Sequence record: MH051916
Length of the DNA stretch: 64,000 nucleotides
Reading direction: 5' to 3' (one strand)
Source of the DNA: Enterobacteria phage vB_EcoM_IME340
Both the position numbers and the translations under genes were made by a program. Of this stretch, positions 1-64,000 are shown one piece after another (position 1 is the stretch's first letter; every line of letters begins with the position of its first letter). The notes under the pieces are model-generated. The model ran no database searches. It had not been told where the DNA came from and saw only the letters and a program-made list of their open reading frames with translations.

Positions 1-12
1 CCGGAGTATAAT
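1..12 (+). promoter_or_regulatory. partial early-type promoter, -10 element at window edge
   Basis: ccggagTATAAT at 1-12, same motif as 62091-62101 upstream of gene 39; -35 would lie outside the window. Confidence 0.3.
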
Positions 13-54
13 ACTTTCATGGATTTTAAATCTTAATTAACCTAAGGAAATACT

Positions 55-648
55 ATGAACACACTGAAGAAAATTGTTGAGTTTATTCGCACTAAACTTG
101 GTTCTGCTATGGCTAAAAATCTATCTGTTGAAGAACAGTATACTGCCGCAGCAGCAAAACTGCTTGATAAAATTAAAGACCTAAAAACTGCTTCTGTTAA
201 ATCTATTAATGAAGAAAAACGTATTCGTGAACTTATTGTTGAAAAGAATAAACAGGCTGAATCAAAAGAGCGTGAAATTCGCAAGCTTCTTTCCGAAGGT
301 CAAGATGTAACAATGCATGCTAAACTCGGTTTGCTATATCGTCGAACAGCTGAACAGCTGACTACTAAAGCTGATGGTTATGCTGAAATGCGAATTGAAA
401 TCGCTAAGAAAGTAGTTGAGTTAGATGATGCTCGCCAAGAACTTGCAGTTAAATTGGAATATATCCGTGAAACTCGTGCAGCAAATGCCCTTGGAATTAG
501 TACTGCTGATGATGTAGTTGAAATTGCAGCACTGACTAAGGTTGATATTGAAGATACTCTTGCTCGAGTTGAAACCTTTAATGGTAATATTTCTGGGGTT
601 GAAACTACCTCTGCCGATGTTCAGGAATATATTAATTCTCTGAAATAA
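55..648 (+). CDS. hypothetical coiled-coil protein (197 aa)
   Basis: ORF-track CDS with ATG start; heptad-rich charged sequence; followed by GGGGCTTCGGCCCC hairpin. Confidence 0.6.
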
Positions 649-654
649 TGATAA

Positions 655-668
655 GGGGCTTCGGCCCC
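655..668 (+). terminator. UUCG-tetraloop hairpin (mRNA 3' stabiliser or weak terminator)
   Basis: GGGGC-TTCG-GCCCC perfect stem-loop directly after stop at 648; no clear U-tract. Confidence 0.4.
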
Positions 669-689
669 TATTACTTGGAGTAAATAGGA

Positions 690-1298
690 ATGAAAATGCA
701 AAGTGATTTCAATTCAATGTTTGAAGAGTTCCAAAGACAGATTGATGTTCCAGACCAATTACTACATGCTCTTAAACGCATGGCAGAAGGACGTAATTAT
801 TATTGGGGTTCTTCATATGAAACTGATGAAAGTCTTTCTGGAAGATTTTCTAGAGGTAAAAAGTCTTTAATACGTCCTGGAATACTTATTAACAGTATTG
901 AATCAATTCATTCATTGACATGTGATTTTGATGTTGAATTTACTGATTTTGTTTCTCCTGAATGGACGGTCTGTTATTTAAACGACGATTTTGATTATCT
1001 TGGTGTTTATAGTTTAAGTGACGCATGGTTTAAACGTAATTTACAAAAGTCAAATTTATTCTATATTGATACTACAGTAAAATTTCAGGGAAAGAAATAT
1101 TTCTTTACTCTTATAGTTGATTCTGAAACGAAGCATGAAAATAAACGTATTCTTAGTAAAAGAAATATCTTGAATATTGTTGATGATCTTTTTGATAAAT
1201 TAGTGGAAAATCCTAATTTTGAAAGTGATTTATTACTAGAAAAATTTGTGAAGGAATGCAGAGAATATGTCAAAGCCATCAATGTATCTTCCAAGTAA
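690..1298 (+). CDS. hypothetical protein (202 aa)
   Basis: ORF-track CDS; GGAG 9 nt upstream of ATG. Confidence 0.55.
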   Translation: MKMQSDFNSMFEEFQRQIDVPDQLLHALKRMAEGRNYYWGSSYETDESLSGRFSRGKKSLIRPGILINSIESIHSLTCDFDVEFTDFVSPEWTVCYLNDDFDYLGVYSLSDAWFKRNLQKSNLFYIDTTVKFQGKKYFFTLIVDSETKHENKRILSKRNILNIVDDLFDKLVENPNFESDLLLEKFVKECREYVKAINVSSK

Positions 1299-1659
1299 AC
1301 CGTTGAAGTATGAATTAAAGCGCCAGCTAATTTCTACTGATGTATTAATAGGTCCTGTTATACTTATATCATTTGTAATTCTATTGATTATTGGAGGTGT
1401 TTTAGATGTTATGACTGATATTGATTCTGGCGAAATACTTGTGTTAATGCTAATTCTTCCATTGGTAGTTCCACTTTTATTAGTACCCGTAAATTGGGTA
1501 GGATACTGGTATCAAGGAAGACATTATCGTAAACGCGTACGTGATTGGAAAGCACAGTGTAAAAAGATTAAAAAGGAACATCAGCTTAAACTTGCTGCGT
1601 ATGAATTTGATGAAATTATGAAATTTGTTAAGGAATCACGATGCAAAAGCCAAAACTAA
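1267..1659 (+). CDS. predicted membrane protein (130 aa)
   Basis: ORF-track CDS; two long hydrophobic segments; overlaps upstream gene by 32 nt. Confidence 0.5.
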   Translation: MSKPSMYLPSKPLKYELKRQLISTDVLIGPVILISFVILLIIGGVLDVMTDIDSGEILVLMLILPLVVPLLLVPVNWVGYWYQGRHYRKRVRDWKAQCKKIKKEHQLKLAAYEFDEIMKFVKESRCKSQN

Positions 1660-1999
1660 ATAAAGTCAAATATTCGTTTCCTGAGTCATTTTTAATTTTT
1701 GCTGTGGCGTTGGCTGCAGCTCTTGCGGGTAGTCTTTTTGGATTGTTAATTGACTGTCTTATTTTAAACATCGACGGCACAGTAAATATAACAGAAGTTT
1801 GGAGTGAACTTCGCTATACTAAAATTATTTCATTATTTTCATTCTTTGGTACCATGTTATATTTTCATTATGATAATTTTAAAATAAATTGGCAAAGAAA
1901 AAAAGATTACAAAATACAATTAAAAGAATATAATAGCTACATGTCTTATATTGAAAATGAATCAATGAAAGAGTTTGTGAGTGATTGCAGGAAATTAAA

Positions 2000-2003
<4 letters not shown>
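1641..2003 (+). CDS. predicted membrane protein (120 aa)
   Basis: ORF-track CDS; hydrophobic N-terminal segments; ATGA overlap with nudE start. Confidence 0.5.
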
Positions 2004-3246
<1,243 letters not shown>

Positions 3247-3247
3247 T

Positions 3248-3277
3248 GTTTACTTCCTCCAAGGACTTTGATACTAT
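3248..3277 (+). promoter_or_regulatory. early promoter (GTTTAC-N18-TACTAT)
   Basis: GTTTAC at 3248-3253 and TACTAT 18 nt downstream, upstream of denV. Confidence 0.5.
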
Positions 3278-3304
3278 ACATTCATCAACTACTTGGAGGA
3301 AATT

Positions 3305-3718
3305 ATGACTCGTATCAATTTAACACTTGTTTCTGAACTGACCGACCAACATCTTATGGCTGAGTATCGTGAATTACCACGCGTATTTGGTGCAGTCCGT
3401 AAACATGTTCAAAACGGTAAACGTGTAAAGGATTTTAAAATCTCTCCAACATTTATCTTAGGCACAGGTCACGTAACATTCTTTTATGACAAACTCGAAT
3501 TTTTACGTTTACGTCAAATCGAGCTAATCGCTGAATGCTTGAAACGTGGTTTCAAAATCAAGGACACGACTGTCCAGGATATTTCCGACATCCCTGTCGA
3601 ATTTCGTAATAATTATGTCCCGTCCGAAGCGTCCATTGCGATAAGTCAAGCTCGCTTAGATGAAAAAATTGCTCAACGCCCTACTTGGTACAAATACTAT
3701 GGTAAATCAATTTACTAA
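3305..3718 (+). CDS. denV: endonuclease V, pyrimidine-dimer DNA glycosylase
   Basis: [31 protein letters not shown]... matches T4 DenV as recalled; start moved to ATG after GGAGG. Confidence 0.95.
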
Positions 3719-3724
3719 GGAAAA

Positions 3725-3985
3725 ATGAAAATGTATCAAGAATTTATCGCTGAAGCAGATGCCAAAGGCCCCAAATTTAAAGTTAAAGCTTTCGTTGGTG
3801 ATGCCGAAGATTTTGGCTCATTAAAACGTAATGGGTATTTTTTCTTAGGTGGTGATGGTAAAGAAATCAACACCTATGCAAAACGTAGTGAAATTGCTTA
3901 TGTTGCTGCAAGTCCTAAAGTAGATGTTGACGATATTGGATACGATTTTAACAACTTCGGAATTATTTCTGGCGGTGAAGCTTAA
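3725..3985 (+). CDS. internal-protein-like head protein with CTS (86 aa)
   Basis: N-terminus MKMYQEFIAEA = IP capsid-targeting sequence. Confidence 0.7.
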   Translation: MKMYQEFIAEADAKGPKFKVKAFVGDAEDFGSLKRNGYFFLGGDGKEINTYAKRSEIAYVAASPKVDVDDIGYDFNNFGIISGGEA

Positions 3986-3988
3986 ACG

Positions 3989-4018
3989 GTTTACGCTTAA
4001 GTATTAATATGGTATAAT
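3989..4018 (+). promoter_or_regulatory. early promoter
   Basis: GTTTAC 3989-3994, TATAAT 4013-4018, 18-nt spacer. Confidence 0.6.
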
Positions 4019-4048
4019 TACTCTATCAAAACAAACAAGGAAACAAAA

Positions 4049-4363
4049 ATGAAAACATATAAAGAATTTATTGCAGAATCCGCCAACCAACGCGTTGAAG
4101 GTGGTTATATTTGGATTGAACAAGTTGAGCCACCGAGCCGCACTTCTACAGGTAAATGGAAAATTACTGTTGATGGTCCTGGTGGTAAACGTAGGACTCT
4201 TAAAGAAATTAATGGGTACTATGAAGAAGCTCTTTCGGATGCAGGAACTTACATGATGCAAATCATGATTAAAAACCCTGAAAACCGTTTTGCAGCTAAA
4301 GTCTTCCGACGCATCGGTAATAAACTTTATGACGCATACTCTAAAAACTTCCCTAAAGAATAA
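4049..4363 (+). CDS. internal-protein-like head protein with CTS (104 aa), IPII-like by size
   Basis: N-terminus MKTYKEFIAES; basic small protein. Confidence 0.7.
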   Translation: MKTYKEFIAESANQRVEGGYIWIEQVEPPSRTSTGKWKITVDGPGGKRRTLKEINGYYEEALSDAGTYMMQIMIKNPENRFAAKVFRRIGNKLYDAYSKNFPKE

Positions 4364-4389
4364 CATGAATTAAAACAATAGGAACAAAA

Positions 4390-4968
4390 ATGAAAACGTA
4401 TCAAGAATTTATTGCTGAAGCTTCTGTAGTAAAGGCCAAAGGCATTAATAAGGACGAGTGGAACTATCGTGGTGGAAACGGCTTTGACCCTAAAACAGCC
4501 CCTATTGAACGATACTTAGCTACAAAAGCTTCCGATTTTAAAGCTTTCGCTTGGGAAGGACTTCGCTGGCGTACCGATTTAAATATTGAAGTTGACGGAC
4601 TTAAATTTGCTCATATTGAAGATGTTGTTGCTAGTAACTTAGACGCAGCTTTTGTTAAAGCCGACAGTGATCTTCGTCGCTGGAATTTAAAACTGTTCTC
4701 TAAACAAAAAGGCCCGAAGTTTGTGCCTAAAGCCGGTAAATGGGTCATTGATAATAAATTAGCTAAGGCTGTCAACTACGCTGGTCTTGAATTCGCCAAG
4801 CACAAATCATCATGGAAAGGTCTTGATGCAATGGCTTTCCGTAAAGAATTTGCCGATGTTATGGCTAAAGGCGGCTTTAAGGCAGAAATAGATACCTCTA
4901 AAGGTACGTTTAAGGACGCTAATGTTCAGTACGCTTACGCCGTTGCTAATGCAGCCCGTGGTAATTAA
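4390..4968 (+). CDS. ipIII: internal protein III
   Basis: 192 aa; MKTYQEFIAEASVVKAKGINKDEW... matches T4 IPIII as recalled. Confidence 0.9.
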   Translation: MKTYQEFIAEASVVKAKGINKDEWNYRGGNGFDPKTAPIERYLATKASDFKAFAWEGLRWRTDLNIEVDGLKFAHIEDVVASNLDAAFVKADSDLRRWNLKLFSKQKGPKFVPKAGKWVIDNKLAKAVNYAGLEFAKHKSSWKGLDAMAFRKEFADVMAKGGFKAEIDTSKGTFKDANVQYAYAVANAARGN

Positions 4969-5097
4969 TAAGGCCGATACTTAGGCCTATTTACATTCAA
5001 ATAACATGGGAACAACCTGGACCTCATGATTCTATGAGGGATTCCCGCCAACCTGTAATAAGGTCGAGCCCAAGTGCGGTAATGGGTAAATACAGAA

Positions 5098-5688
5098 ATG
5101 GACAATTCACGCGCCATGGAATGGCCCAAATTTAGAGAGAATAAAATGAGAACATTTTTAACTGGTCCTTATCTATCCCTGATGAATGCTTTTACACACC
5201 ATTCTGATGCTAGAGTAGAAGAAATTTGTAATAGTGGATTTTATGTACCTGATTCGCCACATTTATTTAAAGAATACTGCACACTTCGATTAGATGGTGG
5301 ACGTCAATCCGGTAAATCAACTGCAGTAACTAATTTTGCCGCTAATTGGTTGTATGACGGTGGAACAGTTATTGTTCTTTCTAATACTTCAGCTTACGCT
5401 AAAATTTCTGCGGGCCACATTAAAAAAGAATTTTCACGCTATTCTAATGATGATATTCGATTCCGTTTATTTACTGATTCTGTCCGTAGTTTTGTTGGTA
5501 ATAGAGGTAGCAAGTTCAGAGGTTTATCGCTTTCGCGGATTTTGTATATAATCGATGAGCCTGTTAAATCTCCTGATATGGATAAAATTTACGATATTCA
5601 TATTGAAACTGTGCAATACTGCTGCAATAGTAAATGTTGCATTGGTGGTATTACTCGTCCACAGTTTTTCGTAATTGGAATGCAATGA
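5098..5688 (+). CDS. P-loop NTPase-like protein (196 aa)
   Basis: Walker A GGRQSGKST and Walker B-like ILYIIDEP; weak SD, start may be ATG at 5146. Confidence 0.55.
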   Translation: MDNSRAMEWPKFRENKMRTFLTGPYLSLMNAFTHHSDARVEEICNSGFYVPDSPHLFKEYCTLRLDGGRQSGKSTAVTNFAANWLYDGGTVIVLSNTSAYAKISAGHIKKEFSRYSNDDIRFRLFTDSVRSFVGNRGSKFRGLSLSRILYIIDEPVKSPDMDKIYDIHIETVQYCCNSKCCIGGITRPQFFVIGMQ

Positions 5689-6014
5689 TGACAGATACGC
5701 AACTTTTCGAATATCTTTATTTTTCGCCAAAAACTATTAAAAATAAATTGGTGAATCATTTTGAAATTTTGGCAAATAACAACGTCTTGAGCGAATTTTA
5801 TCCTAAGCAATACAAATTACAAAAAGGCGTATTCAAAGGATGCAGAGTTTTGTGTACTGCTCCTAATGCAAGATTAATGAATAAAATTCCATATTTTACC
5901 ATGGAATTTATTGATGGACCTTTTAAAGGACTAATCACCCAAAGTTTAATGGCATATGATTCTGAGCCATTTTTAATTAAAGAACAATCTTGGATAAATT
6001 TATTTTCTAATTGA
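5685..6014 (+). CDS. hypothetical protein (109 aa)
   Basis: ORF-track frame; start set to ATG in ATGA overlap with upstream stop. Confidence 0.5.
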   Translation: MMTDTQLFEYLYFSPKTIKNKLVNHFEILANNNVLSEFYPKQYKLQKGVFKGCRVLCTAPNARLMNKIPYFTMEFIDGPFKGLITQSLMAYDSEPFLIKEQSWINLFSN

Positions 6015-6020
6015 GGTTAT

Positions 6021-6383
6021 ATGAAAGCATATCAAATTCTTGAAGGCACGCATAAAGGTACTATTTATTTTGAAGATGGTATTCAAGCACGAATTATTGT
6101 CTCTAAAACTTTTAAAGATGACTCTTTTGTAGACCCAGAAATTTTCTATGGTTTGCATGCCCGTGAAATTGAAATTGAAACACAACCTACAGTTAAAATT
6201 GAAGGTGGTCAACACCTGAACGTTAACGTTCTGCGTCGTGAAACTCTGGAAGATGCAGTTAAGCATCCGGAAAAATATCCGCAGCTGACCATCCGTGTAT
6301 CCGGATATGCAGTTCGCTTTAACTCTCTGACTCCGGAACAGCAACGCGACGTTATTGCTCGTACCTTTACTGAGAGTTTGTAA
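6021..6383 (+). CDS. autonomous glycyl-radical cofactor (GrcA/YfiD-like spare part protein)
   Basis: C-terminal ~64 aa [59 protein letters not shown] carry the RVSGY glycyl-radical motif and match E. coli GrcA as recalled. Confidence 0.85.
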
Positions 6384-6604
6384 TGGCAAAGATAATTATT
6401 GAAGGTTCTGAAGATGTGCTAAATGCTTTCGCCGAGTGGTTTAGTAATTCAGGCGAACAGCAATTTAATGAAGCGTGGAACATGGGTGATATTAGTGGAA
6501 TTTATCCTACGACAGAAATTTCTGTTCAAGGATATGGAATTCATGAACCTATTCGTTTAGTTGAATATGATTTGGGAACAGGTGAGGAAGTAAAATATGA
6601 TTGA
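6383..6604 (+). CDS. hypothetical protein (73 aa)
   Basis: ORF-track CDS; start overlaps upstream stop. Confidence 0.5.
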   Translation: MAKIIIEGSEDVLNAFAEWFSNSGEQQFNEAWNMGDISGIYPTTEISVQGYGIHEPIRLVEYDLGTGEEVKYD

Positions 6605-6863
6605 AGACATTAAAGGTTATAAGCCACATACTGACGATAAAATCAGTAAAGTGAATGCTATCAAAGACGCTGAAGTTCGTTTAGGACTTATCTTTGATGC
6701 TTTATACGATGAATTCTGGGAAGCACTAGATAATTGTGAAGACTGTGAATTCGCGAAGAATTATGCTGAAAGCCTCGATCAGTTAACTATTGCTAAAACG
6801 AAACTCAAAGAAGCCAGTATGTGGGCTTGTCGTGCTGTGTTCCAACCAGAGGAAAAATATTAA
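6597..6863 (+). CDS. hypothetical protein (88 aa)
   Basis: ORF-track CDS in tight gene array. Confidence 0.5.
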
Positions 6864-7141
6864 TGGCTCAATTAAGCGCAGGGTTTGGTTATGAGTATTA
6901 TACTGCCCCTCGTCGTGTATCTGTTGCTCCTAAGAAAATTCAAAGTCTTGATGACTTCCAGGAAGTAGTTCGTAAAGCTTTCCAGGACTATGCGAGTTAT
7001 CTTAAAGAAGATTCACAGGACTGTCTCGAAGAAGATGAAATTGCTTACTATGAGCAGCGTCTTGAACAGCTCAAAAACCTACATGAGGTTCGTGCAGAAG
7101 TTACAAAGTCTATGAATAAATTGATTAGATTTAAAGAATAA
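6863..7141 (+). CDS. hypothetical protein (92 aa)
   Basis: start set to ATG overlapping upstream stop (TAATG). Confidence 0.5.
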
Positions 7142-7143
7142 CT

Positions 7144-7173
7144 GTTTACTTTTCCTCTTGACTGTGGTATAAT
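7144..7173 (+). promoter_or_regulatory. early promoter upstream of regB
   Basis: GTTTAC 7144-7149, TATAAT 7168-7173. Confidence 0.6.
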
Positions 7174-7200
7174 TTTTCTATCAGTTAAGAGGAGAATAAC

Positions 7201-7662
7201 ATGACTATCAACACAGAAGTTTTTATCCGTCGAAATAAGCTTCGTCGTCACTTTGAGTCGGAGTTTCGTCAAATTAACAATGAGATTCATGAGGCATCAA
7301 AAGCAGCAGGAGTCTCATCGTTTCATCTAAAATATTCTCAACATCTTCTTGATCGTGCAATTCAACGGGAGATTGATGAGACATATGTTTTTGAATTATT
7401 CCACAAAATAAAAGACCATGTTTTAGAAGTTAATGAATTCCTGAGTATGCCTCCGCGTCCTGACATTGATGAGGATTTTATTGATGGAGTTGAATATCGC
7501 CCTGGACGTTTAGAAATTACAGATGGAAATCTTTGGCTTGGATTTACGGTTTGTAAGCCTAATGAGAAGTTCAAAAACCCGTCACTTCAATGCAGGATGG
7601 CAATTATCAACAGTCGTCGTTTACCAGGAAAGGCTTCTAAAGCAGTAATTAAAACTCAATGA
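7201..7662 (+). CDS. regB: RegB sequence-specific endoribonuclease
   Basis: 153 aa; MTINTEVFIRRNKLRRHFESEFRQINNEI... matches T4 RegB as recalled. Confidence 0.93.
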   Translation: MTINTEVFIRRNKLRRHFESEFRQINNEIHEASKAAGVSSFHLKYSQHLLDRAIQREIDETYVFELFHKIKDHVLEVNEFLSMPPRPDIDEDFIDGVEYRPGRLEITDGNLWLGFTVCKPNEKFKNPSLQCRMAIINSRRLPGKASKAVIKTQ

Positions 7663-7669
7663 GGTAAGC

Positions 7670-8215
7670 ATGAGAAAAGCACTACTCGCTGGTCTATTGG
7701 CCATTTCAATGATGGCACATAGCTCCGAGCATACTTTCAGTAATGTCCAACTCGATAACATGCGTTACGCATATCAATTCGGGGAACAATTTTCTAAGGA
7801 TGGAAAATATAAAACACACAAAAATATCCACAAGAGTGGATTAGGTCATATAATGGCTGCTATTTTATGGCAAGAAAGCTCTGCCGGAGTTAATTTAAAA
7901 TCTAAACCAAAGCATCATGCCTATGGAATGTTCCAAAATTATTTGCCGACCATGCGAGCAAGAGTTAAGGAACTTGGTTATAATATGACCGATGCTGAAA
8001 TAAAAAGAATGTTGAATAAACGGTCCAATTCAGCTTCCTGGGCGTACATTGAACTTTCTTATTGGTTAAATATACATAAGGGCGATATAAGAAAGGCAAT
8101 ATCCTCTTATAATTCGGGATGGAATGTTAAAGCAGGTTCTAAATATGCTTCTGAAGTCCTAGAAAAGGCTAACTACCTTAAAAATAATAAACTGTTGGAA
8201 ATAGTAAATGACTAA
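7670..8215 (+). CDS. secreted lytic-transglycosylase-like protein (181 aa)
   Basis: N-terminal signal peptide; SLT-type motifs WQESSAG, GMFQ, YNSG. Confidence 0.6.
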   Translation: MRKALLAGLLAISMMAHSSEHTFSNVQLDNMRYAYQFGEQFSKDGKYKTHKNIHKSGLGHIMAAILWQESSAGVNLKSKPKHHAYGMFQNYLPTMRARVKELGYNMTDAEIKRMLNKRSNSASWAYIELSYWLNIHKGDIRKAISSYNSGWNVKAGSKYASEVLEKANYLKNNKLLEIVND

Positions 8216-8555
8216 AATTTTGGTTTTATGTATAGGATTAATTTCATTTTCTGCTTATGCGTCAGCAGATACATCATATACTGAAATTAGGGAGTATGTG
8301 AACCGCACTGCAGCGGATTATTGTGGGAAAAATAAAGCATGCCAAGCTGAATTTGCGCAGAAATTAATATATGCATATAAAGACGGAGAAAGAGATAAAT
8401 CAAGCAGATACAAAAACGATACATTATTAAAACGATATGCTAAAAAGTGGAATACCCTAGAATGTTCAGTTGCGGAGGAAAAAGATAAAGCCGCTTGTCA
8501 TTCAATGGTTGACCGTTTAGTAGATTCTTATAATCGAGGATTGAGTACTAGATGA
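8208..8555 (+). CDS. small secreted cysteine-containing protein (115 aa)
   Basis: signal peptide MTKILVLCIGLISFSAYASA; 4 Cys. Confidence 0.55.
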   Translation: MTKILVLCIGLISFSAYASADTSYTEIREYVNRTAADYCGKNKACQAEFAQKLIYAYKDGERDKSSRYKNDTLLKRYAKKWNTLECSVAEEKDKAACHSMVDRLVDSYNRGLSTR

Positions 8556-9031
8556 TTGTAAAATATATCAAGGGCGATATTGTCGCCCTCTTTCTTGAAG
8601 GTAATATTATTGCGCACGGGTGTAACTGTTTTCATACAATGGGCAGTGGTGTAGCTGGTCAATTAGCAAGAGCCTATCCCAAAATTTTAGAAATAGATAA
8701 AACCACTACTGAGTACGGTTCTCGTGATAAATTAGGCGATATGTCTATTGTTTTTAAACATAAACCTAATGGGTTTGGCATATGTTATAACTTGTATACG
8801 CAATACGAACCAGGTCCTAATCTTGATTATGGTGCTTTAGTAAACTGCATGATAGAATTAAATCTACAGGCAGAAACCCTTTTGTTTAAACCGGTAATTT
8901 ACATTCCACGCATAGGTTGTGGTATTGCTGGCGGCGATTGGGATAAGGTTTCTAAATTAATCGACATGTTTACTCCTGATATTGATTTAATAGTGGTGGA
9001 TTATGAAAGTACATTACCCACATCCGTTTGA
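8552..9031 (+). CDS. macro-domain-like protein (putative ADP-ribose binding/hydrolase)
   Basis: GDI-(x)-HGCNCFHTMGSGVAGQ glycine loop and IPRIGCGIAGGDW resemble macro-domain signature regions; motif-based only. Confidence 0.55.
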   Translation: MIVKYIKGDIVALFLEGNIIAHGCNCFHTMGSGVAGQLARAYPKILEIDKTTTEYGSRDKLGDMSIVFKHKPNGFGICYNLYTQYEPGPNLDYGALVNCMIELNLQAETLLFKPVIYIPRIGCGIAGGDWDKVSKLIDMFTPDIDLIVVDYESTLPTSV

Positions 9032-9215
9032 TCCTAAAAACAAAGCAGTAATTATTCGTCAATGGGAACGCATTTGCCGTACTAAATGTCCAATTAATAG
9101 TCCACATGATGTAGATAAAGACTACATTGGAACATTCGTTGAATATACATTTATTGATAAGAAAGGTCGTAAACAGCATGTAGAAGAATACTGCGTAAAG
9201 GTGACATGGTTATGA
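9003..9215 (+). CDS. hypothetical protein (70 aa)
   Basis: ORF-track CDS; overlaps upstream gene end. Confidence 0.4.
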   Translation: MKVHYPHPFDPKNKAVIIRQWERICRTKCPINSPHDVDKDYIGTFVEYTFIDKKGRKQHVEEYCVKVTWL

Positions 9216-9418
9216 GCCAAACTAGTATTCTTAAAAATGCCCACTGTGAAAAGTGTAAGTGGCCGGTTGTTTTTGCTTTATGTAACGATGAAATGGCTTG
9301 TGATTTCGATTATTGGTGCTATTGTTCTAATAAAGGATGCATCAATCATAAAGGTGAAGGATTTTATTCGGGATTTTATCCTTATCCAGATTTCGTTAAA
9401 GAAGGTAAACCGAAATGA
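9212..9418 (+). CDS. small Cys-rich protein (68 aa)
   Basis: 9 Cys incl. CEKCKW and CYCSNKGC; start at ATGA overlap. Confidence 0.5.
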   Translation: MSQTSILKNAHCEKCKWPVVFALCNDEMACDFDYWCYCSNKGCINHKGEGFYSGFYPYPDFVKEGKPK

Positions 9419-9588
9419 ATAGTTCTGAGTTACAATATGAAGTGTTACGTGAACTTGATAATTTAATTGAACTCGCTGTTAATAAAGGTTTTGCCATTGG
9501 AATTGGTCAAAAAGATACTGATCATTTAACTGTGGAAATATTTAAGCAAAAGCGAATTATTTTAAAACTTCTGGAAATTAATATATGA
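9415..9588 (+). CDS. hypothetical small protein (57 aa)
   Basis: ATG overlaps upstream stop; fills gap; below ORF-track size cut-off. Confidence 0.4.
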   Translation: MNSSELQYEVLRELDNLIELAVNKGFAIGIGQKDTDHLTVEIFKQKRIILKLLEINI

Positions 9589-9770
9589 GCCTAAGCAAAG
9601 AACAAAAAGACAAACTCTTTTCTCTTATCCACGAAATTATGGATAAAAATAGTGAATTGGAAAAAGTTTGTAATGAATGCGGTCCTTTTAGCGCAAATGA
9701 ATATGAAGAACTTTCCAAAGAATTTGATAATAAAGAACAAGAACTCATTGATTATATAAATTCCTTATGA
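9585..9770 (+). CDS. small helical protein, member of a ~60-aa paralogue family
   Basis: MSLSKEQKDKLFSLI...YINSL; shares N-terminal xEQxxKL and C-terminal Y-L/I-E-x-L pattern with 5 other ORFs. Confidence 0.55.
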   Translation: MSLSKEQKDKLFSLIHEIMDKNSELEKVCNECGPFSANEYEELSKEFDNKEQELIDYINSL

Positions 9771-9955
9771 TTACTCGCGAACAAAAGAACGAAATATTAT
9801 TTTTAGTTGGTGAAATTATTAGTTTAGAAAAGGATTTGTCTTTTGAAATATCTTCTGAATATGGAGATGCCGAAACATATTACGAATTAGTAAAATCTAT
9901 CGATAAAGCTGAAAATGATTTAGAAACATATTTAGAAAATTTAACTAAGGACTAA
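9767..9955 (+). CDS. small helical protein, paralogue family member
   Basis: MITREQKNEILFLV...TYLENL. Confidence 0.55.
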   Translation: MITREQKNEILFLVGEIISLEKDLSFEISSEYGDAETYYELVKSIDKAENDLETYLENLTKD

Positions 9956-9956
9956 G

Positions 9957-10538
9957 ATGGCGAGTTTAATTTTTACTTATGCAGCAATGAATGCTGGAAA
10001 ATCTGCTTCTCTTTTGACTGCTGCGCATAATTATAAAGAACGTGGAATGAGTGTATTAGTTCTTAAGCCTGCTATTGATACTCGCGATTCTGTCTGTGAA
10101 GTCGTTTCTCGCATTGGAATTAAACAGGAAGCGAATATTATTACAGATGATATGGATATTTTCGAGTTCTATAAATGGGCTGAAGCACAAAAAGATATTC
10201 ATTGCGTATTTGTAGATGAAGCCCAGTTTTTAAAAACTGAACAAGTGCATCAATTGAGTCGAATTGTTGATACATATAATGTTCCTGTTATGGCTTATGG
10301 ATTAAGGACTGATTTCGCTGGAAAATTGTTTGAAGGTTCTAAAGAACTTTTAGCGATTGCAGATAAACTTATTGAACTAAAGGCAGTTTGTCATTGCGGC
10401 AAAAAAGCGATTATGACAGCTCGATTGATGGAAGATGGAACACCAGTTAAAGAAGGTAATCAAATCTGTATTGGTGATGAAATTTATGTTTCTTTGTGTA
10501 GAAAACACTGGAACGAATTAACTAAAAAGCTCGGTTAG
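9957..10538 (+). CDS. tk: thymidine kinase
   Basis: 193 aa; MASLIFTYAAMNAGKSASLL (P-loop) ... matches T4 Tk as recalled. Confidence 0.93.
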   Translation: MASLIFTYAAMNAGKSASLLTAAHNYKERGMSVLVLKPAIDTRDSVCEVVSRIGIKQEANIITDDMDIFEFYKWAEAQKDIHCVFVDEAQFLKTEQVHQLSRIVDTYNVPVMAYGLRTDFAGKLFEGSKELLAIADKLIELKAVCHCGKKAIMTARLMEDGTPVKEGNQICIGDEIYVSLCRKHWNELTKKLG

Positions 10539-10580
10539 TGCAAAAGTTATAAATAGGTTTATCTAACTAAAGGGGTATAT

Positions 10581-10793
10581 ATGCTACAATTAACTGAAAA
10601 GCAACTTCGCAATCTTACTGTGCTTCAATTAGATGAAATTCGTAGGGAAGTTGGAAATATCATTTCAGCTTTGCGTCGAGAAGTATCACTCAACCAATCT
10701 CCGGCAGACTATACTAGATTGCGAAATTTTGAAAAATACCTTGATAAAGTTAAGGCCGTGCATCGGCATAAAGTAAATACAGGACAAAAATGA
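10581..10793 (+). CDS. hypothetical protein (70 aa), rI.-1 position
   Basis: ORF-track CDS immediately upstream of rI. Confidence 0.5.
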
Positions 10794-10805
10794 TAGGAGG
10801 CCTTT

Positions 10806-11099
10806 ATGGCCTTAAAAGCAACGGCACTTTTTGCCACGCTAGGATTGTCATTTGTTTTATCTCCATCGATTGAAGCGAATGTCGATCCTCATTTTGATAA
10901 ATTTATGGAATCTGGTATTAGGCACGTTTATACACTTTTTGAAAATAAAAGCGTAGAATCGTCTGAACAATTCTATAGTTTTATGAGAACGACCTATAAA
11001 AATGACCCGTGCTCTTCTGATTTTGAATGTATAGAACGAGGCGCGGAGATGGCACAATCATACGCTAGAATTATGAACATTAAATTGGAGACTGAATGA
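10806..11099 (+). CDS. rI: lysis inhibition regulator RI
   Basis: 97 aa; MALKATALFATLGLSFVLSPSIEANVDPHFDKFMESGIRHVY... matches T4 RI as recalled. Confidence 0.9.
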   Translation: MALKATALFATLGLSFVLSPSIEANVDPHFDKFMESGIRHVYTLFENKSVESSEQFYSFMRTTYKNDPCSSDFECIERGAEMAQSYARIMNIKLETE

Positions 11100-11482
11100 A
11101 ATTCAGCGACTTTTCACAAAGTGGAAAACCTTCAAAGGCAGATGAATACTTAGGTTTATTAATGGCTGCACAAGCTTATTTTCATTCTGCACATTTTGAA
11201 ACTAAAAGTTATGCTAGACACAAAGCATACGATTTTATTTTCTCCGAGTTGCCAGATTTAATTGATAAATTTGGTGAGCAATATTTGGGGTATTCTGGTA
11301 GAAAATACACACCTTCAATTCCAGATGCCAGTAAACTTCCTACCGACACAATTAAAATGATTGATCGCATACTAGACCAATCTAACAGCATTTATAAAGA
11401 AATGCCTCCAGCCATCCAAAGCACGATAGATGATATTACTGGAATGTTTTACCAGAGTAAGTATCTTCTTTCCCTCGAATAA
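11096..11482 (+). CDS. hypothetical protein (128 aa), rI.1 position
   Basis: ATGA overlap with rI stop; followed by terminator. Confidence 0.55.
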
Positions 11483-11486
11483 CATT

Positions 11487-11510
11487 AGTCTCCTTCGGGA
11501 GACTTTTTTC
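11487..11510 (+). terminator. intrinsic terminator
   Basis: AGTCTCC-TTCG-GGAGACT hairpin followed by TTTTTTC. Confidence 0.7.
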
Positions 11511-11519
11511 ATTTTACCG

Positions 11520-11549
11520 GTTTACTTTCCGTTTGAGCTGTGGTACTAT
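11520..11549 (+). promoter_or_regulatory. early promoter (member of repeated promoter family)
   Basis: GTTTAC 11520-11525, TACTAT 11544-11549, followed by conserved ACAACTATC leader. Confidence 0.55.
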
Positions 11550-11577
11550 ACAACTATCGGATAAAGAGGAGAACATC

Positions 11578-11766
11578 ATGAAAATTGAAGCACTCAATCA
11601 AGAAGGAAATATCTACGTCATCATTAACGGTGATTTTTTCGTCGACATGGATGAAGTTACCAGTGAAGAACTTGAAGAACTTCTTAAGAAACGTTATGAT
11701 ATGTGTGATGAAGCTGCAACTCATATGGCGTGTGCAATATTCTCTCTTTCATATGTGGTGGAATAA
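11578..11766 (+). CDS. hypothetical small acidic protein (62 aa)
   Basis: ATG after GAGGAG SD. Confidence 0.5.
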
Positions 11767-11969
11767 TGATTAGTATCGAACAAGCAGATAAAATTAAAGA
11801 ATTGGTAGCTTTAATTCGCAAAGCAGATGAGGAACTTAGTGACTTTGCTTGGTTTTCGGCAGGCATTGCAAATAAAGGTATTGAAGAATTTGAAGCTAAA
11901 GTTGATAATGCTGTAGAAGCTTTAGATATGTTTCTTGATGAAATTATCGATCACAATACGAGAGTTTAA
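11766..11969 (+). CDS. small helical protein, paralogue family member
   Basis: [17 protein letters not shown]... Confidence 0.5.
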   Translation: MISIEQADKIKELVALIRKADEELSDFAWFSAGIANKGIEEFEAKVDNAVEALDMFLDEIIDHNTRV

Positions 11970-11971
11970 GT

Positions 11972-12166
11972 ATGCTGACACACGAACAGTTTGAAAAAAT
12001 CATTAAATTAGCACGTGATGTTGAAATAGATTCATATCAATTAGCAGTTGAGCATTGTGAAGGATATTCATACGAAGGTATAGCAGCAGCTAAAAGAGAT
12101 TTGGATAAATCTAAAGCTAAGTTAGTTCAATATCTTGAAATGATTAGGTGGAATAATGAAAACTGA
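11972..12166 (+). CDS. small helical protein, paralogue family member
   Basis: MLTHEQFEKIIKLARDV...LVQYLEMI. Confidence 0.5.
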   Translation: MLTHEQFEKIIKLARDVEIDSYQLAVEHCEGYSYEGIAAAKRDLDKSKAKLVQYLEMIRWNNEN

Positions 12167-12329
12167 AAAGCAGATGTTTTTAATGAAGCTAATTGAAGAA
12201 TATGCTAATGCAGTTTCTGACTATGAGTGTTCTTCTCGTGAAAGGGGTATAGCTTTCGCAAAAGAAGAAATGAAAATCATGGTTGATGCTCACACAAAGC
12301 TTCAGAATTTTATTGAAAACGTCATTTAA
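12156..12329 (+). CDS. small helical protein, paralogue family member (57 aa)
   Basis: MKTEKQMFLMKLIEEY...LQNFIENV; below ORF-track cut-off. Confidence 0.4.
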   Translation: MKTEKQMFLMKLIEEYANAVSDYECSSRERGIAFAKEEMKIMVDAHTKLQNFIENVI

Positions 12330-12331
12330 CG

Positions 12332-12361
12332 GTTTACAAGTTGGCAAGGTTATGGTATAGT
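12332..12361 (+). promoter_or_regulatory. early promoter
   Basis: GTTTAC 12332-12337, TATAGT 12356-12361. Confidence 0.55.
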
Positions 12362-12389
12362 AATCTTGTCAACTGCTAAGGAGAAGAGA

Positions 12390-12494
12390 ATGAAAATTTT
12401 GTTTGTTGTGTATGTGATGATTCAATATAATTACCCAATGTTTACGTATAATTTGGTGAACAACATTATTGATATTATTCAAAGGAGTATGTAA
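12390..12494 (+). CDS. possible 34-aa hydrophobic leader peptide
   Basis: strong SD AAGGAG before ATG; stop overlaps next start (TAATG); contains SD of downstream gene. Confidence 0.3.
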   Translation: MKILFVVYVMIQYNYPMFTYNLVNNIIDIIQRSM

Positions 12495-12679
12495 TGACAA
12501 GTGAGCAGGCTTTTAAATTAAGAGAATTAATTGAGACGTATAGTAGAGCTGTTCATACATCAACAATTATTGATGAATCAGCTTTCTCCGGACATGCTAA
12601 CAAGATTAAATACAAAACTCTTATGGAAGAAGCTAAAGTAAATCTTGATTCTTATATTGAAACTTTAATTGGTAAATAA
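12494..12679 (+). CDS. small helical protein, paralogue family member
   Basis: MTSEQAFKLRELIETY...SYIETL. Confidence 0.5.
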   Translation: MTSEQAFKLRELIETYSRAVHTSTIIDESAFSGHANKIKYKTLMEEAKVNLDSYIETLIGK

Positions 12680-12680
12680 T

Positions 12681-13223
12681 ATGAAAGCTGTAATTGAAAC
12701 AACTGATTTGTTCGGTGACCTGGTTATCGAAAAACGTGATAATGTATACGTTCTGACGCAGGAAGACGATAATATTACTATTCTTCCTATGGAACTGGCT
12801 GCGATTTTATCTTATGCTCCCTCAGGAGTTACCGGTGTAACTAATATTACAGGCGACCTCCAAGTTCGTTTTTATCGTGGCCTTTACGGCGGTAATATTG
12901 AAACTGAATTTATGTGTCTTTCTATCAACAATTGGGCAACATTCGTTACCAAGGTGAAAGAATTCTTGGAATCTGAAACAATCGAAACACCCGAAAAGGC
13001 TAAACTTCAATGGGCTAAAGATCGCGGTGCTAGCATTATTAATCCAGTAGCTGCAAATTATACTACGACTTTGGATGTCAAGACTTCTTATGAAGATGGC
13101 GATGTCGTACTTGTTCGCCAAATTGATGATTCTCGAGCACATATTGTCACATTTACCAAAGACGAAGCTATTGCACTAAAGACTTATCTTGATTCTGTCA
13201 TTCCAACTATGATTTCAAAGTGA
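12681..13223 (+). CDS. hypothetical protein (180 aa), paralogue of next gene
   Basis: C-terminal ...TFTKDEAIALKTYLDSVIPTM resembles ...LSKSEAEAMIKYLTTVTPSM of next ORF. Confidence 0.55.
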   Translation: MKAVIETTDLFGDLVIEKRDNVYVLTQEDDNITILPMELAAILSYAPSGVTGVTNITGDLQVRFYRGLYGGNIETEFMCLSINNWATFVTKVKEFLESETIETPEKAKLQWAKDRGASIINPVAANYTTTLDVKTSYEDGDVVLVRQIDDSRAHIVTFTKDEAIALKTYLDSVIPTMISK

Positions 13224-13229
13224 GGAAAT

Positions 13230-13751
13230 ATGTTTATTTCAAGTGGAAGTGGTTTAATTCGCGTTGAATTTAAAAATGACATCTTTCTTATTCAAGGAGA
13301 TGATATTATTAAAATGAGTTATGACGAAATCAAGAAAATTTGTCATGCTCTTGAAAGTCATGGAAAAGTGAACGCTGTTATTGATATTGGCGATTTATGG
13401 GTGACACTTTATGAAGTATCCGAAGGATTTAACATTGAAGATGAAAATAACATTTTAGCTATTGATAAAAGAACTGATTTGTTTGATGTATTAAAAGCCT
13501 ATGAGCAGTCAAATGGCGGAAGAAAAGCTGTATTGATTTATCAAAAACCGCATTCATGTGGAACTGCTTCAATCATTTCAAATATTGAAGGCGAAGTTGA
13601 TACTTATATGTGTGTTTTAAAAGCTGGTGGTGACCGTCATCCGGATTTTATTTCTATTCGTCAAAACAATGAAGAAATTTCATTGTCAAAATCAGAAGCT
13701 GAAGCTATGATTAAGTATTTAACAACCGTTACGCCTTCAATGAAAGGATAA
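13230..13751 (+). CDS. hypothetical protein (173 aa), paralogue of previous gene
   Basis: shared C-terminal motif with 12681-13223. Confidence 0.55.
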   Translation: MFISSGSGLIRVEFKNDIFLIQGDDIIKMSYDEIKKICHALESHGKVNAVIDIGDLWVTLYEVSEGFNIEDENNILAIDKRTDLFDVLKAYEQSNGGRKAVLIYQKPHSCGTASIISNIEGEVDTYMCVLKAGGDRHPDFISIRQNNEEISLSKSEAEAMIKYLTTVTPSMKG

Positions 13752-13753
13752 TT

Positions 13754-14215
13754 ATGATTATTAATGAAAACTCTTGGCACTATAAATTATTCAAATTGTT
13801 TAACGATGAATGGCAACGACCTAAGACACTATGCGCATATTTTTGGTCTATTGCCATACCTACATTTTTCGTTTCTATTTTTGGGTGTGCTATACTCGTA
13901 GGGTTAACAATTATTTGTGCAGAAAGCCTACAACGTTGGCTTATTTTCGGTAGTTTATGGACTCTTCTTCCATCGGCATTTATACTTGCGCTTTTGGTTG
14001 TTTTACTTATTATCGGTTCATTTGTTATTCCTGCACATTTGCGTGAAAAATATAAAGATTATAAATGGAAAAAGGATTATGCTTTACACGTAGAAAATAT
14101 TGATAGGGCGTATAAAGGTTTACCTCCTATTCAACCCAAGAAATCGATTATCGTTGAATTTTTAAAAGCTCGTAAAGCTAAAGTATGTCCTGTTATTGAA
14201 TATAAGGCTGAATGA
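13754..14215 (+). CDS. predicted membrane protein (153 aa)
   Basis: 2-3 hydrophobic helices. Confidence 0.55.
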   Translation: MIINENSWHYKLFKLFNDEWQRPKTLCAYFWSIAIPTFFVSIFGCAILVGLTIICAESLQRWLIFGSLWTLLPSAFILALLVVLLIIGSFVIPAHLREKYKDYKWKKDYALHVENIDRAYKGLPPIQPKKSIIVEFLKARKAKVCPVIEYKAE

Positions 14216-15225
14216 TGAAAACAGTAATGAAAAGCTATTTTGGTAGTCATCTTTATGGAATTTCTACTCCAGAATCTGATGTAGATTTTAAAGAAATCTT
14301 TGTTCCTCCTGCTCGCGATATTCTTATTGGAAACGTCAAAGAGCACATGAGTAAAAACACTAACAACACATCATCTAAAAACACTAAAGATGATATTGAC
14401 CATGAACTATACAGTCTTAAGTATTTCTTTAAATTAGCAGCAGATGGTGAAACTGTAGCATTGGATATGCTTCACACTCCACCTGAACTAGTGGTTAAAT
14501 CTGATTTGCCTGATGTGTGGAAGTTTATTCAAGACAACCGTTCTCGTTTTTATACGACTAACATGAAATCCTATTTAGGATATGTCCGCAAGCAAGCTTC
14601 TAAATATGGTGTTAAGGGTTCTCGTTTGGCCGCATTGCGTGATGTATTGAAAGTAGTTAATCAAATCCCCGATCAGTGGGTTGATTACCGAGAAGATGGA
14701 ACACAAGGACAACGTCGTACTAAAATTGCAGATATTAAACACCGTCTTCCAGAAAACGAATTCTGCGAATGGGTATTTCATAATCATGAGAAAACAGGCC
14801 CGCAAACGTTCTATACTGTGTTGGGTCGTAAATATCAGACAACGCTTTCTCTTATTGAGCTTAAGCAGTCTTTGAATAAACTTGATGCTGAATATGGTGA
14901 ACGCGCTCGTAAGGCTGAAGCTAATGAGGGCATTGACTGGAAAGCTCTGAGTCATGCTTGCCGTGGTGGACTCCAACTATTGGAAATTTACAAAACTGGT
15001 GACTTAGTCTATCCACTTCAAGACGCTCCATTTATTCTCGACGTGAAGTTGGGTAAACATCCATTTAAAACTGTTCAAGAGTTTTTGGAAGATGTGGTCG
15101 ATCAAGTAGAAGCAGCATCCATTGAAGCTTCTAAGAACGGTATGCAGCAAAAAGTAGACATGGGTTTCTGGGATGACTTCCTTGAGAGGGTTTATCTTGA
15201 AAACCACCGAAGTTATTATAAATGA
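14212..15225 (+). CDS. nucleotidyltransferase-fold (Pol-beta superfamily) protein (337 aa)
   Basis: N-terminal GSHLYGISTPESDVDF fits the G[SG]x(9-13)D-h-[DE]-h NTase signature. Confidence 0.6.
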   Translation: MMKTVMKSYFGSHLYGISTPESDVDFKEIFVPPARDILIGNVKEHMSKNTNNTSSKNTKDDIDHELYSLKYFFKLAADGETVALDMLHTPPELVVKSDLPDVWKFIQDNRSRFYTTNMKSYLGYVRKQASKYGVKGSRLAALRDVLKVVNQIPDQWVDYREDGTQGQRRTKIADIKHRLPENEFCEWVFHNHEKTGPQTFYTVLGRKYQTTLSLIELKQSLNKLDAEYGERARKAEANEGIDWKALSHACRGGLQLLEIYKTGDLVYPLQDAPFILDVKLGKHPFKTVQEFLEDVVDQVEAASIEASKNGMQQKVDMGFWDDFLERVYLENHRSYYK

Positions 15226-15227
15226 TA

Positions 15228-15251
15228 GGGAGCCTTCGGGCTCCCTTTTTT
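15228..15251 (+). terminator. intrinsic terminator
   Basis: GGGAGCC-TTCG-GGCTCCC hairpin followed by TTTTTTATTT. Confidence 0.7.
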
Positions 15252-15276
15252 ATTTCAAAATTTTTTTCACAAAACG

Positions 15277-15306
15277 GTTTACAAGCATAAAGCTTTATGG
15301 TACTAT
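15277..15306 (+). promoter_or_regulatory. early promoter with conserved leader (repeat copy A)
   Basis: GTTTAC 15277-15282, TACTAT 15301-15306; leader to ATG near-identical to 41702-41765. Confidence 0.6.
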
Positions 15307-15340
15307 ACAACTATCAACTGATACGGATTTGGAGAATAAA

Positions 15341-16309
15341 ATGAAAACTGTAACTATCAATAAGGGTATCTACTTCGGTAAAGAAATCTCTGGAACTTTT
15401 GAGCTCTTAGGCGAATGGTTCCCAGATAATGCTCCGGTAGATGCACAAGGAGATGGTAAAGTTTTTGTTGAAATTGACGGTAAACGTCGCGGTGTTTGGG
15501 TTTACAAATCAGATATTTCATATGATGGTGTAAAAGTTGAAGAAGTTAAAGAATCGTATGAAGATATGAAAACCCGCATTAATAAAAGATTTAATGTTAT
15601 GGGAATGATGACGAATGGTATTATTAATGGAAATATTCGTTCATTAATTATCTCTGGCGCAGCAGGTATTGGTAAAACGTATTCTTTAGATAAAGCTTTA
15701 AATAAAGCAAATGATAATGGATACATTGAATATAAAAGCATTAATGGTAAAATCTCTGGTATTGGTCTTTATGAGCAGCTTTGGAATAATCGTGAAGAGA
15801 ATTCTGTCCTTTTGATTGATGATGTGGATGTTTTTTCTGATATGGACATTCTTAATCTTCTGAAAGCTGCTCTGGACACTGGAGAGACCCGTAAAGTCTG
15901 CTGGAGCACTGCATCTTCTTACTTAGAAGAAAAAGGCATTGACCGTGAGTTTGAATTTAAAGGAACGATTGTTTTTATCACAAACGTTGACATTGACCGC
16001 GAATTAGACCGTGGTACTAAACTTGCCCCACACTTACAAGCATTAGTGTCACGCTCAGTTTATTTGGATTTGGGTGTTCACACTAATGAAGAAATTATGG
16101 TCAGGGTTGAAGATGTTATTCTTTCAACTGACATGATGCAAAAGCGCGGTCTTTCTGATGAAGAAACTTATAAAGCATTATCATGGATGAAAGTTAATGT
16201 TAATCGTTTACGCAATGTTTCACTGCGTACTGCTCTTTATCTTGCTGACTTTATTATGACCGACAAAAACGGTTGGGAAGAAATTGCTGAGGTTACTCTT
16301 CTGAAATAA
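15341..16309 (+). CDS. AAA-type P-loop ATPase (322 aa)
   Basis: Walker A GAAGIGKT, Walker B LLIDDVD; start at ATG after GGAG SD. Confidence 0.65.
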   Translation: MKTVTINKGIYFGKEISGTFELLGEWFPDNAPVDAQGDGKVFVEIDGKRRGVWVYKSDISYDGVKVEEVKESYEDMKTRINKRFNVMGMMTNGIINGNIRSLIISGAAGIGKTYSLDKALNKANDNGYIEYKSINGKISGIGLYEQLWNNREENSVLLIDDVDVFSDMDILNLLKAALDTGETRKVCWSTASSYLEEKGIDREFEFKGTIVFITNVDIDRELDRGTKLAPHLQALVSRSVYLDLGVHTNEEIMVRVEDVILSTDMMQKRGLSDEETYKALSWMKVNVNRLRNVSLRTALYLADFIMTDKNGWEEIAEVTLLK

Positions 16310-16410
16310 TTCATAAGAGGACTTCTATGACAAAAAGGCAGTTCAGAAATAGATTATATGGACTGCCATTAAAAAGATGACTAGAATTAAACTGGTAAAT
16401 GGAGGTAGTG

Positions 16411-16713
16411 ATGTTATACTCAAAGGCTCGTGAAATTTACGAAACTAAGATTAAAGAAGCTGTATTTCAATTTGCAACGACAATGCGATGGACAAATGAC
16501 TGGGAGTATTCAAAAAATCATAAGAAGCCCATGGTGACAAGAAAGGCTCACATGTTAGTGTTAATAGACCGTGAGCAGATTAAAGCCCGAGAAGCCCTCC
16601 AGAATCATAAAAAGGCTGCCTTTGAATGGTTTATGGATAACACTGCTCCCGAGACTAAGAAAGCAGTGAGCGCATGGTTCAGTGGAAAAAATTGTGAAAG
16701 AAGTTTCTTTTAG
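16411..16713 (+). CDS. hypothetical protein (100 aa)
   Basis: start set to ATG 5 nt after GGAGG. Confidence 0.5.
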   Translation: MLYSKAREIYETKIKEAVFQFATTMRWTNDWEYSKNHKKPMVTRKAHMLVLIDREQIKAREALQNHKKAAFEWFMDNTAPETKKAVSAWFSGKNCERSFF

Positions 16714-16715
16714 TG

Positions 16716-16745
16716 GTTTACAAGACTGTTCCTCTGTGGTACTAT
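16716..16745 (+). promoter_or_regulatory. early promoter (repeat family)
   Basis: GTTTACAAGACTGTTC...GGTACTATACAACTATCAACT, as at 41702. Confidence 0.6.
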
Positions 16746-16773
16746 ACAACTATCAACTACGGAGGAACACAAA

Positions 16774-17301
16774 ATGAACGCTAAAGATATTTTCAACTTG
16801 GTAAATTACAACGATGGTAAATTTAAATCTGAAGCACAAAGTAAGTTCTTTAATGACATCTCAATCGGAGGTGAAATCACTGTTGATGGAGGACAAATTT
16901 ACAAATCCCGTTGGAATTGGATCGTTATTATCGATGAGATTGGTATTGTAGAAATTTACAAGAATACGAATAAAAATCGTACATTACACTGGTCTCGTGA
17001 TACTAACGAACAGTACAAAAAGGATAAAGCATCTAAATTATCTCGTGTAACTCAAGAAGATATTGAGTTCATCAAGAAAGATATTTTAATGTATGATAAT
17101 TTAATTGCTGAAGAGCAAGCTGTTATTGATAAATTTGACGAGATTAAAGCTTCTCGTGAAATTCCTGATTTTATGAAAGAATCAGTGAATGAACGATACA
17201 CTCTCATTTCAGAGCGTATTGAAACTTACAAAAAGCAAAGAGCTGAACGCCAAAATACTCTTCGGAAGTTTGAAGAACGGTTAAAGACGGTACTCGCATA
17301 A
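16774..17301 (+). CDS. hypothetical protein with C-terminal coiled coil (175 aa)
   Basis: ORF-track CDS after GGAGG SD. Confidence 0.55.
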   Translation: MNAKDIFNLVNYNDGKFKSEAQSKFFNDISIGGEITVDGGQIYKSRWNWIVIIDEIGIVEIYKNTNKNRTLHWSRDTNEQYKKDKASKLSRVTQEDIEFIKKDILMYDNLIAEEQAVIDKFDEIKASREIPDFMKESVNERYTLISERIETYKKQRAERQNTLRKFEERLKTVLA

Positions 17302-17356
17302 CCGCTTTATACCAAGGATGGTATAATGGTTCTAAGCCCTTTTAATTGAGATTATT

Positions 17357-17764
17357 ATGAAACAGTTGATAATTAAAAGATTGAATTTATTGATATGTTG
17401 TTTATGTGTAGTAGTTGCATACGGTTATTACGCAATTAATGATTATATGCACTATAAAGATTATGATGTTACTGTAGTTAATACTATTACAGGAACACAA
17501 GGAAAAGGGTCTAGTTTATCGTTTATTGCCGTATATGAACTCAAAGACGGTTATAGATTTAGTGAATATATTTCCCCAGAGATGTATTCTTCAATAGAAA
17601 AAGGTGATAATATTACTGTAAGTTTACGTCCTTTCGACGTAAAACAGACACTGTTTGATAATATTATTTGGTTCTTTGGGATGGTATTAGTTCAATCTGT
17701 GTGTGGTGCTTACGTAGTCTGTTCCATCTTATTCTGTATATTTAGTAAAATTGAAATTGAGTGA
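17357..17764 (+). CDS. predicted membrane protein (135 aa)
   Basis: N- and C-terminal hydrophobic helices. Confidence 0.55.
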   Translation: MKQLIIKRLNLLICCLCVVVAYGYYAINDYMHYKDYDVTVVNTITGTQGKGSSLSFIAVYELKDGYRFSEYISPEMYSSIEKGDNITVSLRPFDVKQTLFDNIIWFFGMVLVQSVCGAYVVCSILFCIFSKIEIE

Positions 17765-17771
17765 GGAAAAT

Positions 17772-18662
17772 ATGTCAGTCGTAATTAATAATGTCAATGC
17801 AGTAATTAAATCTTTAGTTAATAAAAAAATGATGAATGAATGGACTGTATTTCGTCGTGGAGAGCCAGATAAATTTTTTCATAGATTTAACCCAACTTTG
17901 GATTTGAATGTTATTGACAGAGATGTTCATGCCGAAATTTTAGATAAGTTTAAAGTTGATATTGGCTTTGGATTAGAAAAACATTTACAGCGAACAAATG
18001 GGTCTGGAATGAGTTTATCTAATCGCATTATGAAAGCCCTTAATAAAATTGGAGCGTTGTCTCGTATTAATGCGAGTGAAATCCTTCGTAATTATAATAA
18101 AGGATATGACCTTTATGGTCGACTAATGCCGAAATTATCATTCGATCAAATGATAGCGGATTTGTGGGAAAATCAACGACGATTATTAGCATTAGGCGCT
18201 CGATTAGCTAAAGGTCTAGATAAACAAATGATTTTTAAGACCAATAATACAGAAGACCTTAAATGCTTTAAATTTAGTATTCGTGGAGATGATTATTACA
18301 TCAGAGCTCGCTCTACAGATTATGTTAATATGGGGCATCATCTCTGTTTGGCTTTTGAAGTTTTAAAAGAAGCTGGAACATTAGAATATTCATCTGGTGC
18401 AAAATGCCCTATTGGTTCAAGTTGTATTTTAATTTATCGCCCGGATGAATCCAGTTCAACTAAATTGCCTACGAAACCTGTACCAGTTCGTAGTAACGAA
18501 AAACATTCTGAACAAATTGATTATTTTAATAAACAGATTGAAGAGCTGAATATTTCTATTCAACAATATGACGATGAAATTTTCAGACTATCTGGATTGA
18601 GTAGTAAAGCTAAATCTGAGCGTGAAAAGTTAATTAAAATTGTTGATTTACTTAAATCTTAA
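17772..18662 (+). CDS. coiled-coil-tailed protein, tandem family member 1 (296 aa)
   Basis: start at ATG after GAGGAAAAT; globular N-domain plus C-terminal heptad region. Confidence 0.55.
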   Translation: MSVVINNVNAVIKSLVNKKMMNEWTVFRRGEPDKFFHRFNPTLDLNVIDRDVHAEILDKFKVDIGFGLEKHLQRTNGSGMSLSNRIMKALNKIGALSRINASEILRNYNKGYDLYGRLMPKLSFDQMIADLWENQRRLLALGARLAKGLDKQMIFKTNNTEDLKCFKFSIRGDDYYIRARSTDYVNMGHHLCLAFEVLKEAGTLEYSSGAKCPIGSSCILIYRPDESSSTKLPTKPVPVRSNEKHSEQIDYFNKQIEELNISIQQYDDEIFRLSGLSSKAKSEREKLIKIVDLLKS

Positions 18663-18670
18663 GGAACACT

Positions 18671-19699
18671 ATGAAAACTCGTTCTCAAATTGAAGATATG
18701 GTTCGTAACGCTAGCGATACTCGTGATGTTATGACATTTTTGTGTGAAAATAATTTAGATTTTGATAAAGTTAATCGTGCTATTCATCACTTTAAATATC
18801 TGAATAGCAGTGAATGGGTGCGTAATTTTAGTAAAGCAGGGTATATTACGCAAATGACTGCTCGTGAGCAGCTCACCGATTTCTGTAAAACTATTGATTA
18901 TAAAAATCCTCTATTTGTTCAAGGCGTTGGTCAAAGTAAGGTCAATTTATCATCTGGATTTTTCAATCCAAATCATTATCGTATTGAATGGAGATTTATT
19001 GCTCTGTTCCGTAGACAATTAAAGCAAATTTTATCAACTGCGAGTCGATTAAAAGGTTCTGATATTAACTTAAAGAATCTGAAATTTGATGGTTATACTC
19101 TTCAGATGGAAGTAAGACCATTAAAAGAAAATAATAGAACCGCACGAATTAGCTTTAAACCTAATACAAAAAATTCTCTTTCAATTTGTGAATGCCTTAA
19201 ATCACAGTTGACAGAAGCATTTAAGTATATGGATGTTGTTGCTGGTGTTCAGTCTAAGATTTCAAAGCATTTCGAACGATTTAAATTAGACACAACAACA
19301 TATGAACTTGATATGATCGTTTCATTTAAATACGATTTTTTGAGAAAGGATGAAGTCACGCAAGAGAAAAAGCAGGAAGTGCAAGATAACTTAAATTTAA
19401 ATTTATCCAATTACTCATCAAACGATCCTAAATTTTGGATGTATAGTTCAGGTAATAAGGATGCATGGAAATTCAATAAAGTGAATTTTCTTCCTGTTGA
19501 AAATCCGAGTCTTAAACCTGTTGAAAAATGGCATGCTGATGCGATTGAGAAGTCTATCAAGGCAGTAGATGATGAACTCGTTAAAGCAACTAATGAAGTG
19601 TTAGAAGCTGAAAAGATGTTAGAAAAAGCTCAAGAAAAAGTCAAAAATCTCACGAAGCAACGTTCTAAACTGAACAATGCACTAAATGCACTGAACTAG
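18671..19699 (+). CDS. coiled-coil-tailed protein, tandem family member 2 (342 aa)
   Basis: N-terminus MKTRSQIED; QILSTASRLKG motif; C-terminal coiled coil. Confidence 0.55.
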   Translation: MKTRSQIEDMVRNASDTRDVMTFLCENNLDFDKVNRAIHHFKYLNSSEWVRNFSKAGYITQMTAREQLTDFCKTIDYKNPLFVQGVGQSKVNLSSGFFNPNHYRIEWRFIALFRRQLKQILSTASRLKGSDINLKNLKFDGYTLQMEVRPLKENNRTARISFKPNTKNSLSICECLKSQLTEAFKYMDVVAGVQSKISKHFERFKLDTTTYELDMIVSFKYDFLRKDEVTQEKKQEVQDNLNLNLSNYSSNDPKFWMYSSGNKDAWKFNKVNFLPVENPSLKPVEKWHADAIEKSIKAVDDELVKATNEVLEAEKMLEKAQEKVKNLTKQRSKLNNALNALN

Positions 19700-19728
19700 T
19701 TTACTTTACCACAAGGATGTGGTATAAT
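19699..19728 (+). promoter_or_regulatory. early promoter (identical copy at 63946-63975)
   Basis: GTTTACTTTACCACAAGGATGTGGTATAAT. Confidence 0.6.
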
Positions 19729-19756
19729 GTTCTTACTTTCTACTGAGGAGATTAAT

Positions 19757-20758
19757 ATGACTCGTAACGAATATATCAAATCATTCAACAGCGTTATTGA
19801 TGATAAAGCTATACCGATGTTTGGCCAAAATAGCGTTATTTCCATTATCAATCAATGGCTCAATAGTGTTGACGCAAGTATTGTTTCTTCTGTTAAATTT
19901 ATTCATGAAATTCGTAAAATTTCTAGCCGTGTAGATAAAGATGTTATCAAGAAAGCCTTTAAAGAGTCTCGTCTTCTTTCATATTTGGTTAATCGGGATA
20001 TTCTTGGTAATTTTGGGAAAGAAATTAAACGAACCAAAGATGTAGTAGGATATAATTGGTTCGGTGATGTTAATTCTTATCATCTTAATGTCAAAGAAGA
20101 CCCCGAGAATATTTTTACTCGTCGTTGGATTAGTAATTTCAGACTTTTCAAAGGACAGATTCTAAAATCAGCTTCTAAATTATGTTATGGCGATTATCGT
20201 CAAATTCATCCTTTGGCTTCTGATATGATTATCATAAAAGAATATGAACTTGATAAAAATAAAGTATCTATTTTTGTGAATTATGGATTTTTTACACCAG
20301 AAACTAATCAAAAGAACATTAATAAATTTTTCTCAATTGCTAGCACTATAACTCGTCAATTAGAGACTGCACTACTTTGTATGGAAACGGTAGAAAATAT
20401 TCATACTTATCCTTTTAAGAATATGTGCGGTTGGGAAGGATATAAAATTGTAGTTAGTCTTCGTGAAGTGAAATGTGCTTATTCACCGACTGATAAAGAA
20501 ATTTACCAACAAAAATGTGATGAAATTGTGAATACTCCTAAAGAAGAAACTACACTTGAGGAACTAATGGATAATCTTGATGATTCGCCTGAACCCGTAG
20601 AAATTCGTCCAGAAGTTATTGCACTAGAAAAAGCTTATAAAGAAGCTCTAGAAATTTCTAATAAAGCGCAGAAAGAATATGAGCAGGCTAAAAGGATTTG
20701 GGAAGAATCTGTTAATCGCCTTGATCGTTTAGAACAAGCTTTACAGTTAATTAAGTAA
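19757..20758 (+). CDS. coiled-coil-tailed protein, tandem family member 3 (333 aa)
   Basis: start at ATG after GAGGAG; QILKSASKL motif; C-terminal coiled coil. Confidence 0.55.
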   Translation: MTRNEYIKSFNSVIDDKAIPMFGQNSVISIINQWLNSVDASIVSSVKFIHEIRKISSRVDKDVIKKAFKESRLLSYLVNRDILGNFGKEIKRTKDVVGYNWFGDVNSYHLNVKEDPENIFTRRWISNFRLFKGQILKSASKLCYGDYRQIHPLASDMIIIKEYELDKNKVSIFVNYGFFTPETNQKNINKFFSIASTITRQLETALLCMETVENIHTYPFKNMCGWEGYKIVVSLREVKCAYSPTDKEIYQQKCDEIVNTPKEETTLEELMDNLDDSPEPVEIRPEVIALEKAYKEALEISNKAQKEYEQAKRIWEESVNRLDRLEQALQLIK

Positions 20759-20810
20759 TTTAAAGCCAAGGATGGCTCGGAGTATAAATCATTAACCAAG
20801 TGAGAAGAAC

Positions 20811-21740
20811 ATGAAAACTCGTAAACATTATATTGATTATTTTGATAGTCTTATTACTAAACACCGTAATTATCAAATCGGGCACAGAGCAGTAATCAAT
20901 AATATTCTTCGTGATTTCCTTCAATATGTTGGCCAAGAAAATCATATCTGTAAAGATACACAGAACGCTTATTCTCATTCGTTGGGCAATTTGCTTGAAT
21001 GGTTTAAACGTTCTCGTATGTTATCTTCTACTGTAGCTCGCGATAACATTAAAAACTTTATGAAGCCGAGCTTTATTAAATCTGAGACATCTATAACTGA
21101 TTTGGTTGAATTTACTATTGTTAACGATGTTAAAAAGACTCATTTGGCTGATTGGTTATCTACCATTCCTGAAACTAAATTTGCTGATAAATTTGCTTGT
21201 CAATTCAATGACCAAGTGAATATGCTTTTTAAGCATGCTCGCAAACTGTTTACTGCGGGCGATGACCGTACAAATACAGTTCATGTTAAGGACTGGGTTA
21301 TTGCTGATGAAGTAACACACAAGCCAGGTGGTTCATCAGTATTAATTAATATCCAGGTTCCTTATTATTACTCACGTAATCTCGGCACCATGACAGCTAG
21401 AGAAATTAATAAGCACAACAAAACTATTCGTTCGTTATCTTATAAACTTCGCATGATGTTAAAAATCATGGACGTAGTAGAAATGTATGACGAAACCGAA
21501 AATAATGGTTCAATGTTATACAGTTCACGTATTCTAATTAAACTGAAGAACCCTAATACATATAAGCCAGTTGTAAAAGAACCTAAAGTAGAAAAGGTTG
21601 ATAACCTGAGCGAAGAACGCGAATATCTCAATGCTCGTTTGATTGAAGTTGAAGCCCAGATTGCCGAACACACCAAATTGTTAAAAGCTCTTAATGCAAA
21701 AGCAAATGGTTTACGCAATGCTATTGAGGTATTGAAATGA
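20811..21740 (+). CDS. coiled-coil-tailed protein, tandem family member 4 (309 aa)
   Basis: N-terminus MKTRKHYID; C-terminal coiled coil. Confidence 0.55.
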   Translation: MKTRKHYIDYFDSLITKHRNYQIGHRAVINNILRDFLQYVGQENHICKDTQNAYSHSLGNLLEWFKRSRMLSSTVARDNIKNFMKPSFIKSETSITDLVEFTIVNDVKKTHLADWLSTIPETKFADKFACQFNDQVNMLFKHARKLFTAGDDRTNTVHVKDWVIADEVTHKPGGSSVLINIQVPYYYSRNLGTMTAREINKHNKTIRSLSYKLRMMLKIMDVVEMYDETENNGSMLYSSRILIKLKNPNTYKPVVKEPKVEKVDNLSEEREYLNARLIEVEAQIAEHTKLLKALNAKANGLRNAIEVLK

Positions 21741-22054
21741 AAAAGCGTCTATTAGAAGATATTGCAGCTTCAAGTAATTCCAGTCTAATTAAAATTATTA
21801 TGGCTGGTGAAGAAGACGATCTGGAAATGCGTGGAAAGATTCATGGTTGCGATGATTTAGACTTTAAACCTCCAGCCTGGGATGCCATTATGGTTATGGT
21901 TGAACGCCGCGAAAGGGCTTCTAAAAACGTTCCTAATTGCCCTGAATGTGGAACTGAACAGGTTCAATTAATTCATTGGCAGACTAGTAATCTTCGTTAT
22001 AAATGCCGTCATTGCAAACATCGATTTGAGAGAGAAGAAAATGACCAAGCGTAA
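21737..22054 (+). CDS. zinc-ribbon protein (105 aa)
   Basis: CPECG-x15-CRHCKH four-Cys ribbon. Confidence 0.55.
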
Positions 22055-22283
22055 AGAATATATGGAGATTGCTGAAAAAGCAGTCCGTGAATTAGCAATA
22101 GCTTATTATAATGAACACGGTAAATTTCCTGATAGATACAGCGTGCTTAAATCTGCTTTAACTCGTTCATATAAAAATATGCTATCAGAAGTAAGTGATA
22201 TTATATACAAATATAAAGAACAAACTGGCCAAAGTCTTGATTATGACGAGACTTTTAAACAAGTACTAGGAATTAAGGAATAA
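22041..22283 (+). CDS. hypothetical protein (80 aa)
   Basis: start set to internal ATG. Confidence 0.45.
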
Positions 22284-22284
22284 T

Positions 22285-22548
22285 ATGTTTAAAGTATATG
22301 GTTATGATAGCAACATCCATAAATGTGTGTATTGCGATAATGCAAAACGTCTTTTGACTGTGAAGAAACAGCCGTTTGAATTTATCAACATTATGCCGGA
22401 AAAAGGTGTTTTTGATGATGAGAAAATTGCTGAGCTTCTGACTAAACTAGGTCGTGATACTCAAATCGGATTGACGATGCCTCAGGTATTTGCTCCTGAT
22501 GGAAGTCATATTGGTGGATTTGACCAATTGCGGGAATACTTTAAATGA
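22285..22548 (+). CDS. nrdC: glutaredoxin/thioredoxin NrdC
   Basis: 87 aa; MFKVYGYDSNIHKCVYCDNAKRLL (CxxC) matches T4 NrdC as recalled. Confidence 0.9.
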   Translation: MFKVYGYDSNIHKCVYCDNAKRLLTVKKQPFEFINIMPEKGVFDDEKIAELLTKLGRDTQIGLTMPQVFAPDGSHIGGFDQLREYFK

Positions 22549-22760
22549 TGCTCGAAGGAACTGATTATATCCATGACTACCGCGGAAGCGCGGTATATGT
22601 TGGTGATGAGGTTGCAGTTTATTATGGGTATGGAACTTTGATGACAGCAAAGGTTATTCAAATTAAAAATGGCCGCGCTAAACTTGAAGTTTATTATTCT
22701 AATGGTGAAAAGTCTATTTCTAAATGGAAATATGGCGATTGCATGGTTAAACTGGGGTAA
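22545..22760 (+). CDS. hypothetical protein (71 aa)
   Basis: ATGA overlap with nrdC stop. Confidence 0.5.
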   Translation: MMLEGTDYIHDYRGSAVYVGDEVAVYYGYGTLMTAKVIQIKNGRAKLEVYYSNGEKSISKWKYGDCMVKLG

Positions 22761-22762
22761 AT

Positions 22763-23071
22763 ATGATTTACGATGTTGATGCAGTTTTGAGCGAAATAAT
22801 CGAAGACCATGATGCATTTTCAGAAAATTATGATTTCGATTTTTCGGATTATCTTAAACCTGTCGAAATAGAAGACTGGGTGCAAGACGGTAAATGTCAA
22901 TATCGTCAGTGTGTTTATTTTAGTCCAAAACATAATGTACATGTTTCCGTAAATGAATGCCGTTCAGGTTCTTATCATTCTGACTGGTATTATGCAGTTC
23001 CTACTGTTGAACTAGTCGAACCTCGAGAACGTGTAGTAACTCAGACAATACGAGAATGGATTACGCTATAA
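22763..23071 (+). CDS. hypothetical protein (102 aa)
   Basis: ORF-track CDS. Confidence 0.5.
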   Translation: MIYDVDAVLSEIIEDHDAFSENYDFDFSDYLKPVEIEDWVQDGKCQYRQCVYFSPKHNVHVSVNECRSGSYHSDWYYAVPTVELVEPRERVVTQTIREWITL

Positions 23072-23194
23072 AACCCTGGTGGGCGGCTAGATGGGAAACT
23101 GTAGAGCCAGAGCCGGAAGAATCGGTTTACACTGATGAAGAAACAGTATATAATGAACCTACAATAAATGACATAATTGATATGGAGATGGGAC

Positions 23195-23641
23195 ATGATT
23201 ACAGTAGATAAGTGGTTTAGAATTAATCGTGCTGATAAAGAGCTGTGTAATTACTGGCCAGAACTTAGTGCAGGTACTGTCTTTAAAGTTCGTGAACTTG
23301 TAAAAGAATGTGAAGATGATATAGAACCTGATACTGGAATTATTGAAATTGAACTTTCTGATGGAAAGATTATTAACATCTACGATAAGCCAATTACGTA
23401 TTGGTGCTTATGGAATACTGAATCAGTAGAAAATGGCGAAATTGAAGAAGTTGTAGAACGAGTTGATCAAGCTATTCATAAACCTAAAGCCGCTTTTCAA
23501 GGTGAACGTATTTCATATGCATTAGCTAAATTAGCTGCGCAAGAAAATAACGATGGTTATGAAGGAAATTTGATGCAAGCTGCGGCAGAATATATTGAAT
23601 GGCTTGAAACTCAAATTTCTTTTTCTGACCGAGCGTTTTAA
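23195..23641 (+). CDS. hypothetical protein (149 aa); possibly pin by position
   Basis: lies between nrdC and gene 49 where T4 has pin; sequence identity not verified. Confidence 0.45.
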   Translation: MITVDKWFRINRADKELCNYWPELSAGTVFKVRELVKECEDDIEPDTGIIEIELSDGKIINIYDKPITYWCLWNTESVENGEIEEVVERVDQAIHKPKAAFQGERISYALAKLAAQENNDGYEGNLMQAAAEYIEWLETQISFSDRAF

Positions 23642-23817
23642 TGAAAACTGAATTGGTTTATACTGAAAAGTTAAATGGTGGTAAGGTTTGGAAACTTTTT
23701 ATTAAAGGAAGTCCTACCGACTCTAATATGACCACTTGTGTAGGAACTTATTCTCGTCCTACTAAAAAGATGATTCGGCAATATAAGCGATTGCATCGAA
23801 TGTTTTACAATACTTGA
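23641..23817 (+). CDS. hypothetical basic protein (58 aa)
   Basis: TAATG coupling to upstream gene. Confidence 0.35.
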   Translation: MKTELVYTEKLNGGKVWKLFIKGSPTDSNMTTCVGTYSRPTKKMIRQYKRLHRMFYNT

Positions 23818-23828
23818 AAATAATAAAT

Positions 23829-23861
23829 ACCCTTATCTATTTAAGGTAAGGGTTTATTATG
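23829..23861 (+). promoter_or_regulatory. hairpin overlapping gene 49 ribosome-binding site
   Basis: ACCCTTA...TAAGGGT inverted repeat spans the SD just before ATG 23859. Confidence 0.4.
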
Positions 23862-24332
23862 TTATTGACTGGCAAATTATACAAAGAAGAAAAACAGAAA
23901 TTTTATGATGCACAAAACGGTAAATGCTTAATTTGCCAACGAGAATTAAATCCTGATGTTCAAGCTAATCACCTTGACCATGACCATGAATTAAATGGAC
24001 CGAAAGCTGGAAAGGTACGTGGATTGCTTTGTAATCTATGCAATGCTGCGGAAGGTCAAATGAAGCATAAATTTAATCGTTCTGGCTTAAAGGGACAAGG
24101 TGTTGATTATCTTGAATGGTTAGAAAATTTACTTACTTATTTAAAATCCGATTACACCCAAAATAATATTCACCCTAACTTTGTTGGAGATAAATCAAAG
24201 GAATTTTCTCGTTTAGGAAAAGAGGAAATGATGGCTGAGATGCTTCAAAGAGGATTTGAATATAATGAATCTGACACTAAAACACAATTAATAGCTTCAT
24301 TTAAGAAGCAGCTTAGAAAGAGTTTAAAATGA
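23859..24332 (+). CDS. 49: endonuclease VII (Holliday junction resolvase)
   Basis: 157 aa; MLLTGKLYKEEKQKFYDAQNGKCLICQRELNPD... matches T4 gp49 as recalled. Confidence 0.93.
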   Translation: MLLTGKLYKEEKQKFYDAQNGKCLICQRELNPDVQANHLDHDHELNGPKAGKVRGLLCNLCNAAEGQMKHKFNRSGLKGQGVDYLEWLENLLTYLKSDYTQNNIHPNFVGDKSKEFSRLGKEEMMAEMLQRGFEYNESDTKTQLIASFKKQLRKSLK

Positions 24333-26146
24333 CAATTGAAAAAGAAATTGAAGGATTAATTCATAAAACTAATAAAGACCTTTTAAACGAGAATGCTAAT
24401 AAAGATTCTCGTGTTTTTCCAACTCAACGGGACCTTATGGCTGGTATTGTGTCTAAACACATTGCCAAAAATATGGTCCCGTCTTTTATTATGAAAGCGC
24501 ATGAAAGCGGAATTATCCATTTCCATGATATTGATTATTCTCCTGCTCTTCCATTTACTAATTGCTGTTTAGTAGATTTAAAAGGAATGCTTGAGAACGG
24601 ATTTAAGCTCGGTAATGCACAGATTGAAACTCCTAAATCAATTGGCGTTGCTACTGCAATTATGGCACAAATTACTGCACAGGTTGCTTCTCATCAATAT
24701 GGCGGAACGACTTTTGCGAATGTAGATAAAGTCCTTTCTCCTTATGTTAAACGCACCTATGCAAAACATATTGAGGACGCGGAAAAATGGCAAATCGCTG
24801 ATGCATTGAATTATGCCCAATCTAAAACAGAAAAAGACGTATACGATGCATTCCAAGCTTATGAATATGAAGTAAATACTCTCTTTAGTTCAAACGGACA
24901 AACGCCCTTTGTAACAATTACATTTGGCACGGGAACTGACTGGACCGAACGAATGATTCAGAAAGCAATTCTGAAAAATCGTATTAAAGGTCTTGGTCGT
25001 GATGGGATAACTCCTATTTTCCCTAAACTTGTCATGTTCGTTGAAGAAGGTGTTAATCTTTATAAAGACGATCCGAATTATGATATTAAGCAGCTTGCTT
25101 TAGAGTGCGCAAGCAAAAGAATGTATCCTGACATCATTTCGGCTAAGAACAATAAAGCTATCACCGGTTCATCTATTCCTGTTTCTCCAATGGGTTGCCG
25201 TAGTTTCTTGGGCGTATGGAAAGATTCGACTGGTAATGAAATTCTTGATGGACGTAATAATCTTGGTGTTGTAACACTGAATCTTCCTCGCATTGCGCTA
25301 GATTCTTATATTGGAACACAGTTCAATGAACAGAAATTTGCCGAATTGTTCAATGAGCGAATGGATTTATGTTTTGAAGCATTGATGTGTAGAATTAGTT
25401 CCTTAAAAGGAGTTAAAGCTACTGTTGCTCCTATTCTTTACCAAGAAGGTGCATTCGGGGTTCGTCTTAAACCTGATGACGATATAATTGAGTTATTTAA
25501 AAACGGTAGAAGTTCAGTGTCCTTAGGATACATTGGTATTCACGAATTGAATATTCTTGTCGGTCGTGATATTGGACAAGAAATTTTAACTAAAATGAAT
25601 GCTCATCTTAAGCAGTGGACTGAAAGAACTGGTTTTGCTTTTAGCTTGTATTCTACTCCTGCTGAAAACCTGTGCTATCGCTTCTGTAAACTTGATACCG
25701 AAAAATATGGAAGTGTAAAAGATGTTACCGATAAAGGCTGGTACACTAACAGTTTCCATGTTTCAGTAGAAGAAAATATTACTCCGTTTGAAAAGATTTC
25801 TCGCGAAGCCCCATATCATTTCATCGCGACAGGCGGTCACATTTCTTATGTTGAACTTCCTGATATGAAAAATAACCTAAAAGGCCTTGAGGCTGTATGG
25901 GATTATGCTGCACAACATTTAGATTATTTTGGCGTTAATATGCCAGTAGATAAATGTTTTACGTGTGGAAGTACCCATGAAATGACTCCTACTGAAAACG
26001 GATTTGTTTGTTCTATTTGTGGAGAAACTGATCCTAAAAAGATGAACACAATAAGAAGAACATGTGGCTATTTGGGAAATCCGAATGAACGCGGATTTAA
26101 TCTTGGCAAAAATAAAGAAATCATGCATAGGGTTAAACACCAATGA
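24329..26146 (+). CDS. nrdD: anaerobic ribonucleoside-triphosphate reductase, intronless
   Basis: 605 aa uninterrupted; C-terminal RRTCGYLG glycyl-radical motif and CxxC..CxxC zinc site. Confidence 0.93.
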   Translation: MTIEKEIEGLIHKTNKDLLNENANKDSRVFPTQRDLMAGIVSKHIAKNMVPSFIMKAHESGIIHFHDIDYSPALPFTNCCLVDLKGMLENGFKLGNAQIETPKSIGVATAIMAQITAQVASHQYGGTTFANVDKVLSPYVKRTYAKHIEDAEKWQIADALNYAQSKTEKDVYDAFQAYEYEVNTLFSSNGQTPFVTITFGTGTDWTERMIQKAILKNRIKGLGRDGITPIFPKLVMFVEEGVNLYKDDPNYDIKQLALECASKRMYPDIISAKNNKAITGSSIPVSPMGCRSFLGVWKDSTGNEILDGRNNLGVVTLNLPRIALDSYIGTQFNEQKFAELFNERMDLCFEALMCRISSLKGVKATVAPILYQEGAFGVRLKPDDDIIELFKNGRSSVSLGYIGIHELNILVGRDIGQEILTKMNAHLKQWTERTGFAFSLYSTPAENLCYRFCKLDTEKYGSVKDVTDKGWYTNSFHVSVEENITPFEKISREAPYHFIATGGHISYVELPDMKNNLKGLEAVWDYAAQHLDYFGVNMPVDKCFTCGSTHEMTPTENGFVCSICGETDPKKMNTIRRTCGYLGNPNERGFNLGKNKEIMHRVKHQ

Positions 26147-26613
26147 ATTACGATAGATTTTATCCCTGCGATTTTGTGAATGGCCCTGGATGCAGGGTCG
26201 TTCTTTTCGTTACAGGTTGTTTGCATAAATGTGAAGGGTGTTATAATAAATCAACATGGAATGCTAGAAATGGCGTTCCATTCACTGGTGAAACACTAGA
26301 ACAATTAATTGAATGTTTGAATAATGATTATATAGAAGGATTAACTATAACTGGAGGAGACCCTCTTTATCCTGATAACCGAGATGATGTTCATTGCATT
26401 GTTCAAACGGTAAAAAATCTTTATCCGAATAAAAGCATTTGGTTGTGGACAGGATATAAATTTGAAGATATTAAACAACTAGAAATGCTTAAATATGTTG
26501 ATGTTATTATTGATGGGAAGTATGAGAAAAATCTTCCGACCAAAAAGCTGTGGCGAGGTTCAGATAATCAGCGACTTTGGTCAAATACCGATGGGGTGTG
26601 GAAACATGATTAA
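26143..26613 (+). CDS. nrdG: anaerobic RNR activating enzyme (radical SAM)
   Basis: CLHKCEGC radical-SAM cluster motif; ATGA overlap with nrdD. Confidence 0.9.
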   Translation: MNYDRFYPCDFVNGPGCRVVLFVTGCLHKCEGCYNKSTWNARNGVPFTGETLEQLIECLNNDYIEGLTITGGDPLYPDNRDDVHCIVQTVKNLYPNKSIWLWTGYKFEDIKQLEMLKYVDVIIDGKYEKNLPTKKLWRGSDNQRLWSNTDGVWKHD

Positions 26614-26728
26614 ACTGAATTATATTATTGATACTATAAATGATATGATTTTTCATTTTGGTCCAGAATTTTATTCGCAGTATAGTTTAGTACTTATCAA
26701 TGCTTGGTTAATCAATTAAGGGTAAAAT

Positions 26729-26944
26729 ATGTATAAATTTCGTAAAGGTTTAGCTGATTTTCTTACAACTGTAACGTTCTTTTTGTTTATGGCAGTTGGA
26801 GCTATTTTTCTTATTCCTTTTATTGCTATATTTTTCGTGATTAGTTTGATTTCTCCAGAAAAAGGCTTATCTTCTAGTGAGTTCAATGAGCGTCTGGATA
26901 AAATTACTAACAAACTGAATGCGGTTCTTGATAAAAAGGCTTAA
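26729..26944 (+). CDS. small membrane protein (71 aa)
   Basis: two hydrophobic helices. Confidence 0.5.
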   Translation: MYKFRKGLADFLTTVTFFLFMAVGAIFLIPFIAIFFVISLISPEKGLSSSEFNERLDKITNKLNAVLDKKA

Positions 26945-26946
26945 TT

Positions 26947-27258
26947 ATGATTAGTTTTGAGCGGTATGTGGTAGAGAGTTGGAAGGGTTTTGATATGTTC
27001 GGTAATGACTATTATTTTTATGAATGCAGTCTAAATCCTAGTTTTTGGGCTGGGCGTGAACGAGAACTTGAAGAAATTAATAACCGCGCTGAATTGTTAG
27101 GTGAATTACCTACGGTTTATTTTACCTTTGATGCATCTGGATTTGTTATCCAGGTTTATTTTCCTGAAGAAAATTCTGGCGATGATTCTGTTAACCCGCC
27201 ATACTGGGCTTATCAAGGAATTATTTCTCGTGGAACAAAACTCGAACTTAAAGAATAA
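26947..27258 (+). CDS. hypothetical protein (103 aa)
   Basis: ORF-track CDS; stop lies 1 nt before the glutaredoxin-domain frame begins. Confidence 0.55.
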   Translation: MISFERYVVESWKGFDMFGNDYYFYECSLNPSFWAGRERELEEINNRAELLGELPTVYFTFDASGFVIQVYFPEENSGDDSVNPPYWAYQGIISRGTKLELKE

Positions 27259-27259
27259 G

Positions 27260-27553
27260 ATTGAAATCTATGGCATCCCCGAAGAAGTAGGTCGTTGTCC
27301 TGGATGTCAATCAGTTACAAAACTTCTAAAGGAGCTCAATGCTCCTTTTACTTTCTATAAAGTTCTTACAAATAATGGCAAGATTGAGTATGATCGTCCA
27401 CTGATTGTATCTCTTGCTAAACGCGCTGGATTCACATCTCTTAACATTCGTTATCCAGTCATTTTCATTAATGATTCTAGACAAAAGAACATTAAACACT
27501 TCAAAGAAACTCTCATTTCACTTGGATATGATAGAGATATCATAGAAGACTAA
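27260..27553 (+). CDS. nrdH: NrdH-like glutaredoxin; start codon unresolved
   Basis: KIEIYGIPEEVGRCPGCQ (CPxC) redoxin fold; no in-frame ATG/GTG/TTG near domain start; ATT at 27260 is the only candidate. Confidence 0.6.
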   Translation: MEIYGIPEEVGRCPGCQSVTKLLKELNAPFTFYKVLTNNGKIEYDRPLIVSLAKRAGFTSLNIRYPVIFINDSRQKNIKHFKETLISLGYDRDIIED

Positions 27554-27557
27554 GACG

Positions 27558-27580
27558 GGCCCTCTGGGCCTTTCTTTCTC
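27558..27580 (+). terminator. intrinsic terminator
   Basis: GGCCC-TCT-GGGCC hairpin followed by TTTCTTTCTC. Confidence 0.55.
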
Positions 27581-27650
27581 ACATTCTGTATATTACCATT
27601 CTAACTATCATTCACTTCTTATCATTCCCTAAAATAATTTTCACAAAGTT

Positions 27651-27680
27651 GTTTACAAGAAGTTCAAACTGTGGTATTAT
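27651..27680 (+). promoter_or_regulatory. early promoter
   Basis: GTTTAC 27651-27656, TATTAT 27675-27680. Confidence 0.55.
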
Positions 27681-27710
27681 TAACATATGAATTGCCTTTG
27701 AGGATTTGAT

Positions 27711-27893
27711 ATGGTTGTGGTTGATAAAGAAATTAAAAAGGGACAATATTATTTTATTAATGGTAATGTTGTTCGTGTTACTTATGTAAACGGTTTTGAA
27801 GTTTATTATCTTATACTTAAGTTACATAAACAGATGATTTGTGATCGTGCTGTATTTAGTTCAGTTGCTAAGGAAATTAAACTCCATGGGTAA
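27711..27893 (+). CDS. hypothetical protein (60 aa)
   Basis: ATG after GAGGA SD. Confidence 0.5.
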   Translation: MVVVDKEIKKGQYYFINGNVVRVTYVNGFEVYYLILKLHKQMICDRAVFSSVAKEIKLHG

Positions 27894-28179
27894 AACGTAT
27901 CGTCGTAAAGATTTAAAAGTGCGTGATTATGACTATTTCGGAAAGCGTAAAGCTCCTGATGGTGTAAGTCATAAAGATATGGTTGAAAACATTTTTCGCT
28001 CTGATAAATGGCGTAGAATGAAAGGCATTGATTCAGAAGTTAAAGATGAGCTAAATCGTCAATTACGTAGTGAAGTAAGAAAGTTGAAAAAATCAGTTTA
28101 CATTGACGATGATTTTGATTACAATACTTCTCAACGAGTTGCTAAGCGCAAATCAAACGAGTGCTATCGTTACAGCTGA
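27886..28179 (+). CDS. hypothetical basic protein (97 aa)
   Basis: Lys/Arg-rich. Confidence 0.5.
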   Translation: MGKTYRRKDLKVRDYDYFGKRKAPDGVSHKDMVENIFRSDKWRRMKGIDSEVKDELNRQLRSEVRKLKKSVYIDDDFDYNTSQRVAKRKSNECYRYS

Positions 28180-28186
28180 GGAAAAT

Positions 28187-28318
28187 ATGAATATCAAACG
28201 AATGCTTTTTAAACAAGGATTATACACTTTAAATGTTGCTCCAAAAGGCGATACGACCAAGTGGTCAGTAAATGACTGGATTAAATTCATTGATGAAAAT
28301 GGTAACTGGAAAATTTAA
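28187..28318 (+). CDS. hypothetical small protein (43 aa)
   Basis: GAGGAAAAT SD then ATG. Confidence 0.35.
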   Translation: MNIKRMLFKQGLYTLNVAPKGDTTKWSVNDWIKFIDENGNWKI

Positions 28319-28519
28319 ATGAATCCTGAATCTAAATTATCGCAACGAATTGCCGAAGCTCGTCGTCAGTTCTTTGAAAATATGATAGCCCAAGGTATTG
28401 ATGACGAAGTTTTTCTGAACTGGTTTTGGAATCACAAATATTCAAAATGCGCAGGAGCAATATTAATATCAGCCGCAATGATGTACGAAGGCTGGAAGGG
28501 CGCCAAACAGTTTAGCTAA
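28319..28519 (+). CDS. hypothetical protein (66 aa)
   Basis: TAAATG coupling; followed by terminator. Confidence 0.5.
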   Translation: MNPESKLSQRIAEARRQFFENMIAQGIDDEVFLNWFWNHKYSKCAGAILISAAMMYEGWKGAKQFS

Positions 28520-28537
28520 GGGCTTCGGCCCTTTTTG
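28519..28537 (+). terminator. intrinsic terminator
   Basis: GGGC-TTCG-GCCC hairpin plus TTTTT. Confidence 0.65.
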
Positions 28538-28571
28538 GATAATAAAATTTTAACGCAATTGAGGATAATGT

Positions 28572-28898
28572 ATGACTATTCAAATTAAAAACGCCATCAA
28601 TTCTTATGCATATGATAAAGTAGTTTCTCTGCTAGAAAAAGGCGATATTGTAACTCCTCAAATTTTGGATAAATGGGAAAAAGAGCTTCATCAGATGATG
28701 AAACAGAATGATCAGAAAATTGGACGAAATACTGTCCGTGAATTGTTAGTTCAATATATCTTGTCAGAATTTGATGTTAAAGCTTTTGGCGTAGAATCTA
28801 AAGCTTATCAAAAGCATGAAATTTCTGATAAAACTATTCGTCGTATGAAAAATCAACGCAAGAAAAAATTTGCTGACCTGAAAATTACTAAGGCATAA
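28572..28898 (+). CDS. hypothetical protein (108 aa)
   Basis: GAGGA SD. Confidence 0.5.
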   Translation: MTIQIKNAINSYAYDKVVSLLEKGDIVTPQILDKWEKELHQMMKQNDQKIGRNTVRELLVQYILSEFDVKAFGVESKAYQKHEISDKTIRRMKNQRKKKFADLKITKA

Positions 28899-28900
28899 TT

Positions 28901-29116
28901 ATGAATGAAGCTCTTATTAACGATTTACGTCTTGCCGGATATGAAGTAAATACAAACGGCATTGGTTTAACTCAAATTGAAGGAAACGGATTTATCCTTG
29001 AGTATGAATTTAGCCAATGGTGGTTATATGCTAATTACGGCAAACTGATTGAATATGTCGATCAGTTTGATTCACTAGATGCAGCTCTTGAAGCGGCTAA
29101 GTTGATGAATGTATGA
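28901..29116 (+). CDS. hypothetical protein (71 aa)
   Basis: ORF-track CDS. Confidence 0.5.
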   Translation: MNEALINDLRLAGYEVNTNGIGLTQIEGNGFILEYEFSQWWLYANYGKLIEYVDQFDSLDAALEAAKLMNV

Positions 29117-29382
29117 AATTTATTAATATTTCTATTACTATTGAAAATTATGGAATTTTCTATGTTGACCAATATATGAAAATTTCATTTTTCCCAAATA
29201 AGACTGGTGTTGGATATTGGGAAAGCCATGTTTCTGAATTAAATGAAAGTGAATATGTTAGCACACATGAAAAGTTTTTAGACTTTTTATATCATGCTGA
29301 TTTAACTAGTCATTACATAGATATTCATGAATTTAAAAAGATGATGGAGAAAGTGTTCCAAGCATACTGTTTACTTAGATAA
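29113..29382 (+). CDS. hypothetical protein (89 aa)
   Basis: ATGA overlap. Confidence 0.5.
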   Translation: MKFINISITIENYGIFYVDQYMKISFFPNKTGVGYWESHVSELNESEYVSTHEKFLDFLYHADLTSHYIDIHEFKKMMEKVFQAYCLLR

Positions 29383-29460
29383 CTGATATCCTCTATGCTT
29401 TAAGATAGATCTTCAAATATTATGATATAATAGATCTATGAATTGAGCTAAGAGGTGAAA

Positions 29461-30018
29461 ATGTCAGAAACTAAGCCTAAATATAATTACGTAAACAATA
29501 AAGAGCTTTTACAAGCTATTATTGATTGGAAAACAGAATTAGCAAATAATAAAGACCCAAATAAAGTAGTTCGTCAGAATGATACTATCGGATTAGCCAT
29601 TATGCTTATTGCAGAAGGCTTATCTAAACGTTTCAACTTTTCAGGATACACCCAGTCTTGGAAACAAGAAATGATTGCAGATGGTATAGAAGCTTCTATT
29701 AAGGGGCTTCATAATTTTGATGAAACGAAATATAAAAACCCACATGCATATATAACTCAAGCTTGTTTTAATGCATTCGTCCAACGTATTAAAAAAGAAC
29801 GTAAGGAAGTTGCAAAGAAATATAGTTACTTCGTTCACAATGTCTATGACAGTCGTGACGACGATATGGTTGCGTTAGTAGATGAAACTTTTATTCAAGA
29901 CATCTACGATAAAATGACGCATTACGAAGAATCAACCTATAGAACACCGGGGGCTGAAAAGAAAAGTGTTGTAGACGATTCTCCTAGTTTGGATTTTTTA
30001 TATGAGGCTAACGATTAA
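29461..30018 (+). CDS. 55: late-transcription sigma factor gp55
   Basis: 185 aa; [30 protein letters not shown]... matches T4 gp55 as recalled. Confidence 0.93.
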
Positions 30019-30220
30019 CCTCTCCGGATTCTTGGAAGAAATACCTGAAGTTGAAGCTATTCCCTATTTACTTAAAATGTATCTCAGGGAAGTTTTAGCT
30101 CTTGACATTGATATTGATCCAGAAAATCCGTATGATACCGCTTTTAAATCTAATGGTGTAGAATTAAACTATCGGTATCATTTAACAGATGATGATTTTT
30201 ATTTTATATTAGAGAAATAA
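30002..30220 (+). CDS. hypothetical protein (72 aa)
   Basis: ORF-track CDS. Confidence 0.5.
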
Positions 30221-30221
30221 T

Positions 30222-30539
30222 ATGACTGATAAACCCGAAATTAATGATGAAGTGGAAAAGCTTATTTCTTCTATTGAAGAAAAGAACCGTCTTGAAGCAG
30301 AAAGAAAAGCAAATAAGTTATTGTCTAAAAATAAACGCGAACTGAACCGTCTTTATAAACACGCTCAGATTGCAGCTGAAAACAATAATTTTGCTCAATA
30401 CGAATATGCTATCAAGAAAAGTCGGGATATTCTAAAACAGCCATATAACGATGAACTCATTAGTATTCTTTGGAAGACTACTAGATCGCAGATTGAGGAT
30501 ATGATTGATGCTTACACACGTAAAATTCAAGCGTCTTAA
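30222..30539 (+). CDS. hypothetical protein (105 aa)
   Basis: ORF-track CDS. Confidence 0.5.
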   Translation: MTDKPEINDEVEKLISSIEEKNRLEAERKANKLLSKNKRELNRLYKHAQIAAENNNFAQYEYAIKKSRDILKQPYNDELISILWKTTRSQIEDMIDAYTRKIQAS

Positions 30540-30711
30540 AATTAATGCAGGATTTACTGAATCTTTGAATGGTCATCTTTGTGTTAAAATTTCTGAAAAA
30601 GAATACCATGATAGTTCAATTAAAGAAGTTAATCCTCCTATTGTAAGAGCAGACCCTAATATGAAAGTGTGGGTTGATTCTTATCAAGTCAAAAAATGGT
30701 GGCAACTGTGA
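30508..30711 (+). CDS. hypothetical protein (67 aa)
   Basis: overlaps upstream ORF by ~30 nt; start uncertain. Confidence 0.4.
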   Translation: MLTHVKFKRLKINAGFTESLNGHLCVKISEKEYHDSSIKEVNPPIVRADPNMKVWVDSYQVKKWWQL

Positions 30712-30886
30712 AAGATGAACACCCAGACTTCTGAAAAGATTATAATAAAATTCGTTCCTCTAAAGTAGAAATGATGAGACGCTTTAAAGAGGCTCACGAT
30801 AAAGCTAAAGCAGAAGGAACTATAACGTATAAGCGCATAAAATTTAGAAGCTCTAATGAGCCTCTGTATGGTGTATTATGCGGATA

Positions 30887-30900
30887 GGAGCTTCGGCTCC
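30887..30900 (+). terminator. UUCG hairpin
   Basis: GGAGC-TTCG-GCTCC. Confidence 0.4.
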
Positions 30901-30953
30901 TATATTGCTTTATAAATTTTTGGTAAAATAAACCAAAACAATGAGGATATTAA

Positions 30954-32156
30954 ATGAAAGTATGCATTTTTATGGCTCGAGGTCTTGAAGGTTGCGGTGT
31001 AACTAAATTTTCTCTTGAGCAGCGTGATTGGTTTATTAAAAATGGTCATGAAGTAACTTTGGTTTATGCTAAAGATAAATCATTTACTCGTAATTGCGCG
31101 CATGATTATAAGTCATTTTCAATTCCAGTTTTATTGGCAAAAGAATACGATAAAACACTTAAGCTGGTAAATGATTGTGATATTCTAATTATCAATTCAG
31201 TTCCTGCTACTTCAGTAGAAGAAGACACCATTAATAACTATAAAAAAATTATTGATAACATTAAACCTTCGGTTCGTGTTGTAGTTTATCAGCATGACCA
31301 TTCTTCTCTTTCTTTACGCCGAAATTTGGGATTAGAAGAAACTGTTCGTCGAGCTGATGTTATTTTTAGCCATTCTGATAATGGTGATTTTAATAAAGTT
31401 TTAATGAAAGAATGGTATCCGGAAACTGTTTCTTTGTTTGATGATATTGAAGAAGCACCGACCGTATATAACTTTCAGCCTCCTATGGATATTGCGAAGG
31501 TTCGATCAACCTACTGGAAAGATGTTTCTGAAATTAACATGAATGTTAACCGTTGGATTGGTCGTACTACTACATGGAAAGGTTTTTATCAGATGTTTGA
31601 TTTTCACGAAAAACATCTTAAACCTGCAGGACTAAGTACTATTATGGAAGGTCTGGAACGTTCTCCAGCGTTCATTCCTATTAAAGAAAAAGGAATTCCA
31701 TACGAGTATTATCGTCTTCATCAAGTAGACCAAATTAAAATTGCTCCTAATTTGCCAACGCAAATTCTCGACCGCTATGTAAATAGCGAAATGCTTGAAC
31801 GCATGAGTAAATCCGGATTTGGTTATCAGCTAAGCAAGTTGGACAAAAAATATCTACAACGTTCTTTAGAATATACTCATCTCGAGCTTGGTGCATGTGG
31901 AACAATTCCGGTATTTTGGAAATCTACTGGCGAAAATTTAAAATTCCGTGTTGATAATACTCCTTTGACCTCACATGATAGCGGTATCATTTGGTTTGAT
32001 GAAAATGATATGGAATCAACATTTGAACGTATTAAAGAACTGTCATCTGACCGAGCTCTTTATGACCGTGAGCGAGAAAAAGCATATGAATTTTTGTATC
32101 AGCATCAAGATTCAAGCTTCTGCTTTAAAGAACAGTTTGACATTATTACAAAATAA
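30954..32156 (+). CDS. agt: DNA alpha-glucosyltransferase (HMC glucosylation)
   Basis: 400 aa; ...CIFMARGLEGCGVTKFSLEQRDWFIKNGHEVTLVYAKDKSFTR... matches T4 alpha-gt as recalled. Confidence 0.93.
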   Translation: MKVCIFMARGLEGCGVTKFSLEQRDWFIKNGHEVTLVYAKDKSFTRNCAHDYKSFSIPVLLAKEYDKTLKLVNDCDILIINSVPATSVEEDTINNYKKIIDNIKPSVRVVVYQHDHSSLSLRRNLGLEETVRRADVIFSHSDNGDFNKVLMKEWYPETVSLFDDIEEAPTVYNFQPPMDIAKVRSTYWKDVSEINMNVNRWIGRTTTWKGFYQMFDFHEKHLKPAGLSTIMEGLERSPAFIPIKEKGIPYEYYRLHQVDQIKIAPNLPTQILDRYVNSEMLERMSKSGFGYQLSKLDKKYLQRSLEYTHLELGACGTIPVFWKSTGENLKFRVDNTPLTSHDSGIIWFDENDMESTFERIKELSSDRALYDREREKAYEFLYQHQDSSFCFKEQFDIITK

Positions 32157-32171
32157 AGGGCTTCGGCCCTT
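32154..32171 (+). terminator. UUCG hairpin / weak terminator
   Basis: AAAGGGC-TTCG-GCCCTTT. Confidence 0.5.
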
Positions 32172-32332
32172 TAGCTTTATACGGAGTTTGATATAATGAT
32201 ATTTCTTGGATATGTGATACTTTTTCTTGCATTTTATCTATTCACTAGAGCATGTTGGATTGGGTTCTTTAGCACTCCAGATGGATTTATTTCAATAATT
32301 TTATTTTGCATTTCAATGACGGTTCTTGATAT

Positions 32333-33352
32333 ATGAAAATTTTAAATTTAGGTGATTGGCATTTAGGCGTTAAAGCTGATGATGAGTGGATTCGCGGTAT
32401 TCAAATTGATGGAATTAAGCAAGCGATAGAATATTCTAAGAAAAATGGAATTACGGTATGGATTCAATACGGTGATATTTTTGATGTGCGAAAAGCGATC
32501 ACGCATAAAACTATGGAGTTTGCCCGTGAAATAGTTCAAATGCTTGATGATGCTGGTATTACCCTGCATACTGTTGTAGGAAACCATGATATGCACTTTA
32601 AAAATACTTTAACTCCAAATGCTTCTACTGAGCTTTTGGCTAAATATCCTAATGTTAAAGTATATGATAAGCCTACTACAGTAGATTTTGACGGATGTTT
32701 GATTGATTTAATTCCTTGGATGTGCGAAGAAAATACTGGTGAAATTCTTGAACACATTAAAACTTCATCTGCTTCCTTTTGTGTCGGTCACTGGGAACTG
32801 AATGGATTTTATTTTTATAAAGGAATGAAATCTCACGGTCTTGAACCTGATTTCCTTAAGACTTATAAAGAAGTGTGGTCTGGTCACTTCCATACTATCT
32901 CTGAGGCTGCTAACGTCAGATATATTGGGACACCATGGACACTAACTGCAGGTGACGAGAATGACCCTCGTGGGTTCTGGATGTTTGATACAGAAACAGA
33001 ACGAATGGAATTTATTCCAAACAACACTACCTGGCATCGTCGAATTCAATATCCATTTAAGGGAAAAATTGACTATAAAGATTTTACAAATCTATCAGTA
33101 CGTGTTATAGTAACTGAGGTAGACAAAAATCTGACGAAGTTCGAATCTGAACTAGAAAAAGTTGTGCATTCATTACGAGTTGTGTCAAAGATTGATAACT
33201 CTGTCGAGTCAGATGATAGTGAAGAAGTTGAAGTTCAATCTCTTCAGACGTTGATGGAAGAATACATTAATGCAATTCCAGACATCACTGATTCTGATCG
33301 CGAAGCACTTATTCAATATGCAAATCAGTTATATGTAGAGGCAACACAATGA
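32333..33352 (+). CDS. 47: recombination endonuclease subunit gp47 (Mre11-like)
   Basis: 339 aa; MKILNLGDWHLG phosphoesterase motif, GNHD. Confidence 0.92.
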   Translation: MKILNLGDWHLGVKADDEWIRGIQIDGIKQAIEYSKKNGITVWIQYGDIFDVRKAITHKTMEFAREIVQMLDDAGITLHTVVGNHDMHFKNTLTPNASTELLAKYPNVKVYDKPTTVDFDGCLIDLIPWMCEENTGEILEHIKTSSASFCVGHWELNGFYFYKGMKSHGLEPDFLKTYKEVWSGHFHTISEAANVRYIGTPWTLTAGDENDPRGFWMFDTETERMEFIPNNTTWHRRIQYPFKGKIDYKDFTNLSVRVIVTEVDKNLTKFESELEKVVHSLRVVSKIDNSVESDDSEEVEVQSLQTLMEEYINAIPDITDSDREALIQYANQLYVEATQ

Positions 33353-33612
33353 CTTTTGATGAATTTAAAAATGTTATGATGAGTCAGCATTTTGAATGCG
33401 AAGTAAAAGATGATATTGGGCATAAAGAAATTATTGAATACTGGTTTGAACCACTAGAGGTTGAAGATAAGTGTATTAAAAAGGTTACGGTCTGCACTGA
33501 CTGGGCTGTATCTTTTAACTTCAACATTTTAGATAATGACACACCTAAATCATTACAAGATATGGCTGTATCTTGTATTAAGGATGCATACTGTGAAGTT
33601 TTCGACATTTGA
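33349..33612 (+). CDS. hypothetical protein (87 aa), 46.x position
   Basis: ATGA overlap with 47. Confidence 0.5.
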   Translation: MTFDEFKNVMMSQHFECEVKDDIGHKEIIEYWFEPLEVEDKCIKKVTVCTDWAVSFNFNILDNDTPKSLQDMAVSCIKDAYCEVFDI

Positions 33613-33799
33613 CATTAACGATGAATTCATAGCAAATATTGATTACACCGAAGAAGATTCTAGATATGTTGGAATAATTTATATCACATCAAAAGCAGCA
33701 CAAGGTGTTGTTTGCATGGCTGAATTTGATGAATACTTTTTAGATTATGATGATATGATAGAATGGTCTAAAAGATACATTAAAAGGAATCTTTTGTGA
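33584..33799 (+). CDS. hypothetical protein (~71 aa), start uncertain
   Basis: ORF-track frame 33536-33799; internal ATG chosen to minimise overlap. Confidence 0.4.
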   Translation: MHTVKFSTFDINDEFIANIDYTEEDSRYVGIIYITSKAAQGVVCMAEFDEYFLDYDDMIEWSKRYIKRNLL

Positions 33800-35478
33800 A
33801 GAATTTTAAACTAAACCGAGTTAGGTATCAAAATATAATGTCAGTAGGTGGAAATCCTATTGACATTCAACTAGATAAGGTTCAAAAAACTCTTATTACT
33901 GGGCGAAATGGCGGTGGTAAGTCTACTATGTTAGAAGCCATCACATTTGGGCTTTTTGGCAAGCCATTTCGTGATGTAAAGAAAGGCCAATTAATAAACA
34001 GTACAAATAAGAAAGAACTTTTAGTTGAACTGTGGATGGAATATGATGAGAAAAAGTACTATATCAAAAGAGGACAAAAACCAAATGTTTTCGAAATCAC
34101 CGTTAACGGTACACGTCTTAATGAATCTGCCAGCAGTAAAGATTTCCAAGCAGAATTTGAACAGCTTATCGGAATGTCATACGCCAGTTTCAAACAGATC
34201 GTCGTACTCGGCACGGCTGGATATACCCCTTTCATGGGCCTATCCACTCCTGCAAGAAGAAAACTCGTCGAAGACCTGCTCGAGGTAGGAACATTAGCTG
34301 AAATGGATAAGCTTAATAAAGCACTAATACGTGAATTAAATTCACAAAATCAAGTGCTTGATGTTAAAAAAGATAGTATTATCCAACAAATTAAAATATA
34401 TAACGATAATGTTGAACGCCAGAAAAAATTAACTGGTGATAACCTTACTCGTCTGCAGAATATGTATGATGATTTGGCAAAAGAAGCTAGAACGCTAAAA
34501 TCGGAAATAGAAGAAGCTAATGAAAGATTAGTTAATATTGTTTTGGATGAAGACCCGACTGATGCATTTAATAAAATCGGTCAAGAAGCATTTTTAATTA
34601 AATCAAAAATTGACTCGTATAATAAAGTCATTAATATGTATCACGAAGGTGGATTATGTCCAACCTGTTTGTCACAATTAAGTTCCGGTGATAAAGTTGT
34701 TTCTAAAATTAAAGATAAAGTTTCTGAATGTACGCATTCATTTGAACAGCTTTCAACACACCGTGATAATTTAAAAGTTCTTGTTGATGAATACCGAGAT
34801 AATATTAAAACCCAGCAGACGTTGGCAAATGATATTCGCAATAAAAAGCAATCCTTAATCACGACGGTAGATAAAGCTAAAAAAGTTAAAGCGGCTATAG
34901 AAAAAGCATCATCCGAGTTTATTGACCATGCTGATGAAATAGCACTGCTTCAAGAAGAACTTGATAAAATTGTTAAGACAAAAACTAATTTAGTAATGGA
35001 AAAATACCATAGAGGAATTTTGACTGATATGCTCAAAGATTCTGGTATTAAAGGTGCTATTATTAAAAAGTACATTCCATTATTTAATAAGCAGATTAAC
35101 CATTATCTTAAAATAATGGAAGCGGATTATGTGTTTACATTAGATGAAGAATTTAATGAGACAATTAAATCCCGTGGTCGTGAAGATTTTAGTTATGCTT
35201 CATTTAGTCAAGGTGAAAAAGCACGAATTGATATTGCTCTTTTATTTACTTGGCGTGATATTGCTGAAAAAGTTTCAGGTGTTAAAATAAACACACTAAT
35301 TCTTGATGAAGTTTTTGATTCAGCAACTGATGTTGAAGGTGTAAAAGCTATTTCAACTATTTTAGATAGTTTAAAAAATACTAATGTTTTTGTTATTTCG
35401 CATAGAGACCATGACCCACAAGCATATGGTCAGCATCTTCAAATGAAAAAAGTTGGTCGATTTACTGTAATGGTTTAA
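33796..35478 (+). CDS. 46: recombination endonuclease subunit gp46 (Rad50/SbcC-like ATPase)
   Basis: 560 aa; Walker A GRNGGGKST, central coiled coil with CPTC zinc hook, C-terminal LILDEVFD; GTG start. Confidence 0.92.
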   Translation: MKNFKLNRVRYQNIMSVGGNPIDIQLDKVQKTLITGRNGGGKSTMLEAITFGLFGKPFRDVKKGQLINSTNKKELLVELWMEYDEKKYYIKRGQKPNVFEITVNGTRLNESASSKDFQAEFEQLIGMSYASFKQIVVLGTAGYTPFMGLSTPARRKLVEDLLEVGTLAEMDKLNKALIRELNSQNQVLDVKKDSIIQQIKIYNDNVERQKKLTGDNLTRLQNMYDDLAKEARTLKSEIEEANERLVNIVLDEDPTDAFNKIGQEAFLIKSKIDSYNKVINMYHEGGLCPTCLSQLSSGDKVVSKIKDKVSECTHSFEQLSTHRDNLKVLVDEYRDNIKTQQTLANDIRNKKQSLITTVDKAKKVKAAIEKASSEFIDHADEIALLQEELDKIVKTKTNLVMEKYHRGILTDMLKDSGIKGAIIKKYIPLFNKQINHYLKIMEADYVFTLDEEFNETIKSRGREDFSYASFSQGEKARIDIALLFTWRDIAEKVSGVKINTLILDEVFDSATDVEGVKAISTILDSLKNTNVFVISHRDHDPQAYGQHLQMKKVGRFTVMV

Positions 35479-35533
35479 TTTATAAGAGATTATGCTTTAA
35501 TTTATTAGAGTATAATCTCTATGGAGGAAAAAC

Positions 35534-35722
35534 ATGGAATATTCAACTGGACAGCATCTATTAACTATTCCTGAAATAAAACGATATATTCTGAGAAATA
35601 ATTTTTCTAATGAAGAGCATATAGTTACTGAATCTATGCTTAAGAATGCATTTAAAGCAGAATATACGAAAATAATGTCCAATAGAAATGAAGCTTGGAC
35701 TGTTACTGATTATTATGACTAA
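35534..35722 (+). CDS. hypothetical protein (62 aa)
   Basis: GGAGG SD. Confidence 0.5.
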   Translation: MEYSTGQHLLTIPEIKRYILRNNFSNEEHIVTESMLKNAFKAEYTKIMSNRNEAWTVTDYYD

Positions 35723-35731
35723 AGGTGTATT

Positions 35732-36121
35732 ATGACTAAAATTACTGTGAATTATACTGTTGATGTAAAAGATATTCAGCCAAAACACGTGCGTTCTGAA
35801 TCAAATCCGCAAAACCAAAATAAAATTCGTCGAGCATGGGTTTTGTCTCTTTCTGATAACGCAATGGAAGTTATTCAGAACAAAATTAAATCTGCACCTG
35901 CTCGTCATGCATATTATGAAGCTATCGATCGTGAAGTGAGTGATAAATGGATTGAACTGATGCGCAAACATACGACAGAATCTCTAAATGCTGGTGCTAA
36001 ATTTATTATGACTTCATGTGGTGAACGCCTTGAAGATGATTATTGCGGTAATGCAGATGAACGTCTAATTGTTGCTGCTCAAATTGTTGCGGAAACAATT
36101 GCTGCTGATTTTAATCGTTAA
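35732..36121 (+). CDS. rpbA: RNA polymerase-binding protein RpbA
   Basis: 129 aa, position between 46 and 45; sequence consistent with T4 RpbA as recalled. Confidence 0.8.
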
Positions 36122-36160
36122 TTGCTTTATTAAATTAGTTATAAAATTAAATCTCATTTG
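36122..36160 (+). promoter_or_regulatory. putative MotA-dependent middle promoter for gene 45
   Basis: MotA-box-like TTGCTTTA followed ~12 nt later by TATAAA. Confidence 0.4.
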
Positions 36161-36176
36161 AATTGAAGGAAATTAC

Positions 36177-36863
36177 ATGAAACTGTCTAAAGATACTACT
36201 GCTCTGCTTAAAAATTTCGCTACTATTAACTCTGGTATTATGCTTAAATCCGGTCAATTTATTATGACTCGCGCGGTTAATGGTACAACTTATGCAGAAG
36301 CAAATATTTCTGACACTATTGATTTTGATGTAGCAATTTATGATTTGAACGGTTTTCTCGGTATTCTGTCTCTAGTTAATGACGATGCAGAAATTTCCCA
36401 GTCAGAAGACGGTAATATTAAAATTGCTGATGCTCGTTCAACAATTTTTTGGCCAGCAGCCGATCCGAGTACAGTAGTTGCTCCTAATAAACCAATTCCA
36501 TTCCCAGTAGCATCTGTTGTTACTGAAATTAAAGCTGAAGACCTTCAACAGCTATTGCGTGTATCTCGTGGTCTGCAGATTGATACAATCGCTATCACAG
36601 TAAAAGAAGGTAAAATCGTAATTAACGGTTTTAATAAAGTAGAAGATTCTGCTTTGACCCGTGTTAAATATTCTTTGACTCTTGGTGATTATGATGGTGA
36701 AAACACATTTAATTTCATTATCAATATGGCAAATATGAAAATGCAACCAGGAAATTATAAACTTCTGCTCTGGGCAAAAGGTAAACAAGGTGCTGCTAAA
36801 TTTGAAGGTGAACACGCGAATTATGTAGTAGCTCTTGAAGCTGATTCTACCCACGATTTTTAA
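36177..36863 (+). CDS. 45: sliding clamp gp45
   Basis: 228 aa; MKLSKDTTALLKNFATINSGIMLKSGQFIMTRAVNG... matches T4 gp45 as recalled. Confidence 0.95.
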   Translation: MKLSKDTTALLKNFATINSGIMLKSGQFIMTRAVNGTTYAEANISDTIDFDVAIYDLNGFLGILSLVNDDAEISQSEDGNIKIADARSTIFWPAADPSTVVAPNKPIPFPVASVVTEIKAEDLQQLLRVSRGLQIDTIAITVKEGKIVINGFNKVEDSALTRVKYSLTLGDYDGENTFNFIINMANMKMQPGNYKLLLWAKGKQGAAKFEGEHANYVVALEADSTHDF

Positions 36864-36867
36864 TAGA

Positions 36868-36882
36868 GGGCTTCGGCCCTTT
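36868..36882 (+). terminator. UUCG hairpin / weak terminator
   Basis: GGGC-TTCG-GCCC then TTT. Confidence 0.5.
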
Positions 36883-36914
36883 ATAATTTACACTAAAACT
36901 TGAATGAGGAAATT

Positions 36915-37874
36915 ATGATTACTGTAAATGAAAAAGAACACATTCTTGAACAGAAATATCGTCCATCTACTATCGATGAATGTATTCTTCCCGCCTTTGA
37001 TAAAGAAACCTTTAAATCTATTACAAGTAAAGGTAAGATTCCGCATATTATTCTTCATTCTCCTTCTCCAGGAACAGGTAAAACAACTGTAGCAAAAGCA
37101 TTGTGTCATGACGTAAATGCTGATATGATGTTTGTGAATGGATCAGATTGTAAAATTGATTTCGTTCGCGGTCCTTTGACCAATTTTGCTAGTGCAGCTT
37201 CATTTGATGGTCGTCAAAAAGTAATCGTCATTGATGAATTTGACCGTTCAGGATTAGCAGAGTCTCAGCGACATCTTCGTTCCTTTATGGAAGCTTATAG
37301 TTCAAACTGTAGTATTATTATTACTGCTAACAATATTGATGGTATTATTAAACCGCTTCAGTCACGCTGCCGAGTTATTACGTTCGGTCAACCGACCGAT
37401 GAAGATAAAATTGAAATGATGAAGCAGATGATTCGTCGATTGACTGAAATCTGTAAGCATGAAGGAATTGCTATAGCTGATATGAAAGTTGTAGCAGCTT
37501 TGGTTAAAAAGAATTTTCCTGATTTTCGTAAAACTATTGGCGAGCTCGATAGTTATTCATCTAAAGGTGTTTTGGATGCTGGTATTTTATCACTGGTTAC
37601 TAACGATCGTGGTGCTATTGATGATGTTCTTGAGTCTCTCAAAAATAAAGATGTTAAACAACTCAGAGCTTTAGCACCAAAATATGCGGCTGATTATTCG
37701 TGGTTCGTTGGTAAACTTGCTGAAGAAATCTATACACGCGTAACTCCGCAAAGTATTATTCGTATGTATGAAATTGTTGGTGAAAATAACCAGTATCATG
37801 GAATTGCGGCTAATACTGAATTACATTTAGCATATCTTTTCATTCAATTAGCGTGTGAAATGCAGTGGAAGTGA
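36915..37874 (+). CDS. 44: clamp loader large subunit gp44
   Basis: 319 aa; [22 protein letters not shown]..., Walker A GTGKTT. Confidence 0.95.
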
Positions 37875-37875
37875 T

Positions 37876-38439
37876 ATGAGCTTATTTGAAGATGATATTC
37901 AATTAAACGAGCATCAAGTTGCTTGGTATTCAAAAGATTGGACAGCTGTCCAATCTGCTGCTGATTCTTTTAAAGAAAAAGCTGAAAATGAATTTTTTGA
38001 AATAATTGGAGCTATTAATAATAAAACTAAATGCTCTATTGCTCAAAAAGATTATTCAAAATACATGGTTGAGAATGCATTATCACAATTTCCTGAGTGC
38101 ATGCCAGCTGTATATGCTATGAATTTAATTGGATCAGGTTTAAGTGATGAAGCCCATTTTAATTATCTGATGGCTGCTGTTCCTCGGGGTAAAAGATATG
38201 GTAAATGGGCAAAACTGGTTGAAGATTCTACCGAAGTATTGATTATTAAGTTACTTGCTAAGCGGTATCAAGTTAATACAAATGATGCAATTAACTATAA
38301 ATCAATTCTTACTAAAAATGGAAAACTTCCTTTAGTATTAAAAGAACTAAAAGGTTTAGTCACGGATGATTTTTTGAAAGAAGTGACTAAGAATGTAAAA
38401 GAACAGAAACAACTCAAAAAACTAGCATTGGAATGGTAA
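37876..38439 (+). CDS. 62: clamp loader small subunit gp62
   Basis: 187 aa; [22 protein letters not shown]... Confidence 0.9.
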
Positions 38440-38440
38440 A

Positions 38441-38809
38441 ATGATTGAAATTACTCTTAAAAAACCTGAAGATTTTCTGAAAGTAAAAGAAACTTTGACT
38501 CGTATGGGAATTGCTAATAATAAAGATAAAGTTCTGTATCAGTCCTGCCACATTCTTCAGAAAAAAGGACTATACTATATCGTTCATTTTAAAGAAATGC
38601 TTCGTATGGATGGTCGCCAGGTTGAAATGACAGAAGAAGATGAAGTTCGTCGTGATTCGATTGCATGGCTGTTAGAAGATTGGGGACTGATTGAAATCGT
38701 TCCTGGTCAAAGAACTTTTATGAAAGATTTAACCAATAACTTCCGAGTTATTTCTTTTAAACAAAAACATGAATGGAAACTCGTTCCTAAATATACGATT
38801 GGCAATTAA
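38441..38809 (+). CDS. regA: translational repressor RegA
   Basis: 122 aa; MIEITLKKPEDFLKVKETLTRMGIANNKDKVLYQSCHILQKKGLYYIVHFKEM... Confidence 0.95.
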   Translation: MIEITLKKPEDFLKVKETLTRMGIANNKDKVLYQSCHILQKKGLYYIVHFKEMLRMDGRQVEMTEEDEVRRDSIAWLLEDWGLIEIVPGQRTFMKDLTNNFRVISFKQKHEWKLVPKYTIGN

Positions 38810-38813
38810 GCAA

Positions 38814-38830
38814 GGGGCTTCGGCCCCTTA
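38814..38830 (+). terminator. UUCG hairpin
   Basis: GGGGC-TTCG-GCCCC. Confidence 0.5.
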
Positions 38831-38851
38831 TTTGGAGTATAATATATCAAG

Positions 38852-38887
38852 AGCCTAATAACTCGGGCTATAAACTAAGGAATATCT
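38852..38887 (+). promoter_or_regulatory. gene 43 translational operator (hairpin plus SD)
   Basis: 5-bp stem AGCCU/GGGCU with 8-nt loop AAUAACUC directly upstream of SD AAGGAA and ATG; matches the known gp43 autogenous operator architecture. Confidence 0.6.
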
Positions 38888-41584
38888 ATGAAAGAATTTT
38901 ATATCTCTATTGAAACAGTCGGAAATAACATTGTTGAACGTTATATTGATGAAAACGGAAAGGAACGTACTCGTGAAGTAGAATATCTTCCGACTATGTT
39001 TAGACACTGTAAGGAAGAATCAAAATACAAAGACATTTACGGTAAAAACTGCGCTCCTCAAAAATTTCCATCAATGAAAGATGCCCGAGATTGGATGAAA
39101 CGAATGGAAGACATCGGTCTCGAAGCTCTCGGTATGAACGATTTTAAACTCGCTTATATCAGTGATACATATGGTTCAGAAATTGTTTATGACCGAAAAT
39201 TTGTTCGTGTAGCTAATTGTGACATTGAGGTTACTGGCGATAAATTTCCTGACCCAATGAAAGCAGAATATGAAATTGATGCTATCACTCATTATGATTC
39301 AATTGACGACCGTTTTTACGTCTTTGATTTGTTGAATTCAATGTACGGTTCAGTATCAAAATGGGATGCAAAGTTAGCTGCTAAACTTGACTGTGAAGGT
39401 GGTGATGAAGTTCCTCAAGAAATTCTTGACCGAGTAATTTATATGCCATTTGATAATGAGCGTGATATGCTCATGGAATATATTAATCTCTGGGAACAGA
39501 AACGACCTGCTATTTTTACTGGTTGGAATATTGAGGGATTTGACGTTCCGTATATCATGAATCGTGTTAAAATGGTTCTCGGCGAACGTAGTATGAAACG
39601 CTTCTCTCCAATCGGTCGAGTAAAATCTAAACTAATTCAAAATATGTACGGTAGCAAAGAAATTTATTCTATTGATGGCGTATCTATTCTTGATTATTTA
39701 GATTTGTACAAGAAATTCGCATTTACTAATTTGCCATCATTCTCTTTGGAATCAGTTGCTCAGCACGAAACCAAAAAAGGTAAATTACCATATGATGGTC
39801 CTATTAATAAACTTCGCGAGACTAATCATCAACGATACATTAGTTATAACATTATTGACGTAGAATCAGTTCAAGCAATTGATAAAATTCGTGGGTTTAT
39901 CGATCTAGTTTTAAGTATGTCTTATTATGCTAAAATGCCTTTTTCTGGCGTAATGAGTCCTATTAAAACTTGGGATGCTATTATTTTTAACTCACTGAAA
40001 GGTGAACATAAGGTTATTCCTCAACAAGGTTCGCACGTTAAACAAAGTTTTCCAGGTGCATTTGTGTTTGAACCTAAACCGATTGCTCGTCGATACATTA
40101 TGAGTTTTGACTTGACGTCTCTGTATCCTAGCATTATTCGTCAGGTTAACATTAGTCCTGAGACTATTCGTGGGCAGTTTAAAGTTCATCCAATTCATGA
40201 ATACATCGCAGGAACAGCTCCTAAGCCAAGTGATGAATATTCTTGTTCTCCGAATGGATGGATGTATGATAAGCATCAAGAAGGTATCATTCCAAAGGAA
40301 ATCGCTAAAGTATTTTTCCAACGTAAAGATTGGAAAAAGAAAATGTTCGCCGAAGAAATGAATGCCGAAGCTATTAAAAAGATTATTATGAAAGGCGCAG
40401 GGTCTTGTTCAACTAAACCAGAAGTTGAACGATATGTTAAGTTCAATGATGATTTCTTAAACGAATTATCGAATTACACCGAATCTGTTCTTAATAGTCT
40501 GATTGAAGAATGTGAAAAAGCAGCTACACTTGCTAACACAAATCAGCTAAACCGTAAAATTCTTATCAACAGTCTTTATGGTGCTCTTGGTAACATTCAT
40601 TTCCGTTACTATGATTTGCGAAATGCTACTGCTATCACAATTTTTGGTCAAGTCGGTATTCAGTGGATTGCTCGTAAAATTAATGAATACCTGAATAAGG
40701 TGTGTGGAACTGATGGTGAAGATTTCATCGCAGCAGGTGATACTGATTCTGTATATGTTTGCGTAGATAAAGTTATTGAAAAAGTAGGTCTTGACCGCTT
40801 TAAAGAACAAAATGATTTAGTTGAATTCATGAATCAGTTCGGTAAGAAAAAGATGGAACCTATGATTGATGTTGCATATCGTGAGTTATGTGATTATATG
40901 AATAACCGCGAGCATCTGATGCATATGGACCGTGAAGCTATTTCTTGTCCACCGCTTGGTTCAAAGGGTGTTGGTGGATTTTGGAAAGCGAAAAAACGTT
41001 ATGCTCTGAACGTTTATGATATGGAAGATAAACGATTTGCTGAACCGCATCTAAAAATCATGGGTATGGAAACTCAACAAAGTTCAACACCAAAAGCAGT
41101 ACAAGAAGCTCTCGAAGAAAGTATTCGTCGTATTCTTCAGGAAGGTGAAGAGTCTGTCCAAGAATACTACAAGAACTTTGAGAAAGAATATCGTCAGCTT
41201 GACTATAAAGTTATTGCTGAAGTAAAAACCGCGAACGATATAGCTAAATATGATGATAAAGGTTGGCCAGGATTTAAATGCCCGTTCCACATTCGTGGTG
41301 TGCTAACTTATCGTCGAGCTGTTAATGGTTTAGGTGTAGCTCCAATTTTGGATGGAAATAAGGTAATGGTTCTTCCATTACGTGAGGGAAATCCATTTGG
41401 TGACAAGTGCATTGCTTGGCCATCGGGTACGGAACTTCCAAAAGAAATTCGTTCTGATGTACTGTCTTGGATTGACTACTCAACTTTGTTCCAAAAATCG
41501 TTTGTTAAACCGCTTGCGGGTATGTGTGAATCGGCAGGTATGGACTATGAGGAAAAAGCTTCGTTAGACTTCCTGTTTGGCTGA
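38888..41584 (+). CDS. 43: DNA polymerase gp43
   Basis: 898 aa; MKEFYISIETVGNNIVERYIDENGKERTREVEYLPTMFRHCKEESKYKDIYGKNCAPQKF... Confidence 0.97.
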   Translation: MKEFYISIETVGNNIVERYIDENGKERTREVEYLPTMFRHCKEESKYKDIYGKNCAPQKFPSMKDARDWMKRMEDIGLEALGMNDFKLAYISDTYGSEIVYDRKFVRVANCDIEVTGDKFPDPMKAEYEIDAITHYDSIDDRFYVFDLLNSMYGSVSKWDAKLAAKLDCEGGDEVPQEILDRVIYMPFDNERDMLMEYINLWEQKRPAIFTGWNIEGFDVPYIMNRVKMVLGERSMKRFSPIGRVKSKLIQNMYGSKEIYSIDGVSILDYLDLYKKFAFTNLPSFSLESVAQHETKKGKLPYDGPINKLRETNHQRYISYNIIDVESVQAIDKIRGFIDLVLSMSYYAKMPFSGVMSPIKTWDAIIFNSLKGEHKVIPQQGSHVKQSFPGAFVFEPKPIARRYIMSFDLTSLYPSIIRQVNISPETIRGQFKVHPIHEYIAGTAPKPSDEYSCSPNGWMYDKHQEGIIPKEIAKVFFQRKDWKKKMFAEEMNAEAIKKIIMKGAGSCSTKPEVERYVKFNDDFLNELSNYTESVLNSLIEECEKAATLANTNQLNRKILINSLYGALGNIHFRYYDLRNATAITIFGQVGIQWIARKINEYLNKVCGTDGEDFIAAGDTDSVYVCVDKVIEKVGLDRFKEQNDLVEFMNQFGKKKMEPMIDVAYRELCDYMNNREHLMHMDREAISCPPLGSKGVGGFWKAKKRYALNVYDMEDKRFAEPHLKIMGMETQQSSTPKAVQEALEESIRRILQEGEESVQEYYKNFEKEYRQLDYKVIAEVKTANDIAKYDDKGWPGFKCPFHIRGVLTYRRAVNGLGVAPILDGNKVMVLPLREGNPFGDKCIAWPSGTELPKEIRSDVLSWIDYSTLFQKSFVKPLAGMCESAGMDYEEKASLDFLFG

Positions 41585-41597
41585 TAGAATAAATCTA

Positions 41598-41619
41598 GGG
41601 ACCTCCGGGTCCCTTTTTC
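41598..41619 (+). terminator. intrinsic terminator
   Basis: GGGACC-TCCG-GGTCCC then TTTTT. Confidence 0.7.
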
Positions 41620-41701
41620 ATACAAGTAATATAAATCTATACTTAGGAAAAATAGGTGATTCTGGACTTCTGGAATTCATTAAAATTTTTTTCACAAAAC
41701 T

Positions 41702-41731
41702 GTTTACAAGACTGTTCTTCCGTGGTACTAT
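41702..41731 (+). promoter_or_regulatory. early promoter with conserved leader (repeat copy B)
   Basis: GTTTAC 41702-41707, TACTAT 41726-41731; downstream leader ACAACTATCAACTGATACGGATTTGGAGAAT identical to copy at 15307-15337. Confidence 0.6.
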
Positions 41732-41765
41732 ACAACTATCAACTGATACGGATTTGGAGAATGAA

Positions 41766-42146
41766 ATGAAAATCGCTATTTTGGTTATTACATTGGGTCT
41801 TACTGGTTGTGTAGCTCAAGGACCGGTAGTAAATCAATCTGATGTAGGAAAAATTGTAAACTGTTCAAGCAAATTTTATAATCCTAATGTTAAGTGTTAT
41901 AAAGAAGCTCCAAAACAGACAGTAGAACAAATGCAGGCGAATTTTGACGAAGCTATTCGTCCAGATGAATCTGCCCAAGCATATCGTAATTCAGATGTAA
42001 TTACACGCGAAGAAAAAATTGAAAGCTACTGCGCTGAACTTTGGGCAAATTGGGCTAATAATTACCAATGGCGTACTGGTAAAAATGCTCCGATGGAGTA
42101 TGTAGTGAATTCTTATAATTCATGTGTAAAAAATTTGACTAAGTGA
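41766..42146 (+). CDS. putative lipoprotein (126 aa)
   Basis: signal peptide with lipobox LTGC; start at ATG after GGAG. Confidence 0.6.
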   Translation: MKIAILVITLGLTGCVAQGPVVNQSDVGKIVNCSSKFYNPNVKCYKEAPKQTVEQMQANFDEAIRPDESAQAYRNSDVITREEKIESYCAELWANWANNYQWRTGKNAPMEYVVNSYNSCVKNLTK

Positions 42147-42153
42147 GGAAAAC

Positions 42154-42405
42154 ATGGAAACTTTAGTAGCAGGTTCAATTTTTATGGTTTTAGTTTCAGG
42201 CGTGTTGGCTATTATTATATACATGCTTCCGTGGTTCATCGCCTTGATGCGCGGGTCAAAATCGACAGTAGGAATCTTTTTCACATCTTTACTGTTTAAC
42301 TGGTCAATCATTGGTTGGTTTATTACATTTATTTGGTCAATTGCGGGTGAAACTAAAAAATCTGTACAGCAAAATCAAGTAATTATCATCAGAGAGAAGG
42401 AATGA
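42154..42405 (+). CDS. imm: superinfection immunity protein Imm
   Basis: 83 aa, two TM helices, ...MLPWFIALMRGSKST... matches T4 Imm as recalled. Confidence 0.85.
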   Translation: METLVAGSIFMVLVSGVLAIIIYMLPWFIALMRGSKSTVGIFFTSLLFNWSIIGWFITFIWSIAGETKKSVQQNQVIIIREKE

Positions 42406-42551
42406 AAAGCAAAATTTTAGCAGTATTGCTTTTAATCTTGATGATTATAATAAGTATATACTATAGCGTAGCAGTTCCTTGTATGATTCCAACGCTTATT
42501 ATAGGTTGGAGTTTATTACTGTTACAAGTTAAATATGAATGTATCAATTGA
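42402..42551 (+). CDS. small hydrophobic membrane peptide (49 aa)
   Basis: ATGA overlap with imm stop; entirely hydrophobic. Confidence 0.4.
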   Translation: MKSKILAVLLLILMIIISIYYSVAVPCMIPTLIIGWSLLLLQVKYECIN

Positions 42552-42558
42552 GGTTTAA

Positions 42559-43299
42559 ATGATTAATGACTCTATGACAGTTGAAGAAATCCGTCTTCAT
42601 TTGGGAATTGCATTAAAGGAAAAAGATTTCGTAATTGATAAAACCGGTGTTAAAACTATTGAAATTATTGGCGCATCATTTGTAGCAGATGAACCTTTTA
42701 TTTTTGGTGCTCTTAATGACGAATACATTCAGCGTGAACTTGAATGGTATAAGTCTCAAAGTTTGTTTGTTAAAGATATTCCAGGTGAAACACCAAAGAT
42801 TTGGCAGCAGGTAGCATCTTCTAAAGGCGAAATTAACTCGAATTATGGTTGGGCCATCTGGTCAGAAGATAACTATGCCCAGTATGATATGTGTTTAGCT
42901 GAACTTGGTCAAAATCCTGATTCTCGACGTGGTATCATGATTTATACTCGTCCATCCATGCAGTTTGACTACAACAAAGATGGTATGTCAGATTTCATGT
43001 GTACGAATACAGTACAGTACCTGATTCGTGATAAGAAAGTCAATGCAGTGGTTAACATGCGTTCAAATGACGTGGTCTTCGGATTCCGTAATGATTATGC
43101 ATGGCAAAAATACGTAATAGATAAATTAGTATCTGATTTGAATGCAGGTGATTCAACTCGCCAGTATAAAGCAGGTTCTATTATATGGAATGTCGGAAGC
43201 CTTCATGTGTATTCTCGTCATTTTTATTTGGTTGACCATTGGTGGAAAACTGGCGAAACTCATATTGCGAAAAAAGATTATAACGGTGAGTGGAAATGA
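42559..43299 (+). CDS. 42: dCMP hydroxymethylase gp42
   Basis: 246 aa; MINDSMTVEEIRLHLGIALKEKDFVIDKTGVKTIEIIGASF... Confidence 0.93.
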   Translation: MINDSMTVEEIRLHLGIALKEKDFVIDKTGVKTIEIIGASFVADEPFIFGALNDEYIQRELEWYKSQSLFVKDIPGETPKIWQQVASSKGEINSNYGWAIWSEDNYAQYDMCLAELGQNPDSRRGIMIYTRPSMQFDYNKDGMSDFMCTNTVQYLIRDKKVNAVVNMRSNDVVFGFRNDYAWQKYVIDKLVSDLNAGDSTRQYKAGSIIWNVGSLHVYSRHFYLVDHWWKTGETHIAKKDYNGEWK

Positions 43300-44138
43300 T
43301 TCAATTCGTAATTCCAAGCTATCAACGCGTAGGGGCAGTTTCTGCCCTTGATATGTTTCCGACTGATTATGAACCTCATATTGTAGTACGTGAACACGAA
43401 GAAAAAGCTTATTATGACGCTTATGGGTCTAGAGCTAAAATTGTAGTTATTCCCGATGATGTAAATGGAATTGCTGGAACTCGTAAAGCAATTACTGATA
43501 TGTATGCAGGTCAACGAATTTGGATGATTGATGATGATACTACTATTCGTATGAGTTCAATGCGAAAGAAAGATGATCGTCGCTGCGTAGATAAAATTAA
43601 TCAGTTAACCCGTGAGCAGTTCTATGAATTGATTCAATACGTTGAAGATGCCATGGATTGCGGGTATTATCATGGTCATGCTCGTCTACCAATTTTTAAA
43701 ATTACTTCATCTTGGGGTAATTATCGTGAAAATTCATATGGATTCACGAATACATGGTATGATTTAGGAAAACTTACAACAGAACAAATTGGGTATGGAA
43801 AAATTGATTTATGCGAAGATATGTATGCATTTCTCAATTTAATTAATCAAGGTTATCCACATTTGGCCTTGTTCAAATATCTGGTTGTATCCGGAAAAGC
43901 ACAAGCTCCTGGCGGATGCAGCTCAATTCGTAGTAATTCTAAACATAATAGAGCGCTTGAGCAAATCAATAGAGAATTTCCAGAGCAAGCTCGTTGGAAA
44001 ACATCGAATATTGAAAAGAGAAAATCGTTGGGTGAAGAAGATGAGCCATTAAAGGTTCTTCGCATGTGTGTTTCGCGCAAAGAAAAATCAGAAGCGTTTC
44101 ATAAGTTTAATGCTATTCATCCAATAGCAGTTGATTAA
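43296..44138 (+). CDS. putative GT-A-fold glycosyltransferase at the beta-gt locus
   Basis: DxD-type motif IWMIDDDTTI; unlike T4 beta-gt N-terminus; ATGA overlap with gene 42. Confidence 0.55.
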   Translation: MIQFVIPSYQRVGAVSALDMFPTDYEPHIVVREHEEKAYYDAYGSRAKIVVIPDDVNGIAGTRKAITDMYAGQRIWMIDDDTTIRMSSMRKKDDRRCVDKINQLTREQFYELIQYVEDAMDCGYYHGHARLPIFKITSSWGNYRENSYGFTNTWYDLGKLTTEQIGYGKIDLCEDMYAFLNLINQGYPHLALFKYLVVSGKAQAPGGCSSIRSNSKHNRALEQINREFPEQARWKTSNIEKRKSLGEEDEPLKVLRMCVSRKEKSEAFHKFNAIHPIAVD

Positions 44139-44215
44139 TGCCTAAATTTATTGTGTTATAATTACCCTATCTTTAACCAGTGAGGAAAATATAATGATGC
44201 CTATGGAAAAAATGA

Positions 44216-45397
44216 ATGTCTATTGCAGATTTAAAATCCCGTTTGATTAAAGCTTCCACTTCTAAAATGACTGCTGAACTGACTACATCTAAATTCTTTA
44301 ATGAAAAGGATGTAATCCGTACAAAAATCCCAATGCTTAATATTGCTATTTCCGGTGCGATTGATGGTGGTATGCAGTCTGGTTTAACCATTTTTGCAGG
44401 TCCTTCTAAACACTTTAAATCAAATATGTCTTTGACTATGGTTGCGGCGTATTTGAACAAATATCCTGATGCAGTTTGTCTATTTTATGATAGCGAATTT
44501 GGTATCACTCCAGCTTATTTGCGATCCATGGGAGTTGACCCGGAACGAGTAATTCATACACCAATTCAGTCAGTTGAACAACTGAAAATTGATATGGTGA
44601 ATCAGCTTGAAGCTATCGAGCGTGGTGAAAAAGTTATTGTATTCATCGACTCAATCGGTAATATGGCTTCTAAGAAAGAAACGGAAGATGCCTTGAATGA
44701 AAAATCTGTGGCAGATATGACTCGTGCTAAATCACTGAAGTCATTATTCCGTATTGTTACTCCTTATTTTAGTATTAAAAACATTCCATGTGTTGCGGTT
44801 AACCATACAATTGAAACAATTGAAATGTTTAGTAAAACCGTGATGACAGGCGGTACAGGCGTAATGTATTCGGCTGATACTGTATTCATTATCGGTAAGC
44901 GCCAGATTAAAGATGGTTCTGATCTTCAGGGGTATCAATTTGTTCTAAATGTAGAAAAATCTCGTACCGTTAAAGAAAAAAGTAAATTCTTTATTGATGT
45001 TAAATTTGACGGTGGTATCGATCCTTATTCTGGATTGTTAGATATGGCTCTTGAATTAGGATTTGTAGTAAAACCTAAAAATGGTTGGTATGCTCGTGAA
45101 TTTCTTGATGAAGAAACCGGCGAGATGATTCGCGAAGAAAAATCTTGGCGCGCAAAAGATACTAATTGCACTACATTCTGGGGTCCTTTATTTAAACATC
45201 AGCCATTCCGAGATGCTATTAAACGTGCTTATCAATTAGGTGCTATTGATAGTAATGAAATTGTTGAAGCTGAAGTTGATGAATTGATTAACTCAAAGGT
45301 TGAAAAATTTAAATCTCCAGAAAGTAAAAGTAAATCAGCAGCTGATTTAGAAACTGACCTAGATCAGTTAAGTGATATGGAAGAATTTAATGAATAA
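44216..45397 (+). CDS. uvsX: RecA-like recombinase UvsX
   Basis: 393 aa; ...DLKSRLIKASTSK...GPSKHFKSN (Walker A) matches T4 UvsX as recalled. Confidence 0.95.
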   Translation: MSIADLKSRLIKASTSKMTAELTTSKFFNEKDVIRTKIPMLNIAISGAIDGGMQSGLTIFAGPSKHFKSNMSLTMVAAYLNKYPDAVCLFYDSEFGITPAYLRSMGVDPERVIHTPIQSVEQLKIDMVNQLEAIERGEKVIVFIDSIGNMASKKETEDALNEKSVADMTRAKSLKSLFRIVTPYFSIKNIPCVAVNHTIETIEMFSKTVMTGGTGVMYSADTVFIIGKRQIKDGSDLQGYQFVLNVEKSRTVKEKSKFFIDVKFDGGIDPYSGLLDMALELGFVVKPKNGWYAREFLDEETGEMIREEKSWRAKDTNCTTFWGPLFKHQPFRDAIKRAYQLGAIDSNEIVEAEVDELINSKVEKFKSPESKSKSAADLETDLDQLSDMEEFNE

Positions 45398-45728
45398 AGA
45401 TGATTTAGATTTAGAAATTATCGACGAATCCCCCTCTTCGGAGGGGGAAGAAGAAAGAAAAGAACGTCTTTTTAATGAATCTCTTAAGATAATTAAATCT
45501 GCCATGGAAAATGTTATCCAGGAGATTGTCATTAAACTAGAAGATGGTTCTACACACATTGTGTATGTGACAAAATTAGATTGGGTTGATGGAAAAGTCG
45601 TAATGGACTTTGCTGTTCTTGACCAAGAAAGAAAAGCTGAGTTAGCTCCTCATGTAGAAAAATGTATTACAATGCAACTACAAGATGCATTTAATAAAAG
45701 GTCAAAGAAAAAATTTAAATTCTTTTAA
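45390..45728 (+). CDS. 40: head vertex assembly protein gp40 (by position and size)
   Basis: 112 aa between uvsX and 41. Confidence 0.6.
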   Translation: MNKDDLDLEIIDESPSSEGEEERKERLFNESLKIIKSAMENVIQEIVIKLEDGSTHIVYVTKLDWVDGKVVMDFAVLDQERKAELAPHVEKCITMQLQDAFNKRSKKKFKFF

Positions 45729-45737
45729 GGAGTAAGT

Positions 45738-47165
45738 GTGGTAGAAATTATTCTTTCTCATCTCATATTTGATCAAGCTTATTTTTCAAAAGTTTGGCCA
45801 TATATGGATTCAGAATATTTTGAAAGTGGTCCAGCTAAAAATACATTCAAATTAATTAAATCTCATGTTAATGAGTATCATAGCGTTCCATCTATTAATG
45901 CGTTAAATGTTGCATTAGAAAATAGTTCATTTACTGAAACAGAATATTCTGGTGTAAAAACACTTATTTCAAAACTAGCCGATTCTCCAGAAGACCACAG
46001 CTGGTTAGTAAAAGAAACAGAAAAATATGTTCAGCAAAGGGCGATGTTTAATGCTACGTCTAAAATAATTGAAATTCAAACTAATGCTGAGCTTCCTCCG
46101 GAAAAACGAAATAAGAAAATGCCGGATGTTGGTGCTATTCCTGACATCATGCGCCAAGCATTATCAATTTCATTTGATAGCTATGTTGGCCATGATTGGA
46201 TGGATGACTATGAAGCACGTTGGCTATCTTATATGAATAAAGCTCGTAAGGTTCCATTTAGACTCAAAATTCTAAATAAAATTACTAAAGGCGGAGCTGA
46301 GACTGGAACACTGAACGTTTTAATGGCTGGTGTTAACGTCGGTAAGTCATTAGGTCTGTGTTCATTGGCAGCAGATTATTTACAGCTCGGTCATAATGTT
46401 CTTTACATTTCAATGGAAATGGCAGAAGAAGTCTGTGCTAAACGTATTGACGCTAATATGCTCGATGTTTCTCTTGATGACATTGATGATGGGCATATTT
46501 CTTACGCTGAATATAAAGGAAAAATGGAAAAATGGCGTGAGAAATCTACTCTCGGCCGTTTAATCGTTAAACAGTATCCTACTGGTGGAGCAGACGCTAA
46601 TACATTTCGATCGCTTTTAAACGAATTGAAGCTCAAGAAGAATTTTGTTCCAACAATCATTATTGTCGACTATCTAGGTATATGTAAATCTTGCCGCATC
46701 AGAGTTTACTCAGAAAATAGTTACACAACTGTTAAAGCTATCGCAGAGGAATTGCGTGCTCTGGCTGTTGAAACCGAAACTGTTCTTTGGACTGCAGCAC
46801 AGGTTGGTAAGCAAGCTTGGGATTCTTCTGATGTTAACATGAGCGATATTGCAGAATCCGCCGGTCTTCCAGCAACAGCCGATTTTATGCTTGCGGTCAT
46901 TGAAACCGAGGAGTTAGCAGCTGCTGAACAACAACTCATTAAGCAAATTAAATCACGATATGGTGATAAGAATAAATGGAATAAGTTTTTGATGGGTGTT
47001 CAAAAAGGAAATCAGAAATGGGTAGAAATTGAACAAGATTCTACTCCAACTGAAGTGAACGAAGTAGCAGGTTCACAACAGATACAAGCTGAGCAGAATC
47101 GCTATCAAAGAAATGAATCTACTCGAGCTCAGTTAGATGCTTTAGCAAATGAATTAAAATTTTAG
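45738..47165 (+). CDS. 41: replicative DNA helicase gp41
   Basis: 475 aa, GTG start; MVEIILSHLIFDQAYFSKVWPYMDSEYF; Walker A GVNVGKS. Confidence 0.93.
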   Translation: MVEIILSHLIFDQAYFSKVWPYMDSEYFESGPAKNTFKLIKSHVNEYHSVPSINALNVALENSSFTETEYSGVKTLISKLADSPEDHSWLVKETEKYVQQRAMFNATSKIIEIQTNAELPPEKRNKKMPDVGAIPDIMRQALSISFDSYVGHDWMDDYEARWLSYMNKARKVPFRLKILNKITKGGAETGTLNVLMAGVNVGKSLGLCSLAADYLQLGHNVLYISMEMAEEVCAKRIDANMLDVSLDDIDDGHISYAEYKGKMEKWREKSTLGRLIVKQYPTGGADANTFRSLLNELKLKKNFVPTIIIVDYLGICKSCRIRVYSENSYTTVKAIAEELRALAVETETVLWTAAQVGKQAWDSSDVNMSDIAESAGLPATADFMLAVIETEELAAAEQQLIKQIKSRYGDKNKWNKFLMGVQKGNQKWVEIEQDSTPTEVNEVAGSQQIQAEQNRYQRNESTRAQLDALANELKF

Positions 47166-47194
47166 TTTACAAGCTGACAAGACTATGGTATAGT
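47165..47194 (+). promoter_or_regulatory. early promoter
   Basis: GTTTAC 47165-47170, TATAGT 47189-47194. Confidence 0.6.
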
Positions 47195-47223
47195 AGTCTT
47201 GTTGGTTAAATGTGGAGATTGTT

Positions 47224-47415
47224 ATGGAATTAGCAAAGATTGTTTTTATTGGCTGGTTTGAAAATGGTAATATGTTTACCAAAGAAATTACTATGGATGT
47301 GTCTGATAAAGATCAAATTCTATGGGTCACTTCACAACTTGCTGAAGTTAATAAAGCTTTAGTTAAAGCATTTGTTAATGATAAAAAAGTTTTTGAATCT
47401 GATTGGCGAGGGTAA
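47224..47415 (+). CDS. dmd: Dmd (61.5), inhibitor of host RnlA/LsoA toxins
   Basis: MELAKIVFIGWFENGNMFTKEITM...AEVNKALVKAF resembles T4 Dmd as recalled. Confidence 0.8.
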   Translation: MELAKIVFIGWFENGNMFTKEITMDVSDKDQILWVTSQLAEVNKALVKAFVNDKKVFESDWRG

Positions 47416-47416
47416 T

Positions 47417-47659
47417 ATGCATACGGTTTTATTTAAACCTACTCCGTATAACGTCAGGAAAAATACTCAATTCAAAGCACTTATTGCAGATACGTGGGAA
47501 TTGGTGTTAGATATTCCAGCAGAAGAAAGTCCTCCATTTGGTCGAGTGGAATTTATTAAGTTTGCTGTGCGCCCTACGAAGCGACAGATTCGTCAATGCA
47601 AAAGATACTTTCGTAAAATAGTCAAGTTAGAGAAACAGTTATTGATGCTAGTAAAATAG
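47417..47659 (+). CDS. hypothetical protein (80 aa), 61.4 position
   Basis: TAATATG coupling. Confidence 0.5.
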   Translation: MHTVLFKPTPYNVRKNTQFKALIADTWELVLDIPAEESPPFGRVEFIKFAVRPTKRQIRQCKRYFRKIVKLEKQLLMLVK

Positions 47660-47661
47660 TA

Positions 47662-47691
47662 GTTTACAAGCTGATAGAGTTGTGTTATAGT
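47662..47691 (+). promoter_or_regulatory. early promoter
   Basis: GTTTAC 47662-47667, TATAGT 47686-47691. Confidence 0.6.
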
Positions 47692-47722
47692 AATTCTATC
47701 AGCTAATCGCGGAGAAAAGAAA

Positions 47723-47977
47723 ATGATGCTAGTTAATAGAGAATATCAGTTTAAATCAGAAGAAGATTTGGAAAAATTCGCAAGTGGTTGTGAACTGAAT
47801 AGACGCACAGCTAAAGTCATAGGATTAAAACCCTTTACAGTTCTAGATTGTGAAGTTTCTAAATTCCGCAGAGGGTGTTCTATTAGCGGTCATGCTCTGG
47901 TTGATGGGAACACATTTTTCTTTGTTTTTAGCGTCAGAGAACTTTTATTGATTAACGAACTTGAGGAAATAAAATAG
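47723..47977 (+). CDS. hypothetical protein (84 aa)
   Basis: GGAGAAAAGAAA SD. Confidence 0.5.
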   Translation: MMLVNREYQFKSEEDLEKFASGCELNRRTAKVIGLKPFTVLDCEVSKFRRGCSISGHALVDGNTFFFVFSVRELLLINELEEIK

Positions 47978-48006
47978 TTTACTTTTGTTAGAAATTGAGA
48001 TACTAT
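47977..48006 (+). promoter_or_regulatory. early promoter
   Basis: GTTTAC 47977-47982, TACTAT 48001-48006. Confidence 0.5.
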
Positions 48007-48034
48007 ATAAACATAAACTACTGGGGAGATTATC

Positions 48035-48328
48035 ATGAAAAAATTTGTTTTTGCTGCAATTTTTGCTTTAGCTTCTTGTGCTGCTCAGCCTGCTATGGCA
48101 GGTTATGATAAAGATTTGTGCGAATGGTCTATGACTGCAGATCAGACTGAGGTTGAAACTCAGATTGAAGCAGATATTATGAATATCGTTGAGCGTGATC
48201 GCCCTGAAATGAAAGCTGAAGTACAAAAACAGCTTAAGTCTGGTGGTGTAATGCAGTATAATTACGTTCTGTATTGTGATAAAAACTTCAATAATAAAAA
48301 TATCATCGCTGAAGTGGTAGGTGAATAA
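48035..48328 (+). CDS. sp: Spackle (61.3), periplasmic superinfection-exclusion protein
   Basis: 97 aa, signal peptide; MKKFVFAAIFALASCAAQPAMAGYDKDLCEWSMTADQTEVE... matches T4 Sp as recalled. Confidence 0.85.
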   Translation: MKKFVFAAIFALASCAAQPAMAGYDKDLCEWSMTADQTEVETQIEADIMNIVERDRPEMKAEVQKQLKSGGVMQYNYVLYCDKNFNNKNIIAEVVGE

Positions 48329-48340
48329 TTAGAGGTTAGT

Positions 48341-48697
48341 ATGTATAGTTCTGAATTTTCATATTTAAAAATGGAAAAAATTTCATACGATTTTATAGAT
48401 GAAAAGGTTTATTACAGTTTCCATGAACCACGTTTTAATAGTGAGGTTGGGTTTATTGTAGTAAAAGACAATTTTATTTTAAAAATATATTCGGCGTTAA
48501 AGGATTTTCACTACGAAAATATTAACCTAAAATTTGATAAAGAAAACGTTCGAAATTGTGCAGTAACAATTACAGGAAATAAAGATACATGTGTTATGCT
48601 ATCTGATGAAATTAATGATTTGCTAAATGACGCAGAAAGGGTTGCTATTCCATCAATTGATGACCAAATTTTTAATGCTTTTATGAATAGAGGTTAA
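48341..48697 (+). CDS. hypothetical protein (118 aa), 61.2 position
   Basis: ORF-track CDS. Confidence 0.5.
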   Translation: MYSSEFSYLKMEKISYDFIDEKVYYSFHEPRFNSEVGFIVVKDNFILKIYSALKDFHYENINLKFDKENVRNCAVTITGNKDTCVMLSDEINDLLNDAERVAIPSIDDQIFNAFMNRG

Positions 48698-48698
48698 T

Positions 48699-48863
48699 AT
48701 GAAAACATATAAAGAATTTATCAAAGAAGATATGGTAGCTGGAGATTCAGGTGGTAATCCTGAAAATATCTCTACTGGAACAACGTCAGGTGCTGTAGTA
48801 AATAAAGGTCCTGAACAGATTCCTAAAAAGAAAAAAGAGGAATCTAAAGAAAAAGAAGAGTAA
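48699..48863 (+). CDS. small protein with capsid-targeting-like N-terminus (54 aa)
   Basis: MKTYKEFIKED resembles IP CTS MKTYQEFIAE; Gly/Lys/Glu-rich tail; below ORF-track cut-off. Confidence 0.45.
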   Translation: MKTYKEFIKEDMVAGDSGGNPENISTGTTSGAVVNKGPEQIPKKKKEESKEKEE

Positions 48864-48865
48864 AA

Positions 48866-49894
48866 ATGTCATCAATACCTTGGATTGATAATGAGTTTGC
48901 ATACCGTGCATTAGCTCATTTACCTAAATTCACACAAGTAAATAATAGTTCAACTTTTAAATTACGGTTTAGATGTCCTGTTTGTGGAGATTCAAAAACC
49001 GACCAAAATAAAGCCCGTGGATGGTATTACGGTGATAATAATGAAGGAAATATTCATTGTTATAACTGTAACTATCATGCACCAATCGGAATATATTTAA
49101 AGGAGTTTGAACCTGATTTATATCGTGAGTATATCTTTGAAATAAGAAAAGAAAAAGGTAAAAGTCGTCCAGTAGAAAAACCTAAAGAACTTCCTAAACA
49201 ACCCGAGAAGAAAATAATTAAATCTCTTCCGTCATGCATTAGATTAGATAAACTGACGGAAGACCATCCAATTATAAAATACGTAAAAGCTCGCTGTATT
49301 CCAAAGGATAAATGGAAATATCTTTGGTTTACAACTGAATGGCCTAAATTAGTTAATAGTATAGCACCAGGAACATATAAAAAGGAAATACCTGAGTCTC
49401 GTCTTGTTATTCCAATTTATAATGTTAATGGAAAAGCTGAGTCTTTTCAAGGACGTGCATTAAAGAAAGATGCTCCTCAAAAATATATCACCATCAAAGC
49501 TTATCCTGAGGCAACAAAAATCTATGGTGTTGAACGGGTTAAAGACGGTGATGTATATGTTCTAGAAGGACCTATAGATTCGCTTTTTATTGAAAATGGT
49601 ATAGCTATTACAGGCGGTCAATTAGACCTAGAAATTGTTCCATTTAAAGATAGACGTGTATGGGTTTTAGATAATGAACCTCGTCATCCTGACACTATTA
49701 AGCGAATGACTAAATTAGTTGATGCAGGAGAAAGAGTTATGTTTTGGGATAAATCTCCCTGGAAATCAAAAGATGTTAATGATATGATTAGAAAGGAAGG
49801 TGCAACCCCTGAACAAATTATGGAATATATGAAAAATAATATTGCCCAGGGGTTGATGGCTAAAATGCGGTTATCTAAATATGCTAAGATTTAA
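48866..49894 (+). CDS. 61: DNA primase gp61
   Basis: 342 aa; zinc ribbon CPVCGDSK...CYNCNYH; TOPRIM region. Confidence 0.9.
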   Translation: MSSIPWIDNEFAYRALAHLPKFTQVNNSSTFKLRFRCPVCGDSKTDQNKARGWYYGDNNEGNIHCYNCNYHAPIGIYLKEFEPDLYREYIFEIRKEKGKSRPVEKPKELPKQPEKKIIKSLPSCIRLDKLTEDHPIIKYVKARCIPKDKWKYLWFTTEWPKLVNSIAPGTYKKEIPESRLVIPIYNVNGKAESFQGRALKKDAPQKYITIKAYPEATKIYGVERVKDGDVYVLEGPIDSLFIENGIAITGGQLDLEIVPFKDRRVWVLDNEPRHPDTIKRMTKLVDAGERVMFWDKSPWKSKDVNDMIRKEGATPEQIMEYMKNNIAQGLMAKMRLSKYAKI

Positions 49895-50091
49895 ATTAAC
49901 CCAACTAAAGCAAATGCTAAATCTACGAATGTATCAAGAGTAACTACTGGAATATTAATACCATGCGCAATAGCAACTGGCGATAAAACAAAATTCCAAA
50001 GTAAAATTCCTATCATAGCAGAAATAGTAAAAGCTATACGTTTTTTATTACCTTTGATGGCATTAACAAGTGCCATTAATTTTTGTACCAT
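49891..50091 (-). CDS. small two-helix membrane protein (66 aa), convergent to gene 61
   Basis: only minus-strand ORF in an otherwise uncoded gap; strong SD AAGGAGG 4 nt before ATG; near-TATAAATA motif upstream. Confidence 0.45.
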   Translation of the reverse strand: MVQKLMALVNAIKGNKKRIAFTISAMIGILLWNFVLSPVAIAHGINIPVVTLDTFVDLAFALVGLI

Positions 50092-50161
50092 ATGTCCTCC
50101 TTATTGCTTTATATATTTATTGTATAATTAATCTACTAATCCATGAATTGAAAGGATATAT

Positions 50162-50812
50162 GTGAATTACCAAAAAATTTACTCGGCTTTAATTACAAAA
50201 GCTAAATGCCGGCATCTTGGCGGATATAAAGAACGCCATCATATAATTCCTAGATGTATGGGAGGAACAGATGGCAAAAACAATCTTGTTGAGTTAACTG
50301 CGCGTGAGCATTTTATAGCTCATAGATTATTAACTAAAATATATCCAGATGTGAGAGGATTGCATTATGCTGTAAATTTAATGCGATATAATAAAGGTGT
50401 TAAATTAACAAGTAGATTAATAGAAACCCTTAAAATCCAAAACTCCGTTCTTTTCTCGGGTGAAAATAATCCTAGATATGGCAAGCCGTCATGGATTAAA
50501 GGCAAAAAGACCCCAGAAGAAACTAAAGCCAAAATGCGTCTAGCTCATAAAGGTAAAATTATATCCGATGAAGCCAAGGCTAATATGAGTAAAGCCCGAA
50601 AAGGAAGATTTAGCGGTAAAAATTCACCTCGATATGGTTTACCAAATCCTAGGCGAGGAGAAATATGGAATAGTTATGATGCGCTTTATGAATTATGGGT
50701 TTATAATAATAGACCTAAACGCACAAAATTTAATAAAATAGCTGTCAAGGCAGGTTATCCTAATATCTGCTATAGACATATGATAGAAAACTTCATAAGA
50801 AAGGAAAAATAA
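50162..50812 (+). CDS. HNH homing-type endonuclease with NUMOD-like repeats
   Basis: HNH core HHIIPRCMGGTDGKNNLVELTAREHFIAH; repeated NPRYG / NSPRYG motifs; GTG start after AGGA. Confidence 0.7.
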   Translation: MNYQKIYSALITKAKCRHLGGYKERHHIIPRCMGGTDGKNNLVELTAREHFIAHRLLTKIYPDVRGLHYAVNLMRYNKGVKLTSRLIETLKIQNSVLFSGENNPRYGKPSWIKGKKTPEETKAKMRLAHKGKIISDEAKANMSKARKGRFSGKNSPRYGLPNPRRGEIWNSYDALYELWVYNNRPKRTKFNKIAVKAGYPNICYRHMIENFIRKEK

Positions 50813-50813
50813 C

Positions 50814-51332
50814 ATGCCACATTTCAACGAATGTAGTCAACTGATCGCTGGTGCAGATAAAGCTCAAAATGAATATTGGGATATTCTCGGTGACGAAAAA
50901 GACCCGCTGCAGGTTATGCTTGATATGCAGAAATCTCTACAGGTTCGTTTAGCTAAAGATAAACCTGAATATAATCGTCATCCTGATGATTTGGCTACTG
51001 CTGGTGAAGTTGTTGATTGGCTGCGTAATCAGAAAGATTATATTGACGATGAATTCCGTGAACTTCTGACATCTCTTGGTGGTATGAGCAATGGCGAAAA
51101 AGATGCATCTGCTGTATGGAAGCCTTGGAAAGCTCAACATGGTGAACGTCGTGAAACTCTGATTACTGATTTGTCTCCACAAGACCAGTTGGAAATTAAA
51201 TTCGAAATGATTGATATTCTTCATTTCGTTCTGAACATGTTCCAAGGTCTTGGTCTTACGGCTGAAGAAATCTTTAAACTTTATTATCTGAAAAATGCTG
51301 AAAACTTCGCTCGTCAAGACCGAGGTTATTAA
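50814..51332 (+). CDS. 56: dCTPase/dUTPase gp56 (MazG-like)
   Basis: 172 aa, position upstream of soc; sequence consistent with T4 gp56 as recalled. Confidence 0.85.
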   Translation: MPHFNECSQLIAGADKAQNEYWDILGDEKDPLQVMLDMQKSLQVRLAKDKPEYNRHPDDLATAGEVVDWLRNQKDYIDDEFRELLTSLGGMSNGEKDASAVWKPWKAQHGERRETLITDLSPQDQLEIKFEMIDILHFVLNMFQGLGLTAEEIFKLYYLKNAENFARQDRGY

Positions 51333-51376
51333 TAGCTCGTTTATTTAAACGACGACTTAAAAGCCGCGAGAATTAT

Positions 51377-51384
51377 TATAAATA
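51377..51384 (+). promoter_or_regulatory. late promoter for soc
   Basis: exact TATAAATA 31 nt upstream of soc ATG. Confidence 0.7.
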
Positions 51385-51414
51385 ATCATGTAATTTAAAT
51401 AAAAGGAGAATTAC

Positions 51415-51660
51415 ATGGCTAGTACTCGCGGTTATGTTAATATCAAAACGTTTGAGCAGAAATTAGATGGAAATAAGAAAATTGAAGGAAAGGAAATTTC
51501 TGTAGCTTTCCCTCTTTATTCTGACGTTCACAAAATTTCTGGCGCTCATTACCAGACATTCCCTTCAGAAAAAGCAGCATATACTACTGTATATGAAGAA
51601 AATCAACGTACTGAATGGATTGCTGCAAACGAAGATTTGTGGAAAGTAACTGGCGGTTAA
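51415..51660 (+). CDS. soc: small outer capsid protein Soc
   Basis: MASTRGYVNIKTFEQKLDGNKKIEGKEISVAFPLYSDVHKISGAHYQTF... matches T4 Soc as recalled. Confidence 0.9.
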   Translation: MASTRGYVNIKTFEQKLDGNKKIEGKEISVAFPLYSDVHKISGAHYQTFPSEKAAYTTVYEENQRTEWIAANEDLWKVTGG

Positions 51661-51667
51661 TAATTCA

Positions 51668-51695
51668 AGGACTCCTGAAGGAGTCCTTTTTTTTC
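51668..51695 (+). terminator. intrinsic terminator
   Basis: AGGACTCC-TGAA-GGAGTCCT hairpin followed by TTTTTTTT. Confidence 0.75.
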
Positions 51696-51704
51696 ATTTA
51701 AACG

Positions 51705-51734
51705 GTTTACTTTCCAAAACAAGTATGGTATAAT
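51705..51734 (+). promoter_or_regulatory. early promoter
   Basis: GTTTAC 51705-51710, TATAAT 51729-51734. Confidence 0.6.
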
Positions 51735-51760
51735 AAAATTATCTTATAGAGGAGAGCACC

Positions 51761-51967
51761 ATGTTAAATCGTTGGATTAAACCAAATGAAGATTTAGATA
51801 TTATCATTTCACGGCATGTAATGAAGAAATATGAACTACAACCATGGTCTACAGAAGTTGTTGTGCATTCATTTATGATGTACGCAGATGGTTCTGTCGA
51901 ATTTAATGCAGAGATTCGATATGATTATGGTGAGAAGCAAGTTGAATTCAAGAGAGGCTTTTTGTAA
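51761..51967 (+). CDS. hypothetical protein (68 aa)
   Basis: GAGGAGAG SD. Confidence 0.5.
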   Translation: MLNRWIKPNEDLDIIISRHVMKKYELQPWSTEVVVHSFMMYADGSVEFNAEIRYDYGEKQVEFKRGFL

Positions 51968-52308
51968 TGTTTATCTTTAATTGGTTTAAAAATTTCTTTA
52001 CGGATTTTTTCTTTACAGCTCCTGGAGAAGGTGTAGTTCCTATTTCAAATGACTACCTTCCTTTAACTGTAGTTGAATATGTTTATATGGGAGATGGAAC
52101 AGTAGAAGCGGTTACTATGACTTATGAAGAAGCCCAGGAATATTATAAAAATCCTTGGCGCTGGTCAACACCTACTACATCATCTAATACAAAGAATACA
52201 CAGTCTAATTCTGATTCATATGACACTAATGTTCCTGTTCATGTATGGGCGGGCGATTCATGTGGAAGTTCTTGTGATTCTAGTTGTTCATCTACATCTT
52301 GTGATTGA
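51967..52308 (+). CDS. hypothetical protein with Cys/Ser-rich tail (113 aa)
   Basis: C-terminus [16 protein letters not shown]. Confidence 0.5.
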
Positions 52309-52316
52309 GGAAAATT

Positions 52317-52802
52317 ATGGAAGCGATTTTGTTTGAAATGTATATTAGCAGTAATAGTATGTCGTTTGCTAAAGACGTTCCAATTACTGTAGCAGTAATG
52401 ATTGATAAGGGTTATTGTGACCCAATGTATCTCGTAGAAAATTTCGTTTCAATGCCAGTTCCAGAAGATGCTGAAATAAAACTTAAAAAGATTGGTATCA
52501 TTGAAACTGTACCAAATATTCCATTTAGAGCAATTGAAGCATTTACTAAATCCGAATACATTAATGTTAGCGCAGAACAATATAATGATAAACCTTTATC
52601 TTTCTATTCGTATGATTCATTATATAGTTGGAAAATAGATAAAGGAAATAAATTTATAATTGCGAGTGAAGATGCGTTATCATACTTTATTTCTTCTGTA
52701 TGGAATAGTTTACATCCAAATTTGCTAAAAATTCATGAATTTGATGATGCTCCTACTGTTGTTTTGGGTAAAGTAAATGAAAGTTCTGAAGAAAATGCTT
52801 GA
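52317..52802 (+). CDS. hypothetical protein (161 aa)
   Basis: ATG after TGAGGAAAAT. Confidence 0.5.
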
Positions 52803-52980
52803 ATGGTTCAATAGACCAAACTCAATGTACATTGACGATGGTTGGGTTGAACAAGCAAATAAAGAAATGCAGAACGAATCAGAAGAATGGATGAAATCAA
52901 TGATTAATGCTGAGAAAGAAAAGAAATTAGAACGCTCAGCGCTTAAATTGATGAGAGACATCTATGGGGATAAATCATGA
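52795..52980 (+). CDS. hypothetical protein (61 aa)
   Basis: start overlapping upstream stop. Confidence 0.4.
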
Positions 52981-53141
52981 ACAGAGATATGACGCTAGAA
53001 GAGGCCAAGGCTAAAGCAAATGAAGCATTGGATTTGCTTCTTAAAATTGGCAGTAAAATGATGGAAGAGAATGAAAAATATATCCAGGAAAACAAAATTC
53101 CTGACGGCCCATTAGTAGGCAAAAGGAAATCACATGATTGA
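52977..53141 (+). CDS. hypothetical small protein (54 aa)
   Basis: ATGA coupling to upstream ORF. Confidence 0.35.
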
Positions 53142-53604
53142 AGTAGCAAAACATTATTCAATAGAATTTATGTCTAAAGAAGGTAAATCAGTAAATACGC
53201 TTGATAAAAAGTGCTCATTAATTATTCCTTTAGCAGAAAATCCGGATCTTTTAATTAAAGATATAAAAGAAAGAAAATACCCAGAAAATGTTATCCTAAT
53301 TATAAAGCATACTGAAGATATTTTGCAGAATACTGATTCACCATTTTCTTCTTCTGAAGCTTTAACTATTAAAGGATATAAAAGAGCTCATGAATATGGT
53401 CTTTTTGACCTGTTTGAAGATGATAACGTTAAATTAGCGAGTCAACCTTCTAAAAGTAAAACATTCATTATTGAAGATATTAAAGACATAAATGCATTTG
53501 TTAAGATGGTCTGGGCTCATTTTGATGTTGGACTACGCTGGAGAATGTCCGAAGAAGAAAGAAAAATTATTGAAGCTAATCGTTATTTTGGTTTTTATCG
53601 CTAG
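53134..53604 (+). CDS. hypothetical protein (156 aa)
   Basis: ORF-track CDS. Confidence 0.5.
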
Positions 53605-53612
53605 GAATTAAT

Positions 53613-53795
53613 ATGGATTTATTTGAGATGTTAGAAGATAATCATTCTACGAATATCCAGAATGATTCTAGTGATTATAAGAAAGAGTACCGTATAGTAT
53701 TACAGAATTATGGAATTGAAGCCCCAGATGCTCTTCTAGAAGAACTAGCTTCATACCATCTTGACCCTCCGCCCTGGGCTCCCTGGGCAAAATAA
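53613..53795 (+). CDS. hypothetical acidic protein (60 aa)
   Basis: ORF-track CDS. Confidence 0.45.
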   Translation: MDLFEMLEDNHSTNIQNDSSDYKKEYRIVLQNYGIEAPDALLEELASYHLDPPPWAPWAK

Positions 53796-53806
53796 TTCAA
53801 AAAGTT

Positions 53807-53836
53807 GTTTACTTTCCTTCCTAACAATGATATGAT
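53807..53836 (+). promoter_or_regulatory. early promoter
   Basis: GTTTAC 53807-53812, TATGAT 53831-53836. Confidence 0.5.
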
Positions 53837-53862
53837 AGCTTCTGAAGTATATGGAGGCTATC

Positions 53863-54486
53863 ATGATTATTAATCTTGCAGATGTTGAACAGTTATCTAT
53901 AAAAGCTGAAAGCGTTGATTTTCAACATGATATGTATAAAAAGGTCTGTGAAAAATTTACTGACTTTGAACAATCAGTTCTTTGGCAATGTATGGAAGCC
54001 AAAAAGAATGAAGCTCTTCATCGGCAGTTGAATAAAATCATTAAAAAGCATTTAACTGAATCACCTTATCAGTTATATCGTGGTATATCAAAATCGACAA
54101 AAGAACTCATTAAAGATTTACAAGTCGGAGAAGTGTTTTCAACGAACAGAGTAGATTCATTTACTACTAGTTTGCACACAGCGTGTTCTTTTTCTTATGC
54201 TGAATATTTCACTGAAATAATATTTCGCTTAAAAACTGATAAAGCTTTTAATTATTCTGACCATATCAGCGATATTATACTTTCTTCTCCTAATACTGAG
54301 TTTAAGTATACATATGAAGATACTGATGGATTAGATTCAGAACGTACTGATAACTTAATGATGATTGTACGTGAACAAGAATGGATGATTCCAATTGGAA
54401 AGTATAAAATAACTTCTATTTCAAAAGAAAAATTACACGATTCATTTGGAACATTTAAAGTGTATGATATTGAGGTAGTTGAATGA
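53863..54486 (+). CDS. modB: Mod-family ADP-ribosyltransferase (207 aa; ModB by size)
   Basis: R-S-E ART triad elements: YRG, STS-like FTTS, EQEWMIP; paralogue of next gene. Confidence 0.7.
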   Translation: MIINLADVEQLSIKAESVDFQHDMYKKVCEKFTDFEQSVLWQCMEAKKNEALHRQLNKIIKKHLTESPYQLYRGISKSTKELIKDLQVGEVFSTNRVDSFTTSLHTACSFSYAEYFTEIIFRLKTDKAFNYSDHISDIILSSPNTEFKYTYEDTDGLDSERTDNLMMIVREQEWMIPIGKYKITSISKEKLHDSFGTFKVYDIEVVE

Positions 54487-55085
54487 AATATTCAGCAATG
54501 CAATTAAAAGATTTTAAAATCAAATCAATGGATGCATCGGTGCGTGCTTCTATTCGTGAAGAATTACTTTCTGAAGGATTTAATTTATCTGAAATTGAAC
54601 TTTTAATTCATTGTATTACTAATAAGCCAGACGACCACTCTTGGTTAAATGAAATAATCAAATCTCGTTTGGTTCCAAACGATAAACCTCTTTGGAGAGG
54701 TGTTCCAGTTGAGACTAAGCAAGTGTTAAATCAAGGAATTGATATTATTACATTTGATAAAGTAGTATCAGCTTCATATGATAAAAATATAGCTCTACAT
54801 TTTGCTTCTGGATTAGAATACAATACACAAGTTATTTTTGAATTCAAAGCTCCTATGGTATTTAATTTTCAGGAGTATGCTATAAAAGCTCTACGTTGTA
54901 AAGAATATAGTCCAAGTTTTAAGTTTCCAGATAGCCATCGCTATCGTAATATGGAATTAGTTTCAGATGAACAAGAAGTAATGATACCAGCTGGAAGTGT
55001 ATTTAGAATTGCGGATAGATACGAGTATAAAAAGTATTCAACATACACTATCTATACTCTTGACTTTGAAGGATTTAATCTATAA
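54483..55085 (+). CDS. modA: Mod-family ADP-ribosyltransferase (200 aa; ModA by size)
   Basis: LWRG, SASYD, EQEVMIP motifs; ATGA overlap with previous gene. Confidence 0.7.
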   Translation: MKYSAMQLKDFKIKSMDASVRASIREELLSEGFNLSEIELLIHCITNKPDDHSWLNEIIKSRLVPNDKPLWRGVPVETKQVLNQGIDIITFDKVVSASYDKNIALHFASGLEYNTQVIFEFKAPMVFNFQEYAIKALRCKEYSPSFKFPDSHRYRNMELVSDEQEVMIPAGSVFRIADRYEYKKYSTYTIYTLDFEGFNL

Positions 55086-55141
55086 TGGAAGGACTTAGAT
55101 TCATTATACCATGAAAGTTTTAAAGCATTTTTCATAAAGTT

Positions 55142-55171
55142 GTTTACAAGCTGAAGTAAAAATGTTATAGT
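55142..55171 (+). promoter_or_regulatory. early promoter
   Basis: GTTTAC 55142-55147, TATAGT 55166-55171. Confidence 0.6.
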
Positions 55172-55200
55172 ATAAGTAGTTAACCGTCCGTGAGAAAAAT

Positions 55201-55947
55201 ATGAAACTGTCTAAAAATCAAATTCGTAAAATTACACGTCGTCTAGAGCATACTCAGGCATCTGCTAAAAGACGTTCTAAAGATTTTAACTTAGACTTCA
55301 ATTACATTAAGAACATTTTAGATCAGAAAGTTTGCGCTTACTCGGGAGAACCTTTTGATAATCATATTGAAGGAGAGAAATTATCATTAGAACGTTTTGA
55401 TAATAACGTTGGATACATTAAAGGGAATGTTATTGCAGTAAAGAAAAAGTATAATACATTTCGTTCTGATTATACTTTAGAAGAGTTGATTGAAAAGCGT
55501 GATTTATTTGCTTTGCGAATTGGTCGTTCATCTGCGAAAAAAGTTCATAAACTAAATTTAGATGAAAAGAAATGGGCTAAAATCAAAAAGACTTATAATC
55601 AAATTAAAGCTATACAGAAAAAACGCGAAAACCGAATTGAGCACATTTCTCAGCTTTCTAAATCAAAACAAACCTCTGACGTTAAGCTAACGATTATAGC
55701 ACTTAAAGCTCGTATTGATGGTTCTCGTATAGCAGAAGGCGCTGAAGTTGTTAAACTAAACGTTCTTCTTAAAGGCTCGGATTGGAAAACTGTGAAAAAA
55801 TTGTCAGAAGCAGAAATGCAATATGATATGTGTGATAAAATTATTCAAGGTGTAGAGCGGTATCAAAACTTGTCTTTTATTGATAAACTTAAACTGAAAA
55901 GAGGATACCCGCTAAATTGTTCAATTTTTAAACTTATCCGAGGATAA
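55201..55947 (+). CDS. srd: Srd-like protein (248 aa), assigned by position and size
   Basis: basic protein between mod genes and dda as in T4. Confidence 0.55.
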   Translation: MKLSKNQIRKITRRLEHTQASAKRRSKDFNLDFNYIKNILDQKVCAYSGEPFDNHIEGEKLSLERFDNNVGYIKGNVIAVKKKYNTFRSDYTLEELIEKRDLFALRIGRSSAKKVHKLNLDEKKWAKIKKTYNQIKAIQKKRENRIEHISQLSKSKQTSDVKLTIIALKARIDGSRIAEGAEVVKLNVLLKGSDWKTVKKLSEAEMQYDMCDKIIQGVERYQNLSFIDKLKLKRGYPLNCSIFKLIRG

Positions 55948-55948
55948 T

Positions 55949-56260
55949 ATGTTTTATGTATATGCGATAGTGTATAGAGATAAAGATGGATTTGCGGTGC
56001 CTGTTCCGCTTGATGAACATCGTCCTGCTGTATTTTTTGAAAGGGAGATTGCTGATAAAGTATTTACTACTCTTAAAGAGCAGTATCAACTAGCTTTAGG
56101 TATGGGAATTCCGAGATTAGTTGAGACTCCACGCAAGTTTTGGTTTAATAAAATAGAAGTTAAACACGTTAAGCCTGATGTAGACACACAAAGATTATAT
56201 CGGCGAATTTTAGATACTGGGCGTATTGTTAGTATACCAATTGCAGGGAATTTACGATGA
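55949..56260 (+). CDS. hypothetical protein (103 aa), dda.1 position
   Basis: ORF-track CDS. Confidence 0.5.
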   Translation: MFYVYAIVYRDKDGFAVPVPLDEHRPAVFFEREIADKVFTTLKEQYQLALGMGIPRLVETPRKFWFNKIEVKHVKPDVDTQRLYRRILDTGRIVSIPIAGNLR

Positions 56261-57576
56261 CATTTGATGATTTGACCGAAGGCCAGAAAAATGCCTTTAA
56301 CATCGTTATGAGGGCTATTAAAGAAAAGAAACATCATGTAACTATTAATGGACCTGCTGGTACTGGTAAGACTACTCTTACTAAGTTCATCATTGAAGCT
56401 TTAATATCTACGGGCGAAACTGGAATTATTTTAGCAGCTCCTACACATGCAGCTAAAAAGATTCTTTCAAAACTATCAGGGAAAGAAGCGAGTACTATTC
56501 ACAGTATTCTTAAAATTAACCCAGTAACATACGAAGAAAACGTTCTTTTTGAACAAAAAGAAGTACCGGATTTAGCTAAATGCAGAGTATTAATCTGCGA
56601 CGAAGTATCAATGTATGATAGAAAGCTATTTAAAATTCTGCTTTCAACTATTCCACCTTGGTGTACTATAATTGGAATAGGCGATAATAAGCAAATTAGA
56701 CCTGTTGACCCAGGAGAAAACATTGCTTATATCAGTCCATTCTTTACGCACAAAGATTTTTATCAATGTGAACTCACTGAAGTTAAACGCAGTAATGCTC
56801 CTATTATTGATGTAGCTACTGATGTTCGCAACGGTAAGTGGATTTATGATAAAATTGTTGACGGGCATGGAGTACGTGGATTTACTGGTGATACCGCTTT
56901 ACGCGATTTTATGGTAAATTATTTTTCAATCGTCAAATCGCTAGATGATTTGTTTGAAAATCGCGTAATGGCATTTACGAATAAATCTGTTGATAAGTTA
57001 AATAGCATTATTCGCAAAAAGATTTTTGAAACTGATAAAGATTTTATCGTTGGTGAAATTATTGTAATGCAGGAACCATTAATTAAAACATATAAAATTG
57101 ATGGAAAGCCTGTGTCAGAAATTATTTTTAATAATGGACAATTAGTTCGTATTATAGAAGCAGAGTATACATCAACATTTGTTAAAGCTCGTGGTGTTCC
57201 TGGAGAATATCTAATTCGTCATTGGGATTTAACAGTAGAAACTTACGGCGATGATGAATATTATCGTGAAAAGATTAAAATAATTTCATCTGATGAAGAG
57301 CTGTATAAGTTTAACTTATTTTTAGGTAAAACGGCAGAAACTTATAAAAATTGGAATAAAGGTGGAAAAGCTCCATGGAGTGATTTTTGGGATGCTAAAT
57401 CACAGTTTAGTAAAGTGAAAGCACTTCCTGCATCAACATTCCACAAAGCTCAGGGCATGTCTGTAGATCGTGCTTTCATCTATACGCCTTGTATTCATTA
57501 TGCAGATGCTGAACTAGCACAGCAGCTTCTTTATGTTGGTGTCACTCGTGGTCGTTATGATGTGTTTTATGTATGA
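56257..57576 (+). CDS. dda: Dda DNA helicase (SF1B)
   Basis: 439 aa; MTFDDLTEGQKNAFNIVM...INGPAGTGKTT matches T4 Dda as recalled. Confidence 0.93.
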   Translation: MTFDDLTEGQKNAFNIVMRAIKEKKHHVTINGPAGTGKTTLTKFIIEALISTGETGIILAAPTHAAKKILSKLSGKEASTIHSILKINPVTYEENVLFEQKEVPDLAKCRVLICDEVSMYDRKLFKILLSTIPPWCTIIGIGDNKQIRPVDPGENIAYISPFFTHKDFYQCELTEVKRSNAPIIDVATDVRNGKWIYDKIVDGHGVRGFTGDTALRDFMVNYFSIVKSLDDLFENRVMAFTNKSVDKLNSIIRKKIFETDKDFIVGEIIVMQEPLIKTYKIDGKPVSEIIFNNGQLVRIIEAEYTSTFVKARGVPGEYLIRHWDLTVETYGDDEYYREKIKIISSDEELYKFNLFLGKTAETYKNWNKGGKAPWSDFWDAKSQFSKVKALPASTFHKAQGMSVDRAFIYTPCIHYADAELAQQLLYVGVTRGRYDVFYV

Positions 57577-57597
57577 TTAAATTTGAGGAAGCTATTC

Positions 57598-57843
57598 GTG
57601 GAAATAACTAAAGACCAGTTTTATCTACTTCAAGATAAAGTGAGCGAAATTTATGAAATAGCTTATAGTAAAAATCGCAAAAACGTGAAAATTGAATCAG
57701 GCAAGTTAATGCTTCAATTGGAAGAAATTGAACGAGATTTGATTGCGTTAGAATTCTTTTGCGGTGAAGTGAAAACTGTTACAATTAGTGATTATATTTT
57801 AGGTGAAATTAGCCATCTTTATAAGGCGATTATTAATGATTGA
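57598..57843 (+). CDS. hypothetical protein (81 aa), paralogue of next; start uncertain (GTG)
   Basis: C-terminal region resembles next ORF. Confidence 0.4.
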   Translation: MEITKDQFYLLQDKVSEIYEIAYSKNRKNVKIESGKLMLQLEEIERDLIALEFFCGEVKTVTISDYILGEISHLYKAIIND

Positions 57844-58078
57844 ATTAAGTTTACACCAATTTAAATCTCTTATGGCAAATGTTAAAGCTGTCATTGAGGA
57901 AAATCCAGGACCTGATAATGTTACTATTCGCGAAAAAGCTTCAAAGATAGTATACAGTCTTGAAGAGATACAAAAAGATATTGAATCTATTGCAAAATTT
58001 ATTGATGAGCCCATTAATAAAGTTTATATCCAAGATTATACTGTAGGTCAAATTCGCGATTTAGCAAGGAAAATTTAA
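57836..58078 (+). CDS. hypothetical protein (80 aa), paralogue of previous
   Basis: ...IQKDIESIAKFIDEPINKVYIQDYTVGQI vs ...IERDLIALEFFCGEVKTVTISDYILGEI. Confidence 0.5.
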   Translation: MIELSLHQFKSLMANVKAVIEENPGPDNVTIREKASKIVYSLEEIQKDIESIAKFIDEPINKVYIQDYTVGQIRDLARKI

Positions 58079-58761
58079 TGTTTGATTTTATTATAGATTT
58101 TGAAACAATGGGAAGCGGTGAAAAGGCAGCTGTTATTGATTTGGCTGTTATTGCCTTTGACCCTAATCCAGAAGTAGTTGAAACATTTGATGAATTAGTT
58201 TCACGCGGCATTAAAATCAAGTTTGATTTAAAAAGCCAAAAAGGACATCGTCTTTTTACTAAAAGCACTATTGAATGGTGGAAAAATCAGTCTCCTGAAG
58301 CTCGAAAAAATATTGCACCATCAGATGAAGATGTAAGCACTATCGATGGTATTGTAAAATTTAATGATTACATCAATGCACATAACATCGATCCTTGGAA
58401 ATCTCATGGCTGGTGCCGTGGAATGTCGTTTGATTTTCCAATTTTAGTCGATCTCATTCGCGATATTCAACGTCTTAATGGCGTTTCTGAGAATGAACTT
58501 GACACATTTAAGTTAGAACCGTGTAAATTCTGGAATCAGCGTGATATTCGTACCAGAATTGAAGCACTTCTCCTTGTTCGTGATATGACCACGTGTCCTC
58601 TTCCAAAGGGAACTTTAGATGGATTCGTTGCACATGATTCTATTCATGACTGTGCGAAAGACATCCTGATGATGAAGTATGCTTTGCGATATGCTATGGG
58701 TCTTGAAGACGCTCCGTCAGAGGAAGAGTGCGATCCTCTATCTCTTCCAACAAAACGATAA
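58078..58761 (+). CDS. dexA: exonuclease A (DnaQ-like 3'-5' exonuclease)
   Basis: 227 aa; MFDFIIDFETMG (DxE exo motif). Confidence 0.85.
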   Translation: MFDFIIDFETMGSGEKAAVIDLAVIAFDPNPEVVETFDELVSRGIKIKFDLKSQKGHRLFTKSTIEWWKNQSPEARKNIAPSDEDVSTIDGIVKFNDYINAHNIDPWKSHGWCRGMSFDFPILVDLIRDIQRLNGVSENELDTFKLEPCKFWNQRDIRTRIEALLLVRDMTTCPLPKGTLDGFVAHDSIHDCAKDILMMKYALRYAMGLEDAPSEEECDPLSLPTKR

Positions 58762-58767
58762 AAAGTT

Positions 58768-58797
58768 GTTTACTTCCTCGGTTAGTTGTGGTATTAT
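58768..58797 (+). promoter_or_regulatory. early promoter
   Basis: GTTTAC 58768-58773, TATTAT 58792-58797. Confidence 0.55.
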
Positions 58798-58824
58798 AAC
58801 ACCATAGCTACTGAGGATAATAAA

Positions 58825-59325
58825 ATGAAAATTTATCGTGTTGAATCATCGTTTAGTATTCTTGATTATGAAGATGCTATAACAATACGTCGAAATCTTT
58901 GTGTTCAAATAACGCCGTACAGGAGTATAATAGATTCATGGAGCGAAGAGTGGCTATTACACGTAGGTTATGACAGACCTAATTTTATGCATCATAGCGA
59001 TAATAATAAAAGAATTCCTTTACCACACGAAGATAAATTATTAGTTAAAAACGCTAATATAGTAATTAATACTAAGTTCAAGAAAGATTATGTTGGAGTA
59101 GAATATCATATTCCAGGATGGTTTATAGCTCTTTATCATTTTGCTTTCGCTAGTGAATATGATATGATGAGATGGTTCACACGAGAAGAGCGGGAAGAAT
59201 TATCTTCTAAAGGATTTTATCTCGCTGTATACGAAGTTCCTGAAGATGAAGTTATCATTGGCGGGCACCAAGTAATGTTCCGCAAATCGCATGCTGAACT
59301 CATAGATTTTATTGAAATGAGATAA
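58825..59325 (+). CDS. hypothetical protein (166 aa)
   Basis: ATG after GAGGATAAT SD. Confidence 0.5.
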   Translation: MKIYRVESSFSILDYEDAITIRRNLCVQITPYRSIIDSWSEEWLLHVGYDRPNFMHHSDNNKRIPLPHEDKLLVKNANIVINTKFKKDYVGVEYHIPGWFIALYHFAFASEYDMMRWFTREEREELSSKGFYLAVYEVPEDEVIIGGHQVMFRKSHAELIDFIEMR

Positions 59326-59327
59326 TT

Positions 59328-59861
59328 ATGAAATTTAATTATAATCCTGAATACACACCAAATCCGGTAGCTAAACTGATTGATTTTGATGTTGTAAGCA
59401 CTTATGTATGCCCTGTTAAACCACTGGAAATTAAGGAACCTACTATGACTACCGCTATTGAAATCGGCAAAACCTACAAACTAGTTGAACCTGAAATTAA
59501 AACTAATGCCTTGATTTCCGGCTATAAAACTTTGACTGATGTTTTTGGCGAAGGCGAATTTACTGTTGAAGACTTTGGAAAAAGTAAATGGTTTACTAAA
59601 TCTTATATTGTCCACGGTCGTCGTTTAGACAATAACAAAATAGAGAAAATCCTGGTTTATGAAGCAGAGTTCATCCTCTTTCAAGAATGCGATCCTACTG
59701 ACCTTTTGACTCGTGCGGTAGCTATCAAGACTCCATTTATTTCGGTCTGTGGTTGGGTAACAGACCAGTGGATTGAAGATGGTGTTGAACTTCTGAACGT
59801 TGTTCATGCAGGTGATTTTAGTGTAGTACCTCGTAGTGCGGTGGTAGCTATTTTAAATTAA
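59328..59861 (+). CDS. hypothetical protein (177 aa), paralogue of next
   Basis: C-terminal ...VCGWVTDQWIEDGVELLNVVHAGDFSVVP resembles next gene. Confidence 0.55.
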   Translation: MKFNYNPEYTPNPVAKLIDFDVVSTYVCPVKPLEIKEPTMTTAIEIGKTYKLVEPEIKTNALISGYKTLTDVFGEGEFTVEDFGKSKWFTKSYIVHGRRLDNNKIEKILVYEAEFILFQECDPTDLLTRAVAIKTPFISVCGWVTDQWIEDGVELLNVVHAGDFSVVPRSAVVAILN

Positions 59862-59863
59862 TA

Positions 59864-59893
59864 GTTTACAAACTCTTGGGACCAGAGTATAAT
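59864..59893 (+). promoter_or_regulatory. early promoter
   Basis: GTTTAC 59864-59869, TATAAT 59888-59893. Confidence 0.6.
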
Positions 59894-59937
59894 GGTCCCG
59901 TGGAGTATAAAATCTTTTTAACAAGTGAGAGATAAGT

Positions 59938-60435
59938 ATGATTATTAATATTGGTGAATTAGCTCGTGTATCTGATAAATCCCGTTCTAAAGCAGCAGGA
60001 AAATTGGTCGAAATTGTAAGCATTCAGCTTAAACACGGCGTTAAAGATGAAGATTCTGAAGTAAAAGTGCGTATCATTCCTAAAGATGGAAAGTCTAAAC
60101 CTCAGTTTGGCTATGTTCGTGCGAAATTTCTTGAGTCTGCGTTTTTGAAAGCTGTTCCTGCTAAAGGAATTGAAACGATTGATACTTCGCATGTAGGTGT
60201 AGACTTTAAGTGGAAACTCGGTCAGGCTATTAAGTTCATTGCTCCTTATGAATTCGAATTTACCGAAGATGAGGAAGGGGTTGTTCAAAAACGTCGTACT
60301 CGTGCTATGTGTGCATACATTACCGATCAATGGGTAGAAGATGGCGTTAAGTTGTACAACGCGGTATTTTTAGGAACATACAAAGTCATTCCTGAAAGTT
60401 GGATTAAACACTATAGCAAAGCTCGCTGTGCATAA
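59938..60435 (+). CDS. hypothetical protein (165 aa), paralogue of previous
   Basis: ...MCAYITDQWVEDGVKLYNAVFLGTYKVIP. Confidence 0.55.
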   Translation: MIINIGELARVSDKSRSKAAGKLVEIVSIQLKHGVKDEDSEVKVRIIPKDGKSKPQFGYVRAKFLESAFLKAVPAKGIETIDTSHVGVDFKWKLGQAIKFIAPYEFEFTEDEEGVVQKRRTRAMCAYITDQWVEDGVKLYNAVFLGTYKVIPESWIKHYSKARCA

Positions 60436-60606
60436 AGTTTAAATTTTTTCATAAAACTATATACATCAGTAGTTGATTATGGTATTATATCAATATCAAC
60501 TACTGATACAGAAAACAACTTGGAGAATAAAATGGAAAATTTGCCAAAGGTGCTGCTACTCTTCTGAAACGCATCGCTCCACTGTTCAATTAATGAGGAA
60601 ATTGTA

Positions 60607-60822
60607 ATGAAACGTAAAACTGTTCAGAAATGCACTAATGACGAATTTGAAGATGTATTATTCGATCCAGATTTGGTAGTGGTTCAAAAGGAACACACCA
60701 TTAAGTTTACTCACTTGACTTCGGTTTATGTGTATGAAAAGGTTGGTGATAAACAGCCAATTTACGGTGTATTCCGTGAAATCACTGAAGACGGTACAAC
60801 TTACTGGAAGGAAATTTATTAA
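60607..60822 (+). CDS. hypothetical protein (71 aa)
   Basis: GAGGAAATTGTA SD. Confidence 0.5.
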
Positions 60823-61241
60823 TGGCTATTAGATTTGAAGTTAATAAATGGTATCAATTTAAAAATAAACAAGCTCAAGAAAATTTTATTAAAGACCATA
60901 TTAATAACGGAATTTATGCGCGCCGTTTAGGTATGTATCCTTTTAAAATTTTAGATGTGGACGCTCTTGGGCGTCCTATTAAAATTTTGTCATCTACTGG
61001 AAATTTAGTACTATCTCCTGATAAAGATGTTTTGGATGAAGACTTTATTTGGCTTTCAAAAAGTGAAGCTGGGTTCTTTGATGAAGTTGAAAATCCATAT
61101 CAGGCTGCTGAAGAACAAGAGCAGGAAGAGCAAGAACAAATAGAAGATTTCACAGAATTCCCGGTCATGAAAGTTACTATTGAAAATAATGAACAGGCAT
61201 GGTCCTTGTATCAGATGTTGAAAGCACATTTTAAGGAATAA
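60822..61241 (+). CDS. hypothetical protein with acidic EQ-rich segment (139 aa)
   Basis: ORF-track CDS. Confidence 0.5.
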
Positions 61242-61243
61242 TT

Positions 61244-61420
61244 ATGCCAATGTATGATTATAAATGCCAATCCGAAGATTGCGGGCATGAATATGAAAAA
61301 ATTAAAAAGATTTCTGAACGAGAAAATGATGTTTGCCCTAAATGTCATCGTTTGTCTACTCGTCGGCCTTCTGCTCCTAAGCATGTGAATGGTGGATTTT
61401 ACGACTTACTTAAAGGGTGA
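61244..61420 (+). CDS. small zinc-ribbon protein (58 aa)
   Basis: CQSEDC...CPKC four-Cys ribbon; below ORF-track cut-off. Confidence 0.4.
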   Translation: MPMYDYKCQSEDCGHEYEKIKKISERENDVCPKCHRLSTRRPSAPKHVNGGFYDLLKG

Positions 61421-61422
61421 TT

Positions 61423-61794
61423 ATGTTTAAAATCGGTAAGAAATATCGTGTTCGCGAAGGTGAAGAAAAGAAATATCTACTTTCTTCTATTTATAGGAAT
61501 GGTTCTATTAATGCCGTAATATCTACAAGCGAATTTATCGTTGAAGATATGAAAGGCCATAATGTTACAATGATTAGTACAGCATCTGGAAATGATGGAA
61601 AAATTCTTCACAGTTTTCAGAGTAATGTTCTAATTTATGATGAAGAATTTGACTTCTTCGAAGAAGTTCCTGAAGATTTTGATTTTGAATGCACTATCAC
61701 TATGAAATCTGGCGACCCTCTTTCTTTTACAGTTAAAGATGAAAGAAGTCGCTTGAGAATTATTAGTCTCCTTCAAGCCATTAAATTTGAGTGA
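61423..61794 (+). CDS. hypothetical protein (123 aa)
   Basis: ORF-track frame, ATG start. Confidence 0.5.
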   Translation: MFKIGKKYRVREGEEKKYLLSSIYRNGSINAVISTSEFIVEDMKGHNVTMISTASGNDGKILHSFQSNVLIYDEEFDFFEEVPEDFDFECTITMKSGDPLSFTVKDERSRLRIISLLQAIKFE

Positions 61795-62059
61795 AATTAT
61801 GAAATATGTTAATCGTTCTATCGCGGCATTAGTATTAGCAGTATCTTTAGTAGGATGTACTGATGCTGATAATGCAACCAAAGTTTTGTCTTCAAGTGGT
61901 TTTACTAATATTGAAATCACTGGATATAATTGGTTCGGTTGCTCTGAAAATGATTTCCAACACACTGGATTTCGTGCTATTGGACCTACCGGGCAGAAAG
62001 TAGAAGGAACAGTATGTTCTGGTCTATTCTTCAAGGATTCGACTATCCGTTTTAAATAA
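61787..62059 (+). CDS. putative lipoprotein (90 aa)
   Basis: signal peptide with lipobox LVGC. Confidence 0.55.
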   Translation: MSEIMKYVNRSIAALVLAVSLVGCTDADNATKVLSSSGFTNIEITGYNWFGCSENDFQHTGFRAIGPTGQKVEGTVCSGLFFKDSTIRFK

Positions 62060-62060
62060 A

Positions 62061-62077
62061 AGGCCTTCGGGCCTTTA
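62061..62077 (+). terminator. UUCG hairpin / weak terminator
   Basis: AGGCC-TTCG-GGCCT then TTT. Confidence 0.55.
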
Positions 62078-62090
62078 GCTTTATGATTAC

Positions 62091-62101
62091 CGGAGTATAA
62101 T
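62091..62101 (+). promoter_or_regulatory. promoter -10 region upstream of gene 39
   Basis: ccggagTATAAT; no GTTTAC -35. Confidence 0.4.
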
Positions 62102-62128
62102 ATTCCCGAAACCAAACGAGGATAAGTG

Positions 62129-63946
62129 ATGATTAAGAATGAAATTAAAATTCTGAGCGATATTGAACATATCAAAAAGCGTAGCGGCATGTATATTGGC
62201 TCTTCTGCTAATGAAATGCATGAGCGCTTTCTGTTTGGTAAATGGGAAAGTGTTCAGTATGTACCTGGTCTTGTTAAGCTTATTGATGAAATTATTGATA
62301 ACTCAGTAGATGAAGGTATTCGTACTAAGTTTAAATTCGCAAATAAAATTAATGTTACTATCAAAAACAATCAAGTAACAGTTGAAGATAACGGTCGTGG
62401 TATTCCACAGGCGATGGTTAAAACACCTACCGGTGAAGAAATTCCTGGTCCTGTTGCTGCATGGACTATTCCAAAAGCAGGTGGTAACTTTGGTGATGAT
62501 AAAGAACGCGTCACTGGCGGTATGAACGGTGTTGGTTCTAGTTTAACTAACATTTTTTCTGTGATGTTTGTCGGTGAAACTGGCGACGGTCAAAATAATA
62601 TTGTAGTTCGCTGCTCGAATGGCATGGAAAATAAATCGTGGGAAGATATTCCTGGAAAATGGAAAGGAACACGTGTTACTTTCATACCTGATTTTATGTC
62701 ATTTGAAACTAATGAGCTATCTCAAGTTTATCTTGACATTACACTAGATCGTCTCCAGACACTTGCAGTAGTTTATCCTGATATTCAATTTACCTTTAAT
62801 GGTAAAAAGGTTCAGGGTAATTTTAAGAAATATGCACGCCAATATGATGAACATGCTATCGTTCAAGAACAAGAAAATTGTTCTATTGCGGTTGGTCGTT
62901 CACCGGATGGTTTTCGTCAATTAACATACGTCAATAACATTCATACTAAGAATGGTGGCCATCACATTGACTGCGTTATGGATGATATTTGTGAAGACCT
63001 TATTCCACAAATCAAACGTAAGTTCAAAATTGATGTAACTAAAGCACGTGTTAAAGAATGTTTGACTATCGTTATGTTTGTTCGTGATATGAAAAACATG
63101 CGATTTGATTCTCAAACTAAAGAGCGTTTGACTTCTCCATTTGGTGAAATTCGTAGTCATATTCAGCTTGATGCTAAAAAGATTTCACGTGCTATTTTAA
63201 ATAATGAAGCAATTTTAATGCCAATCATTGAAGCTGCCTTGGCTCGTAAATTGGCGGCAGAAAAAGCAGCAGAAACTAAAGCAGCTAAAAAGGCTTCTAA
63301 AGCTAAGGTTCATAAACATATTAAAGCGAATCTTTGTGGTAAAGATGCTGATACTACTCTTTTCTTGACTGAGGGTGATTCTGCTATTGGATATCTTATT
63401 GATGTTCGTGATAAAGAACTTCATGGTGGTTATCCATTGCGTGGTAAAGTTCTTAACAGTTGGGGCATGTCATATGCTGATATGCTTAAAAACAAAGAAC
63501 TATTTGATATTTGTGCAATCACTGGATTGGTTCTTGGTGAAAAAGCTGAAAACTTGAATTATCATAATATTGCTATTATGACTGATGCTGACCATGATGG
63601 TCTAGGAAGCATTTATCCTTCTTTGCTCGGATTTTTTAGTAATTGGCCAGAACTGTTTGAACAAGGAAGAATTCGCTTTGTCAAAACTCCTGTAATCATC
63701 GCTCAGGTCGGTAAAAAACAAGAATGGTTTTATACAGTCGCTGAATATGAGAGTGCTAAAGATGCTCTACCTAAACATAGCATCCGTTATATTAAGGGAC
63801 TTGGCTCTTTGGAAAAATCTGAATATCGCGAGATGATTCAAAACCCAGTATATGATGTTGTTAAACTTCCTGAGAACTGGAAAGAGCTTTTTGAAATGCT
63901 CATGGGAGATAATGCTGACCTTCGTAAAGAATGGATGAGCCAATAG
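62129..63946 (+). CDS. 39: DNA topoisomerase II large (ATPase, GyrB-like) subunit, unsplit
   Basis: 605 aa; MIKNEIKILSDIEHIKKRSGMYIGS; GHKL ATPase motifs; a single ORF covers the region that T4 splits into genes 39 and 60. Confidence 0.9.
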   Translation: MIKNEIKILSDIEHIKKRSGMYIGSSANEMHERFLFGKWESVQYVPGLVKLIDEIIDNSVDEGIRTKFKFANKINVTIKNNQVTVEDNGRGIPQAMVKTPTGEEIPGPVAAWTIPKAGGNFGDDKERVTGGMNGVGSSLTNIFSVMFVGETGDGQNNIVVRCSNGMENKSWEDIPGKWKGTRVTFIPDFMSFETNELSQVYLDITLDRLQTLAVVYPDIQFTFNGKKVQGNFKKYARQYDEHAIVQEQENCSIAVGRSPDGFRQLTYVNNIHTKNGGHHIDCVMDDICEDLIPQIKRKFKIDVTKARVKECLTIVMFVRDMKNMRFDSQTKERLTSPFGEIRSHIQLDAKKISRAILNNEAILMPIIEAALARKLAAEKAAETKAAKKASKAKVHKHIKANLCGKDADTTLFLTEGDSAIGYLIDVRDKELHGGYPLRGKVLNSWGMSYADMLKNKELFDICAITGLVLGEKAENLNYHNIAIMTDADHDGLGSIYPSLLGFFSNWPELFEQGRIRFVKTPVIIAQVGKKQEWFYTVAEYESAKDALPKHSIRYIKGLGSLEKSEYREMIQNPVYDVVKLPENWKELFEMLMGDNADLRKEWMSQ

Positions 63947-63975
63947 TTTACTTTACCACAAGGATGTGGTATAAT
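63946..63975 (+). promoter_or_regulatory. early promoter (identical to copy at 19699-19728)
   Basis: GTTTACTTTACCACAAGGATGTGGTATAAT. Confidence 0.6.
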
Positions 63976-64000
63976 TAATTGGACAAATGAGGATATTGAA

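Follow-up and report, generated by a model that had tools for sequence, protein, structure and literature searches.

Four probably paralogous proteins in the nrdC.6 to nrdC.2 block of a T4-like phage and their possible role in counter-defence

What do four consecutive genes of similar size, followed by a small putative zinc-ribbon gene, contribute to a T4-like phage? We addressed this question in Enterobacteria phage vB_EcoM_IME340 (sequence record MH051916), of which a stretch of 64,000 nucleotides, here called the window, was analysed. A preliminary description of the locus had proposed a tandem array of diverged paralogues with coiled-coil tails that track variable host targets.

The locus and its genes

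The window belongs to a Tequatrovirus (T4-like) genome. The region is 96–97% identical to other Tequatrovirus genomes, in which nrdC.6 to nrdC.2 are annotated at matching positions. The four genes of 296–342 aa and the 105-aa CxxC...CxxC gene listed in the preliminary description are all present as plus-strand open reading frames (Table 1). Judged by identity and gene order, the five genes are the T-even accessory block nrdC.6-nrdC.5-nrdC.4-nrdC.3-nrdC.2, in which the array members are adjacent, co-oriented and separated by short gaps. Neighbouring genes encode an RlaP-type nucleotidyltransferase and a P-loop NTPase. The genes themselves were already known, and the unifying superfamily proposed below is a modest addition.

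Table 1. Coordinates of the genes, conserved cores and promoter-like element in the window
Feature	Position	Strand	Description
nrdC.6	17772..18662	+	296 aa from ATG with GAGG Shine-Dalgarno; most divergent putative paralogue
NrdC.6 conserved core	18018..18230	+	aa 83-153; motif A IMKALNKIGALSRINASEILRNYNKG, motif B NQRRLLALGARLAKGLDKQ; hhalign
nrdC.5	18671..19699	+	342 aa; orthologous to the anti-Dsr1 counter-defence gene of T4
NrdC.5 conserved core	18803..19069	+	aa 45-133; motif A WVRNFSKAGYITQMTAREQLTDFCK, motif B RRQLKQILSTASRLKGSDIN; hhalign
T4 early-type promoter-like element	19699..19728	+	GTTTAC at ~19699-19704, 17-nt spacer, TATAAT with TG-extended -10; upstream of nrdC.4
nrdC.4	19757..20758	+	333 aa from likely true start; ORF open from 19727 (343 aa)
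NrdC.4 conserved core	19937..20200	+	aa 61-148; motif A VIKKAFKESRLLSYLVNRDILGNFGKE, motif B FKGQILKSASKLCYGDYRQ; hhalign
nrdC.3	20811..21740	+	309 aa; closest putative paralogue of nrdC.4
NrdC.3 conserved core	20988..21269	+	aa 60-153; motif A LLEWFKRSRMLSSTVARDNIKNFMKP, motif B QVNMLFKHARKLFTAGDDRT; BLASTP and hhalign to NrdC.4, read from the sequence
nrdC.2	21737..22054	+	105-aa putative zinc-ribbon protein, CPEC...CRHC; start overlaps nrdC.3 stop (ATGA); phrog_1474

Each protein was then assigned to its family. NrdC.6 matches phrog_2257 over its full length (E 1.9e-152), PF26899 is found on its homologues, and it is 98.6% identical to T4 NrdC.6. NrdC.5 matches Pfam DUF7235 (PF23882) over residues 1–342 with 415.9 bits at a cut-off of 30 (E 1.5e-124) and is assigned to phrog_2351. 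It is 93.9% identical to T4 NrdC.5 and occupies the identical genomic slot between nrdC.6 and nrdC.4; by these two measures it is the orthologue of the experimentally tested T4 protein. At the Pfam gathering score, DUF7235 was not matched by NrdC.6, NrdC.4 or NrdC.3. NrdC.4 and NrdC.3 both fall in phrog_1435 (E 1.1e-167 and 3.2e-117), and PF26897 is found on NrdC.4 homologues. NrdC.4 is 95.8% identical to its T4 counterpart. For NrdC.3 the identity is only 61% to the T4 protein and 78.7% to the Mosigvirus G53 copy; the nrdC.3 allele of vB_EcoM_IME340 differs from that of T4.

Many GenBank records label these proteins as thioredoxins or glutaredoxins. We rejected this label, because no such Pfam or NCBIfam family occurs in any of the five proteins and because the AlphaFold2 models of NrdC.6 and NrdC.4 consist of helical plus beta-hairpin domains; it goes back to the gene name nrdC.x. 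The searches turned up neither a known fold nor a solved relative for the array proteins.

Three members had been credited with promoter-like or Shine-Dalgarno signals of their own. A Shine-Dalgarno sequence is present in all four, and a strong consensus promoter-like element lies directly upstream of nrdC.4 only. This element, listed as TTTACT at 19700 in the promoter scan, resembles one upstream of nrdC.7, with a score reached by 0 of 2000 shuffles; across the region, promoter-like matches are no commoner than chance (30 vs 28.3 in shuffles). The element may serve as a promoter. Since the upstream ATG lies partly within its -10 hexamer and MTRNEY is where homologues begin, nrdC.4 most likely starts at 19757. 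The phrog_1435 alignment begins at residue 11 of the longer open reading frame.

The CxxC pairs of NrdC.2 lie at residues 68–71 (CPEC) and 90–93 (CRHC). Many zinc-ribbon models match the protein, all below their gathering scores (best DUF7129, 22.7 bits vs 30). The cysteines are kept in nine homologues from seven other genera, and identity across eight genera is 42–69%. In most of these eight genera nrdC.2 overlaps the stop codon of the upstream paralogue; TU02 has a 20-nt gap. Translation of NrdC.2 would be coupled to that of the last paralogue, and the two proteins probably act together.

Relationship among the four large proteins

Are the four large proteins related? Identity among them is 25% or less, and as single sequences only NrdC.4 and NrdC.3 are significantly similar (BLASTP 7.7e-8). 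Profile alignment, one of the checks that the preliminary description had proposed, gave statistically supported similarity among all four, in the case of NrdC.6 via bridging proteins. With hhalign, NrdC.4 and NrdC.3 matched at 98% (E 3e-14) and NrdC.5 and NrdC.4 at 90–92% over the globular part (E about 1e-6), and iterated HMM searches connect these three. Direct family-to-family profile comparison of NrdC.6 with the others was not significant (P 0.004–0.24). The NrdC.6 HMM matches PM2_092 (3e-7), VPA32_085 (1e-7) and fHe-Yen9-01 gp94 (2e-4), and the NrdC.5 HMM also matches PM2_092 (5e-4). When the NrdC.6 group was expanded, hhalign matched it to the NrdC.4/NrdC.3/NrdC.5 group at 97% (E 5e-11), and still at 93% (E 3e-7) after trimming of the last 65 aa. 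The alignment falls in the core from motif A to motif B that both groups have in common. Unrelated neighbour families, including the coiled-coil-containing NrdC.8, scored below 1% in this test.

The AlphaFold2 models of NrdC.6 (pLDDT 80) and NrdC.4 (pLDDT 83.5) have an identical order of secondary-structure elements; in that of NrdC.6, a helical N-lobe is followed by a beta-hairpin/helix/beta-hairpin domain and, at the C-terminus, a helical hairpin. Both models share seven Foldseek targets of 300–335 aa from other T4-like phages (E 1e-4 to 1e-8), with TM-scores of only 0.3–0.5. The link of NrdC.6 to the array rests on these models and on bridging proteins of other T4-like genera, scored in a small targeted database.

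NrdC.6 could instead be non-homologous, its likeness being convergent, as small phage proteins often combine a helical lobe with a coiled coil. In that case the array would consist of three paralogues and an unrelated neighbour. The non-significant direct profile comparisons, z values below 1.5 for the globular part in single-sequence tests and the separate Pfam and PHROG families listed above speak for convergence. We consider it improbable, given that bridging proteins score significantly with the NrdC.6 profile as well as with that of NrdC.5, that the expanded groups match over the core with or without tails while NrdC.8 does not, and that the two models share element order and Foldseek targets. 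Instead, profile, bridging-sequence and fold evidence converge on the four diverged paralogues originally claimed. They would be ancient, strongly diverged members of one superfamily found only in T4-like phages (Straboviridae), a proposal that we hold with moderate confidence jointly with those on counter-defence, tails and NrdC.2.

The consensus of motif A is K-x-[SG]-[RG]-h-h-S...A-x-x-x-L-x-x-F and that of motif B Q-x-L-x-x-A-[SA]-[RK]-L-x-x-G-D. The QIL[SK][ST]AS[RK]L motif noted earlier in the second and third members is present as QILSTASRL in NrdC.5 and QILKSASKL in NrdC.4. The second and fourth members begin with MKTR as described, and the third, from its likely true start, with MTRNEY. 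Heptad-rich C-termini were also confirmed: in the last 49 residues of all four proteins the hydrophobic fraction at a/d positions is 0.71–0.93, matched by 0 to 29 of 2000 shuffles, and the models of NrdC.6 and NrdC.4 contain long C-terminal helices. All four tails end in a similar L-x-x-A-h-x-x-L-K pattern; between most pairs, tail sequence similarity is not significant. Each protein would be built of a helical N-lobe with motifs A and B, a beta-hairpin/helix/beta-hairpin domain, a flexible linker and a heptad-repeat C-terminal helix.

Copy number, alleles and selection

Across related phages the array is variable rather than strictly conserved, in copy number as well as in alleles. Genera carry one, three or four paralogue copies. 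Tequatrovirus arrays show deletions, split genes and one fusion: LYE-01 is without nrdC.4, which is split in T2 and G8, and nrdC.5 is split in Ec_YwIITB1. All four members are kept in about 90% of Tequatrovirus records. Two nrdC.3 allele classes, separated by a dS of about 1, occur in this genus.

Gene-wide dN/dS within Tequatrovirus is 0.03–0.31, and NrdC.6 is 97–99% conserved within the genus (dN/dS 0.03–0.14). Gene-wide positive selection was not seen in the array (dN/dS below 0.35). On these substitution rates, the array genes are under purifying selection, moderately relaxed compared with their neighbours. The ongoing diversifying duplication suggested by the preliminary description was not borne out, as the duplications are ancient, with at most 25% identity between members and orthologues of separate members in other genera. 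Because of this age and the low dN/dS, we attribute the diversity to ancient divergence together with allele replacement and the loss of genes, and not to recent positive selection. Following old duplication, alleles of the nrdC family would have been replaced via recombination and members frequently lost.

Counter-defence and known systems

Dsr1, a defence protein of the SIR2 type that depletes NAD, is neutralised by T4 NrdC.5 (Srikant, Guegler and Laub 2022, PMC9391042), whose expression allows a deletion mutant to infect dsr1-carrying cells again (PMC9391042). For a homologous Dsr1, EcDsr1, the trigger is the major capsid protein of phage ZL19 (PMC12803255). The idea that the array tracks variable host targets fits NrdC.5, an experimentally supported host-range and counter-defence factor; a function is known for only this one of the four. 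Our literature search found no published mechanism for NrdC.5 and no report of direct Dsr1 binding.

We propose that nrdC.3 to nrdC.6 act as non-essential host-range genes and that NrdC.5, described as an early gene product, binds Dsr1 before the late-made triggering capsid protein appears. The coiled-coil tail may provide oligomerisation and avidity, and NrdC.6, NrdC.4 and NrdC.3 may be sister inhibitors of other host immunity proteins. An ancient paralogue family with NrdC.5-like counter-defence roles and a coupled NrdC.2 is, as a whole, the explanation that we find reasonably probable. Against it we count that a counter-defence role for the three sisters is extrapolated from remote homology (at most 25% identity), that an arms-race inhibitor might show positive selection rather than a dN/dS below 0.35, and that the conservation of NrdC.6 is unusual for a target-tracking inhibitor.

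We further count against it that three of the four members are basic (pI 9.2–9.4), which would also suit nucleic-acid binding. NrdC.6, NrdC.4 and NrdC.3 might then be host-takeover or nucleic-acid-binding factors acting on transcription, the nucleoid or RNA handling, with only ancestry in common with NrdC.5. The strong conservation of NrdC.6 and the adjoining nucleotidyltransferase and NTPase genes would fit such a role as well. It nevertheless appears rather doubtful, since Pfam, NCBIfam and PDB searches returned no nucleic-acid-binding family and since the genes are dispensable and patchy like other T4 host-range genes (PMC9391042).

Alternatively, the four proteins, perhaps with NrdC.2, could form one hetero-oligomer through their tails and serve a single function of which anti-Dsr1 activity is one read-out, in place of acting as separate inhibitors of distinct targets. 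The heptad-rich tails with similar ends, the closely spaced genes, the retention of all four in most Tequatrovirus records and the coupling of NrdC.2 to the last member are compatible with such a complex. However, plasmid-borne nrdC.5 alone seems sufficient for the deletion phage to infect cells with dsr1 (PMC9391042), single members are naturally lost or split, some genera have only one or three members, and most tail pairs are not significantly similar in sequence. We therefore regard a single complex as unlikely.

A more specific version of the counter-defence explanation, which we offer tentatively and with low confidence, sees NrdC.3 to NrdC.6 as a dedicated family of modular immune-sensor blockers found throughout the T4-like phages. 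Each would carry a variable globular head on a coiled-coil stalk and occupy its own host sensor for structural proteins of the phage, with the conserved NrdC.2 as obligatory partner or regulator. Examples of such sensors are Dsr1/Avs7-type TPR sensors recognising capsid protein. If true, the three uncharacterised members would identify new defence-system targets.

Although T4 serves as the reference phage, roughly half of its genes are without known function. Linking NrdC.6, NrdC.4 and NrdC.3 to NrdC.5 turns three orphan genes into testable counter-defence candidates and extends these to relatives in Klebsiella, Acinetobacter, Pectobacterium, Citrobacter and Yersinia phages. The core motifs, the coiled-coil tail and the coupled putative zinc-ribbon partner offer handles on how Dsr1 is blocked, and natural copy-number and allele variants are material for host-range comparisons relevant to phage therapy cocktails.

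Among known systems, the closest is T4 NrdC.5 (DUF7235, PF23882) itself. The second member is its orthologue, and the other three have its core motifs and predicted architecture but are at most 25% identical to it and belong to other Pfam and PHROG families. In anti-CRISPR loci, variable inhibitor genes stand beside a small, much better conserved aca gene. By analogy only, NrdC.2 is 42–69% identical across genera compared with roughly 15–25% for the adjacent paralogue; unlike Aca, it is a predicted zinc ribbon instead of a helix-turn-helix protein, and its gene appears to be coupled in translation and not to stand apart as a regulator gene. DSAD1 of an SPbeta-like phage neutralises DSR2, another SIR2-type NAD-depleting protein, by direct binding (PMC10973363, PMC11087589), which is, by analogy, the working model proposed for NrdC.5. 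Finally, T4 carries accessory counter-defence clusters, namely the dmd-tifA-adfA 'anti-TA island' and the internal proteins IPI to IPIII (PMC9391042). Like the nrdC array, these are non-essential, set host range, are readily deleted and vary among T-even phages; whereas they encode unrelated small proteins, the array encodes four larger multi-domain proteins that probably descend from one ancestor.

Gene identity, starts and upstream signals

The 6 kb around the array is 96–97% identical to many Tequatrovirus (T4-like) genomes, and in annotated relatives the genes are named nrdC.6, nrdC.5, nrdC.4, nrdC.3 and, for the zinc-ribbon gene, nrdC.2. The array lies 3′ of nrdC.11 to nrdC.7 and 5′ of nrdC (glutaredoxin), gene 49 and nrdD. 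Identity to the T4 proteins is 98.6% for NrdC.6, 93.9% for NrdC.5, 95.8% for NrdC.4, 61% for NrdC.3 and 87.7% for NrdC.2. The open reading frames and lengths of the preliminary description, its QIL[SK][ST]AS[RK]L motif, MKTR starts and CxxC...CxxC protein were all found in the sequence. The true start of nrdC.4 is most likely position 19757 (MTRNEY...), because alignment to the PHROG model begins at residue 11 of the long ORF, which is also where homologues begin.

Three of the four genes had also been thought to carry their own promoter-like or Shine-Dalgarno signals. Shine-Dalgarno sequences are present at all four, but promoter-like matches over the region do not exceed those in shuffled sequence. 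The spacers 5′ of nrdC.7 and nrdC.4 have in common an extended early-promoter-like sequence, CTTTA..ACCAAGGATGGTATAATG, and their alignment score was reached by 0 of 2000 shuffles. The spacer upstream of nrdC.3 was rejected as a duplicate of the nrdC.4 promoter region: only an 8-mer is common to them, matched by 103 of 2000 shuffles.

In many deposited GenBank genomes, homologues of nrdC.2 to nrdC.11 are labelled ‘thioredoxin’. No thioredoxin or glutaredoxin family match was obtained for any of the five proteins, and the label seems to have been carried over from the gene name. PADLOC and NCBIfam searches gave no meaningful match.

Coordinates of the array, of upstream elements and of features in related loci (L numbers)
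Feature	Sequence	Coordinates	Remark
nrdC.11	window	14215-15222	matches RlaP nucleotidyltransferase family (RNA repair pathway)
nrdC.10	window	15338-16306	P-loop NTPase; weak, sub-threshold matches to STAND-type NTPase models
Third element	window	16717-16745	GTTTAC-17-TACTAT, upstream of nrdC.8
Spacer 5′ of nrdC.7	window	17302-17356	
nrdC.6	window	17772-18662	296 aa
nrdC.5	window	18671-19699	342 aa
Early-promoter-like element	window	about 19699-19750	GTTTAC-17-TATAAT (TG-extended -10), then GAGGAG; upstream of nrdC.4; -10 hexamer overlaps upstream ATG
Spacer 5′ of nrdC.4	window	19700-19756	
nrdC.4	window	19757-20758	333 aa
nrdC.3	window	20811-21740	309 aa
nrdC.2	window	21737-22054	105 aa
nrdC.3	L032 (T4)	4557-5483	
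nrdC.3-like gene	L005 (Mosigvirus G53)	4998-5945	
Extra 67-71 aa ORF	L002; L003; L004	5811-6026; 5724-5939; 5730-5933	Dhaka-/Gapriverviruses; between nrdC.6-like and nrdC.5-like genes; absent from Tequatrovirus
ADP-ribosyltransferase (ModB-like) gene	L007 (ACG-C40); L026 (CF1)	388-1407; 1155-1640	between nrdC.11 and nrdC.10
Opposite-strand gene annotated ‘tail needle knob’	L004 (Dhakavirus AnYang)	2044-2802	between nrdC.11 and nrdC.10
258-263 aa neighbour	L022; L024; L026; L027; L023	3943-4728; 4353-5141; 5312-6100; 3443-4219; 3779-4570	

Relationship of the four proteins

The preliminary description held the four proteins to be diverged paralogues, and profile comparison with bridging sequences showed this to be real. 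By BLASTP, NrdC.4 and NrdC.3 are significantly related (7.7e-8, 25% identity over 275 aa; shuffle z 12.8); the other pairs are at chance level by BLASTP and by Smith-Waterman alignment with shuffles. In all four proteins heptad periodicity is significant over the final 49 residues, and the tails compared alone by Smith-Waterman with shuffles gave z scores of 3.3 or less. PHROGs places NrdC.4 and NrdC.3 together in phrog_1435 and NrdC.6 and NrdC.5 each in a separate family, and current Pfam splits the array into PF26897, PF23882 (DUF7235) and PF26899.

Profile-profile comparison gave 98% probability (E 3e-14) for NrdC.4 with NrdC.3 and 90–92% (E about 1e-6) for NrdC.5 with NrdC.4, the latter in an alignment of the globular part. 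When the NrdC.6 family was compared directly by hhalign with the NrdC.5 or NrdC.4/3 families, the result was not significant, though the alignments keep a consistent register on two motifs, A and B, of the helical N-lobe. Bridging sequences were therefore needed, and the 911 ORFs at 29 related syntenic loci, from eleven or more genera, were searched for them. The NrdC.6 HMM matched the lone large gene adjoining nrdC.2 in Pectobacterium phage PM2 (3e-7) and Klebsiella phage VPA32 (1e-7), as well as gp94 of Yersinia phage fHe-Yen9-01 (2e-4); the PM2 protein was also matched by the NrdC.5 HMM (5e-4). Iterated HMM searches started from NrdC.4 took in NrdC.3, a Klebsiella TU02 protein and then NrdC.5. 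Compared as groups, NrdC.6 with its bridging sequences and NrdC.4/3/5 matched with 97% probability (E 5e-11), and with 93% (E 3e-7) after removal of the last 65 residues, in an alignment spanning motif A to motif B. We place moderate confidence in the membership of NrdC.6.

Two other candidates, nrdC.8 (whose C-terminus is likewise helical) and a conserved 262-aa neighbour in other genera, were rejected as family members with hhalign probabilities below 1%. This neighbour (258–263 aa, 47–77% identity between genera) lies just 5′ of the lone NrdC.3-6-type gene in PM2, TU02, CF1, VPA32 and fHe-Yen9-01, and showed no relation to nrdC.8 either. The NrdC.5 profile, run exhaustively against representative sequences, returned 13 clusters and no cross-family match, which showed that the family is small. 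Only close relatives were returned when viral contigs were searched for related loci.

NrdC.6 and NrdC.4 were modelled with AlphaFold2 (pLDDT 80 and 83.5). Both models have long C-terminal helices and are predicted to have an identical order of elements: six N-terminal helices, three motif B helices, a β-hairpin, a long helix, a second β-hairpin, a disordered linker and the C-terminal helices. NrdC.4 has an extra three-stranded insertion. A Foldseek search against viral models returned for both the same seven uncharacterised proteins of 300–335 aa (E 1e-4 to 1e-8, TM 0.3–0.5), from PM2, IME523, fHyAci03, Acj9, Acj61, Mineola and fHe-Yen9-01. The NrdC.4 model is matched by two proteins of Acinetobacter phage Acj61 with consecutive BFVD accessions, E5E4A1 (330 aa) and E5E4A2 (304 aa), which suggests a putative independent tandem pair.

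Variation of the array and conservation of nrdC.2

As the preliminary description had anticipated, the array is variable among related phages. Tequatroviruses carry all four genes as a rule, with about 500, 494 and 466 Tequatrovirus-level matches to nrdC.6, nrdC.5 and nrdC.4 in the phage collection; nrdC.3 occurs in 652 records, Mosigvirus included. Dhakavirus and Gaprivervirus have nrdC.6, nrdC.5 and nrdC.4 without nrdC.3, and Mosigvirus G53 has genes like nrdC.6 (32% identity), nrdC.5 (24%) and nrdC.3 (78%) without nrdC.4. One member each is found in PM2, VPA32, CF1 and TU02. Within Tequatrovirus, ACG-C40 has a deletion running from nrdC.5 into nrdC.3. LYE-01 lacks nrdC.4, nrdC.5 is split in Ec_YwIITB1, and nrdC.4 is split in T2, G8 and one metagenomic genome. 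A 299-aa database protein (P0056) is an NrdC.5/NrdC.3 fusion, joining NrdC.5 residues 146–271 to the C-terminal half of NrdC.3 at ...KFNKVN|MLFKHARKLF..., and looks like a deletion between paralogues with loss of nrdC.4.

Some further variants were observed. In a 173-aa metagenomic protein (P0231), roughly the last 53 residues of NrdC.5 follow, unchanged, 120 other N-terminal residues for which the window, the fetched loci and the phage collection gave no match. The idea that P0231 represents a Tequatrovirus variant in which a new head is joined to the NrdC.5 tail was rejected, since its phage matches are ordinary or split nrdC.5 genes. Between nrdC.11 and nrdC.10, ACG-C40 also has a DUF4031 gene.

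In Tequatrovirus, nrdC.3 exists as two allele classes, about 61% identical, with dS about 1 against 0.1–0.25 in flanking sequence. The window has the class absent from T4: its NrdC.3 is 61% identical to that of T4 and 78.7% to that of G53, and the flanking genes are 94–99% identical to T4. By sequence comparison, this looks like an allele replacement through recombination between genera. Gene-wide dN/dS was 0.03–0.14 for nrdC.6, 0.11–0.23 for nrdC.5 and 0.13–0.23 for nrdC.4; for nrdC.3 it was 0.04–0.14 within and about 0.3 between allele classes, and for well-conserved neighbours 0–0.12. The family is therefore under purifying, somewhat relaxed selection, and most of its variation stems from old divergence, replacement by recombination and loss. 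The active diversifying duplication that had been proposed is not supported.

NrdC.2 homologues are 42–69% identical across Tequatro-, Dhaka-, Gapriver-, Mosig-, Mosuguk-, Karam-, Moon- and Jiaodavirus, and both CxxC pairs are kept in all eight genera; the adjoining paralogue differs far more from genus to genus. In most genomes nrdC.2 overlaps the stop codon of the last paralogue, whichever one that is (ATGA or similar). The exceptions are TU02, with a 20-nt gap, and the ime09 record, in which nrdC.2 is annotated with a later start. At this position fHe-Yen9-01 has a gene that is not a zinc ribbon. Because this coupling is conserved, it suggests a functional partnership between NrdC.2 and the adjoining paralogue.

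Compared with four related loci (L006, L009, L010, L012), NrdC.2 shows divergent allele classes within Tequatrovirus (67–72% against 88–94% identity). The variation is confined to the N-terminal half and leaves the zinc ribbon constant; the classes are not strictly tied to the nrdC.3 allele.

Counter-defence role of NrdC.5 and possible roles of its paralogues

It had been suggested that the array tracks variable host targets. Published work supports this for one member, NrdC.5, through which T4 overcomes Dsr1, a SIR2-type NAD-depleting bacterial defence protein; a T4 clone evolved with compensatory deletions failed to infect ECOR17 (Srikant, Guegler and Laub; PMC9391042). In the homologous EcDsr1, according to a 2026 preprint (PMC12803255), what triggers the TPR sensor is the phage ZL19 major capsid protein. 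NrdC.5, made early, may bind Dsr1 ahead of the capsid protein’s appearance, with oligomerisation provided by the coiled coil, and NrdC.6, NrdC.4 and NrdC.3 could be sister inhibitors of other targets. Against sister inhibitors stand the basic pI of three members, the strong conservation of NrdC.6 and gene-wide dN/dS values that give no signal of positive selection. A counter-defence or host-target role of NrdC.6, NrdC.4 and NrdC.3 is plausible.

Our literature search found no mechanism for NrdC.5, no function for NrdC.6, NrdC.4, NrdC.3 or NrdC.2, and no other names or functions for nrdC.3, nrdC.4, nrdC.6 or DUF7235. Placing three database families, together with relatives from other genera, in one superfamily and recognising the NrdC.2 coupling are each a modest addition to genes and an NrdC.5 role that are already known, and both give clear experiments.

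Follow-up and report, generated by a model that had tools for sequence, protein, structure and literature searches.

A free-standing copy of the gp23 maturation site and N-fist, encoded by gene 61.1 of a Tequatrovirus

Wedged between gene 61.2 and the primase gene of Enterobacteria phage vB_EcoM_IME340 is a small open reading frame, whose product of 54 amino acids, MKTYKEFIKEDMVAGDSGGNPENISTGTTSGAVVNKGPEQIPKKKKEESKEKEE, is the subject of this article. We analysed 64,000 nucleotides of sequence record MH051916, a stretch we refer to throughout as the window, and the features of interest are collected in Table 1. The local genes run in the order 41, dmd, 61.4, an ORF of 84 amino acids, sp, 61.2, 61.1 and 61, and the plus strand of the window corresponds to the minus strand of T4. 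Packing is tight on both sides. The stop codon of gene 61.2 (TAA, 48695-48697), the product of which matches AdfA (anti-DarT), is separated from the ATG of 61.1 by a single nucleotide, and gene 61 begins two nucleotides past the 61.1 stop. The DNA around 61.1 is 97-98% identical to that of many Tequatrovirus genomes, the best match being phage OES_C-2 (97.8%).

Table 1 Features at and around gene 61.1 (positions are those of the window)
Feature	Position	Strand	Remarks and basis
Helicase gene 41	45738-47165	+	Start of the local gene order
Early-type promoter-like site, TTTACA-17-TATAGT with TG	47166-47194	+	Upstream of dmd; consensus scan
Second early-type promoter-like site	47663-47691	+	Upstream of the ORF at 47723, sp, 61.2 and 61.1; consensus scan
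sp	48035-48328	+	Pfam Spackle
61.2/AdfA-like ORF, 118 aa	48341-48697	+	Adjoins 61.1
Shine-Dalgarno sequence, GAGG	48690-48693	+	5 nt 5' of the 61.1 ATG; read from the sequence
Gene 61.1, homologue of T4 gp61.1	48699-48863	+	ATG, 54 codons and stop; ORF list, PHROG 1823
CTS-like decapeptide MKTYKEFIKE, codons 1-10	48699-48728	+	Ends in a gp21-type site, I-K-E/D (slash, predicted cut)
gp23-homologous module, codons 11-38, DMVAGDSGGNPENISTGTTSGAVVNKGP	48729-48812	+	Matches residues 66-93 of gp23* (N-fist, 66-91, plus GP)
Lys-rich charged tail, codons 39-54, EQIPKKKKEESKEKEE	48813-48860	+	Family alignments
Primase gene 61	48866-49894	+	Directly 3' of 61.1

An earlier note on this DNA had described the ORF as unannotated, which is wrong: it is gene 61.1 of a Tequatrovirus, encoding a conserved small protein that is annotated in T4 and its relatives. 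The protein is identical in phage HY01, and the T4 version (MKTFKEFIKED...) differs from it at two residues. The whole of the protein (residues 1-54) matches the PHROG 1823 profile with an E value of 7e-34, and residues 8-53 match positions 109-154 of PHROG 2086, a longer form of the family, with an E value of 2.6e-16. A tblastn search located 61.1 in 1,395 phage records, where its label is 'hypothetical' in some and 'major capsid (domain-containing) protein' in others. No Pfam family was matched by short or long forms or by distant members of the gp61.1 family, and in the literature searched gp61.1 turned up in two gene tables and in no functional study. What is already known, then, is that the gene is annotated and that automated pipelines have picked up a similarity to the capsid protein. 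We found no earlier description of how far that similarity extends (over the cut site and the N-fist), of the long and short architectures, of the protease motif or of the lineage flavours, all of which we describe below. The earlier note was right about the setting of the gene, beside gene 61 among replication genes and far from the internal protein (IP) locus; the distance is about 44 kb.

Its pattern of change indicates that 61.1 is a gene under purifying selection. Compared with HY01, there are four synonymous differences and no non-synonymous ones; dN/dS is 0-0.28 overall and 0.16-0.28 where it is measurable; and against other genera pN is 0.19-0.31, with synonymous sites saturated. We considered whether the ORF might be a chance look-alike or no gene at all, an idea ruled out by its conservation, its dN/dS and the PHROG matches. 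Position is conserved too. The gene lies just 5' of primase gene 61 in T4, HY01, RB43 and Ac42 as well, and at least one ORF intervenes in phage 133, an Aeromonas phage and Krischvirus. The replication-gene neighbourhood of 61.1 is kept in distant metagenomic T4-like phages as well, with a primase-sized ORF next in one contig. The core motif of the family, E-(D/E)-M-V-A-G-D-(S/A)-G-G ... I..G.T.G ... G-P followed by a basic tail (here KKKKEESKEKEE), is found complete in the protein of the window, as are all 11 family-invariant columns (A14, G15, D16, G18, G19, I24, G27, T29, G31, G37 and P38). The string GDSGG within this motif is reminiscent of a serine-protease active site, an assignment we reject, since the serine is alanine in many members and the protein has only 54 residues.

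What the module resembles is the major capsid protein. The best match of a phmmer search against the PDB was T4 gp23, with residues 4-39 of 61.1 aligned to gp23 59-94 (E=0.0085). BLASTP against Tequatrovirus gp23 paired residues 2-38 with gp23 57-93 (16 of 37 identical, E=1e-8), and profile-profile alignment of the two families by hhalign gave a probability of 97.7% (E=1.8e-12). The N-terminus of gp23 is matched by the short-form profile of PHROG 1823 (E=5.5e-10) and by the long-form profile (E=6.3e-8), and gene 23 of Acinetobacter phage 133 was among the tblastn hits of 61.1. Eight residues are common to the two families: G15, D16, G18, I24, G27, G31, G37 and P38 in 61.1 numbering. With a slash marking the cut, the register at the maturation site reads ...FGSFLTE/AEIGGDHGYNATNIAAGQTSGAVTQIGP in gp23 and MKTYKEFIKE/DMVAGDSGGNPENISTGTTSGAVVNKGP in 61.1, so that the decapeptide of 61.1 stands opposite gp23 residues 57-65 (QAFGSFLTE/), the end of the propeptide.

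The segment of gp23 that begins at this cut is a distinctive one. Residues 66-91 of the mature protein form the N-fist (PMC7136217), an unusual element in contact with four subunits that also forms part of the Soc site (PMC9958956, PMC7136217). In the unexpanded head, residues 66-105 lie inside, in probable contact with the scaffolding core, and the part copied by 61.1 is disordered there; the mutations A66D, A94V and G97S, which affect head length, map to this region (PMC9546572). As judged from the alignments, gp61.1 is a free-standing copy of the gp23 segment that spans the maturation cut site and the N-fist. Because the two align in register, the small protein can be parsed into the end of a propeptide, a gp21 site, a copy of the N-fist and a basic tail. 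Seen this way, the 'Gly/Lys/Glu-rich tail' of the earlier note is a misdescription: residues 11-38 belong to the conserved gp23-homologous module, and a charged Lys/Glu tail, variable in sequence across the family and rich in Lys/Arg in every case, is limited to residues 39-54. The likeness to gp23 is confined to gp23 residues 57-93 (50-99 for the long forms). Nothing of the HK97-fold body (the A, P and I domains) is present in gp61.1, and for this reason the label 'major capsid (domain-containing) protein' is misleading.

The cut site itself is a conserved feature of the family. We examined 134 cluster representatives, taking as P1 the position two before (M/V)-V-A-G-D. This residue is Glu in 128 representatives and Asp in the remaining 6, and P3 is Leu, Ile, Met or Val in every one, while P2 is filled by 12 different residues. 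The published specificity of the prohead protease gp21 is I/L-x-E (PMC12991175), a motif that I-K-E at residues 8-10 of the window's protein fits. In 124 of the 134, P1' is Asp or Glu, in contrast to the Ala, Ser, Thr, Val or Ile found at that position in gp23 and the IPs. A viable gp23 mutant, A66D, likewise has Asp at P1', which suggests that gp21 may tolerate it. In an AlphaFold2 model of a long form, which is a poor one overall (mean pLDDT 57, pTM 0.35), the region of the cut site is predicted to be disordered.

The N-terminus of 61.1 had drawn attention in the earlier note through its resemblance (MKTYKEFIKED) to the capsid-targeting sequence (CTS) of internal proteins, and the resemblance is real. 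Eight of its first ten residues are identical to the canonical T4 CTS, MKTYQEFIAE. The IP locus of the window (2965-4968) holds four CTS-bearing ORFs, starting at 2965, 3725, 4049 and 4390, one of which begins MKTYQEFIAE. Between 7 and 9 of the first 10 residues of 61.1 are shared with each of these, the closest being MKTYKEFIAE at 4049 (9 of 10). When the N-termini of all ORFs in the window were compared with one another, identities of at least 8 in 10 occurred only among the IP ORFs and 61.1, and unrelated pairs never exceeded 7. At the level of DNA, 23 of the first 24 nucleotides of 61.1 agree with those of the IP gene at 4049, and there is no similarity 5' of the ATG. Taken together, these identities, the all-against-all comparison and the nucleotide match place the likeness beyond chance. 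Experiments on the CTS of IPIII have assigned targeting to positions 4 and 7 and processing to positions 8 and 10 (reviewed in PMC9026906), and 61.1 has all four determinants: Y4 (F4 in T4), F7, I8 and E10.

Where did such an N-terminus come from? Recent transfer of the 5' end of an IP gene would account for the match at 23 of 24 nucleotides, yet nothing upstream of the ATG is similar. In the family alignment, the T4-type decapeptide stands opposite an internal segment of the long forms, QKEIFKEL..(F)E, and long-form ancestry is therefore at least as likely as an origin in an IP gene. In Mosigvirus, Pseudotevenvirus, Acinetobacter and Vibrio phages, the homologue has an N-terminal domain of about 105 residues and no CTS, and the IPs do have a normal one, so the decapeptide is a lineage-specific N-terminus of an older family. 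Mosigvirus is a case in point, with normal CTS-bearing IPs alongside a long-form 61.1. Stretches of 50 kb from a Krischvirus and from an Aeromonas phage yielded no set of ORFs sharing a CTS.

The two architectures are distributed as follows. Long forms are proteins of 150-166 residues, with a helical domain of about 105 residues placed ahead of the site, module and tail that the short forms also have; they occur in Mosigvirus (HX01), Pseudotevenvirus (RB43, EkoM5VN), Roskildevirus, Winklervirus, Acinetobacter phages (Ac42, 133) and KVP40-like vibriophages. Short forms are found in Tequatrovirus and several related genera, in Krischvirus and in an Aeromonas phage, with N-termini that include MKT(Y/F)KEF(I/V/L).E, MKSFKEVMNE, MIGFKQFVEENKLKE, MTILQQYLDSLNE and MMKTFLE... 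The long form, being widespread, is probably the ancestral architecture. An exhaustive profile search gathered 1,655 sequence clusters at E <= 0.001, of which 283 remain at E <= 1e-10; among the matches listed, most have in common the N-terminal domain alone (PHROG 2086/18642, no Pfam). Foldseek comparison of the long-form AlphaFold2 model with the PDB gave nothing below E=1.7.

The C-terminal module comes in more than one flavour. In distant T4-like phages, gp23 is without the N-fist motif, and the sequence after the cut site takes the form ...L(S/T/N)E/(A)APTN...(F/Y)DP(V/I)LISLVRR. Some distant proteins of the 61.1 family end in just such a marine-type gp23 sequence, an example being P0230 (...KMINE/EPTNVIGDSGENDNIDTFDPIMKGMRRR). 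Against a marine-type profile built from 72 gp23 segments, with 1,490 shuffled sequences as control, seven distant members scored between E=1.3e-5 and 0.07 (best shuffled sequence, 0.16). The enteric-type profile matched 33 other members, at E=1.5e-13 to 7e-3 (best shuffled sequence, 0.072), and gave no meaningful match to any of the seven, the only hit being P0273 at E=0.97. Two of the marine-flavour proteins, P0266 and P0273, are encoded in T4-like replication modules. Upstream of the 61.1-like gene, the P0266 contig has polB, RecA/UvsX and a DnaB helicase; the P0273 contig has a DnaB helicase upstream and a primase-sized ORF next; and in both a DUF7207 gene lies immediately 5' of the 61.1-like gene. 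The flavour of the module may be matched to the gp23 lineage of the genome that carries it. A third kind of C-terminal module, small, beta-rich and not capsid-like, is present in the cultured marine phages HTVC008M and Melnitz and in an IMG/VR contig. Across six same-genome pairs of 61.1 and gp23 from enteric and Acinetobacter phages, there was no residue-level co-variation (cognate sum 98, permuted mean 97.5); the resemblance in these phages reflects shared conserved positions and not ongoing gene conversion.

When might the protein be made? Two early-type promoter-like sites precede 61.1 (Table 1), and a consensus scan up to position 49000 found no terminator-like site past them. A unit starting at the site at 47166 would, on this basis, run into 61.1. 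Matches to the late promoter TATAAATA on the plus strand of the window are confined to 2444 and 2457, which precede the IP locus, and to 10548 and 51377. The IP locus therefore has two late promoters, and there is none on the plus strand between 10548 and 48699. In T4, the 61.1 transcript belongs to the early class, and its protein went undetected in a time-resolved proteome of infected cells that did reveal 61.2, sp, 61.4 and dmd (PMC9697503, Table S2). In the same data, ipII and ipIII also have early-class transcripts and their proteins appear late (PMC9697503, Table S2), so an early 61.1 transcript does not exclude packaging. The accessible portions of the T4 head mass-spectrometry text and supplements make no mention of gp61.1, and within them we found no detection in virions; nor, according to reviews, has such an extra component been reported in published T4 capsid structures. 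Knock-down of T4 61.1 with dCas13d left fitness unaffected (score -0.84, 'Not Fit'; PMC11879866, supplement).

How, then, might these features fit together? The reading we tentatively favour, short of confidence, is that gp61.1 is a prohead-associated substrate of gp21 from which an N-fist-like peptide of 44 residues remains, ending in a basic tail. We infer co-assembly into the prohead because the protein reproduces both an IP-type targeting peptide and the segment of gp23 that faces the core. Having joined the prohead, gp61.1 would be cut by gp21 past Glu10 to give the peptide DMVAGD...KEE. In heads, the predicted semi-tryptic product would be DMVAGDSGGNPENISIGTTSGAVVNK, recognisable by its non-tryptic N-terminus at Asp11. 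The long-form proteins of other genera would yield this same mature peptide from a propeptide of about 105 residues. The peptide might then stay with the DNA as a passenger, or it might modulate contacts between shell and core. The earlier note had proposed a second capsid-delivered cargo, which gp61.1 may be; a 44-residue N-fist-like peptide is, all the same, an odd cargo. The weak points of packaging are the absence of protein detection, the absence of a nearby late promoter, the acidic P1' and the long forms that have no CTS.

There is a broader, more speculative version of this proposal, which we consider improbable and set down for what it would mean. The gp61.1 family as a whole could be a new class of trans-acting mimics of the capsid N-terminus, conserved across T4-like phages, in which a domain of about 100 residues (1,655 clusters) is joined through a protease site to a copy, matched by lineage, of the first 30-45 capsid residues, the copy acting as a cargo-loading tag at the scaffolding core or inner shell, where the N-terminus of the capsid protein docks. 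The domain might be loaded for injection, or shell-core contacts and head size might be tuned. The T4 protein of 54 residues would then be the family at its smallest, an IP-type CTS standing in for the domain.

Other readings dispense with packaging. One, which we regard as unlikely, is that gp61.1 works in the cytoplasm as a mimic or decoy of the gp23 N-terminus: made early, ahead of gp23, it would occupy a factor that reads nascent or uncleaved gp23 (an immune sensor of a short capsid motif, EF-Tu and a chaperone are candidates), thereby blunting abortive infection or tuning how gp23 is handled. The early transcript, inside an early unit, is in keeping with such a role, as are the counter-defence and exclusion genes nearby (dmd, sp and the AdfA-like 61.2), the lack of a knock-down effect in a laboratory host, which is how an accessory gene would behave, and the copying of the module in lineage-specific flavours. 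Hosts do sense capsid proteins by short motifs, Lit with Gol and CapRel being examples; what triggers Lit is Gol, a region of 29 residues within the first quarter of gp23, and N-terminal sequence flanking it makes the binding of EF-Tu more stable. The likeness of 61.1 to gp23, however, presumably ends at about the start of Gol. A decoy would also leave unexplained why, upstream of the module, no feature is better conserved than aliphatic-x-Glu and why the T4-type N-terminus carries all four CTS determinants. Moreover, 61.1 is found almost everywhere, in conserved synteny, in a range that runs from T4 to Vibrio and marine T4-like phages, whereas anti-defence genes are typically patchy.

The faithfulness of the copied site, in the same register as gp23, and its systematic change at exactly P1' (Asp/Glu in place of the Ala, Thr, Val or Ile of gp23) could instead mark gp61.1 as a pseudo-substrate or buffer that binds gp21, in or outside proheads, and curbs premature or off-target cleavage. 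There would even be a motive, in that gp21 outside proheads trips a CBASS cyclase (PMC12991175). We nevertheless judge this distinctly unlikely. T4 without acb1 and acb2 is fully sensitive to the gp21-sensing CBASS even though 61.1 is present (PMC12991175), and 61.1 is therefore not an effective mask of gp21 there; T4 has a dedicated protease inhibitor gene, annotated in HY01 as 'minor head protein inhibitor of protease'; and the viability of gp23 A66D, with Asp at that very position, suggests that an acidic P1' may be no obstacle to cleavage. Least probable of all, to our minds very improbable, is that 61.1 is a vestige, the remnant of a long form minus its N-terminal domain, kept in Tequatrovirus mainly for translational coupling to gene 61, with the CTS likeness a coincidence or a by-product of recombination with an IP gene. 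Tight junctions on either side, a widespread and probably ancestral long form, and the lack of both a knock-down effect on fitness and a detected protein are what one would expect of such a relic. Selection, however, acts on the peptide (no non-synonymous against four synonymous changes relative to HY01, and the low pN against other genera), and the same module and motif recur in the short forms of several genera, where coupling alone would not conserve amino acids.

Why should so small a protein matter? T4 head assembly is among the best-studied of pathways, and the lists of gp21 substrates and head contents are regarded as essentially complete. The architecture of 61.1 implies either an overlooked small component of the head or a phage-made mimic of the phage's own capsid N-terminus. 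The answer bears on how the N-terminus of gp23 engages the scaffolding core, where head-length mutations map, and on what determines the loading of proteins into T4 heads, which are used in nanoparticle engineering. It bears equally on the ways in which phages deal with hosts able to sense capsid motifs or protease activity.

It is instructive to set gp61.1, read as a prohead-associated gp21 substrate, beside systems that are better known. Its homology with gp23 keeps a single register from the scissile Glu65 onwards; it differs in its acidic P1' and in the Lys/Arg-rich tail past GP, where gp23 has the N-arm and Gol and where nothing in 61.1 is similar apart from GP(A/S)V(M), present in a few long forms. 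Gol, the trigger of the Lit protease, is likewise a short stretch of gp23, within its first quarter, that has its own function. We take it to be a different segment from the copied one, adjoining it downstream, with the similarity to gp23 stopping about where Gol begins. The internal proteins IPI, IPII and IPIII of T4 and the four IP ORFs of the window share with 61.1 the pattern MKTY.EFI.E, with an aromatic residue at position 4, Phe7, Ile8 and Glu10, and a predicted cut past Glu10. IPs are dispensable in the laboratory, as is 61.1. Unlike the IP genes, 61.1 is without a nearby late promoter, lying as it does about 44 kb away among replication genes; its P2 is Lys and its P1' Asp; its homologues in other genera have no CTS; and its putative mature product would be a gp23-like peptide of 44 residues, whereas that of an IP is a folded basic protein. 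IPs occur in proheads and virions and are injected with the DNA, as gp61.1 may be.

Two further comparisons lie farther afield. Substrates of gp21-family proteases in the giant phages SPN3US and phiKZ include SPN3US head proteins with propeptides of more than 100 residues, and long-form 61.1 would lose about 105 at an aliphatic-x-Glu site; there is, however, no sequence relationship, and the mature part is large and functional in those phages, whereas the putative one here is tiny. The cargo-loading peptides of encapsulins are short, disordered stretches carried by the cargo that bind the inner face of an HK97-fold shell. Their likeness to 61.1 is one of analogy only, with no homology, and 61.1 differs from them in copying the N-terminus of the shell protein and in having a protease site.

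Two T6-like homologues of gp61.1, P0002 and P0004, bear on the Lys-rich tail of this 54-aa protein (residues 39–54). Both are a 62-aa variant, with the first 46 residues the same and a tail reading KRNLKKKKSKNVINTLD, which looks like the product of a frameshift and is Lys-rich even so. That Lys-richness survives the apparent frameshift suggests that it is charge, not sequence, that is kept. Upstream of the tail lies the module homologous to the gp23 N-fist (residues 11–38), where we came across GDSGG (residues 15–19), the same letters as the active-site motif of the chymotrypsin family. We rejected a chymotrypsin-type active site and regard the match as coincidental, because many homologues have Ala in place of the Ser.

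P0258 and P0266, two distant members of the 61.1 family, are multi-module proteins of 470 to 490 aa. Their capsid-like segment, of the marine type found at the gp23 N terminus of distant T4-likes, is internal and includes MNE, a predicted gp21 (prohead protease) cut site and, directly after it, EPTNVIGDAGENDNIDTFDPILKAMQRRKKKK; downstream of it is a second common motif, (D)(F/I)IKE(A/S)M(K/T)RRKK…KFYK. Two metagenomic contigs of distant T4-like phages have a gene of the DUF7207 family (PF23837) directly ahead of the 61.1-family gene; the two genes may form a conserved pair.

Public records disagree on what gene 61.1 is. Records, those of Enterobacter phage vB_EkoM5VN (L103) and HY01 (L001) among them, call it "methyltransferase" or "hypothetical," or use one of two capsid labels, "major capsid protein" and "major capsid domain-containing protein." In vB_EkoM5VN, it is a 73-aa ORF next to gene 61.1, and unrelated to it, that is annotated as "major capsid protein."

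Gene 61.2, next to 61.1, encodes 118 aa in the window, compared with 627 nt (about 208 aa) in T4. It matches the C-terminal half of the model for AdfA (anti-DarT factor A), positions 113 to 211 of 211, and none of the profile before position 113. The product would be either a truncated anti-DarT factor or one differently built.

The internal-protein locus lies elsewhere in the window; a Pfam search of its four ORFs returned no match for any of them.

Features of the window and of two metagenomic contigs
Feature	Position	Remark
Internal-protein locus	2444-4968	
Late-promoter matches, TATAAATA	2444 and 2457	Ahead of the four ORFs
Four tandem ORFs	2965-3246, 3725-3985, 4049-4363, 4390-4968	All with the common capsid-targeting sequence
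Gene 61.2	48341-48697	
GDSGG of gp61.1	48741-48755	
Hydrophobic 66-aa ORF	49891-50091	Strand opposite to the 216-aa ORF
216-aa ORF	50162-50812	Between primase gene 61 and dCTPase gene 56
Late-promoter match, TATAAATA	51377-51384	Directly past gene 56
DUF7207 gene ahead of a 61.1-family gene	L093 9600-10001	
DUF7207 gene ahead of a 61.1-family gene	L108 9641-10000	

Just past gene 56 is where synteny with related phages leads us to expect soc, the gene for the small outer capsid protein. Before gene 56, the 216-aa ORF resembles a homing endonuclease, since it carries NUMOD3 motifs and a stretch, HHIIPRCMGG, that is HNH-like on inspection by eye. In T4, the interval between genes 61 and 56 holds dam, whereas in the window the same interval holds this NUMOD3 ORF.

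Follow-up and report, generated by a model that had tools for sequence, protein, structure and literature searches.

The interval between genes 61 and 56 of Enterobacteria phage vB_EcoM_IME340 (sequence record MH051916) is best read as a dam-less T-even backbone carrying two independent elements: an inserted HNH homing endonuclease gene, and a small minus-strand gene, called ORFw below, whose predicted product is a membrane protein. We give this reading, together with the homing process proposed for the first element and the account given of the second, a probability of about 0.8. Both genes are ordinary for the T-even phage group. The features of the interval are listed here, with positions counted on the whole stretch of 64,000 nucleotides that was analysed (the window).

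48866-49894, plus strand: gene 61, DNA primase (342-aa ORF, called DNA primase in all matching records; weak Pfam DNAG_N match)
49891-50091, minus strand: ORFw, putative small membrane-protein gene of 66 aa, ATG start, convergent with gene 61
50054-50084, plus strand: terminator-like hairpin and T-run for gene 61 transcripts, within codons 3-13 of ORFw
50096-50102, minus strand: AAGGAGG, Shine-Dalgarno sequence of ORFw read from the sequence, 4 nt before the ATG
50104-50128, plus strand: T4-type middle promoter (MotA box TTGCTTT at 50104-50110, 12-nt spacer, -10 TATAAT at 50123-50128)
50114-50121, minus strand: late-promoter-like motif AATAAATA, putative promoter of ORFw, starting 30 nt upstream of its ATG
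50150-50156, plus strand: GAAAGGA, left copy of a 7-bp repeat and left insertion junction, where the native flank ends in four backgrounds
50157-50805, plus strand: inserted segment of 649 bp, comprising all but the last 7 nt of the HNH gene, with the second GAAAGGA at 50799-50805
50162-50812, plus strand: HNH/NUMOD3 homing endonuclease gene, MobD-like and free-standing, 216 aa, GTG start
50814-51332, plus strand: gene 56, dCTPase/dUTPase (from the ORF and the annotations of matching records), the right conserved neighbour

The HNH gene and its insertion site

The first-pass annotation had described a free-standing HNH ORF with repeated motifs, and this description holds: the two N(N/S)PRYG motifs correspond to two NUMOD3 stretches, scored above the Pfam threshold (29.5 bits vs 20.4). 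The Pfam HNH model aligned to residues 23-43, below its threshold (14.7 bits vs 21.4). Residues E24, H26, H27, N41, E49, H50 and H54 were invariant in a 40-sequence alignment of homologues (34-92% identity), and the AF2 model of the protein contained a beta-beta-alpha unit at residues 24-60 with a pLDDT above 90. Structural comparison returned weak matches to HNH domains only, no PDB chain gave a significant sequence match, and a search of NCBIfam brought nothing useful for this protein or for ORFw. The protein matched PHROG 655, 'homing endonuclease', with an E value of 1e-59, and T4 MobD over its full length with 34% identity (E 4e-34); no published work on the enzyme of the window was found in a literature search. 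Judged by its sequence, the gene is a MobD-like free-standing homing endonuclease gene, of putative activity.

The likeness to MobD extends over an N-terminal HNH domain (MNYxKIY...HHIIP...NLV.LTAREHFIAH) and a C-terminal domain (W..YD.LY.LW...NRPKR...GYP). The window gene differs from it by two NUMOD3 repeats in the middle region, by its absence from T4, and by its site, ORFw or dam on one side and gene 56 on the other, whereas mobD lies between nrdC.11 and mobD.1. Like the T4 genes mobA to mobE, it is free-standing, inserted between conserved genes in the orientation of its neighbours, and preceded by a phage middle promoter; it departs from them by an insertion that is exact at the Shine-Dalgarno sequence and by very short co-transferred flanks. 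None of the 15 endonucleases of T4 is placed at dam/56 in the published list (PMC2988022). The intron-encoded I-HmuI and I-TevIII share with the window enzyme an HNH catalytic core combined with NUMOD-type DNA-binding modules and, it appears, an insertion point at or very near the presumed target; the window gene differs in being free-standing, with no intron. SegF, a GIY-YIG enzyme encoded between soc and gene 56 (a position where fPS-2 carries a further HNH gene), is likewise a free-standing endonuclease adjoining gene 56, which is its documented target (PMC2988022, Table 1). SegF is of another nuclease family, and its gene is found at the opposite end of gene 56; in the window, soc directly follows gene 56 and segF is absent. 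Through SegF and the window-type HNH gene, gene 56 is a contested locus.

When the sequence ending at 50156 was joined to that starting at 50806, it matched W143, F13076 and KIT06 without interruption, at 93-97%. The spacing between ORFw and gene 56 is 722 nt in the window vs 73 nt in W143. The left junction was identical in dam-less Tequatrovirus, dam-containing Tequatrovirus, Mosigvirus and Jiaodavirus: in these four backgrounds the flank upstream of the HNH gene is the native sequence of the genus, running exactly up to GAAAGGA, and matches from dam-containing, HNH-less phages also ended exactly at this left copy. The left GAAAGGA is the original Shine-Dalgarno sequence of gene 56, now that of the HNH gene, and the second GAAAGGA, at the HNH 3′ end, restores one for gene 56. 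By these comparisons the HNH gene is a clean insertion of 649 bp, whose position coincides exactly with the Shine-Dalgarno sequence of gene 56, an essential gene.

The middle promoter upstream of the HNH gene can be aligned to P(M)16.53 of T4 (mot box and -10 marked in X01416.1), and a middle promoter is annotated at the same site in fPS-2 and SA20RB. This MotA-dependent promoter is predicted to drive now the HNH gene, and then gene 56. The GTG start of the HNH gene is overlapped by an ATG-TGA start-stop pair, which suggests that the gene is weakly expressed. Finally, T4 oriA is annotated at T4 position 16763, 22 nt into gene 56. Since the HNH element lies between the oriA-type middle promoter and this annotated point in early gene 56, it is conceivable, if unlikely, that in phages carrying it the replication origin is displaced or altered, and that the target of the enzyme coincides with the origin region.

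Transfer between genera and proposed homing

The HNH gene had been annotated as typically mobile, and its distribution is indeed sporadic. No more than 54 phage records have a close copy (at least 90% aa identity), the empty site is contiguous and uninterrupted in about 290 Tequatrovirus records, and the element is absent from T4; the synteny comparison proposed by the first-pass annotation thus showed clearly that the gene is not present at this position in all relatives. Also correct was the statement that T4 carries dam between genes 61 and 56 and that the window lacks it: no Dam homologue was detected in the 64 kb by tblastn with T4 Dam (best E 1.6). A dam gene with at least 90% identity occurs in 182 phage records, and about 321 Tequatrovirus records are without dam here vs 182 with it. 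A rough count of Tequatrovirus records gave about 27 that are dam-less with HNH, about 294 that are dam-less without HNH, 3 with both genes, and about 179 with dam and no HNH. In ELT1 and IME537, dam lies between ORFw and the HNH gene; as the latter is downstream of dam, it did not replace it. From these records, absence of dam is seen as the commoner state of the Tequatrovirus backbone, and as no consequence of HNH or ORFw. The idea that an ELT1-like ancestor had simply lost dam by deletion was rejected, the promoter region of the window matching the dam-less backbone (W143, SA20RB) and not the dam-56 spacer.

As neighbours in the interval that contains dam in T4, ORFw and the HNH gene could be a single mobile two-gene cassette that displaced dam, a reading suggested by the first-pass annotation. 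The distribution and the identity profiles rule this out, and we regard its probability as negligible. T4, RB69 and hundreds of HNH-less phages are among the 691 records that have ORFw, which occurs irrespective of dam and of HNH. Between genera its identity is 0.35-0.6, as in the flanks, against 0.97-1.0 for the HNH gene. Moreover, dam separates the two genes in ELT1 and IME537, and the insertion boundary, at 50156/50157, is 65 nt beyond the ORFw start.

The HNH gene of the window is 99-100% identical at the nucleotide level to that of Mosigvirus SSE1, with a sliding identity of 0.97-1.00, whereas sliding identity falls to 0.5-0.8 in the primase gene, ORFw and the rest of gene 56. In summary form, identity of the flanking genes to Mosigvirus is 40-80%. 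Compared to the Jiaodavirus copy, identity of the HNH gene is 0.76-0.99. Such a gene, 99-100% identical across genera between flanks at 50-80%, is explained only by recent horizontal transfer, and recent movement between at least three T-even genera is well supported by these comparisons. All HNH-containing phages of three genera have ATGCCACATTTCAACGAATGTAGTCAACTGATCG at the start of gene 56, followed by the sequence of their own genus. The HNH gene carries with it 36-52 nt from the start of gene 56 (50814-50865), in nested tracts ending at about +36 in fPS-2 and SSE1 and at +52 in the window, where the tract matches Jiaodavirus sequence. Every HNH-containing phage examined had this linked 5′ allele, and most of the approximately 290 HNH-less, dam-less records had another one (167 records at least 95% identical to it). 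The linked allele was also found in the absence of HNH, in Sf23, W143 and Jiaodavirus LilPanda, and it could be a mere lineage allele rather than an immunity allele.

The free-standing seg and mob endonucleases of T4 spread via double-strand-break repair, with co-conversion of flanking sequence, and cleavage sites of free-standing endonucleases are found hundreds to thousands of bp away from the endonuclease gene (PMC2988022). For the window gene, we propose a process of intronless homing with marker exclusion, in which both the cleavage and its target site are predicted. In a mixed infection, the HNH enzyme would nick or cut the HNH-less genome at or near the translation-initiation region of gene 56. 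Repair copying the HNH-containing genome would then transfer the HNH gene, plus a few tens of nucleotides of gene 56. Genomes already containing the gene would be immune, since the insertion interrupts the site and the linked allele takes the place of its right half. It may also be that transfer occurred via ordinary homologous recombination, the enzyme not being involved.

Alternatively, the HNH gene might be an immobile relic or a domesticated nuclease, inherited vertically and kept since gene 56 needs its 3′ end for ribosome binding. Deletion of the gene would have to be precise in order to keep the gene 56 Shine-Dalgarno sequence, and in SSE1 loss of the HNH stop codon has produced an HNH-gp56 fusion; the start-stop pair overlapping the GTG also fits a gene of this kind, as does the fact that MobD-type enzymes are without proven activity, T4 MobD itself having no demonstrated one (PMC2988022, Table 1). 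Vertical inheritance is nevertheless difficult to reconcile with the contrast in identity between the Tequatrovirus and Mosigvirus copies and their flanks, and with a junction that is the same in four backgrounds. In addition, all catalytic residues are invariant, and the ORF is intact in every copy examined. We consider this possibility rather unlikely, and homing remains our preferred reading.

The minus-strand gene ORFw

The 66-aa minus-strand ORF with its AAGGAGG sequence had been presented as the only convincing minus-strand gene of the window, and we found it to be a real gene. The window has 63 minus-strand ORFs that reach 60 aa, and this one alone lies outside plus-strand ORFs (overlap 0.02). 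Its stop codon and that of the primase gene overlap in TTAA. By tblastn, ORFw was detected in 691 phage records, full length in 685 of them and always beside gene 61. Its T4 homologue is an unannotated ORF at 17738-17938 (AF158101.6 and NC_000866.4), and RB69ORF029w is its orthologue by position and sequence (55% aa identity, 65 aa, convergent with gene 61). A length of 63-66 codons, the start and a strong Shine-Dalgarno sequence are kept in five genera at 45-55% aa identity, GGAGG being found upstream in all genera examined. The motif W-N-[FLY]-x3-P-x-A-x3-G-x3-P is conserved, and VR25 has a tandem paralogue. Within Tequatrovirus dN/dS amounts to 0.10-0.20, rising to about 0.3 between genera, and synonymous changes outnumber non-synonymous ones in every Tequatrovirus pair. 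ORFw matches phrog_2024, of unknown function (PHROG E 3e-31). Only 6 cluster representatives matched among 1.84 billion proteins, and word-indexed and exhaustive profile searches for remote relatives recovered T-even-type sequences only, 33 close ones and these 6 representatives, with no functional lead.

The protein had been described as having two helices, which is only partly secure. Strong hydrophobicity is common to all subfamilies at residues ~19-41, but at residues 48-66 only the T4 type is hydrophobic, with a Kyte-Doolittle value of 1.86 vs 0.5-1.1 in other subtypes. For RB69ORF029w, the published prediction gives a single transmembrane segment, 21-41 (PMC1524935 supplement), the C-terminal segment being more hydrophobic in T4-type proteins. 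The N-terminus is basic. We predict one transmembrane helix with certainty, and a second one as probable. Overall, the sequence evidence describes ORFw as a lineage-specific backbone gene of T-even phages, encoding a predicted small inner-membrane protein.

In T4 late genes, transcription starts about 6 nt downstream of a TATAAATA-type promoter, and the genes are clockwise or in either orientation. Upstream of ORFw, NATAAATA, a match to the late promoter at 7 of 8 positions, is kept 24-30 nt before the ATG in Tequatrovirus, Mosigvirus and Gaprivervirus, within surroundings that have diverged among the three genera. The consensus T at the first position is never present, and the motif falls between the MotA box and the -10 of the plus-strand middle promoter. 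The T4 copy of the motif is GATAAATA, with a predicted 5′ end at about T4 17,717-17,722. A at -13 is the commonest variant among the listed T4 late promoters (9/50, PMC2988020), and the RB69 late-promoter predictions of Nolan et al. include none upstream of ORF029w. A promoter variant of the form (A/G/C)ATAAATA probably drives late transcription of ORFw, opposite to the early and middle genes. The most likely role of ORFw would be at the cell envelope late in infection, for instance in lysis timing or in the exclusion of superinfecting phages. The joint reading, in which ORFw is an expressed, late, clockwise T4 envelope protein and HNH-containing phages have in addition a displaced or altered origin, appears doubtful to us; if it were true, ORFw transcripts would inevitably run antisense to primase transcripts at the 3′ end of the latter.

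Two other explanations of ORFw were weighed. The ORF might be untranslated, and the region conserved for an antisense RNA or as the gene 61 3′ UTR and terminator. Indeed, a plus-strand terminator hairpin lies inside ORFw (11-pair stem, 4-nt loop and TTTTTG by consensus scan, fold z -3.4), and a terminator is annotated there in the deposited fPS-2 and SA20RB records; on the minus strand, the same scan found no terminator after ORFw, where there is just a long inverted repeat inside the gene 61 3′ end. ORFw is also without annotation in the T4 reference records, and the literature on ORF029w/ORF030w, T4 ribosome profiling and small ORFs yielded nothing relevant and no transcript or peptide evidence for it. 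The hairpin, however, is specific to Tequatrovirus, and since it is not conserved across genera it does not explain the conservation of ORFw, whose frame, start and Shine-Dalgarno sequence are kept in five genera. The low dN/dS and prevailing synonymous changes in Tequatrovirus pairs, the conserved motif and the VR25 paralogue all speak for a translated gene, and make an untranslated ORF very unlikely. Still less probable is that ORFw encodes a holin, as its small size, its one or two hydrophobic helices and one UniRef entry calling a homologue 'Holin' might suggest. No holin family was matched in Pfam, NCBIfam or PHROGs, the charged C-terminal tail is absent, the end being hydrophobic (...ALVGLI), and the family does not keep the second hydrophobic segment throughout. 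The neighbours are the primase and dCTPase genes, with no adjoining endolysin. In T4, lysis is explained by the genes t, e, rI and rIII together with the spanin genes.

Meaning for T-even phages

Neither the HNH gene nor ORFw changes the current understanding of T-even phages. The HNH gene offers a clean natural example of recent movement of a homing endonuclease between genera, always onto the same few nucleotides, and with hundreds of sequenced empty sites and two gene 56 alleles at hand, its target site, immunity and co-conversion are directly testable. As for ORFw, the T4 reference annotation is without a small ORF that T-even genera conserve and on which purifying selection acts, and this ORF is a concrete candidate for T4 small-protein studies.

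Gene order between spackle and soc

The deposited genomes nearest to the interval between genes 61 and 56 belong to Tequatrovirus, the top match being vB_Eco-B1.1 (98.8% over 1.3 kb). Early and middle transcription of T-even phages follows the plus strand of the window, and the genes are ordered as follows.

Genes around the 61-56 interval
48035-48328, plus strand, spackle
48341-48697, 118-aa ORF (phrog_4122), between spackle and the 61.1 homologue
61.1 homologue, between the 118-aa ORF and gp61 primase
48866-49894, plus strand, gp61 primase
49891-50091, minus strand, ORFw, 66 aa
50162-50812, plus strand, HNH/NUMOD3 ORF, 216 aa
50814-51332, plus strand, gp56 dCTPase
51415-51660, soc, after gp56

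All elements described in the first-pass annotation are present. The minus-strand ORF (ORFw, a predicted small membrane protein) has the strong SD that was reported, AAGGAGG, 4 nt ahead of its ATG, and is the only one of 63 minus-strand ORFs of at least 60 aa to lie outside any plus-strand ORF, in keeping with the claim that it is the sole convincing minus-strand gene. The repeated NPRYG motifs of the HNH ORF were recovered as two N(N/S)PRYG NUMOD3 motifs, and a Dam homologue, noted as missing from the interval, is absent across the whole 64 kb. The interpretation stood in part: comparison supports a mobile HNH gene, and ORFw proved unrelated to it. Further upstream, where T4 has gene 61.2 (208 aa), the window has the 118-aa ORF between spackle and 61.1; its C-terminal part alone resembles the 61.2-type family phrog_3781.

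ORFw, a conserved small membrane-protein gene

ORFw was found by tblastn in 691 phage records (685 at full length), always convergent with the gene 61 3′ end. T4 has it at 17738-17938 with 94% aa identity, inside the 309-nt gap between dam and gene 61, unannotated in both AF158101.6 and NC_000866.4. The RB69 counterpart is ORF029w (55% identity), with neither dam nor HNH close by, and Gaprivervirus, Dhakavirus and Jiaodavirus have homologues in the same place. All genera keep 63-66 codons, the start codon, a GGAGG SD and the motif W-N-[FLY]-x3-P-x-A-x3-G-x3-P; pairwise dN/dS is 0.10-0.20 within Tequatrovirus and ∼0.3 between genera. This is a narrow family, with 6 representatives in a search of 1.84 billion proteins, and it matches phrog_2024 alone, a family without assigned function. 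A plus-strand terminator hairpin for gene 61 sits within ORFw codons 3-13; it is not present outside Tequatrovirus in the genera compared, and therefore cannot account for ORFw conservation. ORFw is a conserved T-even small membrane-protein gene, unrelated to the HNH gene and omitted from the T4 reference records, and belongs to the backbone, not to the insert. In VR25 (Gaprivervirus, L007:1495-1901), two tandem ORFw paralogues lie on the minus strand between genes 56 and 61 (VR25_031 and VR25_032); the Dhakavirus gene belongs to the second of these subtypes, and a second copy in SP18 (L006) appears degenerate.

One TM helix, at residues ∼19-41, is certain. Another is plausible at residues 48-66 in the T4 type; helix is not kept there across the family, and the published RB69 prediction has one TM segment in ORF029w. 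A late-promoter-like motif, NATAAATA, lies 24-30 nt ahead of the ORFw ATG in three genera, amid diverged sequence. A at −13 is the most frequent deviation among listed T4 late promoters (9/50; PMC2988020), and T at −13 is poorly conserved among T4 relatives (PMC1524935). From this motif and the tolerated −13 variants we infer that ORFw is probably a late gene, transcribed clockwise; the site is absent from published RB69 promoter predictions. In the window the late-promoter-like AATAAATA is on the minus strand at 50114-50121, within the spacer (MotA box to −10) of a plus-strand middle promoter, and 50114-50128 thus compactly arranges two divergent promoters, the putative ORFw late one and the middle one. 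A 13-bp inverted repeat, CAACCCCTGAACA...TGCCCAGGGGTTG (49800-49855, within the gene 61 3′ end), folds on minus-strand RNA just past the ORFw stop (−25.7 kcal/mol, z −3.6); it is without a U-run and is kept in T4.

An HNH gene inserted ahead of gene 56

The 216-aa HNH protein is 34% identical to T4 MobD over its full length (E 4e-34), matches PHROG 655 (E 1e-59) and contains NUMOD3 two times above the Pfam threshold. Its Pfam HNH match is sub-threshold, structural comparison found only weak matches to HNH domains, and PDB sequences gave no match; in the AF2 model residues 24-60 form a beta-beta-alpha unit with high confidence, and E24, H26, H27, N41, E49, H50 and H54 do not vary across 40 homologues. 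None of T4's 15 catalogued endonucleases is at this site; SegF, which targets gene 56, is encoded on the other side of that gene (PMC2988022). Many GenBank records already carry the label 'homing endonuclease', and a literature search found no publication on this particular enzyme. We regard the gene as a new, predicted Mob-type free-standing homing endonuclease, with good comparative evidence for mobility.

Alignment with T4, ELT1, IME537, fPS-2, W143, Sf23 and SA20RB delimits a 649-bp insertion, 50157-50805, with GAAAGGA on either side (50150-50156 and 50799-50805). The left copy is the original gene 56 SD, now serving the HNH GTG start, and the right one, within the HNH 3′ end, restores an SD for gene 56. 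The upstream T4-type middle promoter (MotA box 50104-50110, TATAAT 50123-50128), corresponding to T4 P(M)16.53, now reads into the HNH gene. At 50160-50165 an ATG-TGA start-stop pair overlaps the GTG start (ATATGTGAAT); it is conserved in all HNH+ copies and may dampen endonuclease translation. A synthetic empty site (50156 joined to 50806) aligns to relatives as one unbroken piece with 93-97% identity; 321 records reach at least 80% coverage, ∼27 of them HNH+ and aligning in two pieces.

Four backgrounds carry this gene at an identical junction: dam-less Tequatrovirus, dam+ Tequatrovirus (ELT1 and IME537, order 61-ORFw-(extra ORF)-dam-HNH-56), Mosigvirus SSE1 and Klebsiella Jiaodavirus. One Dhakavirus has a 78%-identical homologue in this interval. 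Up to GAAAGGA the flank is each genus's own sequence, and matches to dam+ HNH-less phages end exactly there. In SSE1 (L009:2564-3736) the run before the HNH stop has one A fewer (GAAAATAACATG instead of GAAAAATAACATG), so that the stop codon is lost and the HNH frame runs on into gp56; the record annotates the two as one CDS of 1173 nt. The fusion may be genuine, or the missing A may be a sequencing error in the homopolymer. In fPS-2 (L003:3620-4456) a second HNH gene (278 aa) overlaps the gene 56 3′ end at the T4 segF position, and gene 56 can therefore have endonuclease genes on both sides; window 51332-51415 holds neither this gene nor segF.

Absence of dam, and transfer of the HNH gene

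T4-type Dam (at least 90% identity) is found in 182 records and the dam-less ORFw-gene 56 junction in 321, so that lack of dam is the ordinary, majority state. Derivation of the window interval by deletion from a dam-56 spacer was ruled out, as its promoter region matches the dam-less backbone of W143 and SA20RB. Some dam+ Tequatroviruses carry, between ORFw and dam, a 186-aa ORF overlapping the dam start (IME537, L002:1641-2201), which is not in the window. Pfam matches it weakly, below threshold, to the DpnII (GATC) restriction endonuclease (E 0.0045), and the Shinka record labels it 'putative restriction endonuclease'; the T4 spacer upstream of dam is its 3′ remnant (L004:2089-2200, T4 17626-17737). 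The DpnII-like ORF and its T4 remnant suggest that dam came into T-evens within a DpnII-like R-M cassette.

Over the HNH gene, sliding identity to the window is 0.97-1.00 in SSE1 and 0.76-0.99 in the Jiaodavirus copy; over primase, ORFw and the remainder of gene 56 it is only 0.35-0.9. The high-identity tract extends 36-52 nt into gene 56: ATGCCACATTTCAACGAATGTAGTCAACTGATCG is common to all HNH+ phages, and beyond it each reverts to the sequence of its own genus. The shared tract of the window reaches +52, matching Jiaodavirus GCTGGTGCA; that of other HNH+ Tequatroviruses stops around +36. The annotated T4 oriA point (T4 16763, L004:1226), 22 nt into gene 56, corresponds to about 50835, inside this travelling tract; the promoter lies upstream of it, and the insertion has put 649 bp between the two.

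Most HNH-less dam-less Tequatroviruses have a different gene 56 5′ allele, ATGGCAyACTTTAACGAATGTTCACA (167 records at least 95% identical), the difference including a serine codon switch, AGT/TCA. The HNH-linked allele is present at the empty site in ∼30 Tequatrovirus records and in HNH-less Jiaodaviruses, e.g. LilPanda; such sites may be ancestral, or left by precise loss of the element. This allele could make its carriers immune, or it could just be the one that the donor had. Unusually little flanking sequence was co-transferred; by inference alone, this suggests a break right beside the site of insertion. Comparative evidence is good that the HNH gene moves horizontally, as an element with an exact insertion site, and was transferred recently, and its features are the hallmarks of the intronless homing of T4 seg and mob genes (PMC2988022).
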